Assembly (NCBI GenBank): GCA_951406725.2
Contig: OX597831.1
Location: forward strand, 68,882,001-68,946,000
Reading direction: 5' to 3'
Length of the DNA: 64,000 nt
Origin: Octopus vulgaris
Lineage: Eukaryota
The translations under genes were made by a program, and so were the position numbers. The notes under the pieces were generated by a model. The model worked only from the letters and a program-made list of their open reading frames with translations. It was not told where the DNA came from and ran no database searches. Below are positions 1-64,000 of this stretch, piece after piece (position 1 is the stretch's first letter; the number at the start of each line of letters is the position of its first letter).

Positions 1-1
1 T

Positions 2-135
2 CTATTTATGGACATCCTCCTGAAACCCTTCCTTAAACATATCAATAGCCATATCAGAGATGACTTAGATATGTTAAACCACCTTCCAAAAAAAGCCAAG
101 GAAGAAACAATCCTGGTTTCATTTGAGGTGATAGC
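2..135 (+). pseudogene. Penelope-like element reverse transcriptase fragment
   Basis: Frame 2 reads LFMDILLKPFLKHINSHIRDDLDMLNHLPKKAKEETILVSFEV, matching the PLE RT pattern D..L.P......IKD..D.L..L....LVSFDV; a stop follows. Confidence 0.7.
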
Positions 136-380
136 AAGAAGGTCATTGATACGTAAGTAGAAGAGTTTGGACAAACTGAACATTGGGATGTATCTGATTT
201 GATAAAGTGGAAGTTAGAGAGATCTTTATCAGTATGCAATATGATTGTATTATCAGATAAGAAGCCACTACTTTCTCAATGCCGAGTGCTTCCTAGTAAG
301 AGACATGAGAGAATAGTTCACCAATGGATCTTTGGTAAGCTGTGATATATAGAACAACACTTGCTCTACCATCAGTACAT

Positions 381-504
381 CTTATACACACACGCACCTC
401 TGTGTTGGGGGCTCCTTCGTATTGGAGGTCATCTTGACCTTTTTATCTCCCCTACTTCCCCTCTCCCGTTGACCATTCTGTCCGAAGTCAGATGCCATGA
501 AAGA
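381..504 (+). mobile_element. PLE terminal repeat (pLTR) fragment, copy 1
   Basis: About 125-bp near-identical direct repeat of 1200-1324. Confidence 0.65.
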
Positions 505-748
505 TGTATGTGTGTGTGTGTGTGCATGTGTGTATTTGCATATCTGTGTTTGTCCCCCCACCACCATCACTTGACAACCGATGTTGGTGTGTTTGCATCC
601 CCGTAACTTAGTGGTTCGGCAAAACCAACTGATAGAATAAGTACTAGGCTAACAAAGAGTAAGTCCTGAGATCAATTTGTTCAACTAAAGGCAGTAGCTC
701 CAGCATGGCCACAGTCAAATGACTGAAACAAGAAAAGAAAGAAAGAAT
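505..748 (+). mobile_element. SINE family A (octopus tRNA-derived, OK/Twhin-like), 3' half
   Basis: Shared 3' motif gatagaataagtact...ccagcatggccacagtcaaatgactgaaacaag. Confidence 0.85.
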
Positions 749-939
749 ATTGTGATGGTCATATTTTGGCTAATTAACCACAGACACCAAACAGTTGGTC
801 TTCACTTCAGCTTTTGTTATTAGTCTTATTTTAGTGTTTTTGTCTAAAGTCTTTCGTCACACATCCTGTGACCTCTTCTGAACAATAACAAAGCTGAAGT
901 GAAAACTGAGTAAATAGTGTGTGTGGTTAATTGGCACAA

Positions 940-1510
940 ATACGACCATCCCTGAAATACAACAATATCTGTTTCAATACATGATTTTACATCAGGAATC
1001 TTGCAAAACAAATACATTAATACGCCTCCCCCACCTCCCCACAACACCACATCACACCACACTACACTACACCATACAACATTACACATCACATCACAAC
1101 ACACCACCCACACACCCATCCCCACATCTTTACACCTACACATACATACACATACACGTCCAGACCACCAGCCCTCTTTCACACGCACATACATACTCTC
1201 TTATACACACACGCACCTTTGTGTTGGGGGCTCCTTCGTATTGGAGGTCATCTTGACCTTTTTATCTCCCCTACTTCCCCTCTCCCGTTGACCATTCTGT
1301 CCGAAGTCAGACGCCATGAAAGATCGTTAGCTACTACACATATTTTTTTTCTCTCCTTGTTTCTCTCCTTATTTTTTCTGTGTATCTTTCTGTCGAAGAG
1401 CGTAGGCTCGAAACGTAAAAGACTTTTTCTATTCCTGAGTGCTATACTAATACAACTGTTTGTTTTGTACACCACCTGTCTTTGTCTTTTGTTTTTTTTG
1501 TAAACTCTCC

Positions 1511-1512
<2 letters not shown>
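940..1512 (+). mobile_element. PLE pLTR, copy 2, containing a hammerhead motif
   Basis: Repeat of 381-504, then the HHR, ending aaactctccc into (TA)n; same family at 10690-10897(-) and 57996-58538(+). Left boundary uncertain. Confidence 0.65.
1385..1423 (+). ncRNA. Minimal type I hammerhead ribozyme motif (variant core CUGUCGA)
   Basis: tcttt-CTGTCGA-A-GAGC(gtag)GCTC-GAAA-CGTA-aaaga; stems I and II pair; palindromic ACGT in place of stem III. Confidence 0.6.
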
Positions 1513-1548
<36 letters not shown>

Positions 1549-1574
1549 TATTTTCATAAAGTTGAAAAAATCTT

Positions 1575-1623
1575 CACAACTGTTTCTCAGTGTTTCATGT
1601 GACCATTCATCAGACAGTTTGTG
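1575..1623 (-). ncRNA. Degenerate type I hammerhead motif
   Basis: Minus strand: cacaaactgt-CTGATGA-ATG(gtca)CAT-GAAA-cactgagaa-acagttgtg; core and stem I intact, NUH triplet mutated. Confidence 0.5.
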
Positions 1624-1997
1624 AAGTTCATTTTGCTTTAATTAAAATACTCTACTCTGTCCACTTTTGGTATTCAAGTACTATTCTTTCTATCTTGTTT
1701 TGTACTTATGTGCTTACTTCTGTGTGTGTGTGAACTAATTATGTAAGCCTTATCGAGTGGGGGAAAAAGATGTGACCTATACATAGCACTTTACCAAACA
1801 TTTACATCAAAACGCAGATTAATTAATATGACATGAGTAAATATTTACACAAACATGATAGGATCTTACAAGATATAGGAATAATTCTAGATAGTCAATG
1901 CCCCAGCAACAATTGAGCTTGATAAACAAATAGAATAACATAACCTAAACATAAAAATATTTAATAATCACCATTAATAAAAACAAATACTCTATCC

Positions 1998-2398
1998 AAT
2001 CATCATCATCGTTTAACGTCTGTTTTCCTTCTAGAACGGGTTGGACAATTCGACTGGGGTCTGGGAAGCCAGGAGGCTGCACCAGGCTCCAGTCTGATCT
2101 GGCAGTGTTTCTACAGCTGGATGCCCTTCCTAACGCCAACCACTGTATAACACAAATCATGAGCAGCCTAGCCAAAAAAAAAAAAAATGAATATAAACAA
2201 ACATGAAGCACTATACAGAGGAAGTCAAAAGCATAACACACACACATCATTGTTTCATCATCGTTTAGCATCTGCTTTCCATGCTAGCATGGGTTGGACG
2301 ATTTTGACTGAGGGCTGCATTTTGACGATTTTGACTGCACCAGGCTCCGATCTTGATTTTTGCAGAGTTTCTACTGCTGGATGCCCTTCGTAACGCCA
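1998..2398 (-). mobile_element. Two RTE-tail repeat fragments
   Basis: atcatcatcgtttaacgtc...gtttctacagctggatgcccttcctaacgcc at 1998-2145 and 2255-2398; the same tail follows RTE coding sequence at 5200-5520. Confidence 0.7.
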
Positions 2399-2721
2399 GA
2401 GCCTTGCAGAAGAAATATTCTCAATCTTGACTTATTTTTAGACCAGCCCCTAACTTTGGACAGCAACTGGAGGGACGTTGAGTCAGCAGCCACATCCTTA
2501 TAGACAACAGCACCCCAATTCTCACAGAACATTAGCAAAAATTTACTTCACTCTGTTCACTTTGAGGATGATCAGATGGATGGAGCCTGATGAAGCTGCG
2601 CCGACAATATTGTAAGGCTGCATTTGCAACAAGGGAATAACTGCTGCAGTGGAAACATGTGTAGGTCATTATAATATGCTGTATATAAGTATAAAATAAA
2701 TTTTGTGGATGTACAAGTCTC

Positions 2722-3159
2722 GGATCTTTTCGGTTTGAATGGCAGCTTTTTCTAGCGGTGTCATATGAAATTGTCACCCATAATTATGGCCCTAGTATCG
2801 ATCTATTGCATTTCAATCTATTTTAGGGTTAGAGTTAGAGTTAGGTTTACTTAGGGTTAGGGGTGGTGGAAGGGTATCTTTTTTTCTTCAGAAATGTAAA
2901 TAAACCCAATCTGTTTCTTAAATGAGGAACATATTCATATGCCACAGAATGTTTTCACCTCAATAGACGGTCATTGATTGGTTGAAATTGCAGAAATTGA
3001 AGAAAAAAAACAACAAATATCTTCCAAACTATAGAATTTTCTCAATAAAGCCAAGAGAAAAAGATGTTTTATAAACACATTCAACCAGTATACGAAGTTT
3101 AAAATTTTTTAGTTACCTAGAAATTATGTTAAAAACTGCCGTTCAAACCGAAAAGATCC
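2722..3159 (+). mobile_element. Merlin-like MITE with internal TTAGGG-type repeats
   Basis: TIR GGATCTTTTCGGTTTGAAyGGCAG at both ends; perfect 8-bp TSD CAAGTCTC. Confidence 0.85.
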
Positions 3160-3445
3160 CAAGTCTCCATACTCTTTGTTATTATTAATATTAATACATA
3201 CTCCAGATAATTTTTACCCCCCAGTGAAGAGTATACAGAATTACCCATGGAAAGAATTCACAAAGTGACTAACAACTAATTGTAGTCACAGACATTAAAT
3301 CATTAAATACTGATCATTGTGGTTAACCATTAACTGGAACTTAACTAAAAGCTAATACAGTGTCTGCCCAGGTAATATTACCCACCAAATTCACTTCTAC
3401 ATACATACATACATACATACATACATACCTACCTACCTACCTACC

Positions 3446-3520
<75 letters not shown>

Positions 3521-3521
3521 A

Positions 3522-3821
3522 TGGAAGCACTCCGTCGGTTACGACGACGAGGGTTCCGGTTGATCCGATCAACGGAACAGCCTGCTCGTGAAATTAATGT
3601 ACAGACACGTGTACCCTTAACATAGTTCTCGGGGATATTACAGCGTGACACAGAGAGTGACAAGGCCGGCCCTTTGAAATACAGGTACAACAGAAACAGG
3701 AAGTAAGAGTGAGAGAAAGTTGTGGTGAAAGAGTACAGCAGGGATCACCACCATCCCTGCCGGAGCCTCGTGGAGCTTTTAGGTGTTTTCGCTCAATAAA
3801 CACTCACAACGCCCGGTCTGG

Positions 3822-3825
<4 letters not shown>
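3522..3825 (-). mobile_element. SINE family D (OR1-like), 5'-truncated
   Basis: Homologous to 25326-25880 and 35723-36020. Confidence 0.75.
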
Positions 3826-3852
<27 letters not shown>

Positions 3853-4072
3853 CTCTTTTACTCTTTCTCTTTTACTTGTTTCAGTCATTTGACTGCGGCC
3901 ATGCTGGAGTACCGCCTTTTAGTTGAGTAAATCGACCCCGGGACTTATTCTTTGTAAGCCTAGTACTTATTCTATCAGTCTCTTTTACTGAACCGCTAAG
4001 TTACAGGGACGTAAACAAACCACCATCGGTTGTCAAGCTATGGTGAGGGGACAAACACAGACACACAAACAT

Positions 4073-4119
<47 letters not shown>

Positions 4120-4285
4120 TACGATGGGCTTCTTCCAGTTTCCGTCTACCAAATCCACTCACAAGGCTTTGGTTGGCCCGAGGCTATAATAGAAGACACT
4201 TGCCCAAAGTGTCATGCAGTGGGACTGAACCCGGAACAATGTGGTTGGTAAACAAGCTACTCACCACACAGCCACTCCTGTGCCT
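3853..4285 (-). mobile_element. SINE family A, full length
   Basis: tRNA-like head (A box; B box ggttccgggttcagtccc), central (TA/CA)n, tail gtaaaagag. Confidence 0.9.
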
Positions 4286-4539
4286 ATATATATGCATATA
4301 CATATATATATATATATATATGTAAACAGGAAGTGAGAGACAGTAATATACGAATATTTCATAAGACACATTTGATATTTGATTGTGGTGTTCCTGTGTG
4401 GGTCTCAGCAACTTGAATACCCATTAAATTGTCAGTGATTCACTCAGTTTTGTTGATCCAAATGATGACAGCATCCATACACAGACTATAGGAGGGTGAT
4501 GTATGTTCATCAAGAAGAAAGGCAACAATGTGGGATTAG

Positions 4540-4702
4540 TCTTTTACTTGTTTCAGTCATTTGACCATGGCCATGCTGGAGCACCGCCTTTGAACAAATT
4601 GACATCAGGACTTATTTTTATACTGTTGGTGCCTTTTGCCAAACCACTAAGTTACGGAGAATTGAACACACCAACACTAATTGTTATGGGGAGACAAACA
4701 GG

Positions 4703-4779
<77 letters not shown>

Positions 4780-4945
4780 ACACACACATGTACGACAGGT
4801 TTCTTTCAGTTTCTGTCTACGAAATCCACTCATAAGGCTTTGGTCAGCCTAAGGCTATAGTAGAAGACATTTGCCCAAGGTGTCAAGCAGTAGGACTGAA
4901 CCTGGAACCATGTGGTTGGAAAGCAAGATCCTTACCACACAGAGA
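4540..4945 (-). mobile_element. SINE family A
   Basis: Same consensus with central (CA)n. Confidence 0.85.
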
Positions 4946-4974
4946 TAACTGTGCCTAGTGATGATTTATATTTA

Positions 4975-5525
4975 GTGTGCAAGAGAGATGACTGGTCATG
5001 AGTTGCATATGGATGAGAACAGCTGTGTGGAAAAGTGTCACACCCAAGCAGTAGAGGGAACCTGTGGAAGATGTAGACCCAGGAAGACCTGGGATGAGGT
5101 GGTGAAGCATGATCTTTGAATGTTGGGCCTCACGGAGGTGATGACAAGTGACTGAGACCTTTGGAGATATGCTGTACTTCAGAAGACCCGGCAAGCCAAG
5201 TGAGACCATAATTGTGGCCTAAGTCAGTGCAGCATAATCAGCCCATTTAAGAGGATCCTTTAATCATTGGGCCATAAACTGTGCTTGCAAAGACCTGTTG
5301 AGTCAAGTGAATTCATTATCATGGCCGATACCAGTACCACCTGACTGGCACCTATGCCAGTGGCACATAAAAAGCATCATTCAAGTGTGGTCGATGCCAG
5401 TACCGCCTGACTGACACTCCTGCTGGTGGCATGTAAAAAGCACCCGCTAAACTCTCGGAGTGGTTGGCGTCAGGAAAGGCATCCAGCTGTAGAAACCATG
5501 CCATTAAACGATGATGAGGATGATG
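4975..5525 (+). mobile_element. RTE-clade LINE 3' end plus 3' UTR
   Basis: Decayed frame ...MDENSCVEKCHTQAVEGTCGRCRPRKTWDEVVKHDL...DLWRYAV; (GAT)n tail. Confidence 0.8.
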
Positions 5526-5699
5526 ATGTTGATACATATATACAAATATTAAATGAAACTGAAATACTATTAACAACAAACTAAAAATTTATTTACATCA
5601 TAATATGATATACTATAAAAAGATATCATATAACATATGTGTACCCATACACACACACACATGCACACACACACACATATCCTTTATCTTCTTAATTTT

Positions 5700-6040
5700 A
5701 TCATCTATTTGTTTCAGTCATTGGACTGTGGCCATGCTAGGATACCAGCATGAAGGGTTTAGTCAAACAAATTGATCTCAGTACTTATTTTTGAGTCTGA
5801 TACTTATTTTATCACTCTCTTTTGCCAAACTCCTAAGTTAGGGGTATAAACAAACCAGCACTGGTTATTCAGTGGTGGTGGAGACAAACACTGAGACACA
5901 CACACACACACACACACAATGTGTTTCTACCCAGCTTCAGTCTACCAAATCCACTCATAAGACATTGGTTGGCTCAAGGCTATGGGAGAAGACACTTGCT
6001 GCACAGTGGGACTGAACCCAAAACCCTGTAATTGAAAACC
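5700..6040 (-). mobile_element. SINE family A, diverged
   Basis: Family consensus motifs. Confidence 0.8.
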
Positions 6041-6119
6041 ACAGAACAAGAAGCTATGGCCTTGCTGGAGCACCACCATTAGTGTGATAACTTGTTATTT
6101 TAAACTCATTTCCCAGCCT

Positions 6120-6660
6120 CCTCTCCAGAATTGATTCTGGTTAAGCAGTGTATTAGACAAAGCTTCCTTTCTTTACATTTTTCACTGTGATGTGAATTCG
6201 CATGGTATTTCAGATAAAAATTTTGTCTAAATGTCCTTCGAACACTTTCACATGTATGCCAAATAAATATCTGAGGATTTTTGACAAGATATTGAAAGCC
6301 TGTGGTCTCTTGAATCCTAATTTGAATCTTATTCTAGAAGGAGAGGGAGGGATCTTTGATACAATACTTTTTTGACGGGTTTTGTTTTTTGTCCTGCAGG
6401 ATTTCCATTGCATCTTCCTTATCAAGCAGGCTTAGTAGTGTTGTTAGTTTACTTGCTTTTGGTCTGACTATGTGACTGATTTTACTGGGTTACATGTCAA
6501 TACTTGACGTGCAGACCTTGACTAAACATCTCTTGAAGTAAAACTCTGATGTAACACCTACAACTTCATTTGTGATCAATGATGTAGGCTAGTTCTTCTT
6601 TTCAAGCAAATATATATAACATTGTTTAGAGAACAAGATTGACCCTGTGCAAGGCCTTTC
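6120..6660 (-). pseudogene. Decayed reading frame ending in a degenerate C2H2 zinc finger
   Basis: One minus frame with 3 stops in about 180 codons, containing TCESVRRTFRQNFYLKYHANSHHSEK (C-x2-V-x3-F-x5-L-x2-H-x3-H). Confidence 0.3.
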
Positions 6661-6979
6661 ATCATTAAAAAAAAAACAAAAAAACTCCAGACACAAGTAT
6701 TTCTTGAATGTTAATACCTCTGTTATGTGTTGTGTGCTATAGCTGGCTGTAGCCACAGAAAAAGCAAAACGCTCAATGAAAAATTCTATTGAAAGTATAA
6801 AACGTGTGTAGTTACCTACTAGGCCTGAAAAAAAAGCCGCATTTGTGCTACTTTAAGAGATCAATCGAGTGATAGGTATTGCTTGGAATTGAGTTACAGC
6901 CATCATATGTGTGCATGCATGCATGTGTGTGTGTGTGTGTGTGTGTGCATGTGTGCATGCATGCGTGTGTGTATAGCTT

Positions 6980-7266
6980 TTATCTTTCACTTGTTTCAGT
7001 TACTAGACTGTGGCCATGCTGGAGCACCGCCTCGAATAAATTTTAGTCGAACAAATTGACACCAGTACTTGTTTCTCTTTTTTGCCTGATACTTCTTCTG
7101 TCGGTCTCTTTTGCCAAACCACAAAGCTACAGGGATGCAAACACCCAAAAGCCATTGTCAAGCAGTAGTGGGGGACAAACACAGGCACAAAGACATGCAT
7201 ACACACACACACACACACACATTGTATATATATATAAATATATATATATAAATATATATATATAAA

Positions 7267-7362
<96 letters not shown>

Positions 7363-7603
7363 TGTGTGTGTGTGGAGGCATGTGGCTTAGTGGTTAGGGT
7401 GTTGAACTCATGATCATAAGGTTGTGGTTTCGGTTCCTGGACCGGGCGATGCATTGTATTCTTGAGCAAAACACTTCATTTTCACGTTGCTCCAGTTCAC
7501 TCAGCTGGCAAAAATGAGTAATCCTGCGATGGAGTGGCGTCCCATCCAGGTGGGGAATTTCTACGCCACTGAAACTTATGAGCCTGGTATGGCTCGAGAA
7601 GGA

Positions 7604-7653
<50 letters not shown>

Positions 7654-7825
7654 ACATATGACATGTTTTTTGCAGTTTCCTTCAACCAAACCCACTGATA
7701 AGGCTTTGATTGGCCTGGGGCTACAGTACAAAATGCCCTAGATGCTTCCAAGATGCCTTGCAGTGAGACTGAACCCAGAACCATGTGATTGGGAACCAAA
7801 CTTCTTAACACGCAACAGCCCCACA
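6980..7825 (-). mobile_element. SINE family A split by a nested family C SINE
   Basis: 3' half 6980-7220 and 5' half 7655-7825. Confidence 0.8.
7374..7604 (+). mobile_element. SINE family C (CORE-like tRNA SINE)
   Basis: ggaggcatgtggcttagtggttaggg...ggtttcggttcc...ttcttgagcaaaacactt; homolog at 53894-54149(-). Confidence 0.8.
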
Positions 7826-8479
7826 TAAAAATTTACGTTTATGTGTGTGCATGCGTGTATGTGTGTGCGTGTGTATACATTCATTTATGTGTGTGCCTCT
7901 AGCATGTATGTTTTATTGTTTGTGTACATATATTGTAAGTGTGCTTGTGTGTATATATGTATATGTATGTGTCTATTATAAAGATTCTTCTTACCCTATT
8001 TTCTGCTTTATATTGAATGGTGTTGTTCTGTATCAGGAATTGTGATCGGTTTTCAAGACAATGTCAATTGTAACAGAGCTGCTGTAAGAAATATATGCTA
8101 TAATTCATAAATCTTTTATATCAATCTTCGTATAGTATTTGTATCTCCACTGAAATGTAGGCAAAATTTCTGATATCATAGATGAGGAATTTACAGAATT
8201 TTATTGGTTGAAAGAAAAATAGAGTGGAGTTTGTATTAGGTGCTGCAAATATTGACTTATTTGTGTATCATAATGCAACTTACTTTTACTGCTTATATAA
8301 GTTGTATCAACCTCATTGTAAAACCTATTTAACTTGTGAGATAACAAGTGCATCTCTACACAATTCCTCTATATGCAAGAAATAGCAACCTATTTCTCTC
8401 AACTTCGCCAATATCAACTTGAGAAATGGGAGACTCATCAGGCAGTGTAATTCTCATTTTATAAGATGAGATGGTCATC

Positions 8480-8745
8480 ATCATCATTCATCATTGTTCG
8501 ACCGTGGTCGAGACAATGGAATTTACCATGCTACACCAGACTTCACGGTCCATCATGGCATTACGGAGGTCCTGTTGCTGGATGCCTGTATCCCTGGAGA
8601 TTACATCAGGGTAGGAGAGTGTGCACCTTCTGGTATTGTGAGTAGATGGCTTCCAGAGGAGAAGAGTAGAAATTGCCTCTTTTTCAGCTCTACAACAATG
8701 TCCAGCAAACTGGACTCTCTTACCTTTCACAAGAGATGGTCATAG
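8480..8745 (-). mobile_element. RTE-like LINE 3' end
   Basis: RVQFAGHCCRA...LLLWKP...YPDVISRDTG...AMMDREVW followed by a (GAT)n tail. Confidence 0.75.
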
Positions 8746-9459
8746 CCGGAATGCCTTTGTTCATGAGTTAGCTCTGTTGTGGTTGACATAAGATTAAAAA
8801 GCATTAACACCTTATTTTAGAATTGTGTAGACTATGTCATGGAAGCGATGACTTTGATTAAACTCTATACAGAATTAGCAATGGAAAATGAACCATTAAC
8901 ACTTTAGTTGAACACTATTATGTACCCTTCCAACAGAAGGATAAGCTAGAGCATAACGAACTACAGATTATGGTAACTTCAACAATTAAAGGTGCTTTTT
9001 ATAACAGTGATATTTACCACATTTTTGTACAGATTCAATCAATAATAGTTGATGTTTTATATATTGCTTACAGGTATTCTTTACCTACACATATTTCAAA
9101 TTGAAAGACTCAATAGAGTAATTTAACACTCTATCAAGATGAATTTTTCATCACTGATCAATGTGCTCTGTATTGTGTCTGTGCTAAGATGCTTAATTCT
9201 CATGTCTGAATTTCTCTGATGAACTGTTATGATAATAACTATTATGTCAATAATTTAAAATTCCTTGACTGTCTAAGCTTATCTTTCATATTTCTTAGTA
9301 GTTAGTTGCTAGTCCAATGCTCAGGGGTTTAGAATGTTGGAGCCTTGTGTTTTAAGTATCAATATTTGGAGTTCAAGTCTAACCTCAGGTAATGTTTATT
9401 AGTGGCTTCAATGCAATATTCATTATAGTATCATCATCATCATTGTGATCAAGATTGCC

Positions 9460-10009
9460 AGTGGTGGCAACAGTGGCAGTGATGGCAGCAGTGGTGGTAG
9501 TGGTAGTGGTGGTGGCAGTGGTGGTGGTAGAGGTAGTGGTGGTGGTAGTGGTAGTGGTAGAGGTAGTGGTGGTGGCAGTGGTGGTGGTAGAGGTAGTGGT
9601 GGTGGCAGTGGTGGTTTTAGAGGTACTTTTTATGCTGGAATAAGCCGGATGGATTATTACATTCAGTTCTTACTGGGAGCTATTATCCTTTAAAGGTGGG
9701 TAGTGGTGGTAGCAGTGGTTCCCTGATGTGTTTAAATTTTCTAATAGTTTCTACAGCTGGATGCCCTTCCTTCCTAACACCAGCCACTTTATAAAGTGTA
9801 TTGAGTGCACTTTATCATGATACTAGAACTTGAAAAGTCAAAACATACAGTAAAACATTAAAGAAAAAAACAGAAAAATGTTACCTCAGTTGAGTTTGAA
9901 CTCAGAATGTAAACCAATGGTGGTGGTAGAGGTAGTGGTAGAGGTAGTGGTGGTGGCAGTGGTGGTGGTAGAGGTAGTGGTGGTGGCAGTGGTGGTGGTA
10001 GAGGTAGTG

Positions 10010-10047
<38 letters not shown>

Positions 10048-10086
10048 TATGGTGGTGGTGGTGATGGTTGTGGTAGTGGTGGTGAT
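9460..10086. repeat. Two (GGT/AGT)n trinucleotide tracts
   Basis: 9460-9616 and 9918-10086. Confidence 0.9.
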
Positions 10087-10689
10087 GAAAACAGATTGTA
10101 ATAATGATGATGATAATGATTCAACAGTAACTAAATGTACTAAATGACCTGTCTTCAGGGGTAACACAATTTTGTAATTTGTAACACAATTGGTGAGTCA
10201 CTAGACTCCCAAGTAGCTTCACAGTTAGACATCCTTTTTTATTAACCACTTGACAATGGGAGTGGAATAGAACTCACACAGATCCAGACAAGCAATGTTC
10301 TGAAATTCAATAGAGTGACTGAAGTAAGTTAGTGTTCTAGTACCATGTTAGTTTGTCCCTGAATATCAACTCTGAAAAGTATATCAATGAGTTAGTTAAC
10401 GGATCTTTTCAGTCTGAAGCACGGATTTTCTAATTAACTTTTCTAACTAAACACTTTGAAACTTTGGATATTGGTTGAATGTGTCACGTAGAATAGGGTT
10501 TATTCTTAATGTTTTTGACAAAAGTTTGTATTTTAGAAGTTATTTCGTGTTAAATTTGTTGTGTTTGGGTAATTTTAACCAATCAATGATGTGTACTCAG
10601 CTGAAGAAAGTTACTGCTGCTGTTTGTGAACAACAACTTCCGGGTCCATTAACAAAATGAATCTTCAACAACAGAAAAATTTAAACATA

Positions 10690-10897
10690 TATATATATAC
10701 AAAATGGGAAAGTTTACGAAAATAAACAAAAGACGAAGGCAGGTGGAGTACAAACAAACAAATGTATTAGTATAGCGCACAGGAATAGAAATAGAAAAAG
10801 TCTTTTACGTTTCGAGCCTACGTTTTTCAACAGAAAGATACACAGAAAAAAACAAGGAGAGAAAAAAAATGCGTGTAGGAGCTAACGATCTATCATG
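10690..10897 (-). mobile_element. PLE pLTR with hammerhead motif at 10801-10838
   Basis: Reverse complement of 1315-1512. Confidence 0.7.
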
Positions 10898-10909
10898 GTA
10901 TATACTTAC

Positions 10910-10934
<25 letters not shown>

Positions 10935-10940
<6 letters not shown>

Positions 10941-12625
10941 GTTAATCCAAACGGGAAAACAGAAAAAACAACAACACGTGGAACAATTACAGTATTATTA
11001 TTATTAGGCGCTCAGGAAAATGGAAGAAGGAGGGTATGACGTTTCGAGCGGAGCTCTTTCGGAAACATAGCTGAGAAGAAGAGAACGTAGCGCCAGGAAA
11101 TGGAAGAAGGAGGGATGCGTTTGAGCGGAGCTCTTCGTCGGAAACATAGGAGAAAGAAAGATCCCGAGACGGGAGGACAGAGGAAAAAAATTGCAGGTAG
11201 TCTTCACGAGGTCACATACTGAAAAGACGGAAGTGGTAAAAAAGGAGGAAAAGGTTTTTTAAAAACAGGAGAGCTGAATCAAAGAGGGAATGGTAAAAAA
11301 GGTGTGCGAGAAAACGAGGGTGTGTGTGTGAGTGTGTGCGTGTGTGTGTATGTGTGTGTATGGTGGACAGTGGCTAGTAGCAGGCAGTAGTAGAATTAAA
11401 GGAGTGTGTGGGGGTACCCTAGCAAGTCAGAAAGGCAGATCAGAAACAGGGAGGTATGTGTGTGTGCGTGTGTATGTATGTGTGAGTGTGTGCGCGTGCG
11501 TGTGTGTATGTGTGTGTGAGGCGAGATAAAAAAAAACAAAAAATATGTATATGTTAGTGCATGCAGGGCGAACAGATGACATAGCAAGTCTCGAGTGAGT
11601 GGTCAGTGGTAAAAAAAAGGGAGGAAGGAGAGAAGAAGGGAAGGAGGGAAAGGGTGGGGGCGTATGTAACGTGCCAGTGTGTGTGTAGAGTGGTAGTGTG
11701 TCCAGTGTGCGTAGTTGTGTGTATGGCAAGTAAATTTGAAGTGTGTGTAAGTGTAATGTATATATATATGCAAATGTGTGTGTGTGAGTGGGTGTGTGTA
11801 TGTGTGTGCGTGTGTGTACAAAGAGGGGGGGTAGGAAAAAAACTGCAGCGGAGGGGGGGGAAGGGGAAGATGGAAGAGTGGTCCCGCGGCGACAGGCGTG
11901 GGAGAACCCAAAAACACGCGCCGGCCCCAGATACGTACAGGAGATCTAGTTGGTCAACCACGAGCATGGTGCATGCATGCGTGTATGCGTGCGCGAACGT
12001 GCACAAGCGTGTATGTGCGCGCGCCTGCGAGTGTGTGTGTAAGTATGTATGTGTGTGGATGTGTGAGTGTGTCTGTGTGTAAGTCTGGGTGTCAGTGTGT
12101 CCGATGAATGTATGTAAGTATGTGTGTGTATATGTGTGTATATAGATGTATGTCCGTGTGTGTGTGTGTGTGTATGTGTATGAGTGTGTATGTATGTACG
12201 TGTGTGTGTGTGGAAGTGTGTGTAGGTGCATGTGTATGCACGTACATGCAGGTGTGTGAGTGAGTGTGTGTGTGTGTATGTATGTGTGAGTGTGTATGTC
12301 TGTGTGTGTAGGATGCATGTATGTGTATGGGTGTATGTATGTGTGTGTGTGTGTATGTATGTGTATGTGTACGTGCGTGTGTGTGTATGCATGTATGCAT
12401 GTATGCGTATGCATGTGCATATGTGTGTGTGTGTGTGTGTGCATGTGTGTAGGTATATATGTATGTGCGTATATGTATGTGTATGTGCGTACATGTGTGT
12501 GTGTATGCATGTGTGTGTATGTAGGTGTGTAGGCGTGTGTGTATAGGTGTATGTATGTAAGTATGTATGGGTGTGTCCGTGTGTGTGTGTGTGTATGCAT
12601 GTGTGTGTATGTAGGTGTGTGGGCG

Positions 12626-12660
<35 letters not shown>

Positions 12661-12670
12661 ATATACACAC
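10935..12670 (-). mobile_element. PLE-like pLTR region with tandem hammerhead motifs and a long (GT)-rich compound microsatellite
   Basis: Two ~80-bp repeats at 11005-11150, each with GAGC(tcc)GCTC(G)AAACG on the minus strand; GT-rich low-complexity sequence follows. Confidence 0.5.
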
Positions 12671-12829
12671 ACACAATAATAGGCAGAAGCTACGGTGACA
12701 ATGGCCAAATTTGTGTTTGATAAGTGCCAATACATGAAACTCTCAGCTTTTGACTTACTCTCTAATTTCTGCCAATGATATATATACATACATATATGTG
12801 TAAAAAAATCTCATCACGCAATCGAACCA

Positions 12830-12990
12830 ATGATAGAGCCTCTACCTGGTTGCTCGACATGCTAAAAATAGCAGCCAAAGTATCCCCCTACTTCTTCGGA
12901 TACTGGTTGACTGTATCAGAGGTTTTTCTATTCTGTATATAAAAAGTTTGGCTACTTTTCTAGCAGATCATGCAACCACGTACAGGTGCT
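12830..12990. mobile_element. Small foldback MITE-like repeat
   Basis: tggttgctcgacatgctaaaaatagcagccaaa ... tttggctacttttctagcagatcatgcaacca; related to the 107-bp unit at 34151. Confidence 0.55.
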
Positions 12991-13294
12991 GTCGTTGGTC
13001 TGTCTCATTAATAATCTTGTGAAAATAATGGGCCAGATGTAACTTTCTTCAGCTGAATACACATTATTGATTGGTTAAAATTACCCAAATATGACAAATT
13101 TAACATGAAATAACTTCTAAAATACAAAATTTTGAAAAAAACGGTAAGAGTAAACCATGTTCTACATGACACATTCAACCAATATCCAAAGTTTCAAAGT
13201 GTTTAGTTAAAAAAGTTAATTAAAAAATCTGTGCTTGAGATTGAACAGATCCCTTTATTATTAACATTATTATTGAGTTTCTGATTTAACTCCG

Positions 13295-13504
13295 ACACAC
13301 ACACACACACACATACATACATAAATACATGCATAGATATATATATATACACACACATACATATATATATATACATATATAAACACTCTCTCTCTCTCTC
13401 TCACACATACACGCTCATACACACACCCACACCCACATACATACATACATACATAAATACATGCATATATGTACACACACATACATATATATATATATAA
13501 ACAA

Positions 13505-13535
<31 letters not shown>

Positions 13536-13806
13536 TATATACATGCATAGATATATATATACACACACATACATATATACATATATAAACACTCTCTCTC
13601 TCACACACACATACACACACATACACACACATACATACATACATAAATACATGCATATATATATACACACACATACATATATATATATACATATATAAAC
13701 ACACACTCTCTCTCTCTCTCACACACATACACACACCCACATACATACATACATAAATACATGCATATCTATATACACACACATACATATATACATATAT
13801 AAACAC

Positions 13807-13842
<36 letters not shown>

Positions 13843-13960
13843 ATACAAACAGACACACATACATACATACACAAATACATGCATATATATATATACACAC
13901 ATACATATATATATACATATATAAACACTCTCTCTCTCTCTTACACACACACACACATCT
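13295..13960. repeat. Higher-order compound microsatellite (~120-bp unit of CT/CA/TA blocks, ~5.5 copies)
   Basis: Recurring aaacactctctc...acataaatacatgcat. Confidence 0.8.
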
Positions 13961-15676
13961 ATCTGCCAACCTGTGTCAATAAAAATATTAAATACTAAGT
14001 GGGAAAGAAACAGGTTTGTAAACTTCAAGCATATTGTTAATAACACCAGAGCTATGCCACTATGAGAAGATGTGATCTATAAGAAATTATTACAAAATTA
14101 TTCAGAAGAATATTCTAAATTTCAATGCTATGTGTGGTTTTTAAAAAGCAGAGTATTAATGTGCTCCAGCATAACATTATTTATGTAGCTGATGTTATAG
14201 TTCATAGCTGAGACATTTGAATAAATAGATTTACTCAAACAGAGAAAGACTCTATATTAACTATAGCATAAATCAGTCATTCTCTATTACATGCTAGTCA
14301 GTTCTATTGTAGGGCTTCTGAAGTATTTTATTGCCTAAAGTTTTATGCTGGGGTTGCTCAAATCTTATTGTATGAAGTTTATTGTTGAGGCACCAAAGTT
14401 CTTTTTCCGAAAGCCTGCCATATTGTTCTGTATTTGCTCATCAAATTGTCTGTTGTTGTTACTTAAATTTTATTTGGTTTCTCTTTTAGTTCTTTATTTA
14501 CAAAGGAATTGTAATCTCAGTGACATGATTTACATTTGCCTGAACTGAAATATGATTCAGACAGCAATCGAGAATAAGTGGTTTATTTGATGTTGCTTGG
14601 CCTCTACTGCTAAGCAACTCGCAGCCAATGGTTGACTGTTCTCTTTATTAATGTCCATTATGACCCTTGGTTTTAAGTGCTTTGGTCAACTCAGCTGACA
14701 TAGCAGCCATTTCTCTTCTCTCATACTTTCTTCCCCAATGTACTCTTGCATTTATCTCACCATCCCCCTCTGCTATTGCCAGTCACACTCCTGAATCCCT
14801 CTATATTCCTGCTTTCTTCTCTTCATACTCTTGTTCCTTCAACCATCCTATCTTTTCTGTTCCTTTGATATTGTTGTTCTTTCTCTTGTTTCTCTTCTCA
14901 GTCACCTGTGCAAATACACAATCATTTGATTTATTAAGTACTCTCTATACTAACATCGGCTTCCCTAAACTCGCCTCTCAAATCCCAACTTCTGGCCTTT
15001 CTGCTATCATTATTCCCTTTCCAAATCTTCATTTACTCTGCACAGAGCTACCCTTACCTACTGATTTCACTGTTAAGTGGTTGGCTAAATGACCAGTAGG
15101 AGTGGATGAATTTTCTTGTGGCACCGACACTAGAGGGGCAAATAGTATTTCTAGTCCTGTCTGACCGAGGATTAGTCAACTTCTCTAGTTTTGGTGCCAT
15201 AACAAAGTGCACCTTGCACACGGTGCAAGGGTGATGGAATTAGAAAAGCATTCAGTCATAGAAAACAAGCCATGGACATGCATGAGTACTTTGTATCTGA
15301 GAGCAGTAACTCTCAATGTGAGGCAACTTGGACCATGACAACCCACCTAACACATGCCATCATAGAAAGTGAAAGTAAAATGATGATGTGGATTTATATA
15401 TCTAACTTTACAAATAAGTATGAATAAATATATGCTGTAGATTTAAGGATACGGTCAGATACTTGAGTTTCTTTTAGTACTTAAATAATATGAGACAATG
15501 TTGTTTACTACAAAACGAAATATGTGCACTGTTTTACGCACAGTAATTAAAGCTCGAAAAACATGCATGTTGCACACATGCATTTGCTGCACTTGGAAAA
15601 GAAAAAGAACAATGCAAAAAAAAATGTAAAGTTTATTACACGTATTTGTGTAATCAGTCATTGAACTGAAGCTGTG

Positions 15677-16064
15677 CTACCATACTGATTAGTCTACCAT
15701 ACTGATTAGTCTACCATACTGATTAGTCTACCATACTGATTAGTCTACCATACTGATTAGTCTACCATACTGATTAGTCTACCATACTGATTAGTCTACC
15801 ATACTGATTAGTCTACCATACTGATTAGTCTACCATACTGATTAGTCTACCATACTGATTAGTCTACCATACTGATTAGTCTACCATACTGATTAGTCTA
15901 CCATACTGATTAGTCTACCATACTGATTAGTCTACCATACTGATTAGTCTACCATACTGATTAGTCTACCATACTGATTAGTCTACCATACTGATTAGTC
16001 TACCATACTGATTAGTCTACCATACTGATTAGTCTACCATACTGATTAGTCTACCATACTGATT
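15677..16064. repeat. Perfect 17-bp minisatellite (CTACCATACTGATTAGT) x ~22.8
   Basis: No variant units seen. Confidence 0.95.
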
Positions 16065-16223
16065 CCATAATTTTTTTCATTGATCTCATGTACCGCTGCT
16101 AAATTGCAGGATACAAACGAAGGCACTGGTTTTTAAGTAGGGTCAATGAAAAAGCAAAATGTAAATGCATGCATGCACACACACACACACATACACACAC
16201 ACACACACACAAACACACGCAAA

Positions 16224-16267
<44 letters not shown>

Positions 16268-16611
16268 AACACACACACACACACACAAACATATGCACAC
16301 AAACACACACACAAACACACGCACACAAACACACACACAAACACACGCACACAAACACGTGACCACATGATTATCCCACGACCCTCTTAACTACTACACA
16401 GTTATGCCTACACCTGGAGAGAAGGAAAATTAAAATTAAAATGTTCTTAAAATAAACAAAAGTTGAAGACATTACTTTGGAATGGAGATTTCATTATTGT
16501 TAAAACTGAAATGATTAAATCAATTAGCACAGCTGAAAGAATAATTTTTAATAGAAATTAAATACATTTTAGCAAACTTAAATAGTCTTTTGTGGTGCTT
16601 ATCTGTAGACC

Positions 16612-17035
16612 TGTTACTCTTTACTCTTTTACTCTTTTACTTGTTTGAGTCATTTGACTGCGGCCATGCTGGAGCACCGCCTTTAGTCAAGCAAATTGAC
16701 CCCGGGACTTATTCTTTGTAAGCCCAGTACTTATTCTATCGGTCTCTTTTGCCGAACTGCTAAGTGACTGGGACGTAAACACACCAGCATCGGTTGTCAA
16801 GCAATGCTAGGGGGACAAACATAGACACACAAACATATACACACACACATATATATATATATATACATATATATGACAGGCTTCTTTCAGTTTCCGTCTA
16901 CACAATCCACTCACAAGGCATTGGTCAGCCCGGGGCTATAGCAGAAGACACTTGCCCAAGATGCCATGCAGTGGAACTGAACCTGGAACCATGTGGTTGG
17001 TTAGCAAGCTACTTACCACACAGCTACTCCTGCGC
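16612..17035 (-). mobile_element. SINE family A, full length
   Basis: Near-consensus copy. Confidence 0.9.
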
Positions 17036-17084
17036 TGGATTGTACCAATTTAAGTTAATAATATATATAATGAAATTATTGTAT

Positions 17085-17550
17085 ACAGTGCTCAGGTGCA
17101 CCACAACTTGTCAAAAAGTGCATATAAAGTATATGCAGTAATTTACAAATGTCTGGAAAGCGAACAGTGTATGAGTCAGATACATGCGTGTATGTGTGTG
17201 TATGGAGGGGAGAAAATCAGGTGTAGTTTTGGCGAATCTCAGAAAGCATAGAAGTTTTGAAGGATGCAGTGCTCCGACAAAACTAACAACTGATGCCGGC
17301 AGTTTGTTCCATGCTTCAGCAACTCTTAGCGTGAAAAAATGTTTCCGAAAGTCATGGGAGCTGTGCTGCTTTCTGACTTTGTAAACACGTCCATGGATGT
17401 TAGACAGGTGGAGTCTGAAAAGGTGCTCAGAGTTATTGCTTGTAAGATGGTTAATAATTTTATGTGTATCTGCCAAGTCAGCTGCCAGACGTCGGAGTTT
17501 CGATGTGTCCATGCCCAGGGAAGTAAGGCGTTCAGAATATGGCAAGTTAT
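17085..17550 (-). mobile_element. CR1-clade LINE 3' end
   Basis: LPYSERLTSLGMDTSKLRRLAADLADTHKII...KHFFTLRVAEAWNKLPASVV, a typical CR1 ORF2 C-terminus. Confidence 0.85.
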
Positions 17551-17562
17551 TTAATTTGAAGA

Positions 17563-17902
17563 CAGTGGTTCTCAAATGGGGTCAATAATGACCTGTGGGG
17601 GTCCATATAAGATTTTTAGGGGTCCATGCAAGCAAAATAGTAAATTGGGGACCGACATTAGTATTATAAGGGTCCATGAAAAAATTTTGCTTTAGATGTT
17701 TTTATTGCAAGAAACAGCTCAGTTTCTTTCTCTAGTGTTTTCCATAGTTCAGCCGACACAAGTGAATGAGTGAAGAACAAAATAATAATTTTGAAAGAAT
17801 TATCTATAAAATTAGTTTTTAAACATCAAATGGCTATGGTGGTCCACCAGAATAGAAAAATAATCAAAGGGGTCCATTGTTAAAAAATGGTGGGAACCAC
17901 TG
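17563..17902. mobile_element. hAT (Charlie-like) MITE
   Basis: TIRs CAGTGGTTCTCAA / tgggaaccactg; TSD not evident. Confidence 0.7.
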
Positions 17903-18580
17903 ATATAGAGTAAGCTGTGTTGTATATGCATGTAACAATAATCAAAAATATCCAGGTACACATAATTCACATGCATGAGAGCAAATTCAGGCATACTTTG
18001 GAGCTAGTTAAAATAAAGGTTTTAATTATATTATTTGAAGTTTGAAGCATTAAATAACTCCTGTCACTTGATTAGAATTTTAATTTGGTTATTTAAAATC
18101 AATTCTTATTTTAATAGAACTAGTTAAAATAAATTTTCCTCCCATCTCTTAATCTTTGATTTCTTAGACTGGCCAAGAAGGAAGAGGAGTATCAACAAGT
18201 GTAAGCTAACTGATACTATTTTCTCAAACTAAGAAGGTAGAAGATTCTAAATAAATACAGAAAATCTTGTTATTCAGTATTTGGAATTTCTCCAACCCTA
18301 TTTAGAAAATTAAATCAGGCTATATATGAATAGAATTTTGTTCATTAGTGGAACCTTTACTTTATGCCATGTTTCTTTGAAATCATAATCTTCTGAAGTG
18401 CCATGCTTATGCCAGAAATTGTTATGCTTATCATACTCAATTGTAACAACAAAATATTGATTATTTTTTTTGTTTTAGTACATACATATACGTACATACT
18501 TACGCACACACACATACACATATACATCTCTGTCTGTCTGTCTGTTTGTCTGTCTATCTATCTATCTATCTCTATATCTA

Positions 18581-18626
<46 letters not shown>

Positions 18627-18687
18627 AATATCTATATATATATAAATAAATGAAAGAATGAAGTCGAACGAAGATGTTAACAAAATT

Positions 18688-18780
18688 CCTTTACTCTCGA
18701 CATATGTTTTGAAGACAACATGGTTTCATTCCAAAGGAATAAAAGGTGCATTATGCAATCTTCTCATCAGGAAAGAAAGG
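18688..18780 (-). ncRNA. Type I hammerhead motif with long stem II insert (G12A)
   Basis: Minus strand: ctttctttc-CTGATGA-GAAGA(~48 nt)TCTTC-AAAA-C(atat)GTC-gagagtaaag. Confidence 0.65.
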
Positions 18781-18924
18781 GAGCCTCTCTCGACAACAAG
18801 ACAAACAAAAATTTTGATGACTGCCTACATGGTAAACAAAACGATAATGAGTGTTTTTTAAAAATACCGTTAGAAGAATTGACATCAAGGATAGAAGATA
18901 GAGGAGATATATATATATATGTAT

Positions 18925-19105
18925 ATATGCTTAGCAGTATTTTGTCTGCTGTTACGCTCTGAGTTCTAATTCTACCGAGGTTGACTTTGCCTTTCATCCT
19001 TTCGAGGTTGATTAAATAAGTACCAGTTATGCGCTGGGGTCGATGTAATCGACTTCATCTCTTTGTCTGTTCTTGTTTGTCACCTCTGTGGGCAATAAAA
19101 ATAAA
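18925..19105 (+). mobile_element. SINE family B (central gtcgactttgcctttcatcctttcggggtcg domain)
   Basis: Family consensus. Confidence 0.8.
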
Positions 19106-19217
19106 TATATATATATATATCATCATCATCATCATCGTTTAAACGTCCGTTTTCCACGCTAGCACGGGTTGAGGTGTGGTTATTGCTAGTTGAAACTATA
19201 TATATATATATATATAC

Positions 19218-19465
19218 AATGTCAGTGTGCATACTCGACAGAGTGTTAGTACCTTGAGAGAAAAGTTGGACCTAAGAAGCATCAGATGTGGTGTGCAAGA
19301 GAGATGACTACGCTGGTATGGCCATGTGGTGAGAATGGATGTGGATAGCTGTGTGAAAAACTGCTACACCCTAGCAGTTGAGGGAACTTGTGGAAGAGGT
19401 AGACCCAAGAAGACCTGGGATGAGGTGGTGAAGCATGACCTTCGAACATTGGACCTCACCGATGT
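19218..19465 (+). mobile_element. RTE LINE 3' coding fragment
   Basis: LREKLDLRSIRCGVQER.LRWYGHVVRMDVDSCVK...GRGRPKKTWDEVVKHDL. Confidence 0.85.
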
Positions 19466-19514
19466 GCCCAAGGAAGATACCACCTGATGGGGGATAGTTT
19501 GTACATGCGTATCT

Positions 19515-19688
19515 TTTATCTTTTACTTGTTTCAGTCATGAGACTGCAGTCATGCTGTGGCTCAACCGCAAAGAAGCTTTAGCCTAACAAATCGATCCCA
19601 GTACTAATTTTTAAGCCTGGAACTTATAGTATCAATCTCTTTTGCCAAACTGCTAAGTTATGGGGATGTAAACAAACCATCAACAGTT

Positions 19689-19755
<67 letters not shown>

Positions 19756-19890
19756 ACTTCTTTCAGTTTCTGTCTACGAAATCCACTCAGGTGGCTTTGG
19801 TTGGCTTGAGGCTTTAATAGAAGACACTTGTCCAAGGTGCCACCCAGCACCATGAAGTAGTGAAGTTAACTTCTTAGCATACACAGCCAC
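19515..19890 (-). mobile_element. SINE family A, diverged
   Basis: Family motifs around (TA)n. Confidence 0.75.
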
Positions 19891-21140
19891 AGGCTATGGC
19901 ACACATCAACCATCAACATGAATTCTAGCATTAGAACCACTGTTGGACTTTAATGGTAAAGTGAAAGACAGAACACAATAATGGTAAACCTAGCTTGCCA
20001 CCAGGTTTACTACCGCCACCACCGCCGCTGTCGCCACCTCAACCACTACCACCACCATTACCGCCACTGCCGGGTCATTAAATGGTTGCCTTTAGCACAC
20101 TTTAGCACTATTTACTAGAATTCGTTCTCACTGTTCCCTCTTTCTCTACGTATTTCCTGTGGGTACTGACCTGCAGATGTTGAAATTGGACATCCGCTGC
20201 TTCAATCACATCAGGTTAAGTGAAGCTGGAATTTTAGAAGTCACAGGCCAATCCCATCTTTGATAAAAAAAAAACTTTAAAAAAATGAGAATTGATTTGA
20301 AATAAAGTAGAGTAAAACATTAATTAAATGTTTGCCTCAGATTTGAAATCATGACCCTGGGATGAATAGTTAAATATCTTATTTTCAGAAGAACATCTTA
20401 ACCATTAAAAAGTAGAGAAAATCTTAAACGTCCCAACAGTCCAGATGCAATTCGTTTGAAATTTACACAATTAAAGGGAAGTAATTCTCAAAGATTTCAT
20501 TGATTTATTTCCCTTGCAACAGTTGTAAAAATATCTGGATTTCTGCTTAAATTGTAGATGAACGAAGCTGATTTGTGTAACTACCAAAAACGCACACGGA
20601 GAGACTGTCTCTTTGTCTGTCTGTCTCTGTCTATCTGTCGCTCTCTCTCACACACACACCAGCCTCACTACAGTTACTCGTTTAGAAACTTATTTTTTTG
20701 AAGTCATGTTCGCAAGAAATCTGTTTTTAGGTGTTTCTCCTTTAACGTCCATTTGTTAACAAATAAATCCTCCGGTGAGGAATGCTAGTATAACATGAAG
20801 TTAACAGGGAATATACTGTTGTATTTACTTTCATAACTCACGACTGCTCATCAAAACCAGTTCCGATGTAAACCTGTGTACATACCAGGAGCTGTTAAAG
20901 CAGCATCGTGATTTAATAAACCATTTGTATATTTGAAGAGTACAACTGGTGCTTAGAATGATAAACCATTGCTATATCTACTTACAGCTATGTGGTTTTG
21001 GACATTTTAAGGAATTCTCCAGAAGTGCAGAGGTGGCTGTCTGGTAGGAAGTTGGCTCCCCAGCTACATGATTCCAGGTTCAGTCCCACTTGGAATTGTT
21101 TATCTTCGATAAACTAGCAGCAAGTTCATTAATGACTTAA

Positions 21141-21349
21141 GCCTTTGGCATTTAAACTGACCGTATCTGGCCAATATATTTTACCTGCTTTATGTTGTTC
21201 ATGCTGGCCAGATTCAGCCTTTCTTGAAATAAACATTCCAGAAATAAACAGTCATATCATTGAAATCCTGAAGCTCTGAAATAATTAATTCAAAACAATG
21301 TGGATAAACAAGTTTTACATTTAACAAAAGTTATCTGAAGACTAAAGAG
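21141..21349. mobile_element. Old piggyBac-like MITE
   Basis: TTAA on both sides; decayed TIR gcctttggca / actaaagag. Confidence 0.45.
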
Positions 21350-21964
21350 TTAAACAAATAATACCAAAGATTAATTACTAATTACAAATAAAACCAAAAA
21401 TTAATTACTAAGATTAATTACTAATTAAGATTAATTACAAATTAATTACTAATTTCCTTCAGTTTTAGAAACCAATTTTTCCCCTGAATCATACAGTTAT
21501 TTTGATGACTGGAGTTGTATGTGTATATTATCTGAGGAAATATTTCGTACAAAAAAAAAAGCTGAAACATTGATTACAATGCTTTACATTAAACAAAATT
21601 TTCAGTTAATAGTTGCAGATTACTCACACTACCTTGAGTTAAGCAGTTCACATTTAATTAATCATGACATAAACAATGCCTCTAATTGTTGAAATCTAAT
21701 TTAGCTAATTCAAGAGAAGAAAACTCTGCATTCTTCAAGGAATATGAAGACAAAGTCTGATGGAAAGCTGGAGCACTAGTGATCTCTTTTGAAACATTAA
21801 ATTATTTGTCAGCAGAAAAGAAAACATTTTACACCAGTAAATATAAACATAAACACATCTGCAGAACAAATTGATCCTCGAACAAATGTTTAAGTCTGGT
21901 ACTTATTTGATTGGTCTTTTTGGTCAAATCACTGCAAAGAAACCAGTACTGGTTGTCAAGCAGT

Positions 21965-22300
21965 GAGGAGAGGTTTTCCCGGACTTTTTGAGGATGGCCG
22001 GCTCCAGGTATCCAGTGATGCTTGAGGGACGCCCCCCTCAAGTGTCACCTGTGCCTGGAGACTGGCCACATTAAGAAGAACTGCCCCATGGACCAAAGTA
22101 GGATCCTGGAGCAGTTAATGTTGGAACCTCTCCCTGCTCCCCCAATGGAGGGAGAGAAACAGAACGAGGAAACAGTTACTTCCTCAAAGAGAAAAAGAAA
22201 AGTGGGAAACAATGGTGACCCACCAAAAGATCCTGAAGCTGCAGGAGAAAAAGGGGAGAGGATGAACAGAAACAAAGAAACACTCAACCAGTCTCTCACA
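21965..22300 (+). pseudogene. Gag-like/LINE ORF1 fragment with CCHC zinc knuckle
   Basis: KCHLCLETGHIKKNCP = C-x2-C-x4-H-x4-C. Confidence 0.65.
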
Positions 22301-23029
22301 CATACAGACAGACAGACAGATTAAGGTTCAGACAGACATATACGTGTGCACGTGCACACCTGTACATACACACGCATACACACACACACACATCAAAAAT
22401 TGAATAAATGTCCTTTCTAAGCGCGTGTTCTCTCCTCTGTTGCAACTTTCCGTTGCGTCGCCTATGTTGTGCCTTCGCGGCGAAAAGCGCTCGTGGCGGA
22501 CGCTGCTGCTGCTGAACCCATGCGTGCGGCCTTCTCGCGTGTCGTCAGGCCGTCGTCTGGCGGCGCGGTTTCATACGGGGCGCCCGGGGCATAGTGGGCG
22601 CAAACAAAACGGCTCTACACCCGGATCAGTTTCCTGGATTGTGTGGTGTGTTGAATATTCCTTCCCGGAGTGGACACCAGTCTGTTGTAGGATTATTCAG
22701 TCTTGCAGGCTAAGTGGCCCAGAGCAATATGAGATGAAGTGTTTTGCTTGAGAACATACTGCATTGTCCAATTAAGGAATCAAGACAATCTTATGGACAC
22801 AAGTGCAACACCATAACCACTAACCCATGTACCACCACAATTATATATGTTCCCACACACAAACACACACACGAGGGGTTTCAAAGCAGTTTTATAACAA
22901 ATTTGCTCACAAGGCATTGGTTGGCCTGCATAGACACTTACCCAAGGTGCTGTGCAGTGGGACTGAACCTAAAGTCATATAGCTTCTAAACCACACACCT
23001 ATGCCTGCACCTAAAATTACATACATACA

Positions 23030-23795
23030 CATACATATATGTACATTTACACACACACACACACTCACATACAGACTCATACACACACACAAACACACAC
23101 TCACATACAAACACACACACAAACACACACTCACATTCAAACACACACACACACAAACACACACTCACATACAAACACACACACAAACACACACTCACAT
23201 TCAAACACACACACACACAAACACACACTCACATACAAACACACACACACACACACACACACTCACATACACACACACACACAAACACACACTCACATAA
23301 AAACACACACACACACACTCACATACAGACTCATACACACACACAAACACACACTCACATAAAAACACACACACACACACTCACATACAGACTCATACAC
23401 ACACACAAACACACTCACATAAAAATACACACACACACACACACAAACACACACTCACATAAAAATACACACACACACACACAAACACACACTCACATAT
23501 AAACTCACATACAAACACACACACACACTCACATACAGACTCATACACACACACACAAACACACACTCACATACAAACACACACACAAACACACACTCAC
23601 ATAAAAACACACACACACACACTCACATACAGACTCATACACACACACAAACACACTCACATAAAAATACACACACACACACACACAAACACACACTCAC
23701 ATAAAAATACACACACACACACACAAACACACACTCACATACAAACTCACATACAGACACACACACACACACTCACATACAGACTCATACACACA
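23030..23795. repeat. (CA)-rich compound minisatellite
   Basis: Recurring aaacacacactcacat. Confidence 0.9.
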
Positions 23796-24401
23796 TGTAA
23801 CAAATCCTTTTCATGAAGCATTGGTTAATTCCACAGATGAGACCCAAAGTGCAGTGTAGTCGCATGAAACCTGAAACCTTGTGACTGAGAAATGAACTTC
23901 TTAATCATATAAACAAACTGAATAAAGTTGGATTATGAAGATTCGTGGTTGCATCAACCTGTTCGGCCACTCGAGGGCATTTGGGTATCAATGGCCACAG
24001 AAGAACTGCCACAATTAAATGCTTGTCTGGTGTTGCTGAAAAGAGCTCAATGTGCATATGGGCAAAGAGAACTGACCAATGGACCTAGTTGTGGATTCCA
24101 TTGGTTATTTATAGGAAATATAAAGAAGGAGAATTGGTTCCTTTGTCAGTCCGAGTGGCCTGGTGGGCTGAAACACAGACATAGGGACACAAGTTCACAA
24201 ACAGAATGACCCTGGTTCAAATCCTACTGGAGACAGGATTTTGAAAAGCAGCAGGAGGACACCTAAGTGTCATGACTTGGATGGGCCTGGCTCCAGTAAG
24301 TGTCAGGTATAAGGGCTGAAACACTTGTTGGATGGGAATTCTTCCTCTGAACCCCTCTCCTGTTGGGTGCTCTCCTTGTGGAAAGTTTGTTATCTATTTA
24401 A

Positions 24402-24607
24402 CCCTTTCATTACTGTATTTATTTTGGGATGCTCTGTATTTCTTTCAATTATTTTAAATATAACAAAGAATTTAATAAAATCCCTTAGTTATCATGAATC
24501 TAGTGTTAGGAACATAAATTGTGACTTAAAGTCTGGTGGAAGATTTTAATTCAAAACTTATGAAAACAGAGCCAGAGGCAGTTTCAGGCGGGTTGGTAAC
24601 GAAAGGG
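24402..24607. mobile_element. piggyBac MITE
   Basis: TTAA TSD at 24398-24401 and 24608-24611; TIR CCCTTTCrTTAC. Confidence 0.85.
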
Positions 24608-25325
24608 TTAAGGATGAAAAGTGATAGATTTTTAAAACATTGTGCTGTGATGTGAATAAAAGTGAAAACAATATGTACATCACATTAAATTTGAATTATT
24701 TTGAGTTAGAAATATGAAAACTCAGTAAACTAAAGCAAACCAATATATTGTAGACAGCTACAATAATTTGATTAATGATTAAAAGGAAAGATTTTGGTTT
24801 TGAAGAAATAGTCTCACCATATTGTAATATATAATACAGTGAAGAAAAATGTTAATACTAAAGATATTAATGAGTCACATTTATTTGCTGTACATTTTAA
24901 TATAATGAATAGCAAGAATAAAGAAACATATGGAAGCAAAATGTCTATTAAAACAATATATATATATATAACGGATTATAAAAGCAGTATAACTGAAAAT
25001 ATGCTACAAAAATTTATGCACCAAGCTAAAATTATATTTTATCACGTTAATATCTCAAATCAGTTGGAAGATCTTCAACCTCCACACATACGTGCATCCA
25101 TGCACACACACACACACACACGTGTGTGTGTGTGCACATGCATATACAAACATATATATACATAGTGGAAAACAATTCATGATATAATAAAACTATTTCT
25201 TAGAACCATTCCACTCTTGGAGGCACCTTGTAAACTCCTTGCATATGAGCCATATGAGATGTCATCACTGATATATCTCCTAAGGTCTGCAAAGAGCCTA
25301 CAAGTCATCAGCAGCAGCAGCAGCA

Positions 25326-25880
25326 GGAAGCGCAATGGCTGAATGGTTAGGGCAGTGGACTCGCGGTTTCGATTCCCAAGGCAGCGAGCTGGCAGAAACG
25401 TTAGCACGCCAGCGAAATGCGTAGCCGTATTTCGTCTATCGTTACGTTCTGAGTTCAAATTCCGCCGAGGTCGACTTTGCCTTTCATCCTTTCGGGGTCA
25501 ATAAATTAAGTACCAGTTACACACTGGGGTCGATATAATCAACTTAATCCGTATATCTGTCCTTGTTTGTCCCCTCTGTGTTTAGCCCCTTGTGGGTAGT
25601 AAAGAAATAGGTTTCGATTCCCAGACCGGACGTTGTGTGTTTATTGTGCGAAAACACCTAAAGCTCCACGAGGCTCTGGCAGGGGGTGGTAGCGACCCCT
25701 CTTGTACTCTTTCGCTCCAACTTTCTCTCCCTCTTTCTTCCTGTTTCTTGTCCCCGACTTCCTACGCAACTGCTGAGCCTGGATGCACATTCATCCATCC
25801 GTCAATGCTCTTGGTGTCAGGGGTTGACCTTCTTTCTCTTCTGCGGGTCTTATGAATAGCAAAGGACCACGTTTCGGAGT
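25326..25880 (+). mobile_element. SINE family D interrupted by a family B SINE (25380-25609)
   Basis: 14-bp TSD GGTTTCGATTCCCA at 25365-25378 and 25610-25623. Confidence 0.85.
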
Positions 25881-25884
25881 TCTC

Positions 25885-27165
25885 ACACTCTGCTACACAA
25901 AATGCACAAGAGATGATGCCGTATATCACATTGGTAGATGAGGGTCACCTCTGTGACCATGCATTTGGCTGAGTAGGCCAAGCCTTTGAGAACCACACTA
26001 ATCACACAAAAGAGCTCTATCATGCTCTGCTCCAGAAGGGGGTTAACATATCCCCTATATTTATCAGCACGTTTCACCACAGCATATGCAACTCTGTTGC
26101 CCCTTAACACCAATAGCAATCAGATTCCTCCACAGCTCCCTATTTGATGCAAGATCTTCCCAGGTGCTAGTATCAATATTGATATTTTTTACGTGTGTTT
26201 TTAAGATTCTCATTGAAACCCTTGCATGGCTTGCTCTAGAGACATTTTCCTTGCTCTACCTTACCATACAACATCTGTTTGGACATGTGAGTGTCCCCTA
26301 AAAGGACAAGATGATCAGACCATCTAAGTTGGTGTTTCATAATCAACAATGGGATACTCGTAATTTTTGCCAACAGCAGCACTCTCGCATCAGACACATG
26401 AGATCATTATGATACTGTGCAGGCATTGCTGGTGGACCCACTTGAGATGGTGGATATGCTTGTGGTTGGTTGTCCAGGTCTCACATCCATATAATAACAC
26501 TTTTAAGACACATGCTTGATAAACTTCAACTTTCATAATTCCTTTGATGTCTGGTTGCAACCAAAGCCTTGATTCAAGCTTTAGAAATGCATCAAATCTT
26601 CAATTGACTTCCTTGTCAAATGTATTAAATCTAGATAATGTGCTGCCAAAGTAGACAAATGTATCCATGACTTCTAAATGTTTACACTTGATGTATATCG
26701 ATCGTAAGTTATATGGCTTGCCTGGTGCTTGTAGCATGATTATGGTCTTCTTAAGACGGATCTTTTCGGTTTGAACGTCAGTTTTTAACATAATTTCTAA
26801 GTAACTAAAAAATTTTTAACTTCGTATACTGGTAGAACGTGTTTATAAAACATCTTTTTCTCTTGGCTTTATTGAGAAAATTCTATAGTTTGTAAGATAT
26901 TTGTTGTTTAAAGTTCACATTCGTTACACATGATAGAAAAGCAGTTCATCATGAGCTGCAGATCTTCCTCAGTGTGGGTTACAAGATCACAATCATCAGC
27001 ATAAAGGAGATCAGGAATAAGAGCCATGAAAGTTTTTGTTACTACAATAAAATAACATGTTGAAAAGCTTTCCTGTTATGTGGAAATGGGTGTAAATATC
27101 AGCCTCACTATGTACAAAAGCTTTCGAGATAACAATAGCAAAGAAAATGGCAAACAATGTAGGAG
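25885..27165 (-). mobile_element. RTE (BovB-like) LINE RT relic
   Basis: PTLFAIFF...LLYADDCD (~26990-27010)...VMDTFVYFGSTLS...LRWSDH. Confidence 0.8.
26758..26908 (-). mobile_element. Truncated Merlin-like MITE inside the RTE relic
   Basis: Single TIR GGATCTTTTCGGTTTGAACG. Confidence 0.8.
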
Positions 27166-27260
27166 TATATATGATGCAATGGCAATTCTTCACGTCTGAA
27201 GATCAAGAGATCATGAGGAAGAGTAGCAATCCCTAAAGAGTCTATGAAAATGAATCAATG

Positions 27261-27385
27261 GGCTCTAGTGCCCTTGGGGCAAATACGTAGGCTCTGGTGC
27301 TCTTGGGGAAAATACGTAGGCTCTGGTGCTCTTGGGGCAAATACGTGGGCTCTGGTGCTTTTGGGGCAAATACGTAGGCTCTGGT
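27261..27385. repeat. 29-bp tandem repeat x ~4.3
   Basis: ggctctggtgctcttggggcaaatacgta. Confidence 0.9.
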
Positions 27386-27696
27386 CAGTTGGAGATCATG
27401 ACAATAACTCTTTCCTTCTTTGATGTTTCTCAACCACAGCAGTGGCTCTGCTCTTCTCAAAATTACTTGTAGCAGTTTGGATGCAATCTTGTTTCCTCCC
27501 TCTTTGTGCTGTAATTCCCTTCCACTCTGTAAGGTTTACCTTGCCTGGAAGAACTGTCATTTCAGTGGGTCTCTGAAACATTTCTGAGTTGATGGGGTCC
27601 TGATTATTATAGAATATGTCCTTCTGCATTCTGGATTTGGCTGTGTGTGAAATGTGGCCTGCCCATCTGAGCTGTCTGAGTAGCAATATAGTTTCA

Positions 27697-27924
27697 GCGG
27701 TGAGCTGGCAGAAATGTTAGCTCGCCGGGCGAAATACTTAGCGATATTTCATCTGTCGTTACGTTCTGAGTTCAAATTCCGCCGAGGTCGACTTTGCCTT
27801 TCATCCTCTCGGGGTCGATAAATAAAGTACCAGTTTCTCACTGGGTCGATGTAATCGTCTAAATCCCTTTGTCTGTCCTGTTTGTCCCCTCTATGTTTAG
27901 CCCCTTGTGGGTAGTAAAGAAATA
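27697..27924 (+). mobile_element. SINE family B
   Basis: 12-bp TSD AATATAGTTTCA. Confidence 0.9.
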
Positions 27925-28329
27925 AATATAGTTTCACTGCTCAGAACACTGCCCTGCTGGATGACTTTGTAGTTAGTGATGTATTTCTCCCATGAAGTAT
28001 CCATGACAGAGTGAAGGCATCTCTGGTGGAAGTGTTCTAGTAACTTGAGCTGCCTCCTGCACAGCACCCAAGCTTTTGGCCCATGGGGGAGAGTAGTGAT
28101 GACAACTGCCTAGTTGACTTGTAGACTCAGATCCTGGTAGACGGTTGCAGCGTGTGGCTCTGCTATACATACATTTGTTTTTCATTTGTCGAATAGCATT
28201 TAGAATTAAACTGTGAGCTCTGGCAGTTTAAACAGGGACAAAGTGAAAATATAAGTTACACGTGTGCAATTATTACAAACCATCTTTTGAAGGCAACATT
28301 TACAGTTTCTGTTGCTGTAGTTGCTTCAT

Positions 28330-28473
28330 CGTCGTCATCATCATCAGCAGCAGCAGCATCACTGCTGCCACTTTGCTGACTCTGCCACCACCACCACCAC
28401 CACCACCACCACCACCACCACCACCATCACCACCACCACCACCACCACCACCACCACCACCACCACCACCACC

Positions 28474-28504
<31 letters not shown>

Positions 28505-28610
28505 CCACCACCACCACCATCACCACCACCACCAACAACACCACCATCACCACCACCACACCACCACTACCACCACCACCACCACCAACAACACCACCAT
28601 CACCACCACC

Positions 28611-28641
<31 letters not shown>

Positions 28642-28722
28642 CCACCACCACCACCACCACCACCACCACACCAACAACAACACCACCACACCACCAACAA
28701 CACCACCATCACCACCACCACC

Positions 28723-28783
<61 letters not shown>

Positions 28784-28787
28784 CTGC

Positions 28788-28818
<31 letters not shown>

Positions 28819-28820
28819 GT
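28330..28820. repeat. (CAC/CAA/CAT)n trinucleotide tract
   Basis: Direct reading. Confidence 0.95.
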
Positions 28821-29299
28821 CTTTGAGAGTGGTTTCTTGAGACTCCAGGAGCCGTGAAATGCAGCATTATAAATTTAATAAGCCATTTTGTACATTTGAA
28901 AACTACAGATGGTTCTTAGAATGATTGGTCATTTTTTATACAGCCGCATCTCTTTACATCTAGGACTATCAGAGCTGGTTTCATGAATAACAACAAAAAC
29001 AACTTGATCTTGTTAACACATTCCATCATTGTTTTTGCAGTTTGGTATCACTTACTCTATCCTTTTGCTTGTTAATATTCGGTGGCAGGGTGAGGGACAT
29101 TTTGATACTACACAAATCTGAAAAGGAATATATTTACCTTGTCAGAAGGCACTCAGAAACCTAAAATTACCTGGGATTCCAACTCGGAACACCTGTGTGG
29201 TCAATGAATAAACTTAGCAATGTTTGATTGAACATATTACCATTGTCTTATTTCTAAATTATTTGTGTTAATTGTTTTATATCTTGTCTATGCTATAAC

Positions 29300-29415
29300 T
29301 TCTCATTCCATTTCCTTTCAGGTAAGTTCTCCAGTTGATAGCATTAACAACTGGAATCCTTGTTCTTTGGATTACAAACATTACTGATGCAGCAAGATGA
29401 AAAATACGAGTGAGT
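29300..29415 (+). promoter_or_regulatory. Candidate recursive splice site and 88-nt RS-exon (or small non-coding exon)
   Basis: About 100 nt AG-free, then polypyrimidine tttcctttcAG|GTAAGT; downstream donor GA|GTGAGT at 29410. Confidence 0.45.
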
Positions 29416-29831
29416 GACATTATTTCATTTCCTAAGCCTCAAAAATTGTACTTAAAAAAAATCATTGACAAAAAAAAAAAAGAAAAAAACAAGATGCATT
29501 TTATAACAGACATTGTCAAATCCTATTGCTAAGCAAAGTCTGAACTTTAGATGTTCAGGCAGTGGACATTGAAAGCAGGGCATACACACATATGCAATTT
29601 CTTTTAGTAATAAGAAATATTACTGTTTGAAAATGCTAGAATTGGTTTTCTGCATATGACGCCTATGATAGAACAATAATATATTCTGAAGCAATTAAAA
29701 GTTGCTGGAACAACAATACTATTGAAAACAAAGTTAATATTTAATTCAATTTTAATTTAATATAACAACCTGCTAAAAAAATTCAACCAAAGTCAAATAG
29801 ATACTTATGTGACATATGTTTATTTCCTTAA

Positions 29832-30277
29832 AGGCAGCAAGCTGGCAGAATTGTTAGCATGCCGGGCAAAATGCTTAGTGGTATTTCATCTGTCTTTATG
29901 TTCTGAGTTCAAATTCCACTGAGGTCAACTTTGCCTTTCATCCTTTCAGGGTCAATAAATTAAGCACCAGTTGTGTACTGGGGTCAATCTAATTGACTGG
30001 CCCGCTCCCCTAAAATTTTGGGCCTTTTGCCTAGAATAGAAAAGATTATATTTATTTCTTTACTGCACACGGGGGTGGGAGGTGGGGCTAAACATACAGG
30101 GAACAAACAAGGACAGACAAGGGGATTAAATTGATTACATCAACCCCAGTGCATAACTGATACTTATTTAATAGACCCCGATAGGATGAAAGGCAAAGTC
30201 GACCTCGGCAGTATTTGAACTCAGAATGTAATGGCTAACCATTTTGCCTGGTGTGCTAATGATTCTGCCAGCTCACT
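29832..30277. mobile_element. Tail-to-tail inverted pair of family B SINEs
   Basis: (+) 29832-30048 and (-) 30050-30277. Confidence 0.85.
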
Positions 30278-30689
30278 TATATGATATATTATACTGCACT
30301 GAAATGGCTAATCTGCTGTTACCTAACTCATTTCAAGTATTAGATGCATTATACACTTAGTGATTTGCTAAAACTGGTATAATTACCAAATACTTGTTTG
30401 AAATACTGAAATTTTGTTACTTTTTATTTTGGGATAAATTTTTATCTATGCTGAAACATCTGTCTGTCTGTCTGTCTGTCTATCTTCTGTAATTGTGTGC
30501 ATGTGACAGATAGATGAACATGATTTTTGGTGAAGTAAGTTGTTCAATACAAAATAGCAAACTTAAATTTAAGCTAAATGTTTTTAAAGTTTTCACGATA
30601 CAGTAGATACCAAGAAAACTGGCACAAACAATTGAGCTAAAATTAATATGCTCAGCATATACCATACACAACAAATACAATTGTTAAGA

Positions 30690-30888
30690 TGGCAAGTAGG
30701 CAGAACTGCTAGTATGCTTAGAAGCATTTTGTCCATCTTTTTATTCTGAGTTCAAATTCCATCAAAGTCAGCTTTGCCTTTCACCCTTTCAGGGCTGATA
30801 CAATAAGTACCAGTTGAGCCCTGAGGTCAATGTAATTGACTTAGCCCTCTCCTAAAATTGCTGGCCTTGTGCCAAAATTTGAAACCAG
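30690..30888 (+). mobile_element. SINE family B, diverged
   Basis: Family motifs. Confidence 0.75.
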
Positions 30889-31015
30889 TTAAGTACAACT
30901 GTCTCTCCTTATGCATACACACACATGTGTGTCTCATTTTCATTAAATGTAATAGAAATTTTGAATTCATTTAATACAAGATACAATTTTGAGTGAAAAT
31001 GCTTAAGCAGTTAAA

Positions 31016-31582
31016 GGTGCAGGAGTGGGTGTGTGGTAAGTAGCTTGTTTACCAACCACATGGTTCCGGGTTCAGTCCCACTGCATGGCACCTTGGGCAA
31101 GTGTCTTCTAACTATAGCCTCAGGCCGGCTGACCAAAGCCTTGTGAGTGGATTTGGTAGACGGAAACTGAAAAGAAGCCCAAGACGCAGGAGTGGCTGTG
31201 TGGTAAGTAGCTTGCTAACTAGCCTCATGGGTCTCGGTTCAGTCCCACTGCGTGGCATCTTGGGCAAATGTCTTCTGCTATAGCCCCGGGCTGACCAATG
31301 CCTTGTGAGTGGATTTGGTAGACGGAAACTGAAAGAAGCCTGTTGTATATATGTATATATATATGTATGTGTGTGTTTGTGTGTCTGTGTTTGTCTCCCT
31401 AGCATTGCTTGACAACCGATGCTGGTGTGTTTACGTCCCCGTCACTTAGCAGTTCAGCAAAAGGGACCAATAGAATAAGTACTGGGCTTACAAAGAATAA
31501 GTCCCGGGGTCGATTTGCTCGATTAAAGGCGGTGCTCCAGCAAGGCCGCAGTCAAATGACTGAAACAAGTAAAAAAAAGAGT
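31016..31582 (+). mobile_element. SINE family A head-dimer (5' half followed by a full copy)
   Basis: Two tRNA heads at 31016 and 31183. Confidence 0.9.
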
Positions 31583-31880
31583 ATAGTGATCAGCTGATGT
31601 GGTTTTGATGGAATTCACTGTTGGTAAGTTGATGTATTTCCTGGAAAGACCAGTTATTCTATTTGCTCCAATTAGATGTGGAGAATAGGTAGCTGACTCT
31701 TGGCAATTATGTTTAAACTTTATGAAATGGTAGTTCAAAATTATTCCTGTATGACTGAAAAGATTGCTGAAACCTACAGTGTTTTAACAAGAGTTTTAAC
31801 ATCATTACTATTAATGAAAATAACAGTCTTTGGTTGTCTTCTAGGATTTGTTTAATATCTTAATTTGTTATTGGCTTATA

Positions 31881-31919
<39 letters not shown>

Positions 31920-32189
31920 TTAATAAGGGTGAGAGAATTAGATACTAATTTAATAGTATATTTATTCAACACCAAGTGGCCTAGTGCTCCGAGAAACCTG
32001 GATTATTATAATATTTTATAACATATTATAATATTTTTACAAAATAAATATAAGAGAGTGGTCACTATATTGCTCACTCTAGCACCAGTTAATCCAAAAG
32101 GTTTCAACCACGAAAATACATGTTTCCCATGAAAGTCAGTACGATTGTTAGCTCACACGGACAGGGCAAATAAAAAATAACAAAAATAC

Positions 32190-32284
32190 AGATTATTTTG
32201 GGACAATTGTTTCGCTATTAATGAATTAAATGTAATTTTACTTACAAAAAAAATCCATTTGTAGCTCGTCAGCCAAAACTATCT
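32190..32284 (-). ncRNA. Type I hammerhead ribozyme, intact core, copy 1
   Basis: agatagttttgg-CTGACGA-GCTA(44 nt)TAGC-GAAA-C(aatt)GTC-ccaaaataatct. Confidence 0.85.
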
Positions 32285-32725
32285 GGATGAAATCCACTCA
32301 ATCACACGCCAGATTTTACCATAACGATAAATACGCGTGTGGTTCAATTGATTACATCCGACGCTATAATTCAAATGCCCCAACCAACAGCGCGCCAAAC
32401 TTTCACGGAAAACAAATACAGCATTTAGAAATAAATGCAGCATAATTATAATTAATTAATAAGGGTGAGAGAATTAGATACTAATTTAATAGTATATTTA
32501 TTCAACACCAAGTGGCCTAGTGCTCCGAGAAACCTGGATTATTATAATATTTTATAACATATTATAATATTTTTACAAAATAAATATAAGAGAGTGGTCA
32601 CTATATTGCTCACTCTAGCACCAGTTAATCCAAAAGGTTTCAACCACGAAAATACATGTTTCCCATGAAAGTCAGTACGATTGTTAGCTCACACGGACAG
32701 GGCAAATAAAAAATAACAAAAATAC

Positions 32726-32820
32726 AGATTATTTTGGGACAATTGTTTCGCTATTAATGAATTAAATGTAATTTTACTTACAAAAAAAATCCATTTGTAG
32801 CTCGTCAGCCAAAACTATCT
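32726..32820 (-). ncRNA. Type I hammerhead ribozyme, intact core, copy 2
   Basis: Identical to 32190-32284. Confidence 0.85.
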
Positions 32821-33044
32821 GGATGAAATCCACTCAATCACACGCCAGATTTTACCATAACGATAAATACGCGTGTGGTTCAATTGATTACATCCGACGT
32901 TATAATTCAAATGCCCCAACCAACAGCGCGCCAAACTTTCACGGAAAACAAATACAGCATTTAGAAATAAATGCAGCATAATTATAATTAATTAATAAGG
33001 GTGAGAGAATTAGATACTAATTTAATAGTATATTTATTCAACAA

Positions 33045-33321
33045 TAGCAATTAAGGACAACTTCTTAATAAGGAAAACTTAACAAGAAATTATCGGGTAG
33101 ATAGCGTGAAAAACCTCATAAAAGAAAAATTTCGAAAATAATTCTTTCTTATTGAACATATTAATTTATATATTTATATATAATGCCCTCTATATATAAA
33201 TTAATATGTTCAATAAGAAAGAATTATTTTCGAAATTTTTTCTTTTATGAGGTTTTTCACGCTATCTACCCGATAATTTCTTGTTAAGTTTTCCTTATTA
33301 AGAAGTTGTCCTTAATTGCTA
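33045..33321. repeat. Near-perfect foldback, ~129-bp arms, 18-nt spacer
   Basis: 33045-33173 is the reverse complement of 33192-33321. Confidence 0.9.
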
Positions 33322-34050
33322 AATTTTTATTCCGAGAAAACTTTTCCTTTCCCGAAATGCAATTCGTAAAAGTCTGCCATTTACCGGATGTAATATATGT
33401 AAACCCACCCATGTGCTTCGTTGAAGTTGATCAGATAGTTGCTCGGCTTAGACGAGTTGGGTTCGTTTATTTATAATACGTCCAGACTTGCTGATGTATA
33501 CAGAGGTATGAAATCACAGGTGATACAAGTCCATATTTTTAAATGTCTTACTTTGAAAAATTGCATTCGGTGGGATTAGTAAAATTTTTGGTAGAAATGA
33601 CTAATTTTGTCCCTCTTAGCGTGTGGCATGTATCTCATTATAAAAGGCAGATTTTATCTGCCTCCCTTTGGGAGTTATACAAATCTACAATATAGGATTT
33701 CTTCAATTACAATTTACCTAGCATTTTTAAGAGTACAATGCATTGCGTCATGCCAGGTCCAGTTTTTAAAATTTAAACTCCAATTAAGCAAAATTTCCAG
33801 AAAACTCACATTCTGGTGTGTGTGTCAAATGCTTTTCTTAGTCTGGTTTACACCACACGCAAACGCACACACACAGTGGGCAACGAATAAAATGAAAGTA
33901 ATTGACTTACTGTAGTGAGTGATTCTTTCACTCTGCCTCCCACTTCCTCTTTCCACACATAGACACGCAAATATATAAATAAAATTGTAAGCTAACGTGC
34001 GTGTGTGTGAGTGGGTGTGTGTGGGTGTGCGCGTGTGTGTGTGTGTGAGG

Positions 34051-34081
<31 letters not shown>

Positions 34082-34150
34082 CGTATGCGTGAGTGTGTGA
34101 CAGGAAAGTTTTTTACGACGAATATAACACCTATATCCAAGTAGCAGAAA

Positions 34151-34420
34151 GATAAGACAGTAAGGTGTGATTTGAGGGAGATTTGGCTGCTATTTCTACC
34201 ATGTCTAGCTGCCATGTAGGGGTCTCCCTCATAGGCTCATACATACATATATACATAGATAAGACAGTAAGGTGTGATTTGGGGGAAATTTGGCTGCTAT
34301 TTCTACTAGGTCTAGCTGCCATGTAGGGGTCTCCCTCATAGGCTCATACATACATATATACATAGATAAGACAGTAAGGTGTGATTTGAGGGAGATTTGG
34401 CTGCTGTTTCTACCAGGTCT
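34151..34420. repeat. 107-bp tandem repeat x ~2.5
   Basis: gataagacagtaagg at 34151, 34258 and 34365. Confidence 0.9.
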
Positions 34421-34489
34421 GTTAGGCCTTCTCATGTAAACTCAAGCTTTCTCATACCTTGAACATAAGACCAAAGCAGAGAATGTATT

Positions 34490-34780
34490 CTTTTATTCTT
34501 CTGCTTTTACCAGCCATTGGTCTGTGGCCATGCTGGGGCAATGCCTTGAAGAATTGTAGTTTAATGAATCAACTCCAGTTTTATTTTTGTAAGCATTGTA
34601 CTTATTCTATCTGTTTCCTTTGTCAAACCACTAGGTGACAGGGATGTAAACAAACCAACATTCGTTGTCAAGCAGTGGTGGAGGACAATCACAAGCACAG
34701 ACACGCACACACACACACATACATGCATACACATATACACACATACATACATACATATATATATATGTGTGTATATATAT
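34490..34780 (-). mobile_element. SINE family A, 3' half
   Basis: Family motifs. Confidence 0.75.
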
Positions 34781-34781
34781 A

Positions 34782-35040
34782 TTGCAGCGTGGAAGGTGTT
34801 TGTAAGCCATTTAAGAAACACACAAAAACCGTTACATTCACTTCAACATTTAAATTTAATTTGCCAAAATATTTTCGTCGCTTTCAGACCGCGACCTGTT
34901 CACTGACAAAAATATCGTGCTAACAGGTCGCGGTCTCAAAGCGACGAAAATATTTTGACAAATTAAATTTAAATGTTGAAGTGAATCTAACGGTTTTTGT
35001 GTGTTTCTTAAATGGCTTATAAATACCTTCAACGCTGCAA
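34782..35040. repeat. Foldback, 119-bp arms, 21-nt spacer
   Basis: 34782-34900 versus 34922-35040, with a few mismatches. Confidence 0.9.
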
Positions 35041-35198
35041 CTGTTTTCGTTCCAGCACACGATCTCAGATCAAGTCACTTGGTATGCAAGTACATCTCTG
35101 TAACTATATATATATTTATATATATATATATATATTGGTAAAAACAGTAAGATAACAAAAGAAAGAAAGAGACCTCAATATTATGTAAATAGAGGAAA

Positions 35199-35592
35199 TC
35201 TTTATATATAAAAGTGAGGTTGTGTGTCTGTCTCCTACGATTTAGATTCCTAACTACTCCCACATTTTGCGGTGCAGTTTAACCAAAACTGGGTATCTTA
35301 TAGTCGTGATTCATATCGAGACCGTCTGGGTATTAGCGCGCGTCTACGATGAGTCTACGATTTAAAAAAAAATTTACCATCAATTTTTCCCATTTTTAAT
35401 CCATTTTTGACATATATAAGGGAAGTAACTCTCTAAAATTTATTATTAAATCTCAGAACGTAAAAAGCTACAGTAACACCCTCCCCCTTTGTGGTTAGCC
35501 ATATTGAGATGGCTATTATACTTTACATCTCTAAAAATGCTTATATAATTATTTCCCTTACAAACCCGAGCAACGCCGGGCGATACTGCTAG
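35199..35592 (+). mobile_element. Non-autonomous Helitron
   Basis: A|TCtttatatataaa ... hairpin cccgagcaacgccggg ... CTAG|T; no TSD. Confidence 0.9.
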
Positions 35593-35609
35593 TGTATAAT
35601 AATGCCCTC

Positions 35610-35669
<60 letters not shown>

Positions 35670-35690
35670 TACTTGGAGAAAAGAATAAAT

Positions 35691-35722
<32 letters not shown>

Positions 35723-35724
<2 letters not shown>

Positions 35725-36020
35725 TGTGATCAACCAGGCTATCAGATGTTGCTACACATCGCTGGTAACAGTGCGCTTCTCATTGTTTTAGCCTTCAAAT
35801 GACACCACCTCACTGGCTAAGTGAGCAGGCCTACAGAAGAAAGAGTGAGAGAAAGTTGCGGCGAAAGAGTACAGCAGGGATCGCCCCCCCCCCTGCCGGA
35901 GCCTTGTGGGGCTTTAGGTGTTTTCGCTCAATATACTCTCACAACGCCTGGTCTGGGAATTGAAACCGCAATCCTATGACCACGAGTCCACTGCCCTAAC
36001 CACTGGGCCACTGCGCCTCC
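35723..36020 (-). mobile_element. SINE family D
   Basis: tRNA head ggaggcgcagtggcccagtggttagggcag on the minus strand. Confidence 0.85.
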
Positions 36021-36733
36021 ACACATATATATATATGTATATAGATATAAATCACTACACATGTATGTGTTTTTGTGTGTATTTGTGTGTATGGGGTCAT
36101 GTGTAGATCATGAACATACATATACAGACACACATGAGTTTGTATTTTTGTGGGTGTGTGTATGTTTGTGATCTACATCAGATGTTGATTGTTATTTAAT
36201 ATTCTATTTTACTTGCTTGTATATAAGGATGTATATGTATGCATTTGTTTTGCATGGCATTTAGCCGGTATTTAGGATTCCCTGCACATCCTTATATATT
36301 GAAAGAGAAAACTTCAAAGAAAACTCATGTTCAAGATTCCTTTCACTCATCTTTATTTACAGAAACATCATAGAGTACATAGAGATAAAACAAAACTGGA
36401 GATGTTATTCATAAATTATTTAATATTATCCCACATGCATTTCATGAACAAAAATATTTGTTAGTTTAGCAAAACACCTTTTCAGTAGATGACATTATCA
36501 AATCATCAGAGACTGCATAATGAAAGAAAACAACCTTTAAGATATATAATGGTCATTAGACAGTGTTATGGTATCAATGACCATAAGTGTTGGGTTAAAA
36601 TGTCTTAAACAATTAAAAATTAGTTGAAAAGGAGAATTTTTCATTATAATAGTGGAAAAAGGAGAAGAAATTTTTGCTTCCAGTTTATCAGACCTGGGCC
36701 TCTGCATAATGAAATAAGTATATAAAAAATAAA

Positions 36734-37153
36734 GGATCTTTTTGGTTTGAACGGCAGTTTTTAACATAATATTCTAGGTAACTAAAAAATGTTAAACTTC
36801 GTATACTGGTAGAATGTGTTTATAAAACATCTTTTTCTCTTGGCTTTATTGAGAAAATTCTATAGTTTGGAAGATATTTGTTGTTTTTTTTTTCTTCAAT
36901 TTCTGCAATTTCAACCACTCAATAACATCCATTAGGTAAAAAACATTCTGTGCCATATGAATATGTCCCTTGTTTAAGAAATAGATTGGGTTTATTTACA
37001 TTTGTGAAGAAAAAAAAGATACCCTTCTCCCCACCTCTAACCCTAACCCTAAAACAGATTGAAATGCAATAGATCGATACTAGGGTCATAATTATGGGTG
37101 ACAATTTCATATGACACCACTAGAAAAAACTGCCGTTCAAACCGAAAAGATCC
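36734..37153 (-). mobile_element. Merlin-like MITE with CCCTAA repeats
   Basis: Both TIRs present; TSD not preserved. Confidence 0.85.
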
Positions 37154-38184
37154 GAAGAATGTCCTGTAGACTTCTACAAAATGTTGCCTTTTAGGAACAT
37201 GAGTGTTTTAAGCACTTGAAAGACTATTGAAAGTTTGTGGTTACCTAAGTTTACAGGTAGTAATCTGCTACCCATATAAATTCTACCAGGAATAAGAATA
37301 AACCTGAGTCAAATCAACAACAACAACAACAGCAGTAATAATGGCTTTTGGTTTAGGCACAGGGCTGACCATCTTTTAGTTGACTTCAGACTCTAATACT
37401 GGACTGCTACTGTATTTTATTAACCCCAGCAGGACCAAAAGGTTAAGTTGATCTCAGTGGGACTCAAATTTAAGGATGTCAAATGTCAGAACAAATAATG
37501 CAAAATAATTTTTTGACTTCAGCAATACTACCAGCTGAATGCTGATAATTTTTATACTTTGATACAATATCACGAAATTATAAGTGAATTAACTTATAAC
37601 TGGTGTATATTTTCTTTATTCAACATTTTCCTAACTACATAACAATGCCTGCATTCATGAGGATGTTATTTGTGCATAATACGCTCTCGTTTACTCTAGC
37701 TTATTATCAAATTGTTAGTAGACTCACTTTATCTAATGCTGTTTGTGTTGCAATTTTTATCTTGCGACACAAACACATTTTTATCTTAAAATGTGTTTAT
37801 CTCATATCAAAAACTTTATAAATTCCTGATATAAGTTTATACTATACAATGAGCAAATAGAATAAAATTTATTTAGTAGAAAATTTATTCTTTTAATAGA
37901 CAATCCGTTTCAAGAGAAATTCAATGAATCCTGTGTAAATTAGTGCAGTAGTTTAGTTGTGAACAAATCAGCTACTTTAATTCGGTATTTAACTAGTGTC
38001 TATTTACTTTACTCAACATTTTTCTAACTACATAATAATGCCTGCATTCATAAGGAGGTTATTTTTGCTAAAACTATTGTGAAAATGATTGTAAATCACA
38101 ACACTGTAAAGGTTTTTACACTGTAACTCTAAGGTTTAAGTTAAAGAGATTTTTTTCAACATTATTTGAGTTTATATTATACTG

Positions 38185-39040
38185 AGACCATAACCCGGGG
38201 CCTATGCCTATTTCTTTATTACCCACAAGGGGCTAAACACAGAGGGGACAAACAAGGACAGACAAATGGATTAAGTCGATTATATCAACCCCAGTGCGTG
38301 ACTGGTACTTCTTTAATCGACCCCGAAAGGATGAAAGGCAGAGTCGACCTCGGCGAAATTTGAACTGAGAACGTAGCGGCAGACGAAATACTGCTAAGCA
38401 TTTCACCCGGCGTGCTAACGATTCTGCCAGCTCGCCGCCCTACCCCGGGGCCTATGCCAGTGGTGTATAACCAGCCCACTTATGAGTCTCTTTCATTCAT
38501 TAGACAATAAACTTTGCTTGCAAAGACCTGTTGAGGCAAGTGAAATCAAAATCGCTGATGTGGCCGATGACAGTACCGCCTGAGTGGCACTCGTGCCAGT
38601 GGACCGTTAAAAGCACCATCCGAGTGTGATCATTACTGGGGCTACTGACTGGCTCTTGTTCTGGCGGCACGTAAAAAGCACCATTTGAGTGTGATAGTTG
38701 CTAGCGTCGCCTTATTGGCACATGTGCCAGTGGCACGTGAAAAACAGCATTCTACCGTGGTTGTTGCCAGTGCCACCAGACTGGCCCCCATGCAGGTGGC
38801 ATGTAAAAAACACCTTTTGAGCGTGATCATTGCCAGTATCGCCTGACTGGCCTTCATGCTGGTGGCACGGAGAAGCACCCACTATGCTCTCAGAGTGGTT
38901 GGCGTTTGGAAGGGTAACCAGCTGTAGAAACTTTGCCAGATCAGACTGGAGCCTGGTGCAGCCTTCTGGCTCACCAGTCCTCAGTCAAACCGTTCAACCC
39001 ATGCCAGCAAGGAAAGCAGATGTTAAACGATGATGATGAT
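38185..39040 (+). mobile_element. RTE 3' UTR with ~60-bp internal repeats, interrupted by a family B SINE (38209-38440, minus)
   Basis: ~18-bp TSD ta(a/c)cccggggcctatgcc; homologous to 5200-5525. Confidence 0.8.
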
Positions 39041-40109
39041 GTATTGACTTAGTTTTCCTCTCCTTCAGTGTTGTTAAAATAAGTCACAATAATTTACTAG
39101 TGTTCAGTGACTGTAATTTGTATGCTTTTTCTAACCAACCAGGGAATCCTGAGTGTCAGCAAAATTGCTATTATTGAGACCAATCTAGTAAGGAGATAGA
39201 AAAACTGGATTGTGGTATAAAATGTCTTATAATTATTAGTTTCTTCTTTCCACATTCTGAGTTTAAATACCACTTAAATAAATTTGGCCTAGAATTGACA
39301 AAATAATCACCAGTTATCTAATGAAGACAACCATTAGTTGCATCATACAATATTTAGCTCATTTTCTCTTCACTCTGTTTTGAATTTCTGCTCAGGGAGA
39401 CTTTTTATGTTATATGTATGTCTCCAAGGTCTTTGAAAAAGACACCGATCATGCACTGAAGTCATTTATAAGTTTATAGCATTATATCAAAGTAGGCAAT
39501 CATCATCATCATCATCACTGATAGATTGATAGAATTGCTAAAACATCAGATTAAATGTCATACATATTTCTCCCAGTACTTTATGTTCTGAGTTCAAATT
39601 CCAATGAAATCAACTTTGTCATCCCTCAAATGTTGTTAAAATAAAGTATGGGTCAAGTACTGGTGTCGATTGTATCAACTAAGCCTATCCTCCTAAAACT
39701 GCTGGTCTTGTGCCATGATGTGAAATGATGATGATTGTTATCATTATTTCATTTTTCCCACCTCAATATGCTTCTTATAACCTAGACGTTTTTCTACTTT
39801 GATAGCTGCAACCAATAGCCTTAGGTTACAAGTACCAACTTCCTTGTTTCTTTCATACTTTTTCGTCAATCTAATCATCAAGTGTGATATTTTTCCTTTT
39901 TCCTGTAAGCAAACACTTTGCTATAGCTCTGTCTCACAATCTGCTTTAATCTTTATCCATTTTGCACTATTGTTCATTACTGTCTCTTATTCTCCTACAA
40001 TTACTGGTGTAATGGGATTATAAAAGAGGATAAAAGATGGATAAGGAGACTATTGAAGTCAAAGTTGAATGGTGGTAACACAGTGTCAGCTATAAATTTG
40101 AGTGCAGTA

Positions 40110-40490
40110 TCTATTATTAAATATGAAGTAAATATAGGCATTATTAAATCTCAGAACGAGATGTAAACAGTAATCGCTCGACAATGTAAAGTATAATAGC
40201 CATCTTAATATGGCTAACCACAAAGGGGGGGTGTTACTGTAGCTTTTTAGCCTCAGGAGATCGACATCTCCAGCTGGCTTTAGACACACTTTCTGTGCCC
40301 TTCAGGTATTTGCAAAGGGAGGCCATCCCTTCCTCGTAAGCCTTAGTGATACGCACCGGACCAGTTTCGAGATTATTGTCTCTTATCAACAGGCGGTAAT
40401 CACCAGATCACGATGAAAGACAAGGCCTGTTTGCAAATATATAAGAGTTTTTCTAGTGACGTCTGCCACTGATTTCGGGGGCTAAAAAGC
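40110..40490 (-). mobile_element. Single permuted copy of the 357-bp HHR repeat family
   Basis: Homologous to 61460-62243; degenerate HHR at 40352-40396: TTGATAA-GAGA(caataa)TCTC-GAAA-C(tg)GTC. Confidence 0.7.
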
Positions 40491-40494
40491 TGAA

Positions 40495-41330
40495 GTAAAT
40501 ATAATTGAGTGGGAAAAATCAGATCAACTGGCCTTAGACTGTAAGACAAGAAAATTCTTAACAATGTTTGATATCTATCTCAAGGTGAGTTTTGCATCAA
40601 TTACGTGTGAAAAGAGGGACTGGTGGAATAGAATTTATCAGTGTAAAGGATTGTGTCAAGGCCAGTAATTTTGGGGGGTGGGGTTAGTTGATTACATAAA
40701 CCCTAGTGTTCAGCTGGTGTTCCTTTTATCGACTCTGAAAGGTGAAAGACAAATTTGACCTTGGTAGAATTTGAACTCAGAATGTAAAGGTGGATGAAAT
40801 GCCACAAAGCCTTTCGCCTGGTGTACCAACGATCTTGATAACTTTCCACTTTTGGATTGAGTTGATTTTGAGAAGATCAGTTTACTAAGGTACCTAGAAG
40901 CAATTGAGGAAATGTTGCTACAGAGGAGGCCCTCTCGGAGAAAATACTTAAAGCAATTGATAATGAAAACAAAGATGCAATACATGATAGGTGTCATGAG
41001 AAAAACAGAAGCAAGCCCTTAAGGAGCCATTTTGGCAGGTATCAAATGAAGTGAGGGGTAAGAATTCTTGGGATCAGCTTCGAAAAGATAAGTTGGGAAG
41101 AGAAACAGAGATAATGACAGTGAATATTGAAAGCCAATCTATTACAAATGCCAAGAGAAGACATGTTTTTGGGGAAGCAACATTTCCTGCATGTAGATCA
41201 TGTGGTATGTATGATGAGCCAGTGGTGGCACAATTAGTGTCTGAATGTCTGAAGCTTGCACAGAGAGCAGGAGAGTACAAAAAGTGGTGACTTTGCCAGA
41301 AATAGGAGTCTGTCCACTTGAAGACAGTAT
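40495..41330 (+). mobile_element. R4/Dong-like LINE relics with a family B SINE at 40650-40850
   Basis: W....LALDCKTRKFLTM; CRSCGMYDE...SECLKLAQ..EYK. Confidence 0.65.
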
Positions 41331-41954
41331 GAACATGATGGTGATTTTTGTTCATCAGTTTTAGTTCAAATTAAACCAGGATCAATTGTATCGTTCAACT
41401 CTCCACAGACAATAATATGCTTGCCATTGAAATACAATTCAATCATTTATAAGTACCCACTTCAACCCAATTTCAAAGTAAGAAATTACACGAAACAGGA
41501 CTAGTGTGTATCATCGAAATGTTGACAGTTTTATTAATGATAGAAAAATGACAACAAAAGATATGTGTGTATAAACAGTACTGAAGTATGCAAACAACTG
41601 GACATACTTTTCTTAATGTTTATGAAGCTTTCCATTACATATATTTGAATATAAAGGCAGATATACGTGTGTGTGTGTACATATAGAATATACAAGGAGT
41701 TTTTGTCAACTGATGTAATGTAATAGGTTTGTACTACAAGTGCTCAGCTTGGTTTACCACTAAAACTCTGGCTGGAACTGCAATTGAAGAGTGTGGTGTT
41801 GGATCTGCCTATCAAGGACAACCACAAGTGGCTTCTCCTTGAGCAGGGGGATACAGATTAAAGCAAAAAAGGGAAAAGCAAATTATTTTCATTTGCTTTT
41901 TCATTTTTTATTTTAATCTATCTATGTATCTATGTATGTATGTATGTATCTATC

Positions 41955-42223
41955 TATTCTTTTAGTTGTTCCAGTCATTTTACTCAGGCCATGCTGTAGC
42001 ACTACCTTAAAGGGTTTTTAGTCAAAGAAATCAACCCCAAGACTTAATTCTTTGTAAGCCTAATACTTATTCTATCAGTCTCTTTTGATGAACTGCTAAG
42101 TTATGGAGATGTAAACACAATAACATCAGTTGTCGAGTGATGGAGAGGGGACAAACACAGACACAAAGATGCACTCACATATATATATATATATATATAT
42201 ACATGCATACATATACATATGCA

Positions 42224-42283
<60 letters not shown>

Positions 42284-42662
42284 GGTGCGGTGCAGGAGTG
42301 GCTGTGTGGTAAGAAGCTTGCTTCCCAACTACATGGTTCTGGGTTCAGTCTCACTGCTTGGCATCTTGGGCAAGTGTCTTCTGTTATAGCCTTGGGCCAA
42401 CCAAAGCTTTGTGAGTGGATTGGTAACCAGAAGCTGAAAGAAGCTGAAATATATTTGTGTGTTTCAATGTTTGTCCCCTCACCATCGCTCAACAACTGAT
42501 GTTAGTATGCGTAAGTCCCCGTAACTAAGCAGTTTGGCAAAAGAGACCAATAGAATAAGTACTAGGTTTACAAAGAAAAAGTGCTGGGATCGATTTGTTT
42601 GACTGAAGGTCGTGCTCCAGCATGGCTGCAGTCAAATGACTGACATAAGTAAAAGAAAAAAA

Positions 42663-42696
<34 letters not shown>

Positions 42697-42790
42697 GATG
42701 GGCTTCTTTCAGTTTCCATCCACCAAATCCACTCACAAGGCTTTGGTCAACCCGAGGTTATAGTAGAAGACACTTGCTGAAGACACTTGC
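41955..42790. mobile_element. Family A SINE (-) with a family A SINE (+, 42287-42662) nested in its central microsatellite
   Basis: Outer 3' half 41955-42180 and outer 5' part 42690-42790. Confidence 0.85.
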
Positions 42791-42934
42791 ATGAGATGAA
42801 AAAGAGCCTTGACTTAGTCACAACATACTCAAAGAATGTAGGATTGGAGTTTGATCAGGATAAATGTTGTTATATGGTTGGGAAAAGGGGGGAAACTATA
42901 AACTAGACTAGTAATATCTCCATCAATGATTTAA

Positions 42935-43247
42935 CTGTTTCATCAGCATAGAGGAGCTCCCAGGGGCAACCCGTCTTGAATTCCTCTGTTATTACCTGGA
43001 GGACTATGATGAATAAAAGGGGACTCAGGGCTGAACCTTGGTGGACCCCTACTTCTACCTGGAATTCTTCACTATACTCGTTGCCAATCCTAACCTTGCT
43101 GACAGCCTCTCTGTATAGGGCCTGTACAGCCCTTATTAACCATTTGTCAATCTCCAGTTTCCACATCGCCCACCAGGTAAGGGATCAGGGGACCCTGTCA
43201 AAGGCTTTCTCCAAGTCCACGAAAGCTATGTGGAGGGGTTTATCTTT
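42935..43247 (-). mobile_element. RTE LINE RT fragment
   Basis: AFVDLEKAFDRVP...VGVHQGSALSPLLF...PWELLYADE. Confidence 0.9.
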
Positions 43248-43595
43248 AGTGGCTGTGTGGTAAAAAGCTTGCTTCCCGACCACATAGTTCCAGGTTCAGT
43301 CCCACTGCATGGCACCTTAGGCAAGTGTCTACTGCTATAGCCAGGTAACTGGAAACTGAAAGAAGCCTGTCATATATGTATATGCTTGTGTGTCTGTGTT
43401 TGTCCTCAAACTATCACTTGCCAGCCAATGTTGATGTGTTTACGTCCTCATAACTTAGCAGTTCACCAAAACAGACCAATAGAATAAGTACTAGGTTTAC
43501 AAATAATAAGTCCTGGGGTTGATTTGTTCAACTAAAGGTGGTGCTTCAGTATGGCCACAGTCAAATGACTGAAACAAGGAAAAAAAGGGAAAGAA
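43248..43595 (+). mobile_element. SINE family A
   Basis: Family motifs with an internal deletion. Confidence 0.85.
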
Positions 43596-43631
43596 TATAT
43601 TCACATACACACATGTATATCATATAAACAA

Positions 43632-43662
<31 letters not shown>

Positions 43663-43757
43663 TATACATATACACTTTCATACACACCTTGATGCAAGTT
43701 GTTCACAGTTGGGCCCTGCACCTCCGAAGGCCAGCTCTGATTGATTGATTGATTGAT

Positions 43758-43793
<36 letters not shown>

Positions 43794-43867
43794 AAGATAG
43801 ATAGAAATCCGCTCCTTTCTCAGAAAAAGAATTTCAATAATTGAAAACAGAAAATAACACACACACA

Positions 43868-43925
<58 letters not shown>

Positions 43926-44665
43926 TCTTTTGTGAGTGTGAGAGAGAGAGATAGAGAAAGAGTGATAATGAGTGCAATACAATGGAACAAGGGATTAATA
44001 TGTAAATGTGAAGTCCAAATAATCTATTTGCAAATTAATTCCCAAAGGAAATGAATATATTGGATACTAATGATACTAATACTTATTTATATTCTTTCTT
44101 TGTATGGAATGAAATATTGACAAAACATTCTTACAATTTCATAGTGGCATAATTCTTTGATCTTCACTCAGCTACCTTTAACTCTCTCTATTTGTTATTT
44201 CAGTTCCTTAATTATCTGCAGAGTTTAATGCTTGGTGACCCCCCCCCCAAAAAAACAATAATAAAAACAAAACAAAAAACCATATAAAGACAAACAAAAA
44301 CACAAATTTTAGCAACATGATAAGATATAGGTGTGTATGGGTGGGGGCTTGGTTAAAGTTTTCCTCTTGGTATGATAATAGCATTCAAGATCCTATTCCA
44401 TTTTAGGTTTTGTGAAACTAATGAAAGAAGAGAACAGTAACATGGTATTGCATACATATACTCGTTAACAAGTGAATATTCCGAAGCAAGCATTTCCAGT
44501 TTCAAAAAGCCAGTCAAGATTATTAACAGAATCATTGTAAATAGACCAATAAGGAAAAATTATTATAAGCAGAATACAATAGAAAAACGTAAAAGAAAGT
44601 ATTTCATACTCCTTGAGGGTAACATATTCATAGAACTAAGATGTTTCTATCAGATTAGATATTTA

Positions 44666-45092
44666 GGATCCTTTTGGTTTGAACGGCAGTTTTTTCTAGC
44701 GGTGTCATATGAAATTGTCACCCATAATTATGACCCTAATATCGATCTATTTCATTTCAATCTGTTTTAGGGTTAGGGTTAGGGTTAGGGGTGGGGGGAA
44801 GGGTATCTTTTTTTCTTCACAAATGTAAATAAACCCAATCTGTTTCTTAAACGAGGGACATATTCATATGGCTCAGAATGCTTTTTTTAACCTCAATAGA
44901 CGTCAGAGATTGGTTGAAATTGCAGAAACTGAAGAAAAAAAAACAACAAATATCTTCCAAACTATAGAATTTTCTCAATAAAGGCAAGAGAGGAAGATGT
45001 TTTATAAACACATTCTACCAGTATACGAAGTTTAAAAGTATTTAGTAACGTGGAAACTATGTTTAAAATTGCCGTTCAAACCGAAAAGATCC
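44666..45092 (+). mobile_element. Merlin-like MITE with (TTAGGG)4
   Basis: TIRs plus perfect 8-bp TSD GATATTTA. Confidence 0.9.
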
Positions 45093-45314
45093 GATATTTA
45101 TAAAAATTGATGAGTTTTGATTTACTTAAACTAAATTGCAAAACGTAATTTAAAACACATTTTTCATAAAGGAAGGGAGATAACTCTACATATAAAGAAA
45201 ATTTCAGGGGGATAACTCCCAATCAAAATTTTTTTTTAGTGTAAGCAACTATGTTTTATTTTTGTGTACGTTATGAATACATGCATGCGAATGAGCAGTA
45301 AACACACATATCAA

Positions 45315-45703
45315 TTAATTGTTTCTGTCAGCAGACTGTAGCCGTGTTGAGGCATCACCTTGAAGAATTTTAGTCGAACAAATCGGCCACCATACTTATT
45401 TTTTAAAGCCTTGTTCTTTTCCCGAGCGACTAAGTTACGGGGACGTGAACATAACCAGCACCAGGAGTGGAACGGTGGTGGGAGGCAAAGACAAAGACAC
45501 AGGCATGTGTGTATATATATATATATATATATACATACACACACACACACGACAGGCTTCTTTGAGTTTACATCAACCAAATCCTTTCTTAAGGCTTTGG
45601 TCGGCCCGATGTTAGAGTAAAAGACACTTGTCCAAGATGCCTTACGGTGAGACCCGAACCCGGAACCATGTGGTTGGTAAGCAAGCTACTTACCACACAG
45701 CTA
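45315..45703 (-). mobile_element. SINE family A
   Basis: Family motifs. Confidence 0.8.
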
Positions 45704-46196
45704 CAATATTCTTAAGGCCACAATTTACTCACACGCAGCATCTTCAGAACTTTGTCGCTAATTCAGTTCTTAACCAAATTGAAAACTCTCCTATATTTAA
45801 GAGATGAGGAATTATGTACATTATTTACATTTGACATTTTTTCAAATGTAAATAATATAAATAACATAAATTGAAAACTGTTAACATTTTTGAAGAGGGC
45901 TGGTCCCTAGCTACTTTTTAGCATTAAAAAATTGAGATTTGGTCCAGTAGAAAAAAGTTTGCATCAAAATTTGTAGCAATGTTATAGGAGAGTAAGTAAC
46001 GCCACCATTCAAGTTTAGATCTAAATAACTTTTTTATTTCAAAAGCAAAATATATTTCTCTTAGCTTCAATGATAGAAGAAAGCATGAAGAATTTCATAG
46101 TTTTGATGTCATGCAACAAAAATTTGTATCAAAAAAGTTCTGAGGTAAAATATCATGAAAAAAAGTATAAGTAAGGCAAAAAATTGGATTTAAGTA

Positions 46197-46604
46197 TACT
46201 CTTTACTGTTTTACTCTTTTACTTGTTTCAGTCATTTGACTGCGGCCATGCTGGAGCACCATCTTTAATCGAGCAACTCAACCCCAGGACTTATTCTTTG
46301 TAAGCCCAGTACTTATTCTATCGGTCTCTTTTGCTGAATCGCTAAGTAACGGGGACATAAACACACCAGTATCAGTTGTCAAGCAATGCTACGGGGACAA
46401 ACACAGACACACAAACACACACATACATATACATATATACATATGTACGACGGGCTTCTTTCAGTTTCCGTCTACCAAATCCACTCACAAGGCTTTGGTC
46501 GGCCCGAGGCTATAGTAGAAGACCAAGGTGCCACGCAGTCGGCCTGAACCCGGAACCATGTGGTTGGTAAACAAGCTACTTACCACACAGCCACTCCTGC
46601 GCCT
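46197..46604 (-). mobile_element. SINE family A, full length
   Basis: Near-consensus copy. Confidence 0.9.
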
Positions 46605-47139
46605 AACATTTTTATTTTAAAAACAAACTATATTTTAATCAAGCTCAATTCGAGGAATTTCATGGTATCAATCTCATGCAATGAAGTTTTAAAAGAAAAA
46701 AAGTTACGAGTGTTTGTTTCTCAAATTTGAAGGTGATGAAATAGTTCTATACTGTTTTATGAATTTAGTTCTATAAGAGGACTTTTAATATATGTCACTG
46801 GCATCATTGAGGTAAGGAAAAAAATTATCAAAGACACTGCAAATTTGCAATTAGTTTAAATATGTCATCTATATTAATTAATGCAATTATATCATAAAAA
46901 AGAAAAAAAAATTAAAATATTATTTTAAAATTTTGGCAATAGCCTTGCCATTTTGGCAGTCTTTCATTTTAACTCAAAGGCGTGTCACACAGCTCAGCTG
47001 TTACCTTATGGCGTTCAGTAAATTATTTATTTATTTTTGTGAGTGAAAATGTACATTTTGTTTGAAGTCAGCATAAAGTGAAAGTGAAAGAGATAGGACA
47101 TGGACATGTGTGTGTTGATGGGGAATGCGAGGCAGAAAA

Positions 47140-47930
47140 ATGTGTATATGTGTGTGAGAGAGAGAGAGGGAGAGTGACAGCATACATTTTTTAATTTATT
47201 TTTTCTCGCATCTTTTTTCAGTGTATGTGTGAGTAATTGACTGAGAGAGAGAGAGAAAGAGAGAGACAGAGAAGGTGTGTGTGATAGAGAGAGAAAGCGA
47301 TAGTGTAAATTTTACTTAGCTACTTATACATACATGCCAAAAAAAATTGCATGACAACACACACCTTCACTCAGTGGCATTTTCTCCCTTCCTCACAAGC
47401 ACACATAAAAAACATGTATGCATTGCATATGTATTCATGATAATGGGTGTACATATGTGTTTGTGTGCGAGTGTGACCAACCCTAGCCATTTTACACATA
47501 CATGGCAACAACTCTCTCTCTCCCTCTCTCAGTCAATCACTCACATCACACACTCTCTAACTAAAAAAGATGCCAGAAAAGCTATATAAATAATAAAATT
47601 ATGTTATCACTCTCTCCCTTTCTCTCTCTCTCTCACACACACACACAGTGTAAGACACACCTCTCTCTCTCTCAGTCAAACACACACTAAAAAAGATGCA
47701 AAAAAGTAAATAAATATAATTTATGCTATTGCTTTCTTTCTCTCTCTCTCCCTCTCTCTATCTCTCTCTCAGTCAATCACTCATACACTCAAAAAAGATG
47801 TGAGAAAAAATAAATCAAAAATGTATGCTATCACTCTCTCCCTCACACACACACACACAACAACAACACACACCTTCTCTTTCTCTCTCTCTCCCACACA
47901 CACATACACACAACATGCACTTTAAATTTG
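47140..47930. repeat. ~120-bp diverged unit, three tandem copies plus one inverted copy
   Basis: ctctctcagtcaa...aaaaaagatg...atgctatcactctct repeated at 47520-47860; inverted copy at 47160-47260. Confidence 0.6.
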
Positions 47931-47940
47931 TTATTCAATT

Positions 47941-47968
47941 TATATATATATATATATATGTAAATATG

Positions 47969-48024
<56 letters not shown>

Positions 48025-48366
48025 TATATGTATATATATACATGTATATATATATATGTATATATATATATACATATATATATATGTATATATATATATA
48101 TACATATATGTATATATATGTATATATATATGTATATATATATGTATATATATATATATGTATATATATATACATATATATATGTATATATATACATGTA
48201 TATATATATATATGTATATATATATGTATATATATGTATACATATATATATACATATATATATATGTATATATATATGTATATATATATGTATATATATA
48301 TATACATATATATATGTATATATATATATATACATATATGTATATATATGTATATATATATGTATA

Positions 48367-48420
<54 letters not shown>

Positions 48421-48510
48421 TATATACATATATATATGCATATATATATATACATATATATATACATACATATATATATACATATATATATATATGTATA
48501 TATATATATA
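47941..48510. repeat. Long imperfect (TA)n
   Basis: Direct reading. Confidence 0.95.
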
Positions 48511-48799
48511 CTAGCAGTATCGCCCGGCGTTGCTTGGGTTTGTAAGGGAAATAATTATATAAGCATTTTTAGAGAGTTACTTCCCTTATATAACCCGAGC
48601 AAAAATCATTAAAAACGTGGAAAAATGATGGTAATTTTTTTTAAATCATAGACTCAGCGTAGATGCATGCTAATACCCAGAAGGGATCGATATGAAGGAC
48701 GACTATATGATACCCGCTTTTGGTTAAACTGCACCGCAAAAGGTGGAAGTAGTTAGGAATCTAAATCGGAGTAGACAGACACACACACACACAACTTTA

Positions 48800-48812
<13 letters not shown>
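48511..48812 (-). mobile_element. Non-autonomous Helitron, same family as 35199
   Basis: ctagcagtatcgcccggcgttgcttggg is the reverse complement of the 3' hairpin and CTAG. Confidence 0.85.
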
Positions 48813-48870
<58 letters not shown>

Positions 48871-49079
48871 ATATAGGGCAACCAGATCGAACCATCTCAA
48901 GTGTAACTGCCCGAAATGGTCATGACGTCTGGTACTTGACTAAAGAAAGAAGGCCACGAATGACCTGTCTTATTTTGCCTGTCCTTCTAATTGTTGTTTC
49001 TCGTCTACCTTTGTATCATCTATTTGTCTGAATGTTTTTATTGTCCTCTGTTGCATTTATTCCAGTTATATATACATAC

Positions 49080-49132
<53 letters not shown>

Positions 49133-49254
49133 TACATGTATGTATATGTTGAGAGAGAGAGATATGTCAAGAAGTTTGTTTCCCAACCACATGGAACTGT
49201 GTGGAACTTTGGGGAAATATCTCTTACTATAGACATGGCCTGATCAAAACCTTG

Positions 49255-49876
49255 TGAGGGCTTGACAATTGATCGAACTATCTTGATGTAGGCTGCCTCA
49301 TTGATCCTAATATCCTGTGGGAAAATAATCTGGGAGTATGACACAGCTCTTACTGCTCACAACCCCAAGACTATCTCAGATGATGTGAACTTGGTGTACA
49401 TAACAGTGGGATTTCTCTAAAGCTGGCACAAAGCCATCAGTCATTTCTCCAGTTCACTTTTTGTTCTTTAACAAAGTTCTGAGCAGGACCTGAGTATGTT
49501 GGGCTCCTCTGGGTGCTTGAGGTTGTTCATCAAGCATTTCAACCTTTTCATACAGTTCTTCTGAGACTTATTGGACATGTACTTCCTTCTTCTCATAACA
49601 TAGGATTTGTACTTTGTTTTGATGCACTGCACATCTAATTGTTGACTCCAACACATGGATATGCTTGGCAATAAGCCCTCATTTACTTGCTGGAGTTCTT
49701 GTTAATGAAGCCTAGACTTACTGAGCAAATCTGACTTTTCTGTCAATGACTGACCATTGAAAATATTTCCTTTTGAAGCTTCTATTTTGGGGCTGAAAAA
49801 TGAGAGGATATTTAGTTGAGGTTTGAGCCATATATGGTTTGTAAAAGTTTTGTTCTTAGATAGGTGACGCACCCTG
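49255..49876 (-). mobile_element. Tc1/mariner (DD37D/maT-like) relic
   Basis: TA|CAGGGTG terminus; KYKSYVMRRRKYMS...LMNNLKHP; FPQDIRINEAAYIKIVRSIVKP. Confidence 0.75.
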
Positions 49877-50151
49877 TATGCATGCATCTGTGTGTGTTTC
49901 TGTCTCCTTGCTTTGACTTTGCACGATAGTTGGGAATGTGAGTCACTGCCATGTAAGTGGTGTCCTTCCTTCCAAATCATCCATGAGAATATGTCTGGTC
50001 ATGGAGAAATATTACCTTACTTGGAAACAGGTAAAGGTTGGCAACAGGGAAGGCATCTGGTCATAGTAAAATATGCTTCCACACATCTTGTTCAACTCAT
50101 GGGAACATGGGAAAGTGGACATTAAAATGATAATGATGATATGTGCATGTG

Positions 50152-50203
<52 letters not shown>

Positions 50204-50834
50204 AGAATGAGAGAGAATGAGAGAGATGGCAGTTGATTCTTGAAAAGTGTCAGGAATTCAAATATTCTAAATGAATTTGTTTGCTTCTGTTTGGAGTTTG
50301 GATAGAGAATAAGTGGGTTTCAGGAGTGGCCCATTACCATGTTTGAAATGCAGCTTCAACATTTACCAGATAATGCTGTCAACAGTTACATAAAATATTT
50401 TCGCTCTCTCTTGAATTAGCTTCTGCAATAAAGAGACACCGTGTAGTTTCAAAAAATTCTCCCAAGTAGTTTATGTGTTGGAACTGTTAAATCTAAAATT
50501 TCTGTTTGGTAGCAAAACTAGCTTCTTTAAACAACTGCAATATGAACGATTCCACAAGTTTATCTCTGTACGAGTGTTGTAGATGTTGTTGATATTTAAA
50601 AGAATTTTGTCACATGTTATGAAATCTTTTTCTTCTATTAATTGTTCATTAAAATGTTAAAATAATCAATATATATTCTTTTTGTTCATTCAGTAGTGTT
50701 CATTCAGTTGCTTTTTGAGGTGCATTTTTTGCTATTAAAAATGGAGTTATCTCCCCACTAAAAACTTGGGTTGTCTCCTATGTATAAAAACCATCATCTT
50801 TTCTCAAGTGAGCTTTATATATATCTCTTTTAAG

Positions 50835-53590
50835 AAAACACCTGATTGTTAGCAAGTGTTATCACTTACCTACTTCCAAAGAATAATGGAACTAGATTTC
50901 CCCAAAACTATTGGCCCATAACCTGTCTATCTACCACATAAAATTTTAACATGCTTCCTCTTGGAGAAAACATGCTTTTATAGAACAGAGTGATATTTTC
51001 CCCACTGAACAAAAAAGGGTTGATGGGGCTCATATGGATGCAAAGATCAACTTCTAATCAATAGAATGATCCTTGAGAACTGTGATAACAAATGCAGAAA
51101 TCTCAGTTCCACATAGATTGATTTGACAGCATATTGCATTCATGGATCTTGAAATCAGTGGATATCTTCAAAATTTTTCCTGTTATTTCAGACTTCCTGA
51201 AGCACAACATGTCAGTGTGGAATATAAATCTCCAAGTATACCACTCTAATGGAATACTGAATACAAACAATATTAATATCAACTGTGGCTTTTTCCAAGG
51301 TGATTCACTTTCACCTCTAATTTTGTACATAGTCCTAATGCCCCTTACAAGTGAAGCTAACAGAACAGGGTATGGGTATATAATTGACTACAAGAAAATA
51401 AACCATCCATTTTATATATGGATGACTTAAAACTTTATAGCAAAGATGATAATGAGCTTGAAAGTCTATTGTGTAATGTGAAAGCACTCACTGATGATAT
51501 TGAGATGGAATTTGACCTTGATAAATGTGCCAAGGCTACTTTCTAGAAAGGGAAATTGAAGACCTCACATTTAGTGGTGTTAGATGTTGGCAAAGTTATA
51601 AAACAACATGAGCAGGAACAAACTTACAAATACCTCAGAATAAATGAGGGCTCTGGTATTCAGCATGCAAGAATGAAACAGAAAATCAAGAAGGAATGTC
51701 ACAGAAGAGTCCCAAAATCTGAGTTAAATGTACACAACAAGGATTTAGCCTAAATTCCTTTGTAGTTCCAGTTGTTATTTACAGTTTCAATGTGTTGAAC
51801 TGGAATATGAGTGAAATAAGGAAGATTGACTGGAAAATCCGTAAGCTGTTGACTTGCAATAAGATGCACCACACAAAGGCAGATGCAGATCAACTTTACC
51901 TTCCAAAAGCCCGAGGAGGTCAAGGCTTGGTCCAATTTGACTGGCCAATATTTTGAAACATCTAACGACTTTACTTTTACTTTTTTTACTTTTACTTGTT
52001 TCAGTCATTTGACTGTGGCCATGCTGGAGCACCGCCTTTAGTCGAGCAAATCGACCCTGGGACTTATTCTTTGTAAGCCCAGTACTTATTCTATTGGTCT
52101 CTTTTGCCGAACCGCTAAGTGACAGGCACATAAACACACCAGCATCAGTTGTCAAGCAATGCTAGGGGGACAAACACTGACACACAAACATATACACATA
52201 CATACATACATATATATATATATATACACATATATACGACAGGCTTCTTTCAGTTTCCGTCTACCAAATCCACTCACAAGGCATTGGTCAGCCCGAGGCT
52301 ATAGCAGAAGACACTTGTCCAAGGTGCCACGCAGTGGGACTGAACCCGGAACCATGTGGTTGGTAAGCAAGCTACTTACCACACAGCCACTCCTGCGCCT
52401 GGATACTAAAACTTGTTAAAAACTATGAGAGACATAAGAAGCTTCATTCTGTCATGAAGAAGACCAAAAAATTTACCAGTGAGTGCATGCATAATATCTA
52501 GATTGAACAACAGGATGGAAATGAGGCTGCTGTTGTTGCAAAGAAGGTGAAATCAATGGCAAAGCAAAATGCGTTTGAACAATTGGCTGACAGGTGGGAA
52601 CAAAAACCTCTGCACGGTGAATATGTGGGCCATAGCAAAGAAGCTGATGTAGACCAGAAGCACACCCATCAGTGGCTATGAAGCTGAGGGTTAAAAGTAG
52701 AGAGTGAAGGCTTTATCTCAGCGGCTCAAGATCAGAGCTTATTGACCCGGAACTACCAAACCAGCATGATGAAAAATGCAAAAGACCCAAAGTGCCAATA
52801 CTGCACTGATGAGATTGAAACAGTGGACCACTTAATCTCTGGCTGTAAGGTTTTAGCATCAGTAGAGTATAAATTTAGATATGACAGAGTTGGCCAATAT
52901 CTACACTGGATAATATGTTGACTTTATGAAATCAAAACTGCTGACAAATGGTACGAGCACCATCCTAAGACTGTAACTGAGTGAGAAAATGTAATGATTC
53001 TCTGGGGCTTTCCAGTACATACAGACCAAATCATAAAAGCTAATAAACCAGATATTGTTGTGAAAGACCAAAACTATAAAATCTGTTTATTGATTGACAT
53101 GAGTATACCTTGTGGTCAAAATATCTCAGCAAAAGAATTTGATAAGCTCAGAAAATATAAAGATTTGCAGATTGAAATTGAAAAAGATGTGGCATCTCAA
53201 GACGGTTGCAATACCAGTGATTGTAGGAGCACTTGGAATGATCAAAAAGGGAACTGAAAATTATTTGAAGATGATCCCATCCGTGCAGGAAGTGCAGAAA
53301 ATTGACTTAACTGGTACGTCACATGTATTGAAAAGAGCATTGAATTTTCTTTCCTTTTCCCTCTTATTTTCTTTTTCATTTTTTCTTTTCTTTCCCTTCT
53401 TTCCTCTGTCTTTCTTCCTTTTTTCTATCACATGACTTTGTAAATAAACAAGCTGGTGTATTTATTTTGATGGCCTTCCAATGTACACAGTGAGTTTCTT
53501 TGGCCTAGGTTGAGAAGACACTCAGCAAGATATGGAAACAGAATTAAAAGAAGATAATGATAATAATAATGATGATGATGATGATGATAT
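50835..53590 (+). mobile_element. R4/Dong-clade (restriction-like endonuclease) LINE, 5'-truncated and decayed
   Basis: ITYLLPK..PITCL; GFFQGDSLSPL; YMDDLKL; DKC; CCHC (CQYC...ETVDHLISGC); KPDIVVKD..LIDMSIP..KEFDKLRKYKDL; ends in (TAA/TGA)n. Confidence 0.9.
51969..52399 (-). mobile_element. SINE family A nested in the Dong element
   Basis: Near-consensus copy. Confidence 0.9.
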
Positions 53591-53639
53591 TAAATTTTGG
53601 CACAATGCTAGCAAGTTCAGTCCTCAGGAGTCTCGTTGA

Positions 53640-54640
53640 TCCTAGTTGTTTGTTCCTTCTTGAGCCATGCCTGGCTCATAAGGCCTGGATGGGAGGCCGG
53701 TCCATTGCAGGTGGGTTGCAAGATGCAGGAGGAAAGAGAGAGAAAGCTGTGGCGAAAGAGTCAGCAGAAGTTCGCCATTACCTTCTGCCAGAGCCGCGTG
53801 GAGCTTAGGTGTTTCGCTCATAAACACACACATTGTCCGGATTCGAACCCGCGATCCCTCGACCACTCTATCCACTAGGTCATGTGCCTCCACAAATAAA
53901 TAAATGCGCCCTTTTAAAGCCTAGCCAGGCTCATGAGCCCAGTTTCCCGGTTTCTATAGCGTATGTGTTCCCCAGCTGGACGGACACCAGTCCATCGCAG
54001 CGTTACTCCTTTTTGCCAGCTGAGTGGACTGGAGCAATGTGAAATGAAGTGTTTTGCTCAAGAACACAACGCATCACCCGGTCCAGGAATCGAAACCACA
54101 ATCTTACGATGATGATGCTGACACCCTAACCACTAAGCCACGCGCCTCTACATTGATCTTAGTACTCAACTGGTACTTATTTTATCAACTGTGGAAGGGA
54201 TGAAAGGCAAAGTCGACTTCAGTGGAATTTGAACTGAGAATCTAGAGAGACCAAAGACATGCCACTAAGTATTTTGTGTGACACACTAATGATAAACCAA
54301 CGATTTTGAGGGGAAGATTTTGTTAGTTACATTGGCAATGGTATTTGACCGATACTTAATTTTATTGACTCTGAAAAGAGGAAAGGCAAAGTTGATCTTA
54401 ACATGAATTAAACCCAAAATGTGAAGAACTAGAAGGAATACTGCTTTGTATTTTTTTGGATACTCATACTATTCTCTCAGCTCAAGTGTAGTGACACTAG
54501 CAAATTTGGGTGTAGTGGTCAGTCAATAACATCGACCTCAGTACTTGCCTGATATTTATTTTATTGAACTGACAGAAATATTGCCAGGCATTTTATCTCG
54601 ATGCTTTAACGATTTTGCCAGCTCACCAATAACAAGATAG
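53640..54640 (-). mobile_element. SINE cluster (D-like 53640-53891, C 53894-54149, B fragments to 54640)
   Basis: tRNA heads and family motifs. Confidence 0.75.
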
Positions 54641-56754
54641 TCAGATAGTTGTAAGCCATAAATATAATTGTCCAAAGAGATGGGTAATGTGGAACTCCGA
54701 GTAATGATTTGTCTACTCATAAATTATATGCGTATGTTTGTGTGCCTGTGTATGTGTCTAGAAACGGAAATTACAAGTTTGATTGTAATTTACAATTCTT
54801 ATCTTCATGTCTTGCAGGTTGTAGTGGTCCAAAACTTACTTACTGGGCATAATTCTTGTTAATAAACTGGCTTTGAACATAGTCTTCTAAAATTTGATTT
54901 TGATATCATAAAACAATTTGAGATTGCCCAAAGCAAAATTGATGTCTGTCTCTCACACTGTCCCTTCCTCTCCTCCACCCCCACCCCACGCCACTGTCTC
55001 TCTTTCAGTCACCATCTTTGTTTTCTGAAATACCATGTCTGTCTGTTAGTCTGTCTGTTTCTCTCTCTCTCTCCTTACCCCCTCTCTCCCTCTCTTTCTC
55101 CCTCTCGTCTCTCTCAGCATCCTTGAAATATGTCTGCTACAACTCCTTTTACACAGAGAAAAATTATTTCTCAGGAAATATGTTGGAAATGAATAATTTA
55201 GCATTATCGCCATCATTCTCATCATTGTTGTTGATGATGTCATCATCATCTTTGACGTGGTTATCATCGTCATCATCACAAACTTTCATAAAGATTTAAC
55301 AAAAACTAACCTGTATAAAATGTGCATAACCAGAATTTCAACCTGTGGTTCTTAATCATTGAAATATATCCACCAATAGCAGACTAATTTATGACAAAAA
55401 TTACATTTAAAATTTACATATAAATATAAATATATTCATATATGTTTGTGTTTTCTTCAGTTTGGGATTTGTATTTTAATGTGGTTCTGTATCATATTTG
55501 TATCATATACATATGTGTTATATATGTAATTATTAAATTCAAATCTCAGCTTTCATGGACTATTTATGTAAAGCATCAATTATAAGCCAAAACTTGGCTC
55601 GATCTGTAAGTAAAACAAAATTATGATAATATATTTATAGCCAAAGACTTCTACTTGTATCGATCAGGGAACTCCATTTACCTGAATTGTTGTTTTTCTG
55701 AGTTCCTTAAATCTTCTACAAGGAGTTTCTGTGTTTTATTGGGCAAGTGAGGGAGCTGAAATATAATATTCTGTTGTGTCTGGAGAGAGTCATTCTCTTT
55801 TAGAGCCTTATTATTTAACTGGTAAAATTTCCACTTATTTCTTATTTTTATTTTCTAAAATTTTTGTTGCATGTTGCAACCTTTTCAATAGTCTTGACTC
55901 TGTCCATTATTTACACTGCGTTCCCTTTTGTTTGTTTGTGTGCATGTGTGTGGGTCAGTGTGTGTGTGCCTATACATGCATGCATGTACGTATGTATGTG
56001 TGTGTTTGCATGTGTATTTATGTTTATATGTGTGTGTATGCAAGATTCTTTTTTATGTTATTGAAAATGTGATCCCATTTACTTCTAGAATCATACATTA
56101 TCTGGATATTCTTTGAATAATACTGTATAAGCATTTGATTAGAATTTTGTTATTCTTGTGAATTATTGTGAATATCATTTCATTTAGATAGGAAATTTTA
56201 ATTACCTTCACCTCACAGTACATGGATTCTCCAAAAGTAATGGGTTCTTCATCAGTGAAGAGAATTTTTTCTTCACAAGTGTACTCCACCTCACATTTCA
56301 AAAGCCATTTTTATTTTTTCTTCAGTTTTTCATAAATACATTTGGAGTAGTATGTGTGTGCTTACTGCTATTGTGTATATCCATTATTTCTATTTTTACA
56401 ACCTGTCCTCTCAGTCAGTTGAAATTCTATGTTAAATGAGTTTTTTTATTGTTCGTTGGTACTATTAATAATTTGTGCTGCTGTAAAAATAATAGCAATT
56501 TACTGTTTGTTTTGGTGAATGTAAAGTACATTACATTGCACATTTTCAGGTTTCTTGGGGGTTGAAGCTGACAAAAAATATTCATGAACAATTTTGGAAG
56601 AAATAAATTTTGCTCTAAAATAAAACACAAACTTTATTTTTCTTTTGTCAGACTCTCTGGGAGGGAGAAACCAATCCTTTGGAGAATTTTTAGCAAAGAA
56701 GTATATTTTGGTAAAACAACTTGTAAATAACATCTACTTCATCTGCAGTGAATA

Positions 56755-57272
56755 ATAATAATGCTCAATACCACAGATTTCCTTGTCAGTTGTTTGATTT
56801 TCATGTACATTGTTTTGTCTTGATATAAAAGATGGGTTACAGAAAATTTTCTGCTCAATACTACAGATTTGTTTGTCAGATGTTTGACCTTAACCACTTG
56901 AGTATGTCCCTTAGTGGCTGACAATATGTGCATCTCTGATCATGTGCAGAAGAAGTCGGGGAGCATCTCAGTCATGTGTTGAGAGGAATTCTTTTGGGTT
57001 TGGATAATTCACGTCTGGAAGCATGGGTGTTTCATTCAACATCATTAAATAACCCTTTTGAGTGAGATGGGCTGCTCAACTTGGAGAAAATTCTTACTAG
57101 GCCCCACCTGCAAGGTCATGTGCTGTTAACCTTGATATGAGATTACCATGCCGTGCACATATGGTTGTGATAGATGTACCTGGTGTACCCTTATCAGATG
57201 GGTAGGCATGATGTGTATACTGGGCTTCATATATTTTACCTCAGTGTCACTTTGATGGCATGAACTGCTCTC
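56755..57272. repeat. Unclassified interspersed repeat, possibly a LINE 3' UTR
   Basis: Internal duplication tgctcaatacyacagatt; higher GC than the flanks. Confidence 0.35.
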
Positions 57273-57995
57273 AAGGAAAAAAAAAATCCTTTCTGCTACA
57301 GGCACAAGATGAAAGGCAAAGTTGACCATGACAGAATTTGAACACAGAACTTAAGGATGGGTGAAATAGTGCTAAGCATTTCACCCAGCTTCCAAATGAT
57401 TCTGACAGCTTGCCACTTTAATAATGATGACGATGATGATGATGACGATAACGGTGATGACAATAACGAGAGCTTAACCTCCCTGATTATGATGATAAGA
57501 TGGACAAACCAACCACTAAGGCAGCAAAAAAAAAATATAAAACAAAAGCCAAACAGGAAAACTTGCAGGAAATATCAAGATTGTGGAAAGAAAAACCATT
57601 GTGTGGGTAATACCCCAAATGAGCTGAGAAGCTTATGTAGATGTAAGAAGAAGCCATCAGTGGCTGCAGAGTGTTTGAAAGCCAAAACAGAAGGATTCAT
57701 CCTAGCAGCACAAGATCAGAGTCTCCTCACCCAGAACTATCAAGCTAATGTCACACACAATGAGGCAGACACAATGTGTAGACTCTGCAATGTCAAACCT
57801 GAGAGTATTGACCACATTATTGCCAGTTGCTCGGTCATTGCCCCTACAGAATATAAAACCAAGTACGATCAAGTTGGCCAATACTTGCACTGGAGCATAT
57901 GCTATCACTATGGTATCTTGCACCCTAAGAACTGGTATGAACACCATTCAGAGTCAGTCACTGAGGTAGAGAATGTTACCATCCTATGGAATTAT

Positions 57996-58538
57996 CTTTT
58001 TCTCCCCTTGTTTCTCTCCTTGTTTTTTCTGTGTCCCTTTCCGTAGAAGAGCATAGGCTTGAAACATAAAAGACTTTTTCTATTCCTGAGTAGAGTGGCT
58101 GTGTGGTAAGTAGCTTACTTATGAACCACATGGTTCTGGGTTCAGTCCCACAGCGTGGCACCTTGGGCAAGTGTCTTCTACTATAGCCTCGGGCCGACCA
58201 AAGCCTTGTGAGTGGATTTATTAGACGGAAACTGAAAGAAGCCCGTTGTATATATGTATATGTGTGTATATGTTTGTGTGTCTGTGTTTTTCCCCCCAAC
58301 ATCGCTTGACAATCGATGCTGGTGTGTTTGCATCCCCACAACTTAGCGGTTCGGCAAAAGAGACCAATAGAATAAGTACTAGGCTTACAATGAATAAGTC
58401 CTGGGGTCGATTTGTTTGACTAAAGGCGGTGCTCCAGCATGGCCACAGTCAAATGACTGAAACAAATAAAAGAGTATACATCTGTTTGTTTTGTACACCA
58501 CCTGTCTTTGTCTTTTGTTTTTTTTCGTAAACTCTCCC
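57996..58538 (+). mobile_element. PLE pLTR fragment (HHR at 58035-58075) split by a family A SINE (58092-58475, +)
   Basis: 13-bp TSD CCTATGGrATTAT at 57983-57995 and 58537-58549. Confidence 0.8.
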
Positions 58539-58646
58539 TATGGGATTATTAGATACATACAGACAGGCAAATAAGTGCCTGACACGCCAGACATCGTCAT
58601 CAAAGATGTAAAACAAAAACATGCCTGTTAATTGACATGAGAGTAC

Positions 58647-59064
58647 CTACTCTTTACTCTTTACTCTTTTACTTGTTTCAGTCATTTGACTATGGCCATG
58701 CAGGAGCACCGCCTTTAATCGAGCAACTCGACCCCGGGACTTATTCTTTTTTGTAAGCCCAGTACTTATTCTATTGGTCTCTTTTGCCGAACCGCTAAGT
58801 AACGGGGACATAAACACACCAGCATCGGTTGTCAAGTAATGCTAGGGGGACAAACACAGACACACAAACACACACACATATATATATATATACATATATA
58901 CGACAGGCTTCATTCAGTTTCCGTCTACCAAATCCACTCACAAGGCATTGGTCAGCCCGGGGCTATAGCAGAAGACACTTGCCCAAGATGCCACGCAGTG
59001 GGACTGAACCTGGAACCATGTGGTTGGTTAGCAAGCTACTTACCACACAGCCACTCCTGCGCCT
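58647..59064 (-). mobile_element. SINE family A, full length
   Basis: TSD cctact within the Dong frame. Confidence 0.9.
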
Positions 59065-59394
59065 ACTGATAGAAAATCTCTGAAAAGGAATTTGAAAAAC
59101 TGTTGAAACATAAGAACCTTGATATTGGATATGTAGGACGTGGCAATTAAAAACCAAAACTATCCCTGTTGTTGTAGGTGCCCTGGGAATGATCAAGAAA
59201 GGTACTGACAAATTTTCGACCAGATTCCCGGGAAACCAACAATGCATGAGACTCAAAAAATTGTGTTGACATCAACTGGCCTCATTCTTAGGAAGTTTCT
59301 CTCCATCTAATATATATGTACCTTAGGTCTGTCTGAGATCTGGTCAGAAGATGAAATAAAATGCAATTCAATCAGAAAATGATAATAATAATAA

Positions 59395-59600
59395 TCCTTT
59401 CTACTAAGAGCACAAGACCTGAAATATTGACTAGTCAATTACATTGACCCCAGTGTTTCACTGGTACTTAATATATTGACCCCAAAAGGATGAAAGGCAA
59501 AGTCGACCTTGGTGGAGTTTGAACTCAAAATGTAAAGATGGATGAAATGTTGCTAAGCATTTTGATTGGCATGCTAACCATTCTGCCAGTTCGCCACCTT
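59395..59600 (-). mobile_element. SINE family B
   Basis: Family motifs; further copies at 57290-57420, 60535-60730 and 61330-61460. Confidence 0.8.
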
Positions 59601-59610
59601 AATAATAATA

Positions 59611-59651
<41 letters not shown>

Positions 59652-60779
59652 CTCGATGTGAGAGTAGTGAATCTTGATGTGAGAATAATGAGTTTACCCT
59701 TAATCATAATGACCTTCAGGTCACCTTCGGGCAAGTAGTTGTACCTGTTAGCCCACTCCAACAATATGAAATACCAGGTTGGCATCTGGCTGGATAAAGT
59801 CTGTTTCATGGGGTGTGAGTGCCTCTTTAGCCTTGGTCAGCAACCTCTCTAGAGATGGTGTCTTAATAAAAACACTGGAGATACTGGTGGTTGTGTCACC
59901 TTATCCCCACAACCCTCACCATGAGTGAAAATGTCAAATACAAATGTGTATTATATGATGACTTGAATAAGGTTGGAACTGATAACAATGAAAGTCTCTT
60001 GCCTGGAAGGTAGCCTACTGCCCAGTGGGGTTAGCTCAGTCATCATCGAGCTACTGTAGTATGAAAGAAAAGAAGAAAGATCTACTGGAACACACTGGAT
60101 GCAACAAATTGGACAGAATGAGAGAGGTAATTCCAGTTGTTTTAGGTGCCTTAGGTACCATCACCTAGCAATTCCCTTATTGAAATTGGTGTAACTATGA
60201 GAGTTGCATGATTTCAGAAATCTACTTTATTGGGAACAGTAAGGAATGTAAGAAAGGTCCTTGATGTCTAAGGAAACTGGCTGTGACCCACTAGCAAGGA
60301 CATTGATTCCAAATGTAAAACATTCGTGTACATTATGAATAATAATAATAACCTGGCAAGTGGAATGGGTGGGGGGCTGGTGCGCATTGATGCCATTGAG
60401 AGGTAGGCCCCAAAATGACACGCATTCTCTCCTGATGACCCCATACACTTGCTGGCGTCCAGTATGTGGAGCTTTCAACTGGTAGCACTCGCATGTGCAA
60501 GTTGTTTGCAAAACATATAATGATGATAATAATGTTTTCAAATATGGGCACAAGGCCACAAATTCAGAGAGGGGTAAGTTGATTACATTGACCCCCAATG
60601 ATTAACCGCTATTCTTTTTATTGATCCAGAAGGATATGAATGGTAAAGTCTACCTTAGTGGAATTTGAACTCAGAAAGTAAAGCTGAACAAATGCCACTA
60701 AGCTAACGGTTTTGCTTGCTTGCCGCCTTAATAATAATAATAATAGGAATATAATGCCTGGCCTTTATAATAATAATAA

Positions 60780-61325
60780 TAAAGGCCAGACATTATTTTG
60801 TAGGATTTCAAACAAAAATCATACTTCCTCATTGATATGATTGTCCCAATCGACACAAATGTATCTGTCAAGACCTACCAAAAACTGAGCAAGTATAAAG
60901 ATCTTGAAATAGAAATTGGCAAAATGTGGAACCTCAAGACAAAAACAATACCTGTTGTCATAGGTGCCCTAGGAATGATAGCAAAAAGGGGGTTGAATGC
61001 TACCTAGCACTGGTACCAGAAAATCCCAAAATAGTGCTCATGAGAACTGCCCATATCTTATGTAAAATATAAACACCTTTTATGGTCATCTTAACATTAG
61101 ACAATCAAATTACTTTTAAAACAGACTTCTAATTTACTCATGTTTTGACAAACATTCTCTAAAATAATACTCTGTGCAAAACTAAATATATGGCACCTTA
61201 GTCATAACACCAACCTGCACTTCTAACTTGTTGTCTCTTGAGGTCTCTGGGTGAGACTTGGAGTCAACTTATACAAATACAAAGCAAAAGCCAAACATAT
61301 AACAACAACAACAATGATAATGATA
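60780..61325 (+). mobile_element. R4/Dong LINE 3' end
   Basis: RPDII...LIDMIVPIDTNVSVKTYQKLSKYKDLEIEIGKMWNLKTKTIPVVIGALGMI; flanked by (TAA)n. Confidence 0.85.
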
Positions 61326-61459
61326 ATCCATTCTAATATAGGCACAAGGCCTGACAATTGAGGGTAGGAGGCTAGTTGATTACATTAATTTCAGTGCTCA
61401 GCTGGTGCTTATTTCATCAACCTCAAAAGGGTGAAAGCCAAAGTTAACTCAGAAAGTAA

Positions 61460-62243
61460 AATCGGACACAGAATGTGTATCGTTAGCCAGCTGGAGGAGA
61501 TGTCTTCCTGGGGCTATAAACATCAGTAGCACTGTCCCGTATAGGACACCACACTTGGTTGGCAATTATATGTTATGATTCCATATTGCTGCTGTTTACA
61601 TCTCACTCAGAGATTTTATATAGCTTATTTCTCCTTTTTCGAGATCAGCAATGATTCATCGCTGGAAAAAGCATAAAGTATTTTGTGAGTGGGATGAGTT
61701 TTCATCACTAGCTGGTGATTAACACCTGCTGAGGATGGGTAACCACCCCGAAACTCGAGTCCGTGTGGATCACGTAAGGCTAGGGATAGGAGCAATGACC
61801 TCCCCTCACAAATACTAACCAGACACAGAATGTGTGTCATTAGCCAGCTGGAGGAGATGTCTTCCTGGGGCTATAAATGTCAGTAGCACTATCCTATATA
61901 GGACGTCACTCTTGGTTGGCAATCATATGTTATGATTCCATATCACTACTATTTATATCTCACTCAGAGATTTAATATAGCTTTTCATTAGTTTTTTGAG
62001 ATCAGTGACCACCCAGAATCTTGAGTCCGTGGGTATCCCGTAAGGCTAGGGATGAGAGAGATGACCTCCCCTCACAAATACTAATTGGACACAGAACGTG
62101 TGTCATTAGCCAGCTGGAGGTGTCTTCCTAGGGCTATAAACGTCAGTAGCACTGTCCTGTATAGGACACCACACTTGGTTGGCAATTATATGTTACTATT
62201 CCGTATCGCTATTGTTTGCTTCATGCTCAGAGTTTTAATATAG
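61460..62243 (+). mobile_element. 357-bp tandem HHR repeat (units of 357, 266 and a partial one)
   Basis: gacacagaa landmarks at 61465, 61822 and 62088. Confidence 0.8.
61722..61767 (+). ncRNA. Type I hammerhead ribozyme motif
   Basis: acacctg-CTGAGGA-t-GGGT(aacc)ACCC-c-GAAA-C(tcga)GTC-cgtgt. Confidence 0.7.
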
Positions 62244-62724
62244 TATATATATCTTTGTAATGTTGTTTCAATACATTAAAGAATTGTGTGATAATGCATA
62301 GACAAAGGATTGAGTCTATCAAATAATTAGGATTTAGATTACTGATACTGTTAATTACAATATGTTAAATTTGGGTCTTCTCCAGCTGCAAGATAATTCG
62401 TCTCACCATTGTATGTATTGTACAACTTCCAGCTGACTGTGTTTGTTTTAGACAATCTGTACTTGGTATCTATCAACCTTGATGCATATCTCAAAATCCT
62501 GGTCTGTAAACGACAATGAAACTATCTCACTGTGCATAGCAATCAATAACAATAAAACTCATGTATTGGCAACTTATTTCAATCACAGGTTTGTCACTCT
62601 TCAAACTGCTGGAAATTGGATGTATCTAACTTCAAAATATTTGTCATTTACTGAATGAAAACACTTAATTACAACCATTAAATTAGTGTTATTTATAATG
62701 AATTGGATATAATTTCCTTTTAAT

Positions 62725-63136
62725 GTCTCTTTACTCTTTACTCTTTTACTTGTTTCAGTCATTTGACTGTGGCCATGCTGGAGCACTGCCTTTAATTGAG
62801 CAACTTGACCCCGGGACTTATTCTTTGTAAGCCCAGTACTTATTCTATCAGTCTCTTTTGCCGAACCGCTAAGTGACGGGGACATAAACACACCAGCATC
62901 GGTTGTCAAGCAATGCTAGGGGGACAAACATTCATACACGCACATACACATATACACATATATACATATATACGACAGGCTTCTTTCAGTTTCCGTCTAC
63001 CAAATCCACTCACAAGGCTTTGGTCGGCCTGAGGTTATAGTAGAAGACACTTGCCCAAGGTGCCACGCAGTGGGACTGAACCTGGAACCATGTGGTTGGT
63101 AAACAAGCTACTTACCACACAGCCATTCCTGCGCCT
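62725..63136 (-). mobile_element. SINE family A, full length
   Basis: Near-consensus copy. Confidence 0.9.
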
Positions 63137-63429
63137 AATTAGACACTCCTGTGTCTAATAATTATTATTTATAGTTTTAGCCTTGGTTGGTACTGCGTAT
63201 CAGTCCTACTAAAAATGAACATCTCTTATATGTATGCATGTATGTAAGTATATGCACACATGTTCGTATATAAGCATGGTTATCATTGCAGGTGCGGATC
63301 TTATTACATTCTACTTCTTGTATATTTTAAATATGAGAGTTGAATCAAAAGTAAAGCAGAAGTAGTCTGAACTTTATTAATTAAAAGAAATCATTGAAAT
63401 TACATCTGATTGTAAACTATCTTCTCTTA

Positions 63430-63990
63430 TACAAATGTCAGCTCCATAACCTCCTTGACAAATAATGTATTTGCACCACCGTTGAATTCAACACCCAAAT
63501 CCTCTTTGAAGAGCAGATTTCTATCTTTCTCTTCTTCAAAAACTGTGTCAACTACTGAAGTAACCTCTTTGTATACGTGTCCAAACACCTAAAGTCTTCC
63601 ACTATCTCCTGTAATATTTTGTAGTGACAATCTCAATGGTTCAGTAACCTCATGGATTGTTATTTATCTGTCATGCAAATCAATTAATTCACTGCCAAGT
63701 GGTTCATGCCAAAAGTTGAAGCTAATAGTTTCTCACTGAATGGTTTGTCTTTAATGTCGTTTTCCCCTACTTTAAAACTCTTCATCCATCTGTCCATATT
63801 GTCCTTGTCAATGGTGTCATCTCCATAAACAATTTGTATCCTTATCTATAGAGATATCAGAGAGTCTGCAGCACTTCTTCGTCTAGAATGGTGGCATCTT
63901 TCTTCTGCTCAGAATCTATTATCATTATTTATGATTCCATTTCAACTGAAGACTACAGGATCATAAAAACTGCTTCCCTAACATCACATG
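63430..63990 (-). mobile_element. Mariner transposase N-terminal relic
   Basis: IQIVYGDDTIDKDNMDRWMKSFKVGENDIKDKPFS resembles the mariner HTH motif VYG.......V.RW...FK.G...D..RSGRP. Confidence 0.7.
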
Positions 63991-64000
63991 GAGCTTCCTA

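Follow-up and report, generated by a model that had tools for sequence, protein, structure and literature searches.

A 536-base non-coding hammerhead unit of high copy number, recently inserted and likely a non-LTR retrozyme that uses the enzyme of a Penelope-like element

Introduction

Non-LTR retrozymes of animals are tandem repeats carrying type I hammerhead ribozymes, with circles found in coral, mussel and axolotl, and Penelope-like elements (PLEs) have been proposed as their partners (PMC7229834). Recent work ties retrozymes to the pseudo-LTRs (pLTRs) of PLEs (Li, Clavereau & Pollet 2026, 10.64898/2026.07.22.740005). Among the PLEs, a preference for (TA)n is described for Hydra and Naiad elements, Octopus families included; Hydra PLEs carry canonical hammerheads, with Hydra-1_Obim present in Octopus, and the Naiads of cephalopods are said to have been inactive for a long time (PMC8557442). 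In the Poseidon element PAc, reverse transcriptase (RT) initiates inside the RNA and AT-rich DNA is preferred, cleavage being dispensable in vitro, with uncut RNA as the main substrate (PMC11167929). The min-HHR build of PLEs has an extra base after A9 (PMC4209133), and the palindromic inverted junctions of rotifer Penelope inserts have been read as self-priming (PMC3846280).

The probable host of the unit described here is a cephalopod, outside the retrozyme taxa named in the available text of PMC7229834 and Li et al. 2026. Searching the literature for octopus hammerheads, with most subscription journals outside the search, we found no description of a retrozyme, and only Craig et al. 2021 bore on the subject; words beginning 'ribozyme' are absent from the main text of the paper on O. 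vulgaris repeats. If the host is an octopus, the unit may be an undescribed retrozyme family. Considering that the class is described, and that its PLE origin has already been argued in print, such a finding is unsurprising; its value is that of a test case, being young, high-copy and with fixed-looking ends. Do animal retrozymes insert from the circle?

A tandem array of 536-bp units

Within the window, by which we mean the whole 64-kb stretch of DNA that was analysed, self-alignment keeps a period of 536 over 31911 to 32507/33043, in an array of 1133 bp, or 2.11 x 536 (Table 1). One mismatch per 597 aligned bases separates the units (32364 C / 32900 T). Tandem Repeats Finder misses the array because its period limit is 500. 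When the monomer is numbered from the first base after the predicted cut (nt 1), the insert reads 231-536, 1-536 and 1-291, with a terminal redundancy of 61 nt.

As expected of a retrozyme, the unit is non-coding, below 50% GC and free of LTR-type structure. Its longest stop-to-stop frames reach 69 aa on the plus strand and 58 aa on the minus strand, the shorter of these peptides gives no Pfam match, and there is no tRNA gene within the 64-kb window. Unlike EN+ PLEs, this locus has no RT/GIY-YIG ORF, either between the two ribozymes or nearby.

An initial sequence-only reading of this DNA had described about 2.1 near-identical 536-bp units without an ORF, and on both points our measurements agree with it. 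Its hammerhead in every unit is found in both full units and is missing from the remaining 0.11 unit, so that there are two ribozymes; likewise, the (TA)n in which it had the units start does adjoin the array, but read in the ribozyme sense the array ends there. Its view of 536 nt as unusually long has to be dropped: published consensus lengths of retrozyme families span 51-972 bp, with a mean of 650 in ray-finned fish (Li et al. 2026), and the size of the unit is therefore ordinary.

Table 1. Features of the insertion and its flanks (positions in the window)
Feature	Position	Strand	Remark
Retrozyme-type insertion	31911..33043	-	2.11 head-to-tail 536-bp units
Predicted 536-nt monomer	32202..32737	-	32% GC
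Type I hammerhead, downstream copy	32196..32278	-	predicted cut 3' of C17 at 32202
Type I hammerhead, upstream copy, identical	32732..32814	-	predicted cut 3' of C17 at 32738
Loop-II insert, 44-nt helix	32218..32261, also 32754-32797	-	fold model
(TA)n target	31889..31914	.	merges with element 3' end (..AATTATA)
Hairpin before 3' end	31928..31973	-	inside 61-nt terminal repeat
Inverted flank copy (source 33191-33321)	33045..33182	-	sequence comparison
Older repeat family B	33183..33631	+	forms flank, high-copy

Hammerhead motif

Each full unit carries on its minus strand a core of CUGACGA, a stem II of GCUA/UAGC and GAAA, together with a stem I of UUUUGG/CCAAAA that can be extended to ~11 bp across one A-A mismatch. 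Stem III consists of an A-U and a C-G pair closing the loop AAUU, and ACAAUUGU is a perfect palindrome. All of the conserved core is in place (C3 U4 G5 A6 N7 G8 A9, G12 A13 A14, A15.1-U16.1 and H17). Searched with a full type I descriptor, the window yields these two sites and no others, while 30 dinucleotide-shuffled windows yield none; the 101-nt motif folds with z = -4.3. With a 141-base query Rfam RF00163 (Hammerhead_1) matches 32196-32278(-) at 30.1 bits and E 4.8e-6, short of the gathering score of 34, in an alignment that takes in all 45 model positions with the core intact and treats ~40 nt of loop II as an insertion; the match is absent when a 9-kb stretch is scanned. Descriptor and alignment together bear out the initial claim of a complete minus-strand type I hammerhead for the full units.

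With a helix I of 6 bp, a helix II of 4 bp and a helix III of 2 bp plus palindromic loop, this is the build of the canonical retrozyme and, judged by its sequence, the motif is canonical and not a PLE min-HHR. The weak palindromic helix III resembles that of axolotl HHR_Amex1/2 (PMC7229834). The 44-nt insert of loop II, which had been suggested as a stem II extension able to pair, is indeed predicted to fold as an 8-bp and a 5-bp helix, leaving a CA/AA internal loop; U1.7 is present, and in the model the last A of this loop could pair with it. A contact between U1.7 and a loop A is described for extended hammerheads (PMC11875169). A common variant at 32258 changes an A-U pair of the insert to G-U.

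Fold models and predicted cleavage

Modelled as a circle, the monomer is strongly self-paired, as are metazoan retrozymes: it reaches -150.8 kcal/mol vs -105.7 +/- 5.6 for its shuffles (z -8, 40 shuffles), with 66% of bases paired. The circle of the opposite strand, at -105.9 kcal/mol, is no better than shuffles, and that the ribozyme-sense strand alone folds beyond them counts for the retrozyme reading. Covariation is uninformative: among twelve variant sites, drawn from 40 of the 74 variants listed, one repeated the reference letter and the eleven real changes keep a pair (three), break one (three) or are unpaired (five).

In the monomer model, stems I and II form with a probability of 0.97-1.0 and stem III with 0.0, a dimer being required; the three stems with stem I open are thus predicted through the dimer only. 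In the circle model, G5-A9 (GACGA) pairs with the cut-site UUGUC at a probability of 0.95-1.0. In this model the unit thereby blocks its own core, a difference from most circles of animal retrozymes, in which the core is predicted to stay free (PMC7229834).

For the real array, the free fold lies at -330.2 kcal/mol, the double hammerhead at -321.6 and two active monomers at -319.0, and in the two-motif model the corresponding values are -49.0, -45.2 and -37.6, all of these being energies that take in no tertiary contacts or proteins. The advantage of the double hammerhead over two active monomers, 2.6 kcal/mol in the array and 7.6 in the two-motif model, supports as a model the earlier idea that the palindromic stem III acts in dimer fashion; in the array, the core-locking ground state is lower in energy than the dimer fold by 8.6 kcal/mol. 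In these models, then, the dimer is the better active form, yet not the ground state. Cleavage is therefore uncertain, the core being predicted to block itself even in the dimer, and eight of nine predicted Xenopus retrozyme dimers failed to cleave in vitro (Li et al. 2026). If the unit is a retrozyme, we are mildly inclined to expect that the dimer cleaves, and slightly doubtful that a circle would accumulate.

Family abundance, variants and transcription

Of the 24 sequencing runs listed, 20 (nine studies, three organism labels) contain half or more of the words sampled from the unit. Four runs were examined in detail, namely X1, X3 and X5, which are genomic-type, and X11, guessed to be RNA, although none of the runs listed is recorded as such. 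The unique left flank has a depth of 36 in X1, 47 in X3 and 5.9 in X5, with zero differences, and the summed depth of unit contigs relative to this flank amounts to ~24,800, ~12,300 and ~20,700, or to ~800, ~400 and ~670 after dividing by 31 for word overlap, a ratio that is not a copy number. Our reading of these values is a family of hundreds to thousands of copies, and in all three genomic-type runs examined the unit is a high-copy family. That it is also dispersed is suggested by one loose end in X11, in another (TA)n flank. Unit patterns gave no match among viral contigs. A single metagenome match (L006), at the start of a bacterial gene, was set aside as chance, another metagenome scan giving none; the 19-mer matches in prokaryote genomes were also chance (5 vs 4.3 expected, none extending beyond 22 bases).

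The units of the window share letters that are rare in the family: at 31962/32498/33034, in all three terminal repeats, 79-92% of family depth has another letter, and the window alleles at 32607 and 32921 differ from 69-96% and 59-69% of depth, respectively. The letter at 32900 appears to be the family's usual one, going by contig placement and a depth dip to 0.4-0.6 near 32364. Such shared minority alleles are expected if the units were copied from one template or a homogenised donor, and they fit a later local doubling too.

X11 contains the unit, without the unique flank, and shows T>C changes, which read A>G in the ribozyme sense, at 32124 (31%), 32140 (32%) and 32148 (52%), in 6-7 contigs. 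The same letters account for 0-0.22% in X1, X3 and X5. None of the three sites has a 5' G neighbour; the monomer model leaves one of them unpaired, pairs a second and mostly pairs the third. Cephalopods are known for heavy RNA editing, and these sites are a hint of sense-strand transcription and A-to-I editing, in a run whose RNA status is guessed; they may also be alleles of an expressed copy, considering that the letters are present at low depth in the DNA runs and that the individual is unmatched. A literature search on edited retrozymes returned nothing relevant among the matches listed. An edited retrozyme circle in heavily editing cephalopods would, if true, be of some interest.

Insertion ends and target

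The 3' end of the insert lies at monomer nt 291, in (TA)n, and the 5' end at nt 231; neither is the ribozyme cut. Since a linear cut monomer would need template jumps, the template was presumably a circle or an uncut multimer, and ends away from the cut fit internal, Penelope-type priming on either of them. If the unit is a retrozyme, we find nothing to choose between circle and uncut multimer as the source of this copy. Lying 291 nt past the cut, the 3' end matches the internal RT initiation of a PLE, but its position differs from that in PAc, 111-118 nt into an ORF with the cut at +26 (PMC11167929); the hairpin just before it is a candidate start site of reverse transcription. No separate target-site duplication is discernible in the (TA)n target, which shares a TATA-like run with the 3' end; for retrozymes, a duplication of >4 bp is optional (PMC7229834). 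The lack of such a duplication, the (TA)n target and the 44-nt loop-II helix set the unit apart from metazoan retrozymes.

At the other end, the array is joined to the flank by one extra base (33044), with no microhomology. The inverted arm that follows differs from 33191-33321 by no substitutions and by two indels (1 nt and 8 nt), and an 8-nt hairpin loop (33183-33190), closed by TA runs, separates the two. At 33095/33271 and 33122/33244 the two arms agree in letters that are not the majority ones, 71-100% of depth differing from them. Considering these shared letters, together with the decayed hammerhead and the apparent interruption of family B, the inverted arm is much younger than that family. 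Palindromic inverted junctions are also found at the 5' side of EN+ PLE inserts, but there the inverted piece is Penelope's own element (PMC3846280), whilst here it is flank. Granted the retrozyme reading, we lean towards the view that the hairpin was made at insertion, when the cut target folded back on itself; it may also stem from gene conversion, from a B parent that had diverged or from an artefact of the reads. Rfam microRNA matches at 33071-33293 and 34839-34983 fall far below gathering scores and were rejected as reflections of the DNA hairpins.

Origin of the insertion

Like metazoan retrozymes, the unit is non-coding, low in GC, tandem and present in many copies, with a canonical type I hammerhead, and its two consecutive units with complete motifs place it within the working definition of Li et al. 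2026. With the pLTR or tail of EN+ PLEs, it shares the type I hammerhead and the AT-rich or (TA)n target; as in these elements, the 3' end of the insert is internal, downstream of the cut, and the insert is a partial tandem with a short extension. The class proposed at the outset, a tandem type I hammerhead repeat that is a non-LTR retrozyme or PLE-dependent, is supported by the tandem arrangement and the complete motifs. By its sequence features the unit qualifies as a retrozyme; that it works like one, through cleavage and a circle, is a prediction. In our view a high-copy hammerhead unit of 536 bases, non-coding and likely a non-LTR retrozyme using the enzyme of a (TA)n-targeting PLE, was recently inserted at this locus.

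How might such an insertion come about? Tandem copies would be transcribed on the minus strand, and neighbouring hammerheads would pair via the palindromic stem III and cut at sites of the 32202/32738 type, a lone copy being self-blocked. The 536-nt monomer would next be closed into a circle, and the enzyme is probably an RtcB-type ligase, which does this in vitro with the retrozymes of mussel and axolotl. A PLE GIY-YIG/RT would then nick (TA)n and prime inside the RNA at ~nt 291, just after the hairpin; reverse transcription would run for 2.11 rounds and stop. The other target end would fold back on its own TA run, copy ~130 bases of flank and join the cDNA. The partner PLE was not found: Hydra-1_Obim has a different hammerhead and, compared by eye, a different 3' end from those of the unit (PMC8557442, available text), and three short words of the unit gave no match in the supplement of Craig et al. 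2021.

Could the unit instead be the pLTR of an autonomous PLE, in a 5'-truncated copy of which only tandem pLTRs were kept? PLEs do have type I hammerheads in their pLTRs, and tandem and inverted inserts (PMC8557442, PMC4209133, PMC3846280). Furthermore, Xenopus retrozymes match 22 elements, of which 21 are PLE termini (Li et al. 2026), and, of relevance if the host is an octopus, O. vulgaris has 190 Penelope-like consensus families making up 6.83% of its genome (PMC13282606). Against this stands the unit itself: it runs into itself twice, no ORF lying between the ribozymes, and its hammerhead is canonical rather than min-HHR. An autonomous PLE has an RT and GIY-YIG ORF between its pLTRs, which this locus does not have, and in the three genomic-type runs the share of contigs that continue into unlike sequence is 0, which is a weak argument, contigs in such repeats being short. 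On balance we regard a truncated autonomous element as unlikely.

The second unit may also have arisen in DNA, by unequal exchange between the 61-nt terminal repeats of a single 1.11-unit insert, in which case the tandem would not reflect an RNA copied over and over. The direct repeats that this would use do flank the unit, local DNA amplification of PLE termini has been proposed (Li et al. 2026), and the shared minority alleles fit equally; on the other hand, 1.11 units with ends off the cut still need a template of more than a unit, and at one change per 597 bases the insert looks too young to have left much time, all of which makes a later doubling improbable. Even less credit is due to an assembly artefact, be it in the second unit, in the hairpin of the flank or in both. 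Long reads are known to produce fold-back chimeras, and among the contigs and reads listed for the four runs none covers the entire locus or either junction. Nevertheless, one site tells the units apart and two indels distinguish the hairpin arms, both junctions take a form known for PLE inserts, and at 34782-35104 there is another head-to-head insert, independent of this one; an artefact is thus highly improbable.

A bolder reading can be posited, which we think rather unlikely: a cephalopod retrozyme family of thousands of copies would make an abundant, ADAR-edited 536-nt circle, with the ribozyme kept off in the circle by its own core and on only in tandem precursors, and its inserts would preserve a record of rolling-circle reverse transcription that begins at one fixed internal point, along with fold-back priming of the target flank. 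Were this true, the inserts would offer a genome-scale read-out of how Penelope-type enzymes complete insertion.

Neighbouring elements

Two further hammerhead families lie within 2 kb of the array, namely family B and the motif at 34860-34910. Family B folds strongly (z ~ -6, 20 shuffles), gives no match in Rfam and holds a decayed hammerhead at 33484-33532 (+). Loose ends in X11 and X3 belong to other B copies, whose core is intact and whose stem III is longer, and several single-locus joints connect B antisense to B sense, as head-to-head inserts. A homology between the unit and family B, suspected by eye, was rejected, 57/200 and 30/200 shuffles scoring equally high. Family B appears interrupted near 33632, from about where a further high-copy repeat runs (+), with 17 X1 contigs having TA-rich loose ends before 33633; we take its start to be Helitron-like.

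The motif at 34860-34910 (-) has a swapped G3-C8 core and an extra G after A9, which is of PLE type, as well as a stem I of 7 bp, a stem II of 5 bp and a palindromic stem III. It occurs in one copy and scores 11 in a relaxed scan, in which none of 20 shuffled windows reached 9; Rfam gives no hammerhead match for it. U3-A8 is on record as a natural core variant (PMC4209133), and G3-C8 was found only as a lab rescue (PMC11167929, available text). The surrounding 34782-35104 is a head-to-head insert that (TA)n flanks on either side; its right arm is 64 nt longer, and it resembles an inverted PLE pLTR pair with a tail.

At 35198-35592 (+) lies a non-autonomous Helitron-like element, with a relative near 48482-48811; its TC start, its hairpin and CTAG end, and its position between A and T are what we take to be Helitron end features. 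It splits a piece at 35136-35620 (+) that lies between two (TA)n runs and ends in the same 27-base stretch as the B start (33175-33201), possibly a truncated 3' end of family B. Fragments of broken non-LTR retrotransposons, presumably of R4/Dong type, occupy 51122-53435 and 57342-58046 (+), with a weak zf-RVT match below the Pfam cut-off and protein relatives at 50-67% identity, the one named being from Clytia; these are distant, the best reaching 64-67%, and did not confirm a host taxon. Beside the array, 31005-31550 presumably consists of SINEs, and it is from their look, together with the label given in the initial reading, that we take a cephalopod, probably an octopus, as host. Two simpler tandems complete the window: a 107-bp repeat in 2.5 copies at 34150-34420, and a perfect 17-bp repeat in 22.8 copies at 15677-16064.

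What the first reader, a model, noticed from the sequence alone, without database searches (positions are those of the whole stretch)
61460..62243. Second HHR tandem family (357-bp unit) with a circularly permuted, covarying relative 21 kb away
Seen: about 2.5 diverged units. Unit 1 has a complete HHR (CUGAGGA, GGGU/ACCC, GAAAC-UCGA-GUC); unit 2 has lost 91 nt including the 5' core. The minus strand of 40110-40490 has the same landmarks (ctggtgatta, atcac-taaggct, cctccc..caaatac, gccagctggag) but reads across the unit junction. Its stem II is a different sequence that still pairs (GAGA/UCUC). Inference: permutation plus compensatory change fits propagation from circular or multimeric RNA templates with selection on the ribozyme fold.
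Basis: partly seen in the sequence, partly recalled or inferred. Interest (0 to 1): 0.7.

Follow-up and report, generated by a model that had tools for sequence, protein, structure and literature searches.

The report
Decayed hammerhead retrozyme with shared ends
A 357-base non-coding repeat carrying a self-cutting (hammerhead) RNA motif is really here, but it is a worn-out copy of an abundant family of a known kind of animal jumping DNA (a retrozyme), and because three insertions in this window all stop at nearly the same point, the family was likely copied from one fixed starting site by a Penelope-type enzyme rather than from random points on an RNA circle.

Summary
Observation confirmed: 357-bp unit, 91-nt loss in unit 2, hammerhead (HHR) at 61729, and a 69%-identical relative at 40124-40503(-) crossing the unit junction. 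Covariation is stronger than reported: two stem II pairs and the catalytic 3-8 pair (C-G to U-A) all change on both sides. Sequencing-run contigs show a large family (2,121-3,065 contigs per DNA run, three species labels) with head-to-tail 357-nt joints. This is a new member of the animal non-LTR retrozymes, and this array is decayed (one damaged HHR). The 'circular permutation' is not good evidence of a circle: the array, the 40k copy and a third, 5'-inverted 89-bp insertion at 35.4 kb (9-bp target-site duplication, empty site found at 48.6 kb) all end 8-11 nt (at most 24) after one conserved hairpin, about 220 nt from the cleavage site, and differ only at 5' ends. That is what target-primed reverse transcription from a fixed internal start, as shown for a Penelope-like element, would leave. 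One pointer to circles remains: the 40k copy is almost exactly one unit long. Cleavage, circular RNA and the partner enzyme are untested. Modest interest.

The parts
61460..61816 (+). Unit 1, 357 nt, the only unit with a whole HHR core; 44% GC
   Evidence: joint 61816->61460 in all four runs
61817..62082 (+). Unit 2, 266 nt; 91 nt lost (5' arm of the rod, 5' core, 5' half of stem II)
62083..62243 (+). Partial unit 3 (161 nt); ends about 9 nt after the decayed hairpin, equal to unit-1 position 61623; AT-rich flank (83%), no target-site duplication seen
61723..61768 (+). Type I hammerhead of unit 1: C3-G8 core, stem II 61737-61740/61745-61748, palindromic helix III 61753-61760, predicted cut after 61761; stem I and pair 10.1-11.1 damaged in this copy
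   Evidence: (Hammerhead_1 15.2 bits, gathering 34); family majority letters restore stem I
61677..61816 (+). Predicted 140-nt rod with the HHR at its tip; same rod predicted in the 40k copy with compensatory changes
61600..61614 (+). Small hairpin (5-bp stem, 5-nt loop) just upstream of the shared 3' end; second copy 61957-61971; candidate reverse-transcription start signal (inferred)
62006..62027 (+). Remnant 3' half of the unit-2 hammerhead, GAAA changed to GAAT, palindrome decayed
40124..40503 (-). Related monomer of a second subfamily: 354 nt between two copies of a 13-nt direct repeat (40503-40491, 40136-40124), read as target-site duplication or as terminal redundancy (367-nt period)
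40336..40407 (-). Hammerhead of the 40k copy: U3-A8 core (U3 at 40389), stem II G-C/A-U/G-C/A-U, best Rfam match Hammerhead_HH9 28.7 bits (gathering 52)
40148..40162 (-). Same small hairpin, stem kept and loop changed, 11 nt upstream of the 3' direct repeat
35439..35527 (-). 89-bp insertion of the 40k subfamily: 3'-terminal 18-19 nt in sense, preceded by a 68-nt inverted piece from further 5' (65 of 68 letters match the 40k copy), about 26 nt missing at the inversion
35430..35536 (-). 9-bp target-site duplication (35536-35528 and 35438-35430) around that insertion
48567..48575 (+). Empty site: a second copy of the host repeat (48482-48811) holds the 9-bp target once, with no insert
61313..61459 (+). 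Unrelated common dispersed repeat abutting the array's 5' end; its continuation is not found beyond the 3' end

Best explanation
This is a decayed copy of an abundant, non-coding animal retrozyme family (about 355-nt unit with a type I hammerhead), likely inserted by a Penelope-type reverse transcriptase/endonuclease acting in trans that would start copying at one fixed internal site and stop at varied 5' points. Steps: (1) shown: tandem 357-nt units, many copies, at least two subfamilies, compensatory changes in the hammerhead and its rod. (2) Inferred from the known family: tandem loci are transcribed, and source copies with intact hammerheads pair their palindromic helix III as dimers, cut out monomers, and may circularise. 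(3) Shown for three insertions: a common 3' end 8-11 nt past a conserved hairpin, about 220 nt downstream of the cleavage site, AT-rich flanks, no poly(A) tail, one proven 9-bp target-site duplication and one 5' inversion. (4) Inferred: target-primed reverse transcription from that site on a multimeric or circular RNA gives anything from 89 bp to 2.5 units. (5) Shown: after insertion the three units of this array drifted without regard to structure and unit 2 lost its ribozyme, so this locus is predicted to be dead.
For: Unit size, GC 44%, no ORF of 100 aa (longest ATG ORF 71 aa), highly paired circle (z -2.8 and -4.6/-3.7) match the described retrozymes (PMC7229834: 150-450 bp, GC <45%, mussel 350-390 bp). 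Family in species labels A, B and D with 2121, 3065 and 2281 contigs and head-to-tail joints. Covariation; U3-A8 is a known active natural covariant (PMC3088659; PMC4209133). Shared 3' end; depth falls 4.4-, 4.4-, 4.8- and 2.5-fold between 61622-34 and 61648-60, and two contigs leave the family at 61633 and 61638 with 75 and 1224 unlike letters. Target-site duplication with empty site. A purified Penelope-like protein starts reverse transcription at internal RNA sites, cuts AT-rich DNA and needs no hammerhead cleavage (PMC11167929); Penelope insertions show 5' truncation, inverted 5' pieces and 8-10-bp duplications. Retrozymes are argued to be non-autonomous Penelope derivatives (10.64898/2026.07.22.740005). 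Within-array changes ignore structure (P 0.46 and 0.61 for broken pairs).
Against: Only three insertions could be read with flanks. The depth fall is confounded: 9 of the 40 variant rows shown lie at 61650-61661, so contigs may be clipped there; of 6 listed pieces with 40 or more unexplained letters on the 3' side only 2 end at 61633-61638 (others 61569, 61597 twice, 61775; 32 of 7913 pieces shown), and no loose-end cluster at the proposed 3' end is among the 24 of 896 rows shown. Inversion plus duplication is also what LINE twin priming leaves (PMC2837659), so the partner is not identified; no Penelope RT or GIY-YIG piece was found among 8 of 62 window ORFs scanned. The array itself has no duplication and its 5' end may be a later deletion. 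In the 61k subfamily the 10.1-11.1 position reads U-A or C/A, not G-C, so its ribozyme may be weak. Antisense strands fold about as well (z -3.5, -2.7), and the half of the unit without the HHR shows no covariation excess (P 0.76, 0.38). No Rfam gathering score is reached.
Confidence: 0.7

Rival explanations
1. One reading: a circular RNA is primed at arbitrary points, so genomic copies are true circular permutations.
For: Head-to-tail joints; circle folds well; the 40k copy starts 180 nt away from where the array starts; circular templates are the published model (PMC7229834); 4 of 6 listed pieces with long unexplained 3' letters end outside the proposed zone.
Against: Three of three insertions end within 4 nt (or 15 nt) of each other on the unit map, chance 0.0005-0.014; 61460 is a mid-sequence break with overlap to the host repeat.
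Confidence: 0.1
2. The unit is the pseudo-LTR of an autonomous Penelope-like element; the window holds short 5'-truncated and inverted insertions of that element, not a separate retrozyme.
For: Fixed 3' end, inversion, 9-bp duplication and AT-rich targets are Penelope traits; U3-A8 was reported in a Penelope hammerhead; one stretch (61479-61517) is about 6 to over 70 times deeper than the rest, so related sequence is far more abundant than the 61k subfamily.
Against: Units join head to tail with no coding sequence between them here and in 28 contigs; the hammerhead has a 6-7-bp helix I, 4-bp helix II and palindromic helix III, the canonical form, not the minimal Penelope form; no ORF.
Confidence: 0.12
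3. A SINE-like RNA mobilised by a LINE, or a DNA-level minisatellite spread by unequal crossing-over, with the hammerhead as a leftover.
For: Twin priming is described for L1; LINE-like remnants lie in the window (zf-RVT at 57342-58043); local tandem growth by unequal crossing-over is proposed for retrozymes.
Against: No poly(A) or simple-repeat tail (3 A at most); DNA recombination alone gives neither a target-site duplication with inversion nor compensatory change at the catalytic 3-8 pair.
Confidence: 0.08

Closest known systems
Animal non-LTR retrozymes (Cervera & de la Pena 2020, PMC7229834; Li, Clavereau & Pollet 2026, 10.64898/2026.07.22.740005), nearest in size the mussel Mytilus family of 350-390 bp
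   Same: Tandem non-coding unit of about 355 nt, GC 44%, canonical type I hammerhead with short palindromic helix III, highly paired predicted circle, monomers and short multimers, many copies.
   Different: Species-specific sequence (no library match); one subfamily has a U3-A8 core and the other a non-G-C first stem II pair; this array has only one damaged ribozyme; a shared 3' end, a target-site duplication and a 5' inversion are seen here and were not described for animal retrozymes in the parts of those papers I read.
Penelope-like elements and their pseudo-LTR hammerheads (PMC4209133; PMC11167929; PMC3846280; 10.1101/2021.04.23.441226)
   Same: Hammerhead in a terminal-type repeat, partial tandems, 5' truncation, inverted 5' piece, 8-10-bp duplication, AT-rich target, 3' end at an internal site away from the cleavage site.
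   Different: No RT or GIY-YIG ORF; canonical rather than minimal hammerhead; candidate start site is an AU-rich stretch after a hairpin about 220 nt past the cut, not an AC-rich loop about 90 nt past it.
Rfam Hammerhead_HH9 (RF02275) and Hammerhead_1 (RF00163)
   Same: 40k motif aligns over the whole HH9 model including the stem I internal loop and a six-base loop II (28.7 bits); unit-1 motif aligns to Hammerhead_1 (15.2 bits).
   Different: Both are far below gathering scores (52 and 34); they sit in a mobile repeat.

Membership tests
Animal non-LTR retrozyme | Type I hammerhead in the unit | tested here: met
   Core letters and three helices in unit 1 and the 40k copy; damaged in the window's unit 1
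Animal non-LTR retrozyme | Tandem units of 150-450 bp, monomers to multimers | tested here: met
   357-nt period; joint 61816->61460 in 28 contigs over four runs; monomer at 40k
Animal non-LTR retrozyme | Non-coding, GC under 45%, no LTR structure | tested here: met
   GC 0.44; no ORF of 100 aa, longest ATG ORF 71 aa on the opposite strand; PBS and PPT were not searched for separately
Animal non-LTR retrozyme | Highly self-paired predicted circular RNA with the hammerhead able to fold | tested here: met
   63-66% paired, z -2.8 to -4.6 against 60 shuffles, HHR at the tip of a rod; antisense folds similarly, so this is weak
Animal non-LTR retrozyme | 'Active' locus: two consecutive units with complete hammerheads (Li et al. 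2026 definition) | tested here: not met
   Unit 2 lacks the 5' core, unit 3 ends before it; applies to this locus, not to the family
Animal non-LTR retrozyme | Self-cleavage in vitro | not testable with these tools
   No assay
Animal non-LTR retrozyme | Expressed as unit-length linear and circular RNA | tested here: inconclusive
   144 contigs of run X15 lie on the unit, but its RNA status is a guess and contigs cannot show circles
Autonomous Penelope-like element | ORF with RT and GIY-YIG endonuclease between pseudo-LTRs | tested here: not met
   No ORF in or next to the copies; no such Pfam family in 8 of 62 ORFs scanned
Penelope-type insertion signature | Fixed internal 3' end, 5' truncation or inversion, short duplication, AT-rich target | tested here: inconclusive
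   Met for three insertions in the window; contig tables give mixed support; partner enzyme unknown
Rfam Hammerhead_1 / Hammerhead_HH9 | Gathering score | tested here: not met
   15.2 of 34 bits and 28.7 of 52 bits

The most novel reading that the evidence does not exclude
The family records the whole insertion mechanism of animal retrozymes: a Penelope enzyme docks on a conserved hairpin of a circular RNA, starts about 11 nt downstream of it, and either falls off early (89-bp inverted copy), goes round exactly once (the 354-nt copy inside a 13-bp duplication, whose 5' start abuts its own 3' end) or rolls on (the 2.5-unit array); meanwhile two subfamilies keep active hammerheads with different catalytic pairs (C3-G8 and U3-A8). 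The hairpin would be the missing cis signal that ties retrozymes to their partner.
Probability: 0.25. Interest if true: 0.55.

Novelty: new member of a known kind. Interest (0 to 1): 0.3.

Why it matters
Hammerhead tandem repeats are common in invertebrates, so the element itself is ordinary. What has value is the insertion record: the papers read here infer the Penelope partnership from co-occurrence and sequence kinship and leave the mechanism open. A large family with a shared 3' end next to a conserved hairpin, target-site duplications and inversions makes two questions directly testable in one assembly: where reverse transcription starts, and whether exact one-unit copies are over-represented as a circular template predicts. 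The natural C3-G8 / U3-A8 pair of subfamilies is also a neat case of selection on catalysis.

Tried and rejected
Whole genome: none held, so no census of copies. Pattern scans for further copies with flanks: 0 matches in metagenome contigs, genome contigs (33) and viral contigs (34). Earlier findings by place and by sequence: none. Rfam at gathering, at E<=10 on 1.1 kb and at E<=1 on the window (147 matches, none a ribozyme): no hammerhead; weak hits appear only on 91-101-nt stretches. No RNA holder on record was listed. RNAalifold on two sequences missed the rod. The built-in shuffle of the count of structure pairs is powerless with two rows (52 of 500 reach the observed value); one search used a mis-indexed structure and is discarded. 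My first reading of the 40k core as CUGUUGA with an A6U defect was wrong: the gapless alignment gives UUGAUAA. The neutral simulation uses pairs chosen because both copies have them, so its very small values (0.0037 for staying HHR-compatible; 1-2 in 400,000 for three double changes as well) are optimistic, with the structure taken from one copy only, is the fairer test. An ATG 26 nt before the cut, as in the anole element, opens only 27 codons and is not kept in about half the family or in the 40k copy: rejected. The idea that 61460 is a reverse-transcriptase stop at the base of the rod is unproven: the junction overlaps the host repeat. Five opposite-strand joints among 15 of 132 shown may be 5' inversions or mapping artefacts of the unit's own inverted repeats: not counted. 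The 91-nt deletion was not among the joints shown. The 40k folds used 352- and 365-nt stretches, one base short at each end of the 354/367 nt fixed later.

Full report
1. What is there. The window is microsatellite-rich animal DNA; no whole genome is held. Its common repeats recall octopus, which is my recollection and no call's result. The finding is an array of 784 bp: unit 1 61460-61816 (357 nt), unit 2 61817-62082 (266 nt) and a partial unit 3 62083-62243. Over the shared first 161-164 nt the units differ at 19, 20 and 25 places. Unit 1 carries all hammerhead core letters (C3 61729, GAAA 61750-53, C17 61761) with a palindromic helix III that is predicted to pair as an 8-bp dimer helix (-10.7 kcal/mol). 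Unit 2 has lost 91 nt including the 5' core and has GAAT for GAAA; unit 3 stops before the ribozyme. The relative on the minus strand at 40124-40503 is 69% identical (237 of 343 aligned letters; score 188.5, best of 500 shuffles 40.5) and crosses the junction.

2. The ribozyme is under selection. The two hammerheads align without a gap from stem I to GAAA. In that register the 40k core is UUGAUAA: the catalytic 3-8 pair is U-A where unit 1 has C-G, and stem II pairs 2 and 4 are A-U where unit 1 has G-C; pair 3 is unchanged; pair 1 is G-C in the 40k copy and a U/C mismatch in unit 1. U3-A8 is a known, active natural covariant (PMC3088659, passages) and was seen in a Penelope hammerhead of Schistosoma (PMC4209133, parts 1-2 of 4). 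A neutral simulation at the observed divergence keeps a hammerhead-compatible state in 0.37% of runs and with three double changes in 1-2 of 400,000, but those pairs were chosen after the fact. In the fairer test, the rod predicted for unit 1 alone has 6 compensatory and 13 broken pairs of 48 in the 40k copy (null 2.1 and 18.9; P 0.012 and 0.03); the reverse gives 5 and 15 of 50 (P 0.054, 0.081). The other half of the unit shows no excess (P 0.76, 0.38), and differences between the units of the array ignore structure (P 0.46, 0.61). So selection acted on source lineages and this array has drifted since insertion. Rfam gives Hammerhead_HH9 28.7 bits for the 40k motif and Hammerhead_1 15.2 bits for unit 1, both under gathering score, and nothing on wider searches.

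3. It is a large family. Twenty of 24 listed runs hold part of the stretch, under four organism labels. Laying 4 of them on unit 1 at 80% likeness gave 2121 (about 80% of X1 read), 3065, 2281 and 144 contigs. The best-supported joint in all four is 61816 back to 61460 (9, 12, 4, 3 contigs; 15 of 132 joints shown), and loose ends before 61460 are the end of the unit (82, 116, 57, 6 contigs; 24 of 896 rows shown). The 357-nt period is thus the family's, and 61460 is no natural start. Majority letters at 61726 (93-98%), 61727 (57-77%) and 61768 (96-98%) would make stem I a perfect 7-bp helix, so the window's copy is the damaged one; letters at 61736 (C in 42-70%) and 61749 (A in 55-100%) make pair 10.1-11.1 U-A or C/A, not G-C (40 of 163 variant rows shown; none of those shown is at a core position). 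Run X15 is only guessed to be RNA, so expression is not shown.

4. The ends. A third family piece lies at 35439-35527: 89 bp, made of the 3'-terminal 18-19 nt of the 40k copy in sense and, in front of it, a 68-nt inverted piece from further 5' (65 of 68 letters equal), with about 26 nt missing between. A second copy of its host repeat at 48482-48811 lacks the insert and holds the 9-bp target once, while the filled site holds it twice: a target-site duplication with its empty site. This is the twin-priming layout described for L1 (PMC2837659, passages) and resembles the inverted 5' pieces and 8-10-bp duplications of Penelope elements (10.1101/2021.04.23.441226 and PMC3846280, passages). All three insertions end just after the same small hairpin (61600-14, 61957-71, 40162-48; stem kept, loop changed): the array after about 9 nt, the 35k piece after 8 matching nt plus three A, the 40k copy after 11 nt if its 13-nt terminal repeat is target DNA or 24 nt if it belongs to the unit. 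On the unit map these are 218-221 (or 232) nt past the predicted cut. Three random ends fall within 4, 11 or 24 nt with chance 0.0005, 0.003 or 0.014. The 30 bases after the ends are 77-83% AT (window about 63%). Contig data are mixed: depth falls 2.5- to 4.8-fold across this zone, but the window copy is also divergent just beyond it; 2 of 6 listed pieces with 40 or more unexplained 3' letters end at 61633 and 61638, four end elsewhere (32 of 7913 pieces shown). The array's 5' end overlaps a common host repeat by similar letters, that repeat does not resume after the array, and no duplication is visible: microhomology joining or a later deletion.

5. Mechanism. A shared 3' end with varied 5' ends on a tandem template produces apparent permutation with no need for random entry on a circle. 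It fits the one Penelope-like protein studied in vitro, which cuts AT-rich DNA, starts reverse transcription at two internal RNA sites away from the hammerhead cut, and does not need cleavage (PMC11167929, parts 1-2 of 4). I therefore read the family as a non-autonomous retrozyme copied by Penelope-type target-primed reverse transcription from a site next to the hairpin (confidence 0.7). Shown: the repeat, the covariation, the tandem family, three coincident 3' ends, one duplication with inversion. Inferred: cleavage as dimers, circular RNA, the enzyme, the role of the hairpin. One thing does point to a circle: the 40k copy is 354 nt inside a 13-nt repeat (shared 13-mers occur in 0.2% of random flank pairs), so its 5' start abuts its own 3' end, a single lap; one X8 contig also starts in that phase. 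With one or two cases this is a lead only; pausing at the same site one unit upstream on a linear multimer would give the same.

6. Comparison. It works like, and meets the testable defining features of, the animal non-LTR retrozymes: 150-450-bp tandem units, GC under 45%, type I hammerhead, mussel units of 350-390 bp (PMC7229834, passages and sections 14 and 17), argued to be non-autonomous Penelope derivatives (10.64898/2026.07.22.740005, parts 1-3 of 5). By that preprint's definition this locus is not an active retrozyme, since it lacks two whole ribozymes. It is not an autonomous Penelope element: no ORF (8 of 62 ORFs scanned). A 2020 review notes no conserved motif from which to deduce the partner of animal retrozymes (PMC7761336, passages). 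An Octopus vulgaris repeat paper lists 31 recently active Penelope-like families and never uses the word ribozyme in its main text (PMC13282606, passages); it bears on this window only if my guess at the host is right. Five searches (12-20 papers listed each) showed no paper on this family or on mapped ends of animal retrozymes; the library is open-access only, and the supplements of these papers, which I did not see, may list such families. Earlier AI notes on other genomes describe similar tandem units with Penelope-type ends; they are unchecked and I take them only as a sign that the pattern is common.

7. Verdict. Real feature; new member of a known kind; dead locus of a large family. Interest 0.3; the bolder reading (fixed hairpin start plus single-lap copies from a circle) has probability about 0.25 and would deserve about 0.55.

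Noticed in passing
window 35200-35600 and 48482-48811: Host repeat of the 89-bp insertion: two copies 82-89% alike, set in TA microsatellites, ending in a hairpin followed by CTAG, which recalls a non-autonomous Helitron (label recalled, not from a call).
   Followed up: partly
window 1390-1420 (+), relatives near 10679-10898 and 57997-58091: Minimal-hammerhead-like motif with a 4-bp stem II but a U at position 6 in a dispersed repeat; probably a Penelope pseudo-LTR (inferred); relatives are more decayed.
   Followed up: partly
window 754-950: Imperfect 200-bp inverted repeat (68%) holding a hammerhead-like motif with a 6-bp stem II at 880(-), core with one change.
   Followed up: no
window 31911-33043: 536-bp unit in 2.1 nearly identical tandem copies (99.8%) after a TA microsatellite, no hammerhead core found; followed by a fold-back around 33058-33300.
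   Followed up: no
window 61479-61517: This stretch of the unit is about 6 to over 70 times deeper in contigs than the rest, with loose ends resembling the 40k copy: the 40k-type subfamily seems far more abundant than the 61k type (depth is no copy number).
   Followed up: partly
window 61743-61749: Contigs of X1 and X5 carry yet another set of letters in the 3' arm of stem II, hinting at a third subfamily.
   Followed up: no
run X8, record 28: A contig whose family sequence begins at 61624 after 249 unlike letters: a second 5' start in phase with the shared 3' end, as in the 40k copy.
   Followed up: no
window 57342-58043: LINE-like remnant with a weak zf-RVT match (E 0.00018, below cut-off).
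   Followed up: no
window 15677-16064: 22.8 perfect copies of a 17-bp unit.
   Followed up: no
whole window: Microsatellite-rich animal DNA whose common repeats recall octopus genomes (recalled; no tool named the organism).
   Followed up: no
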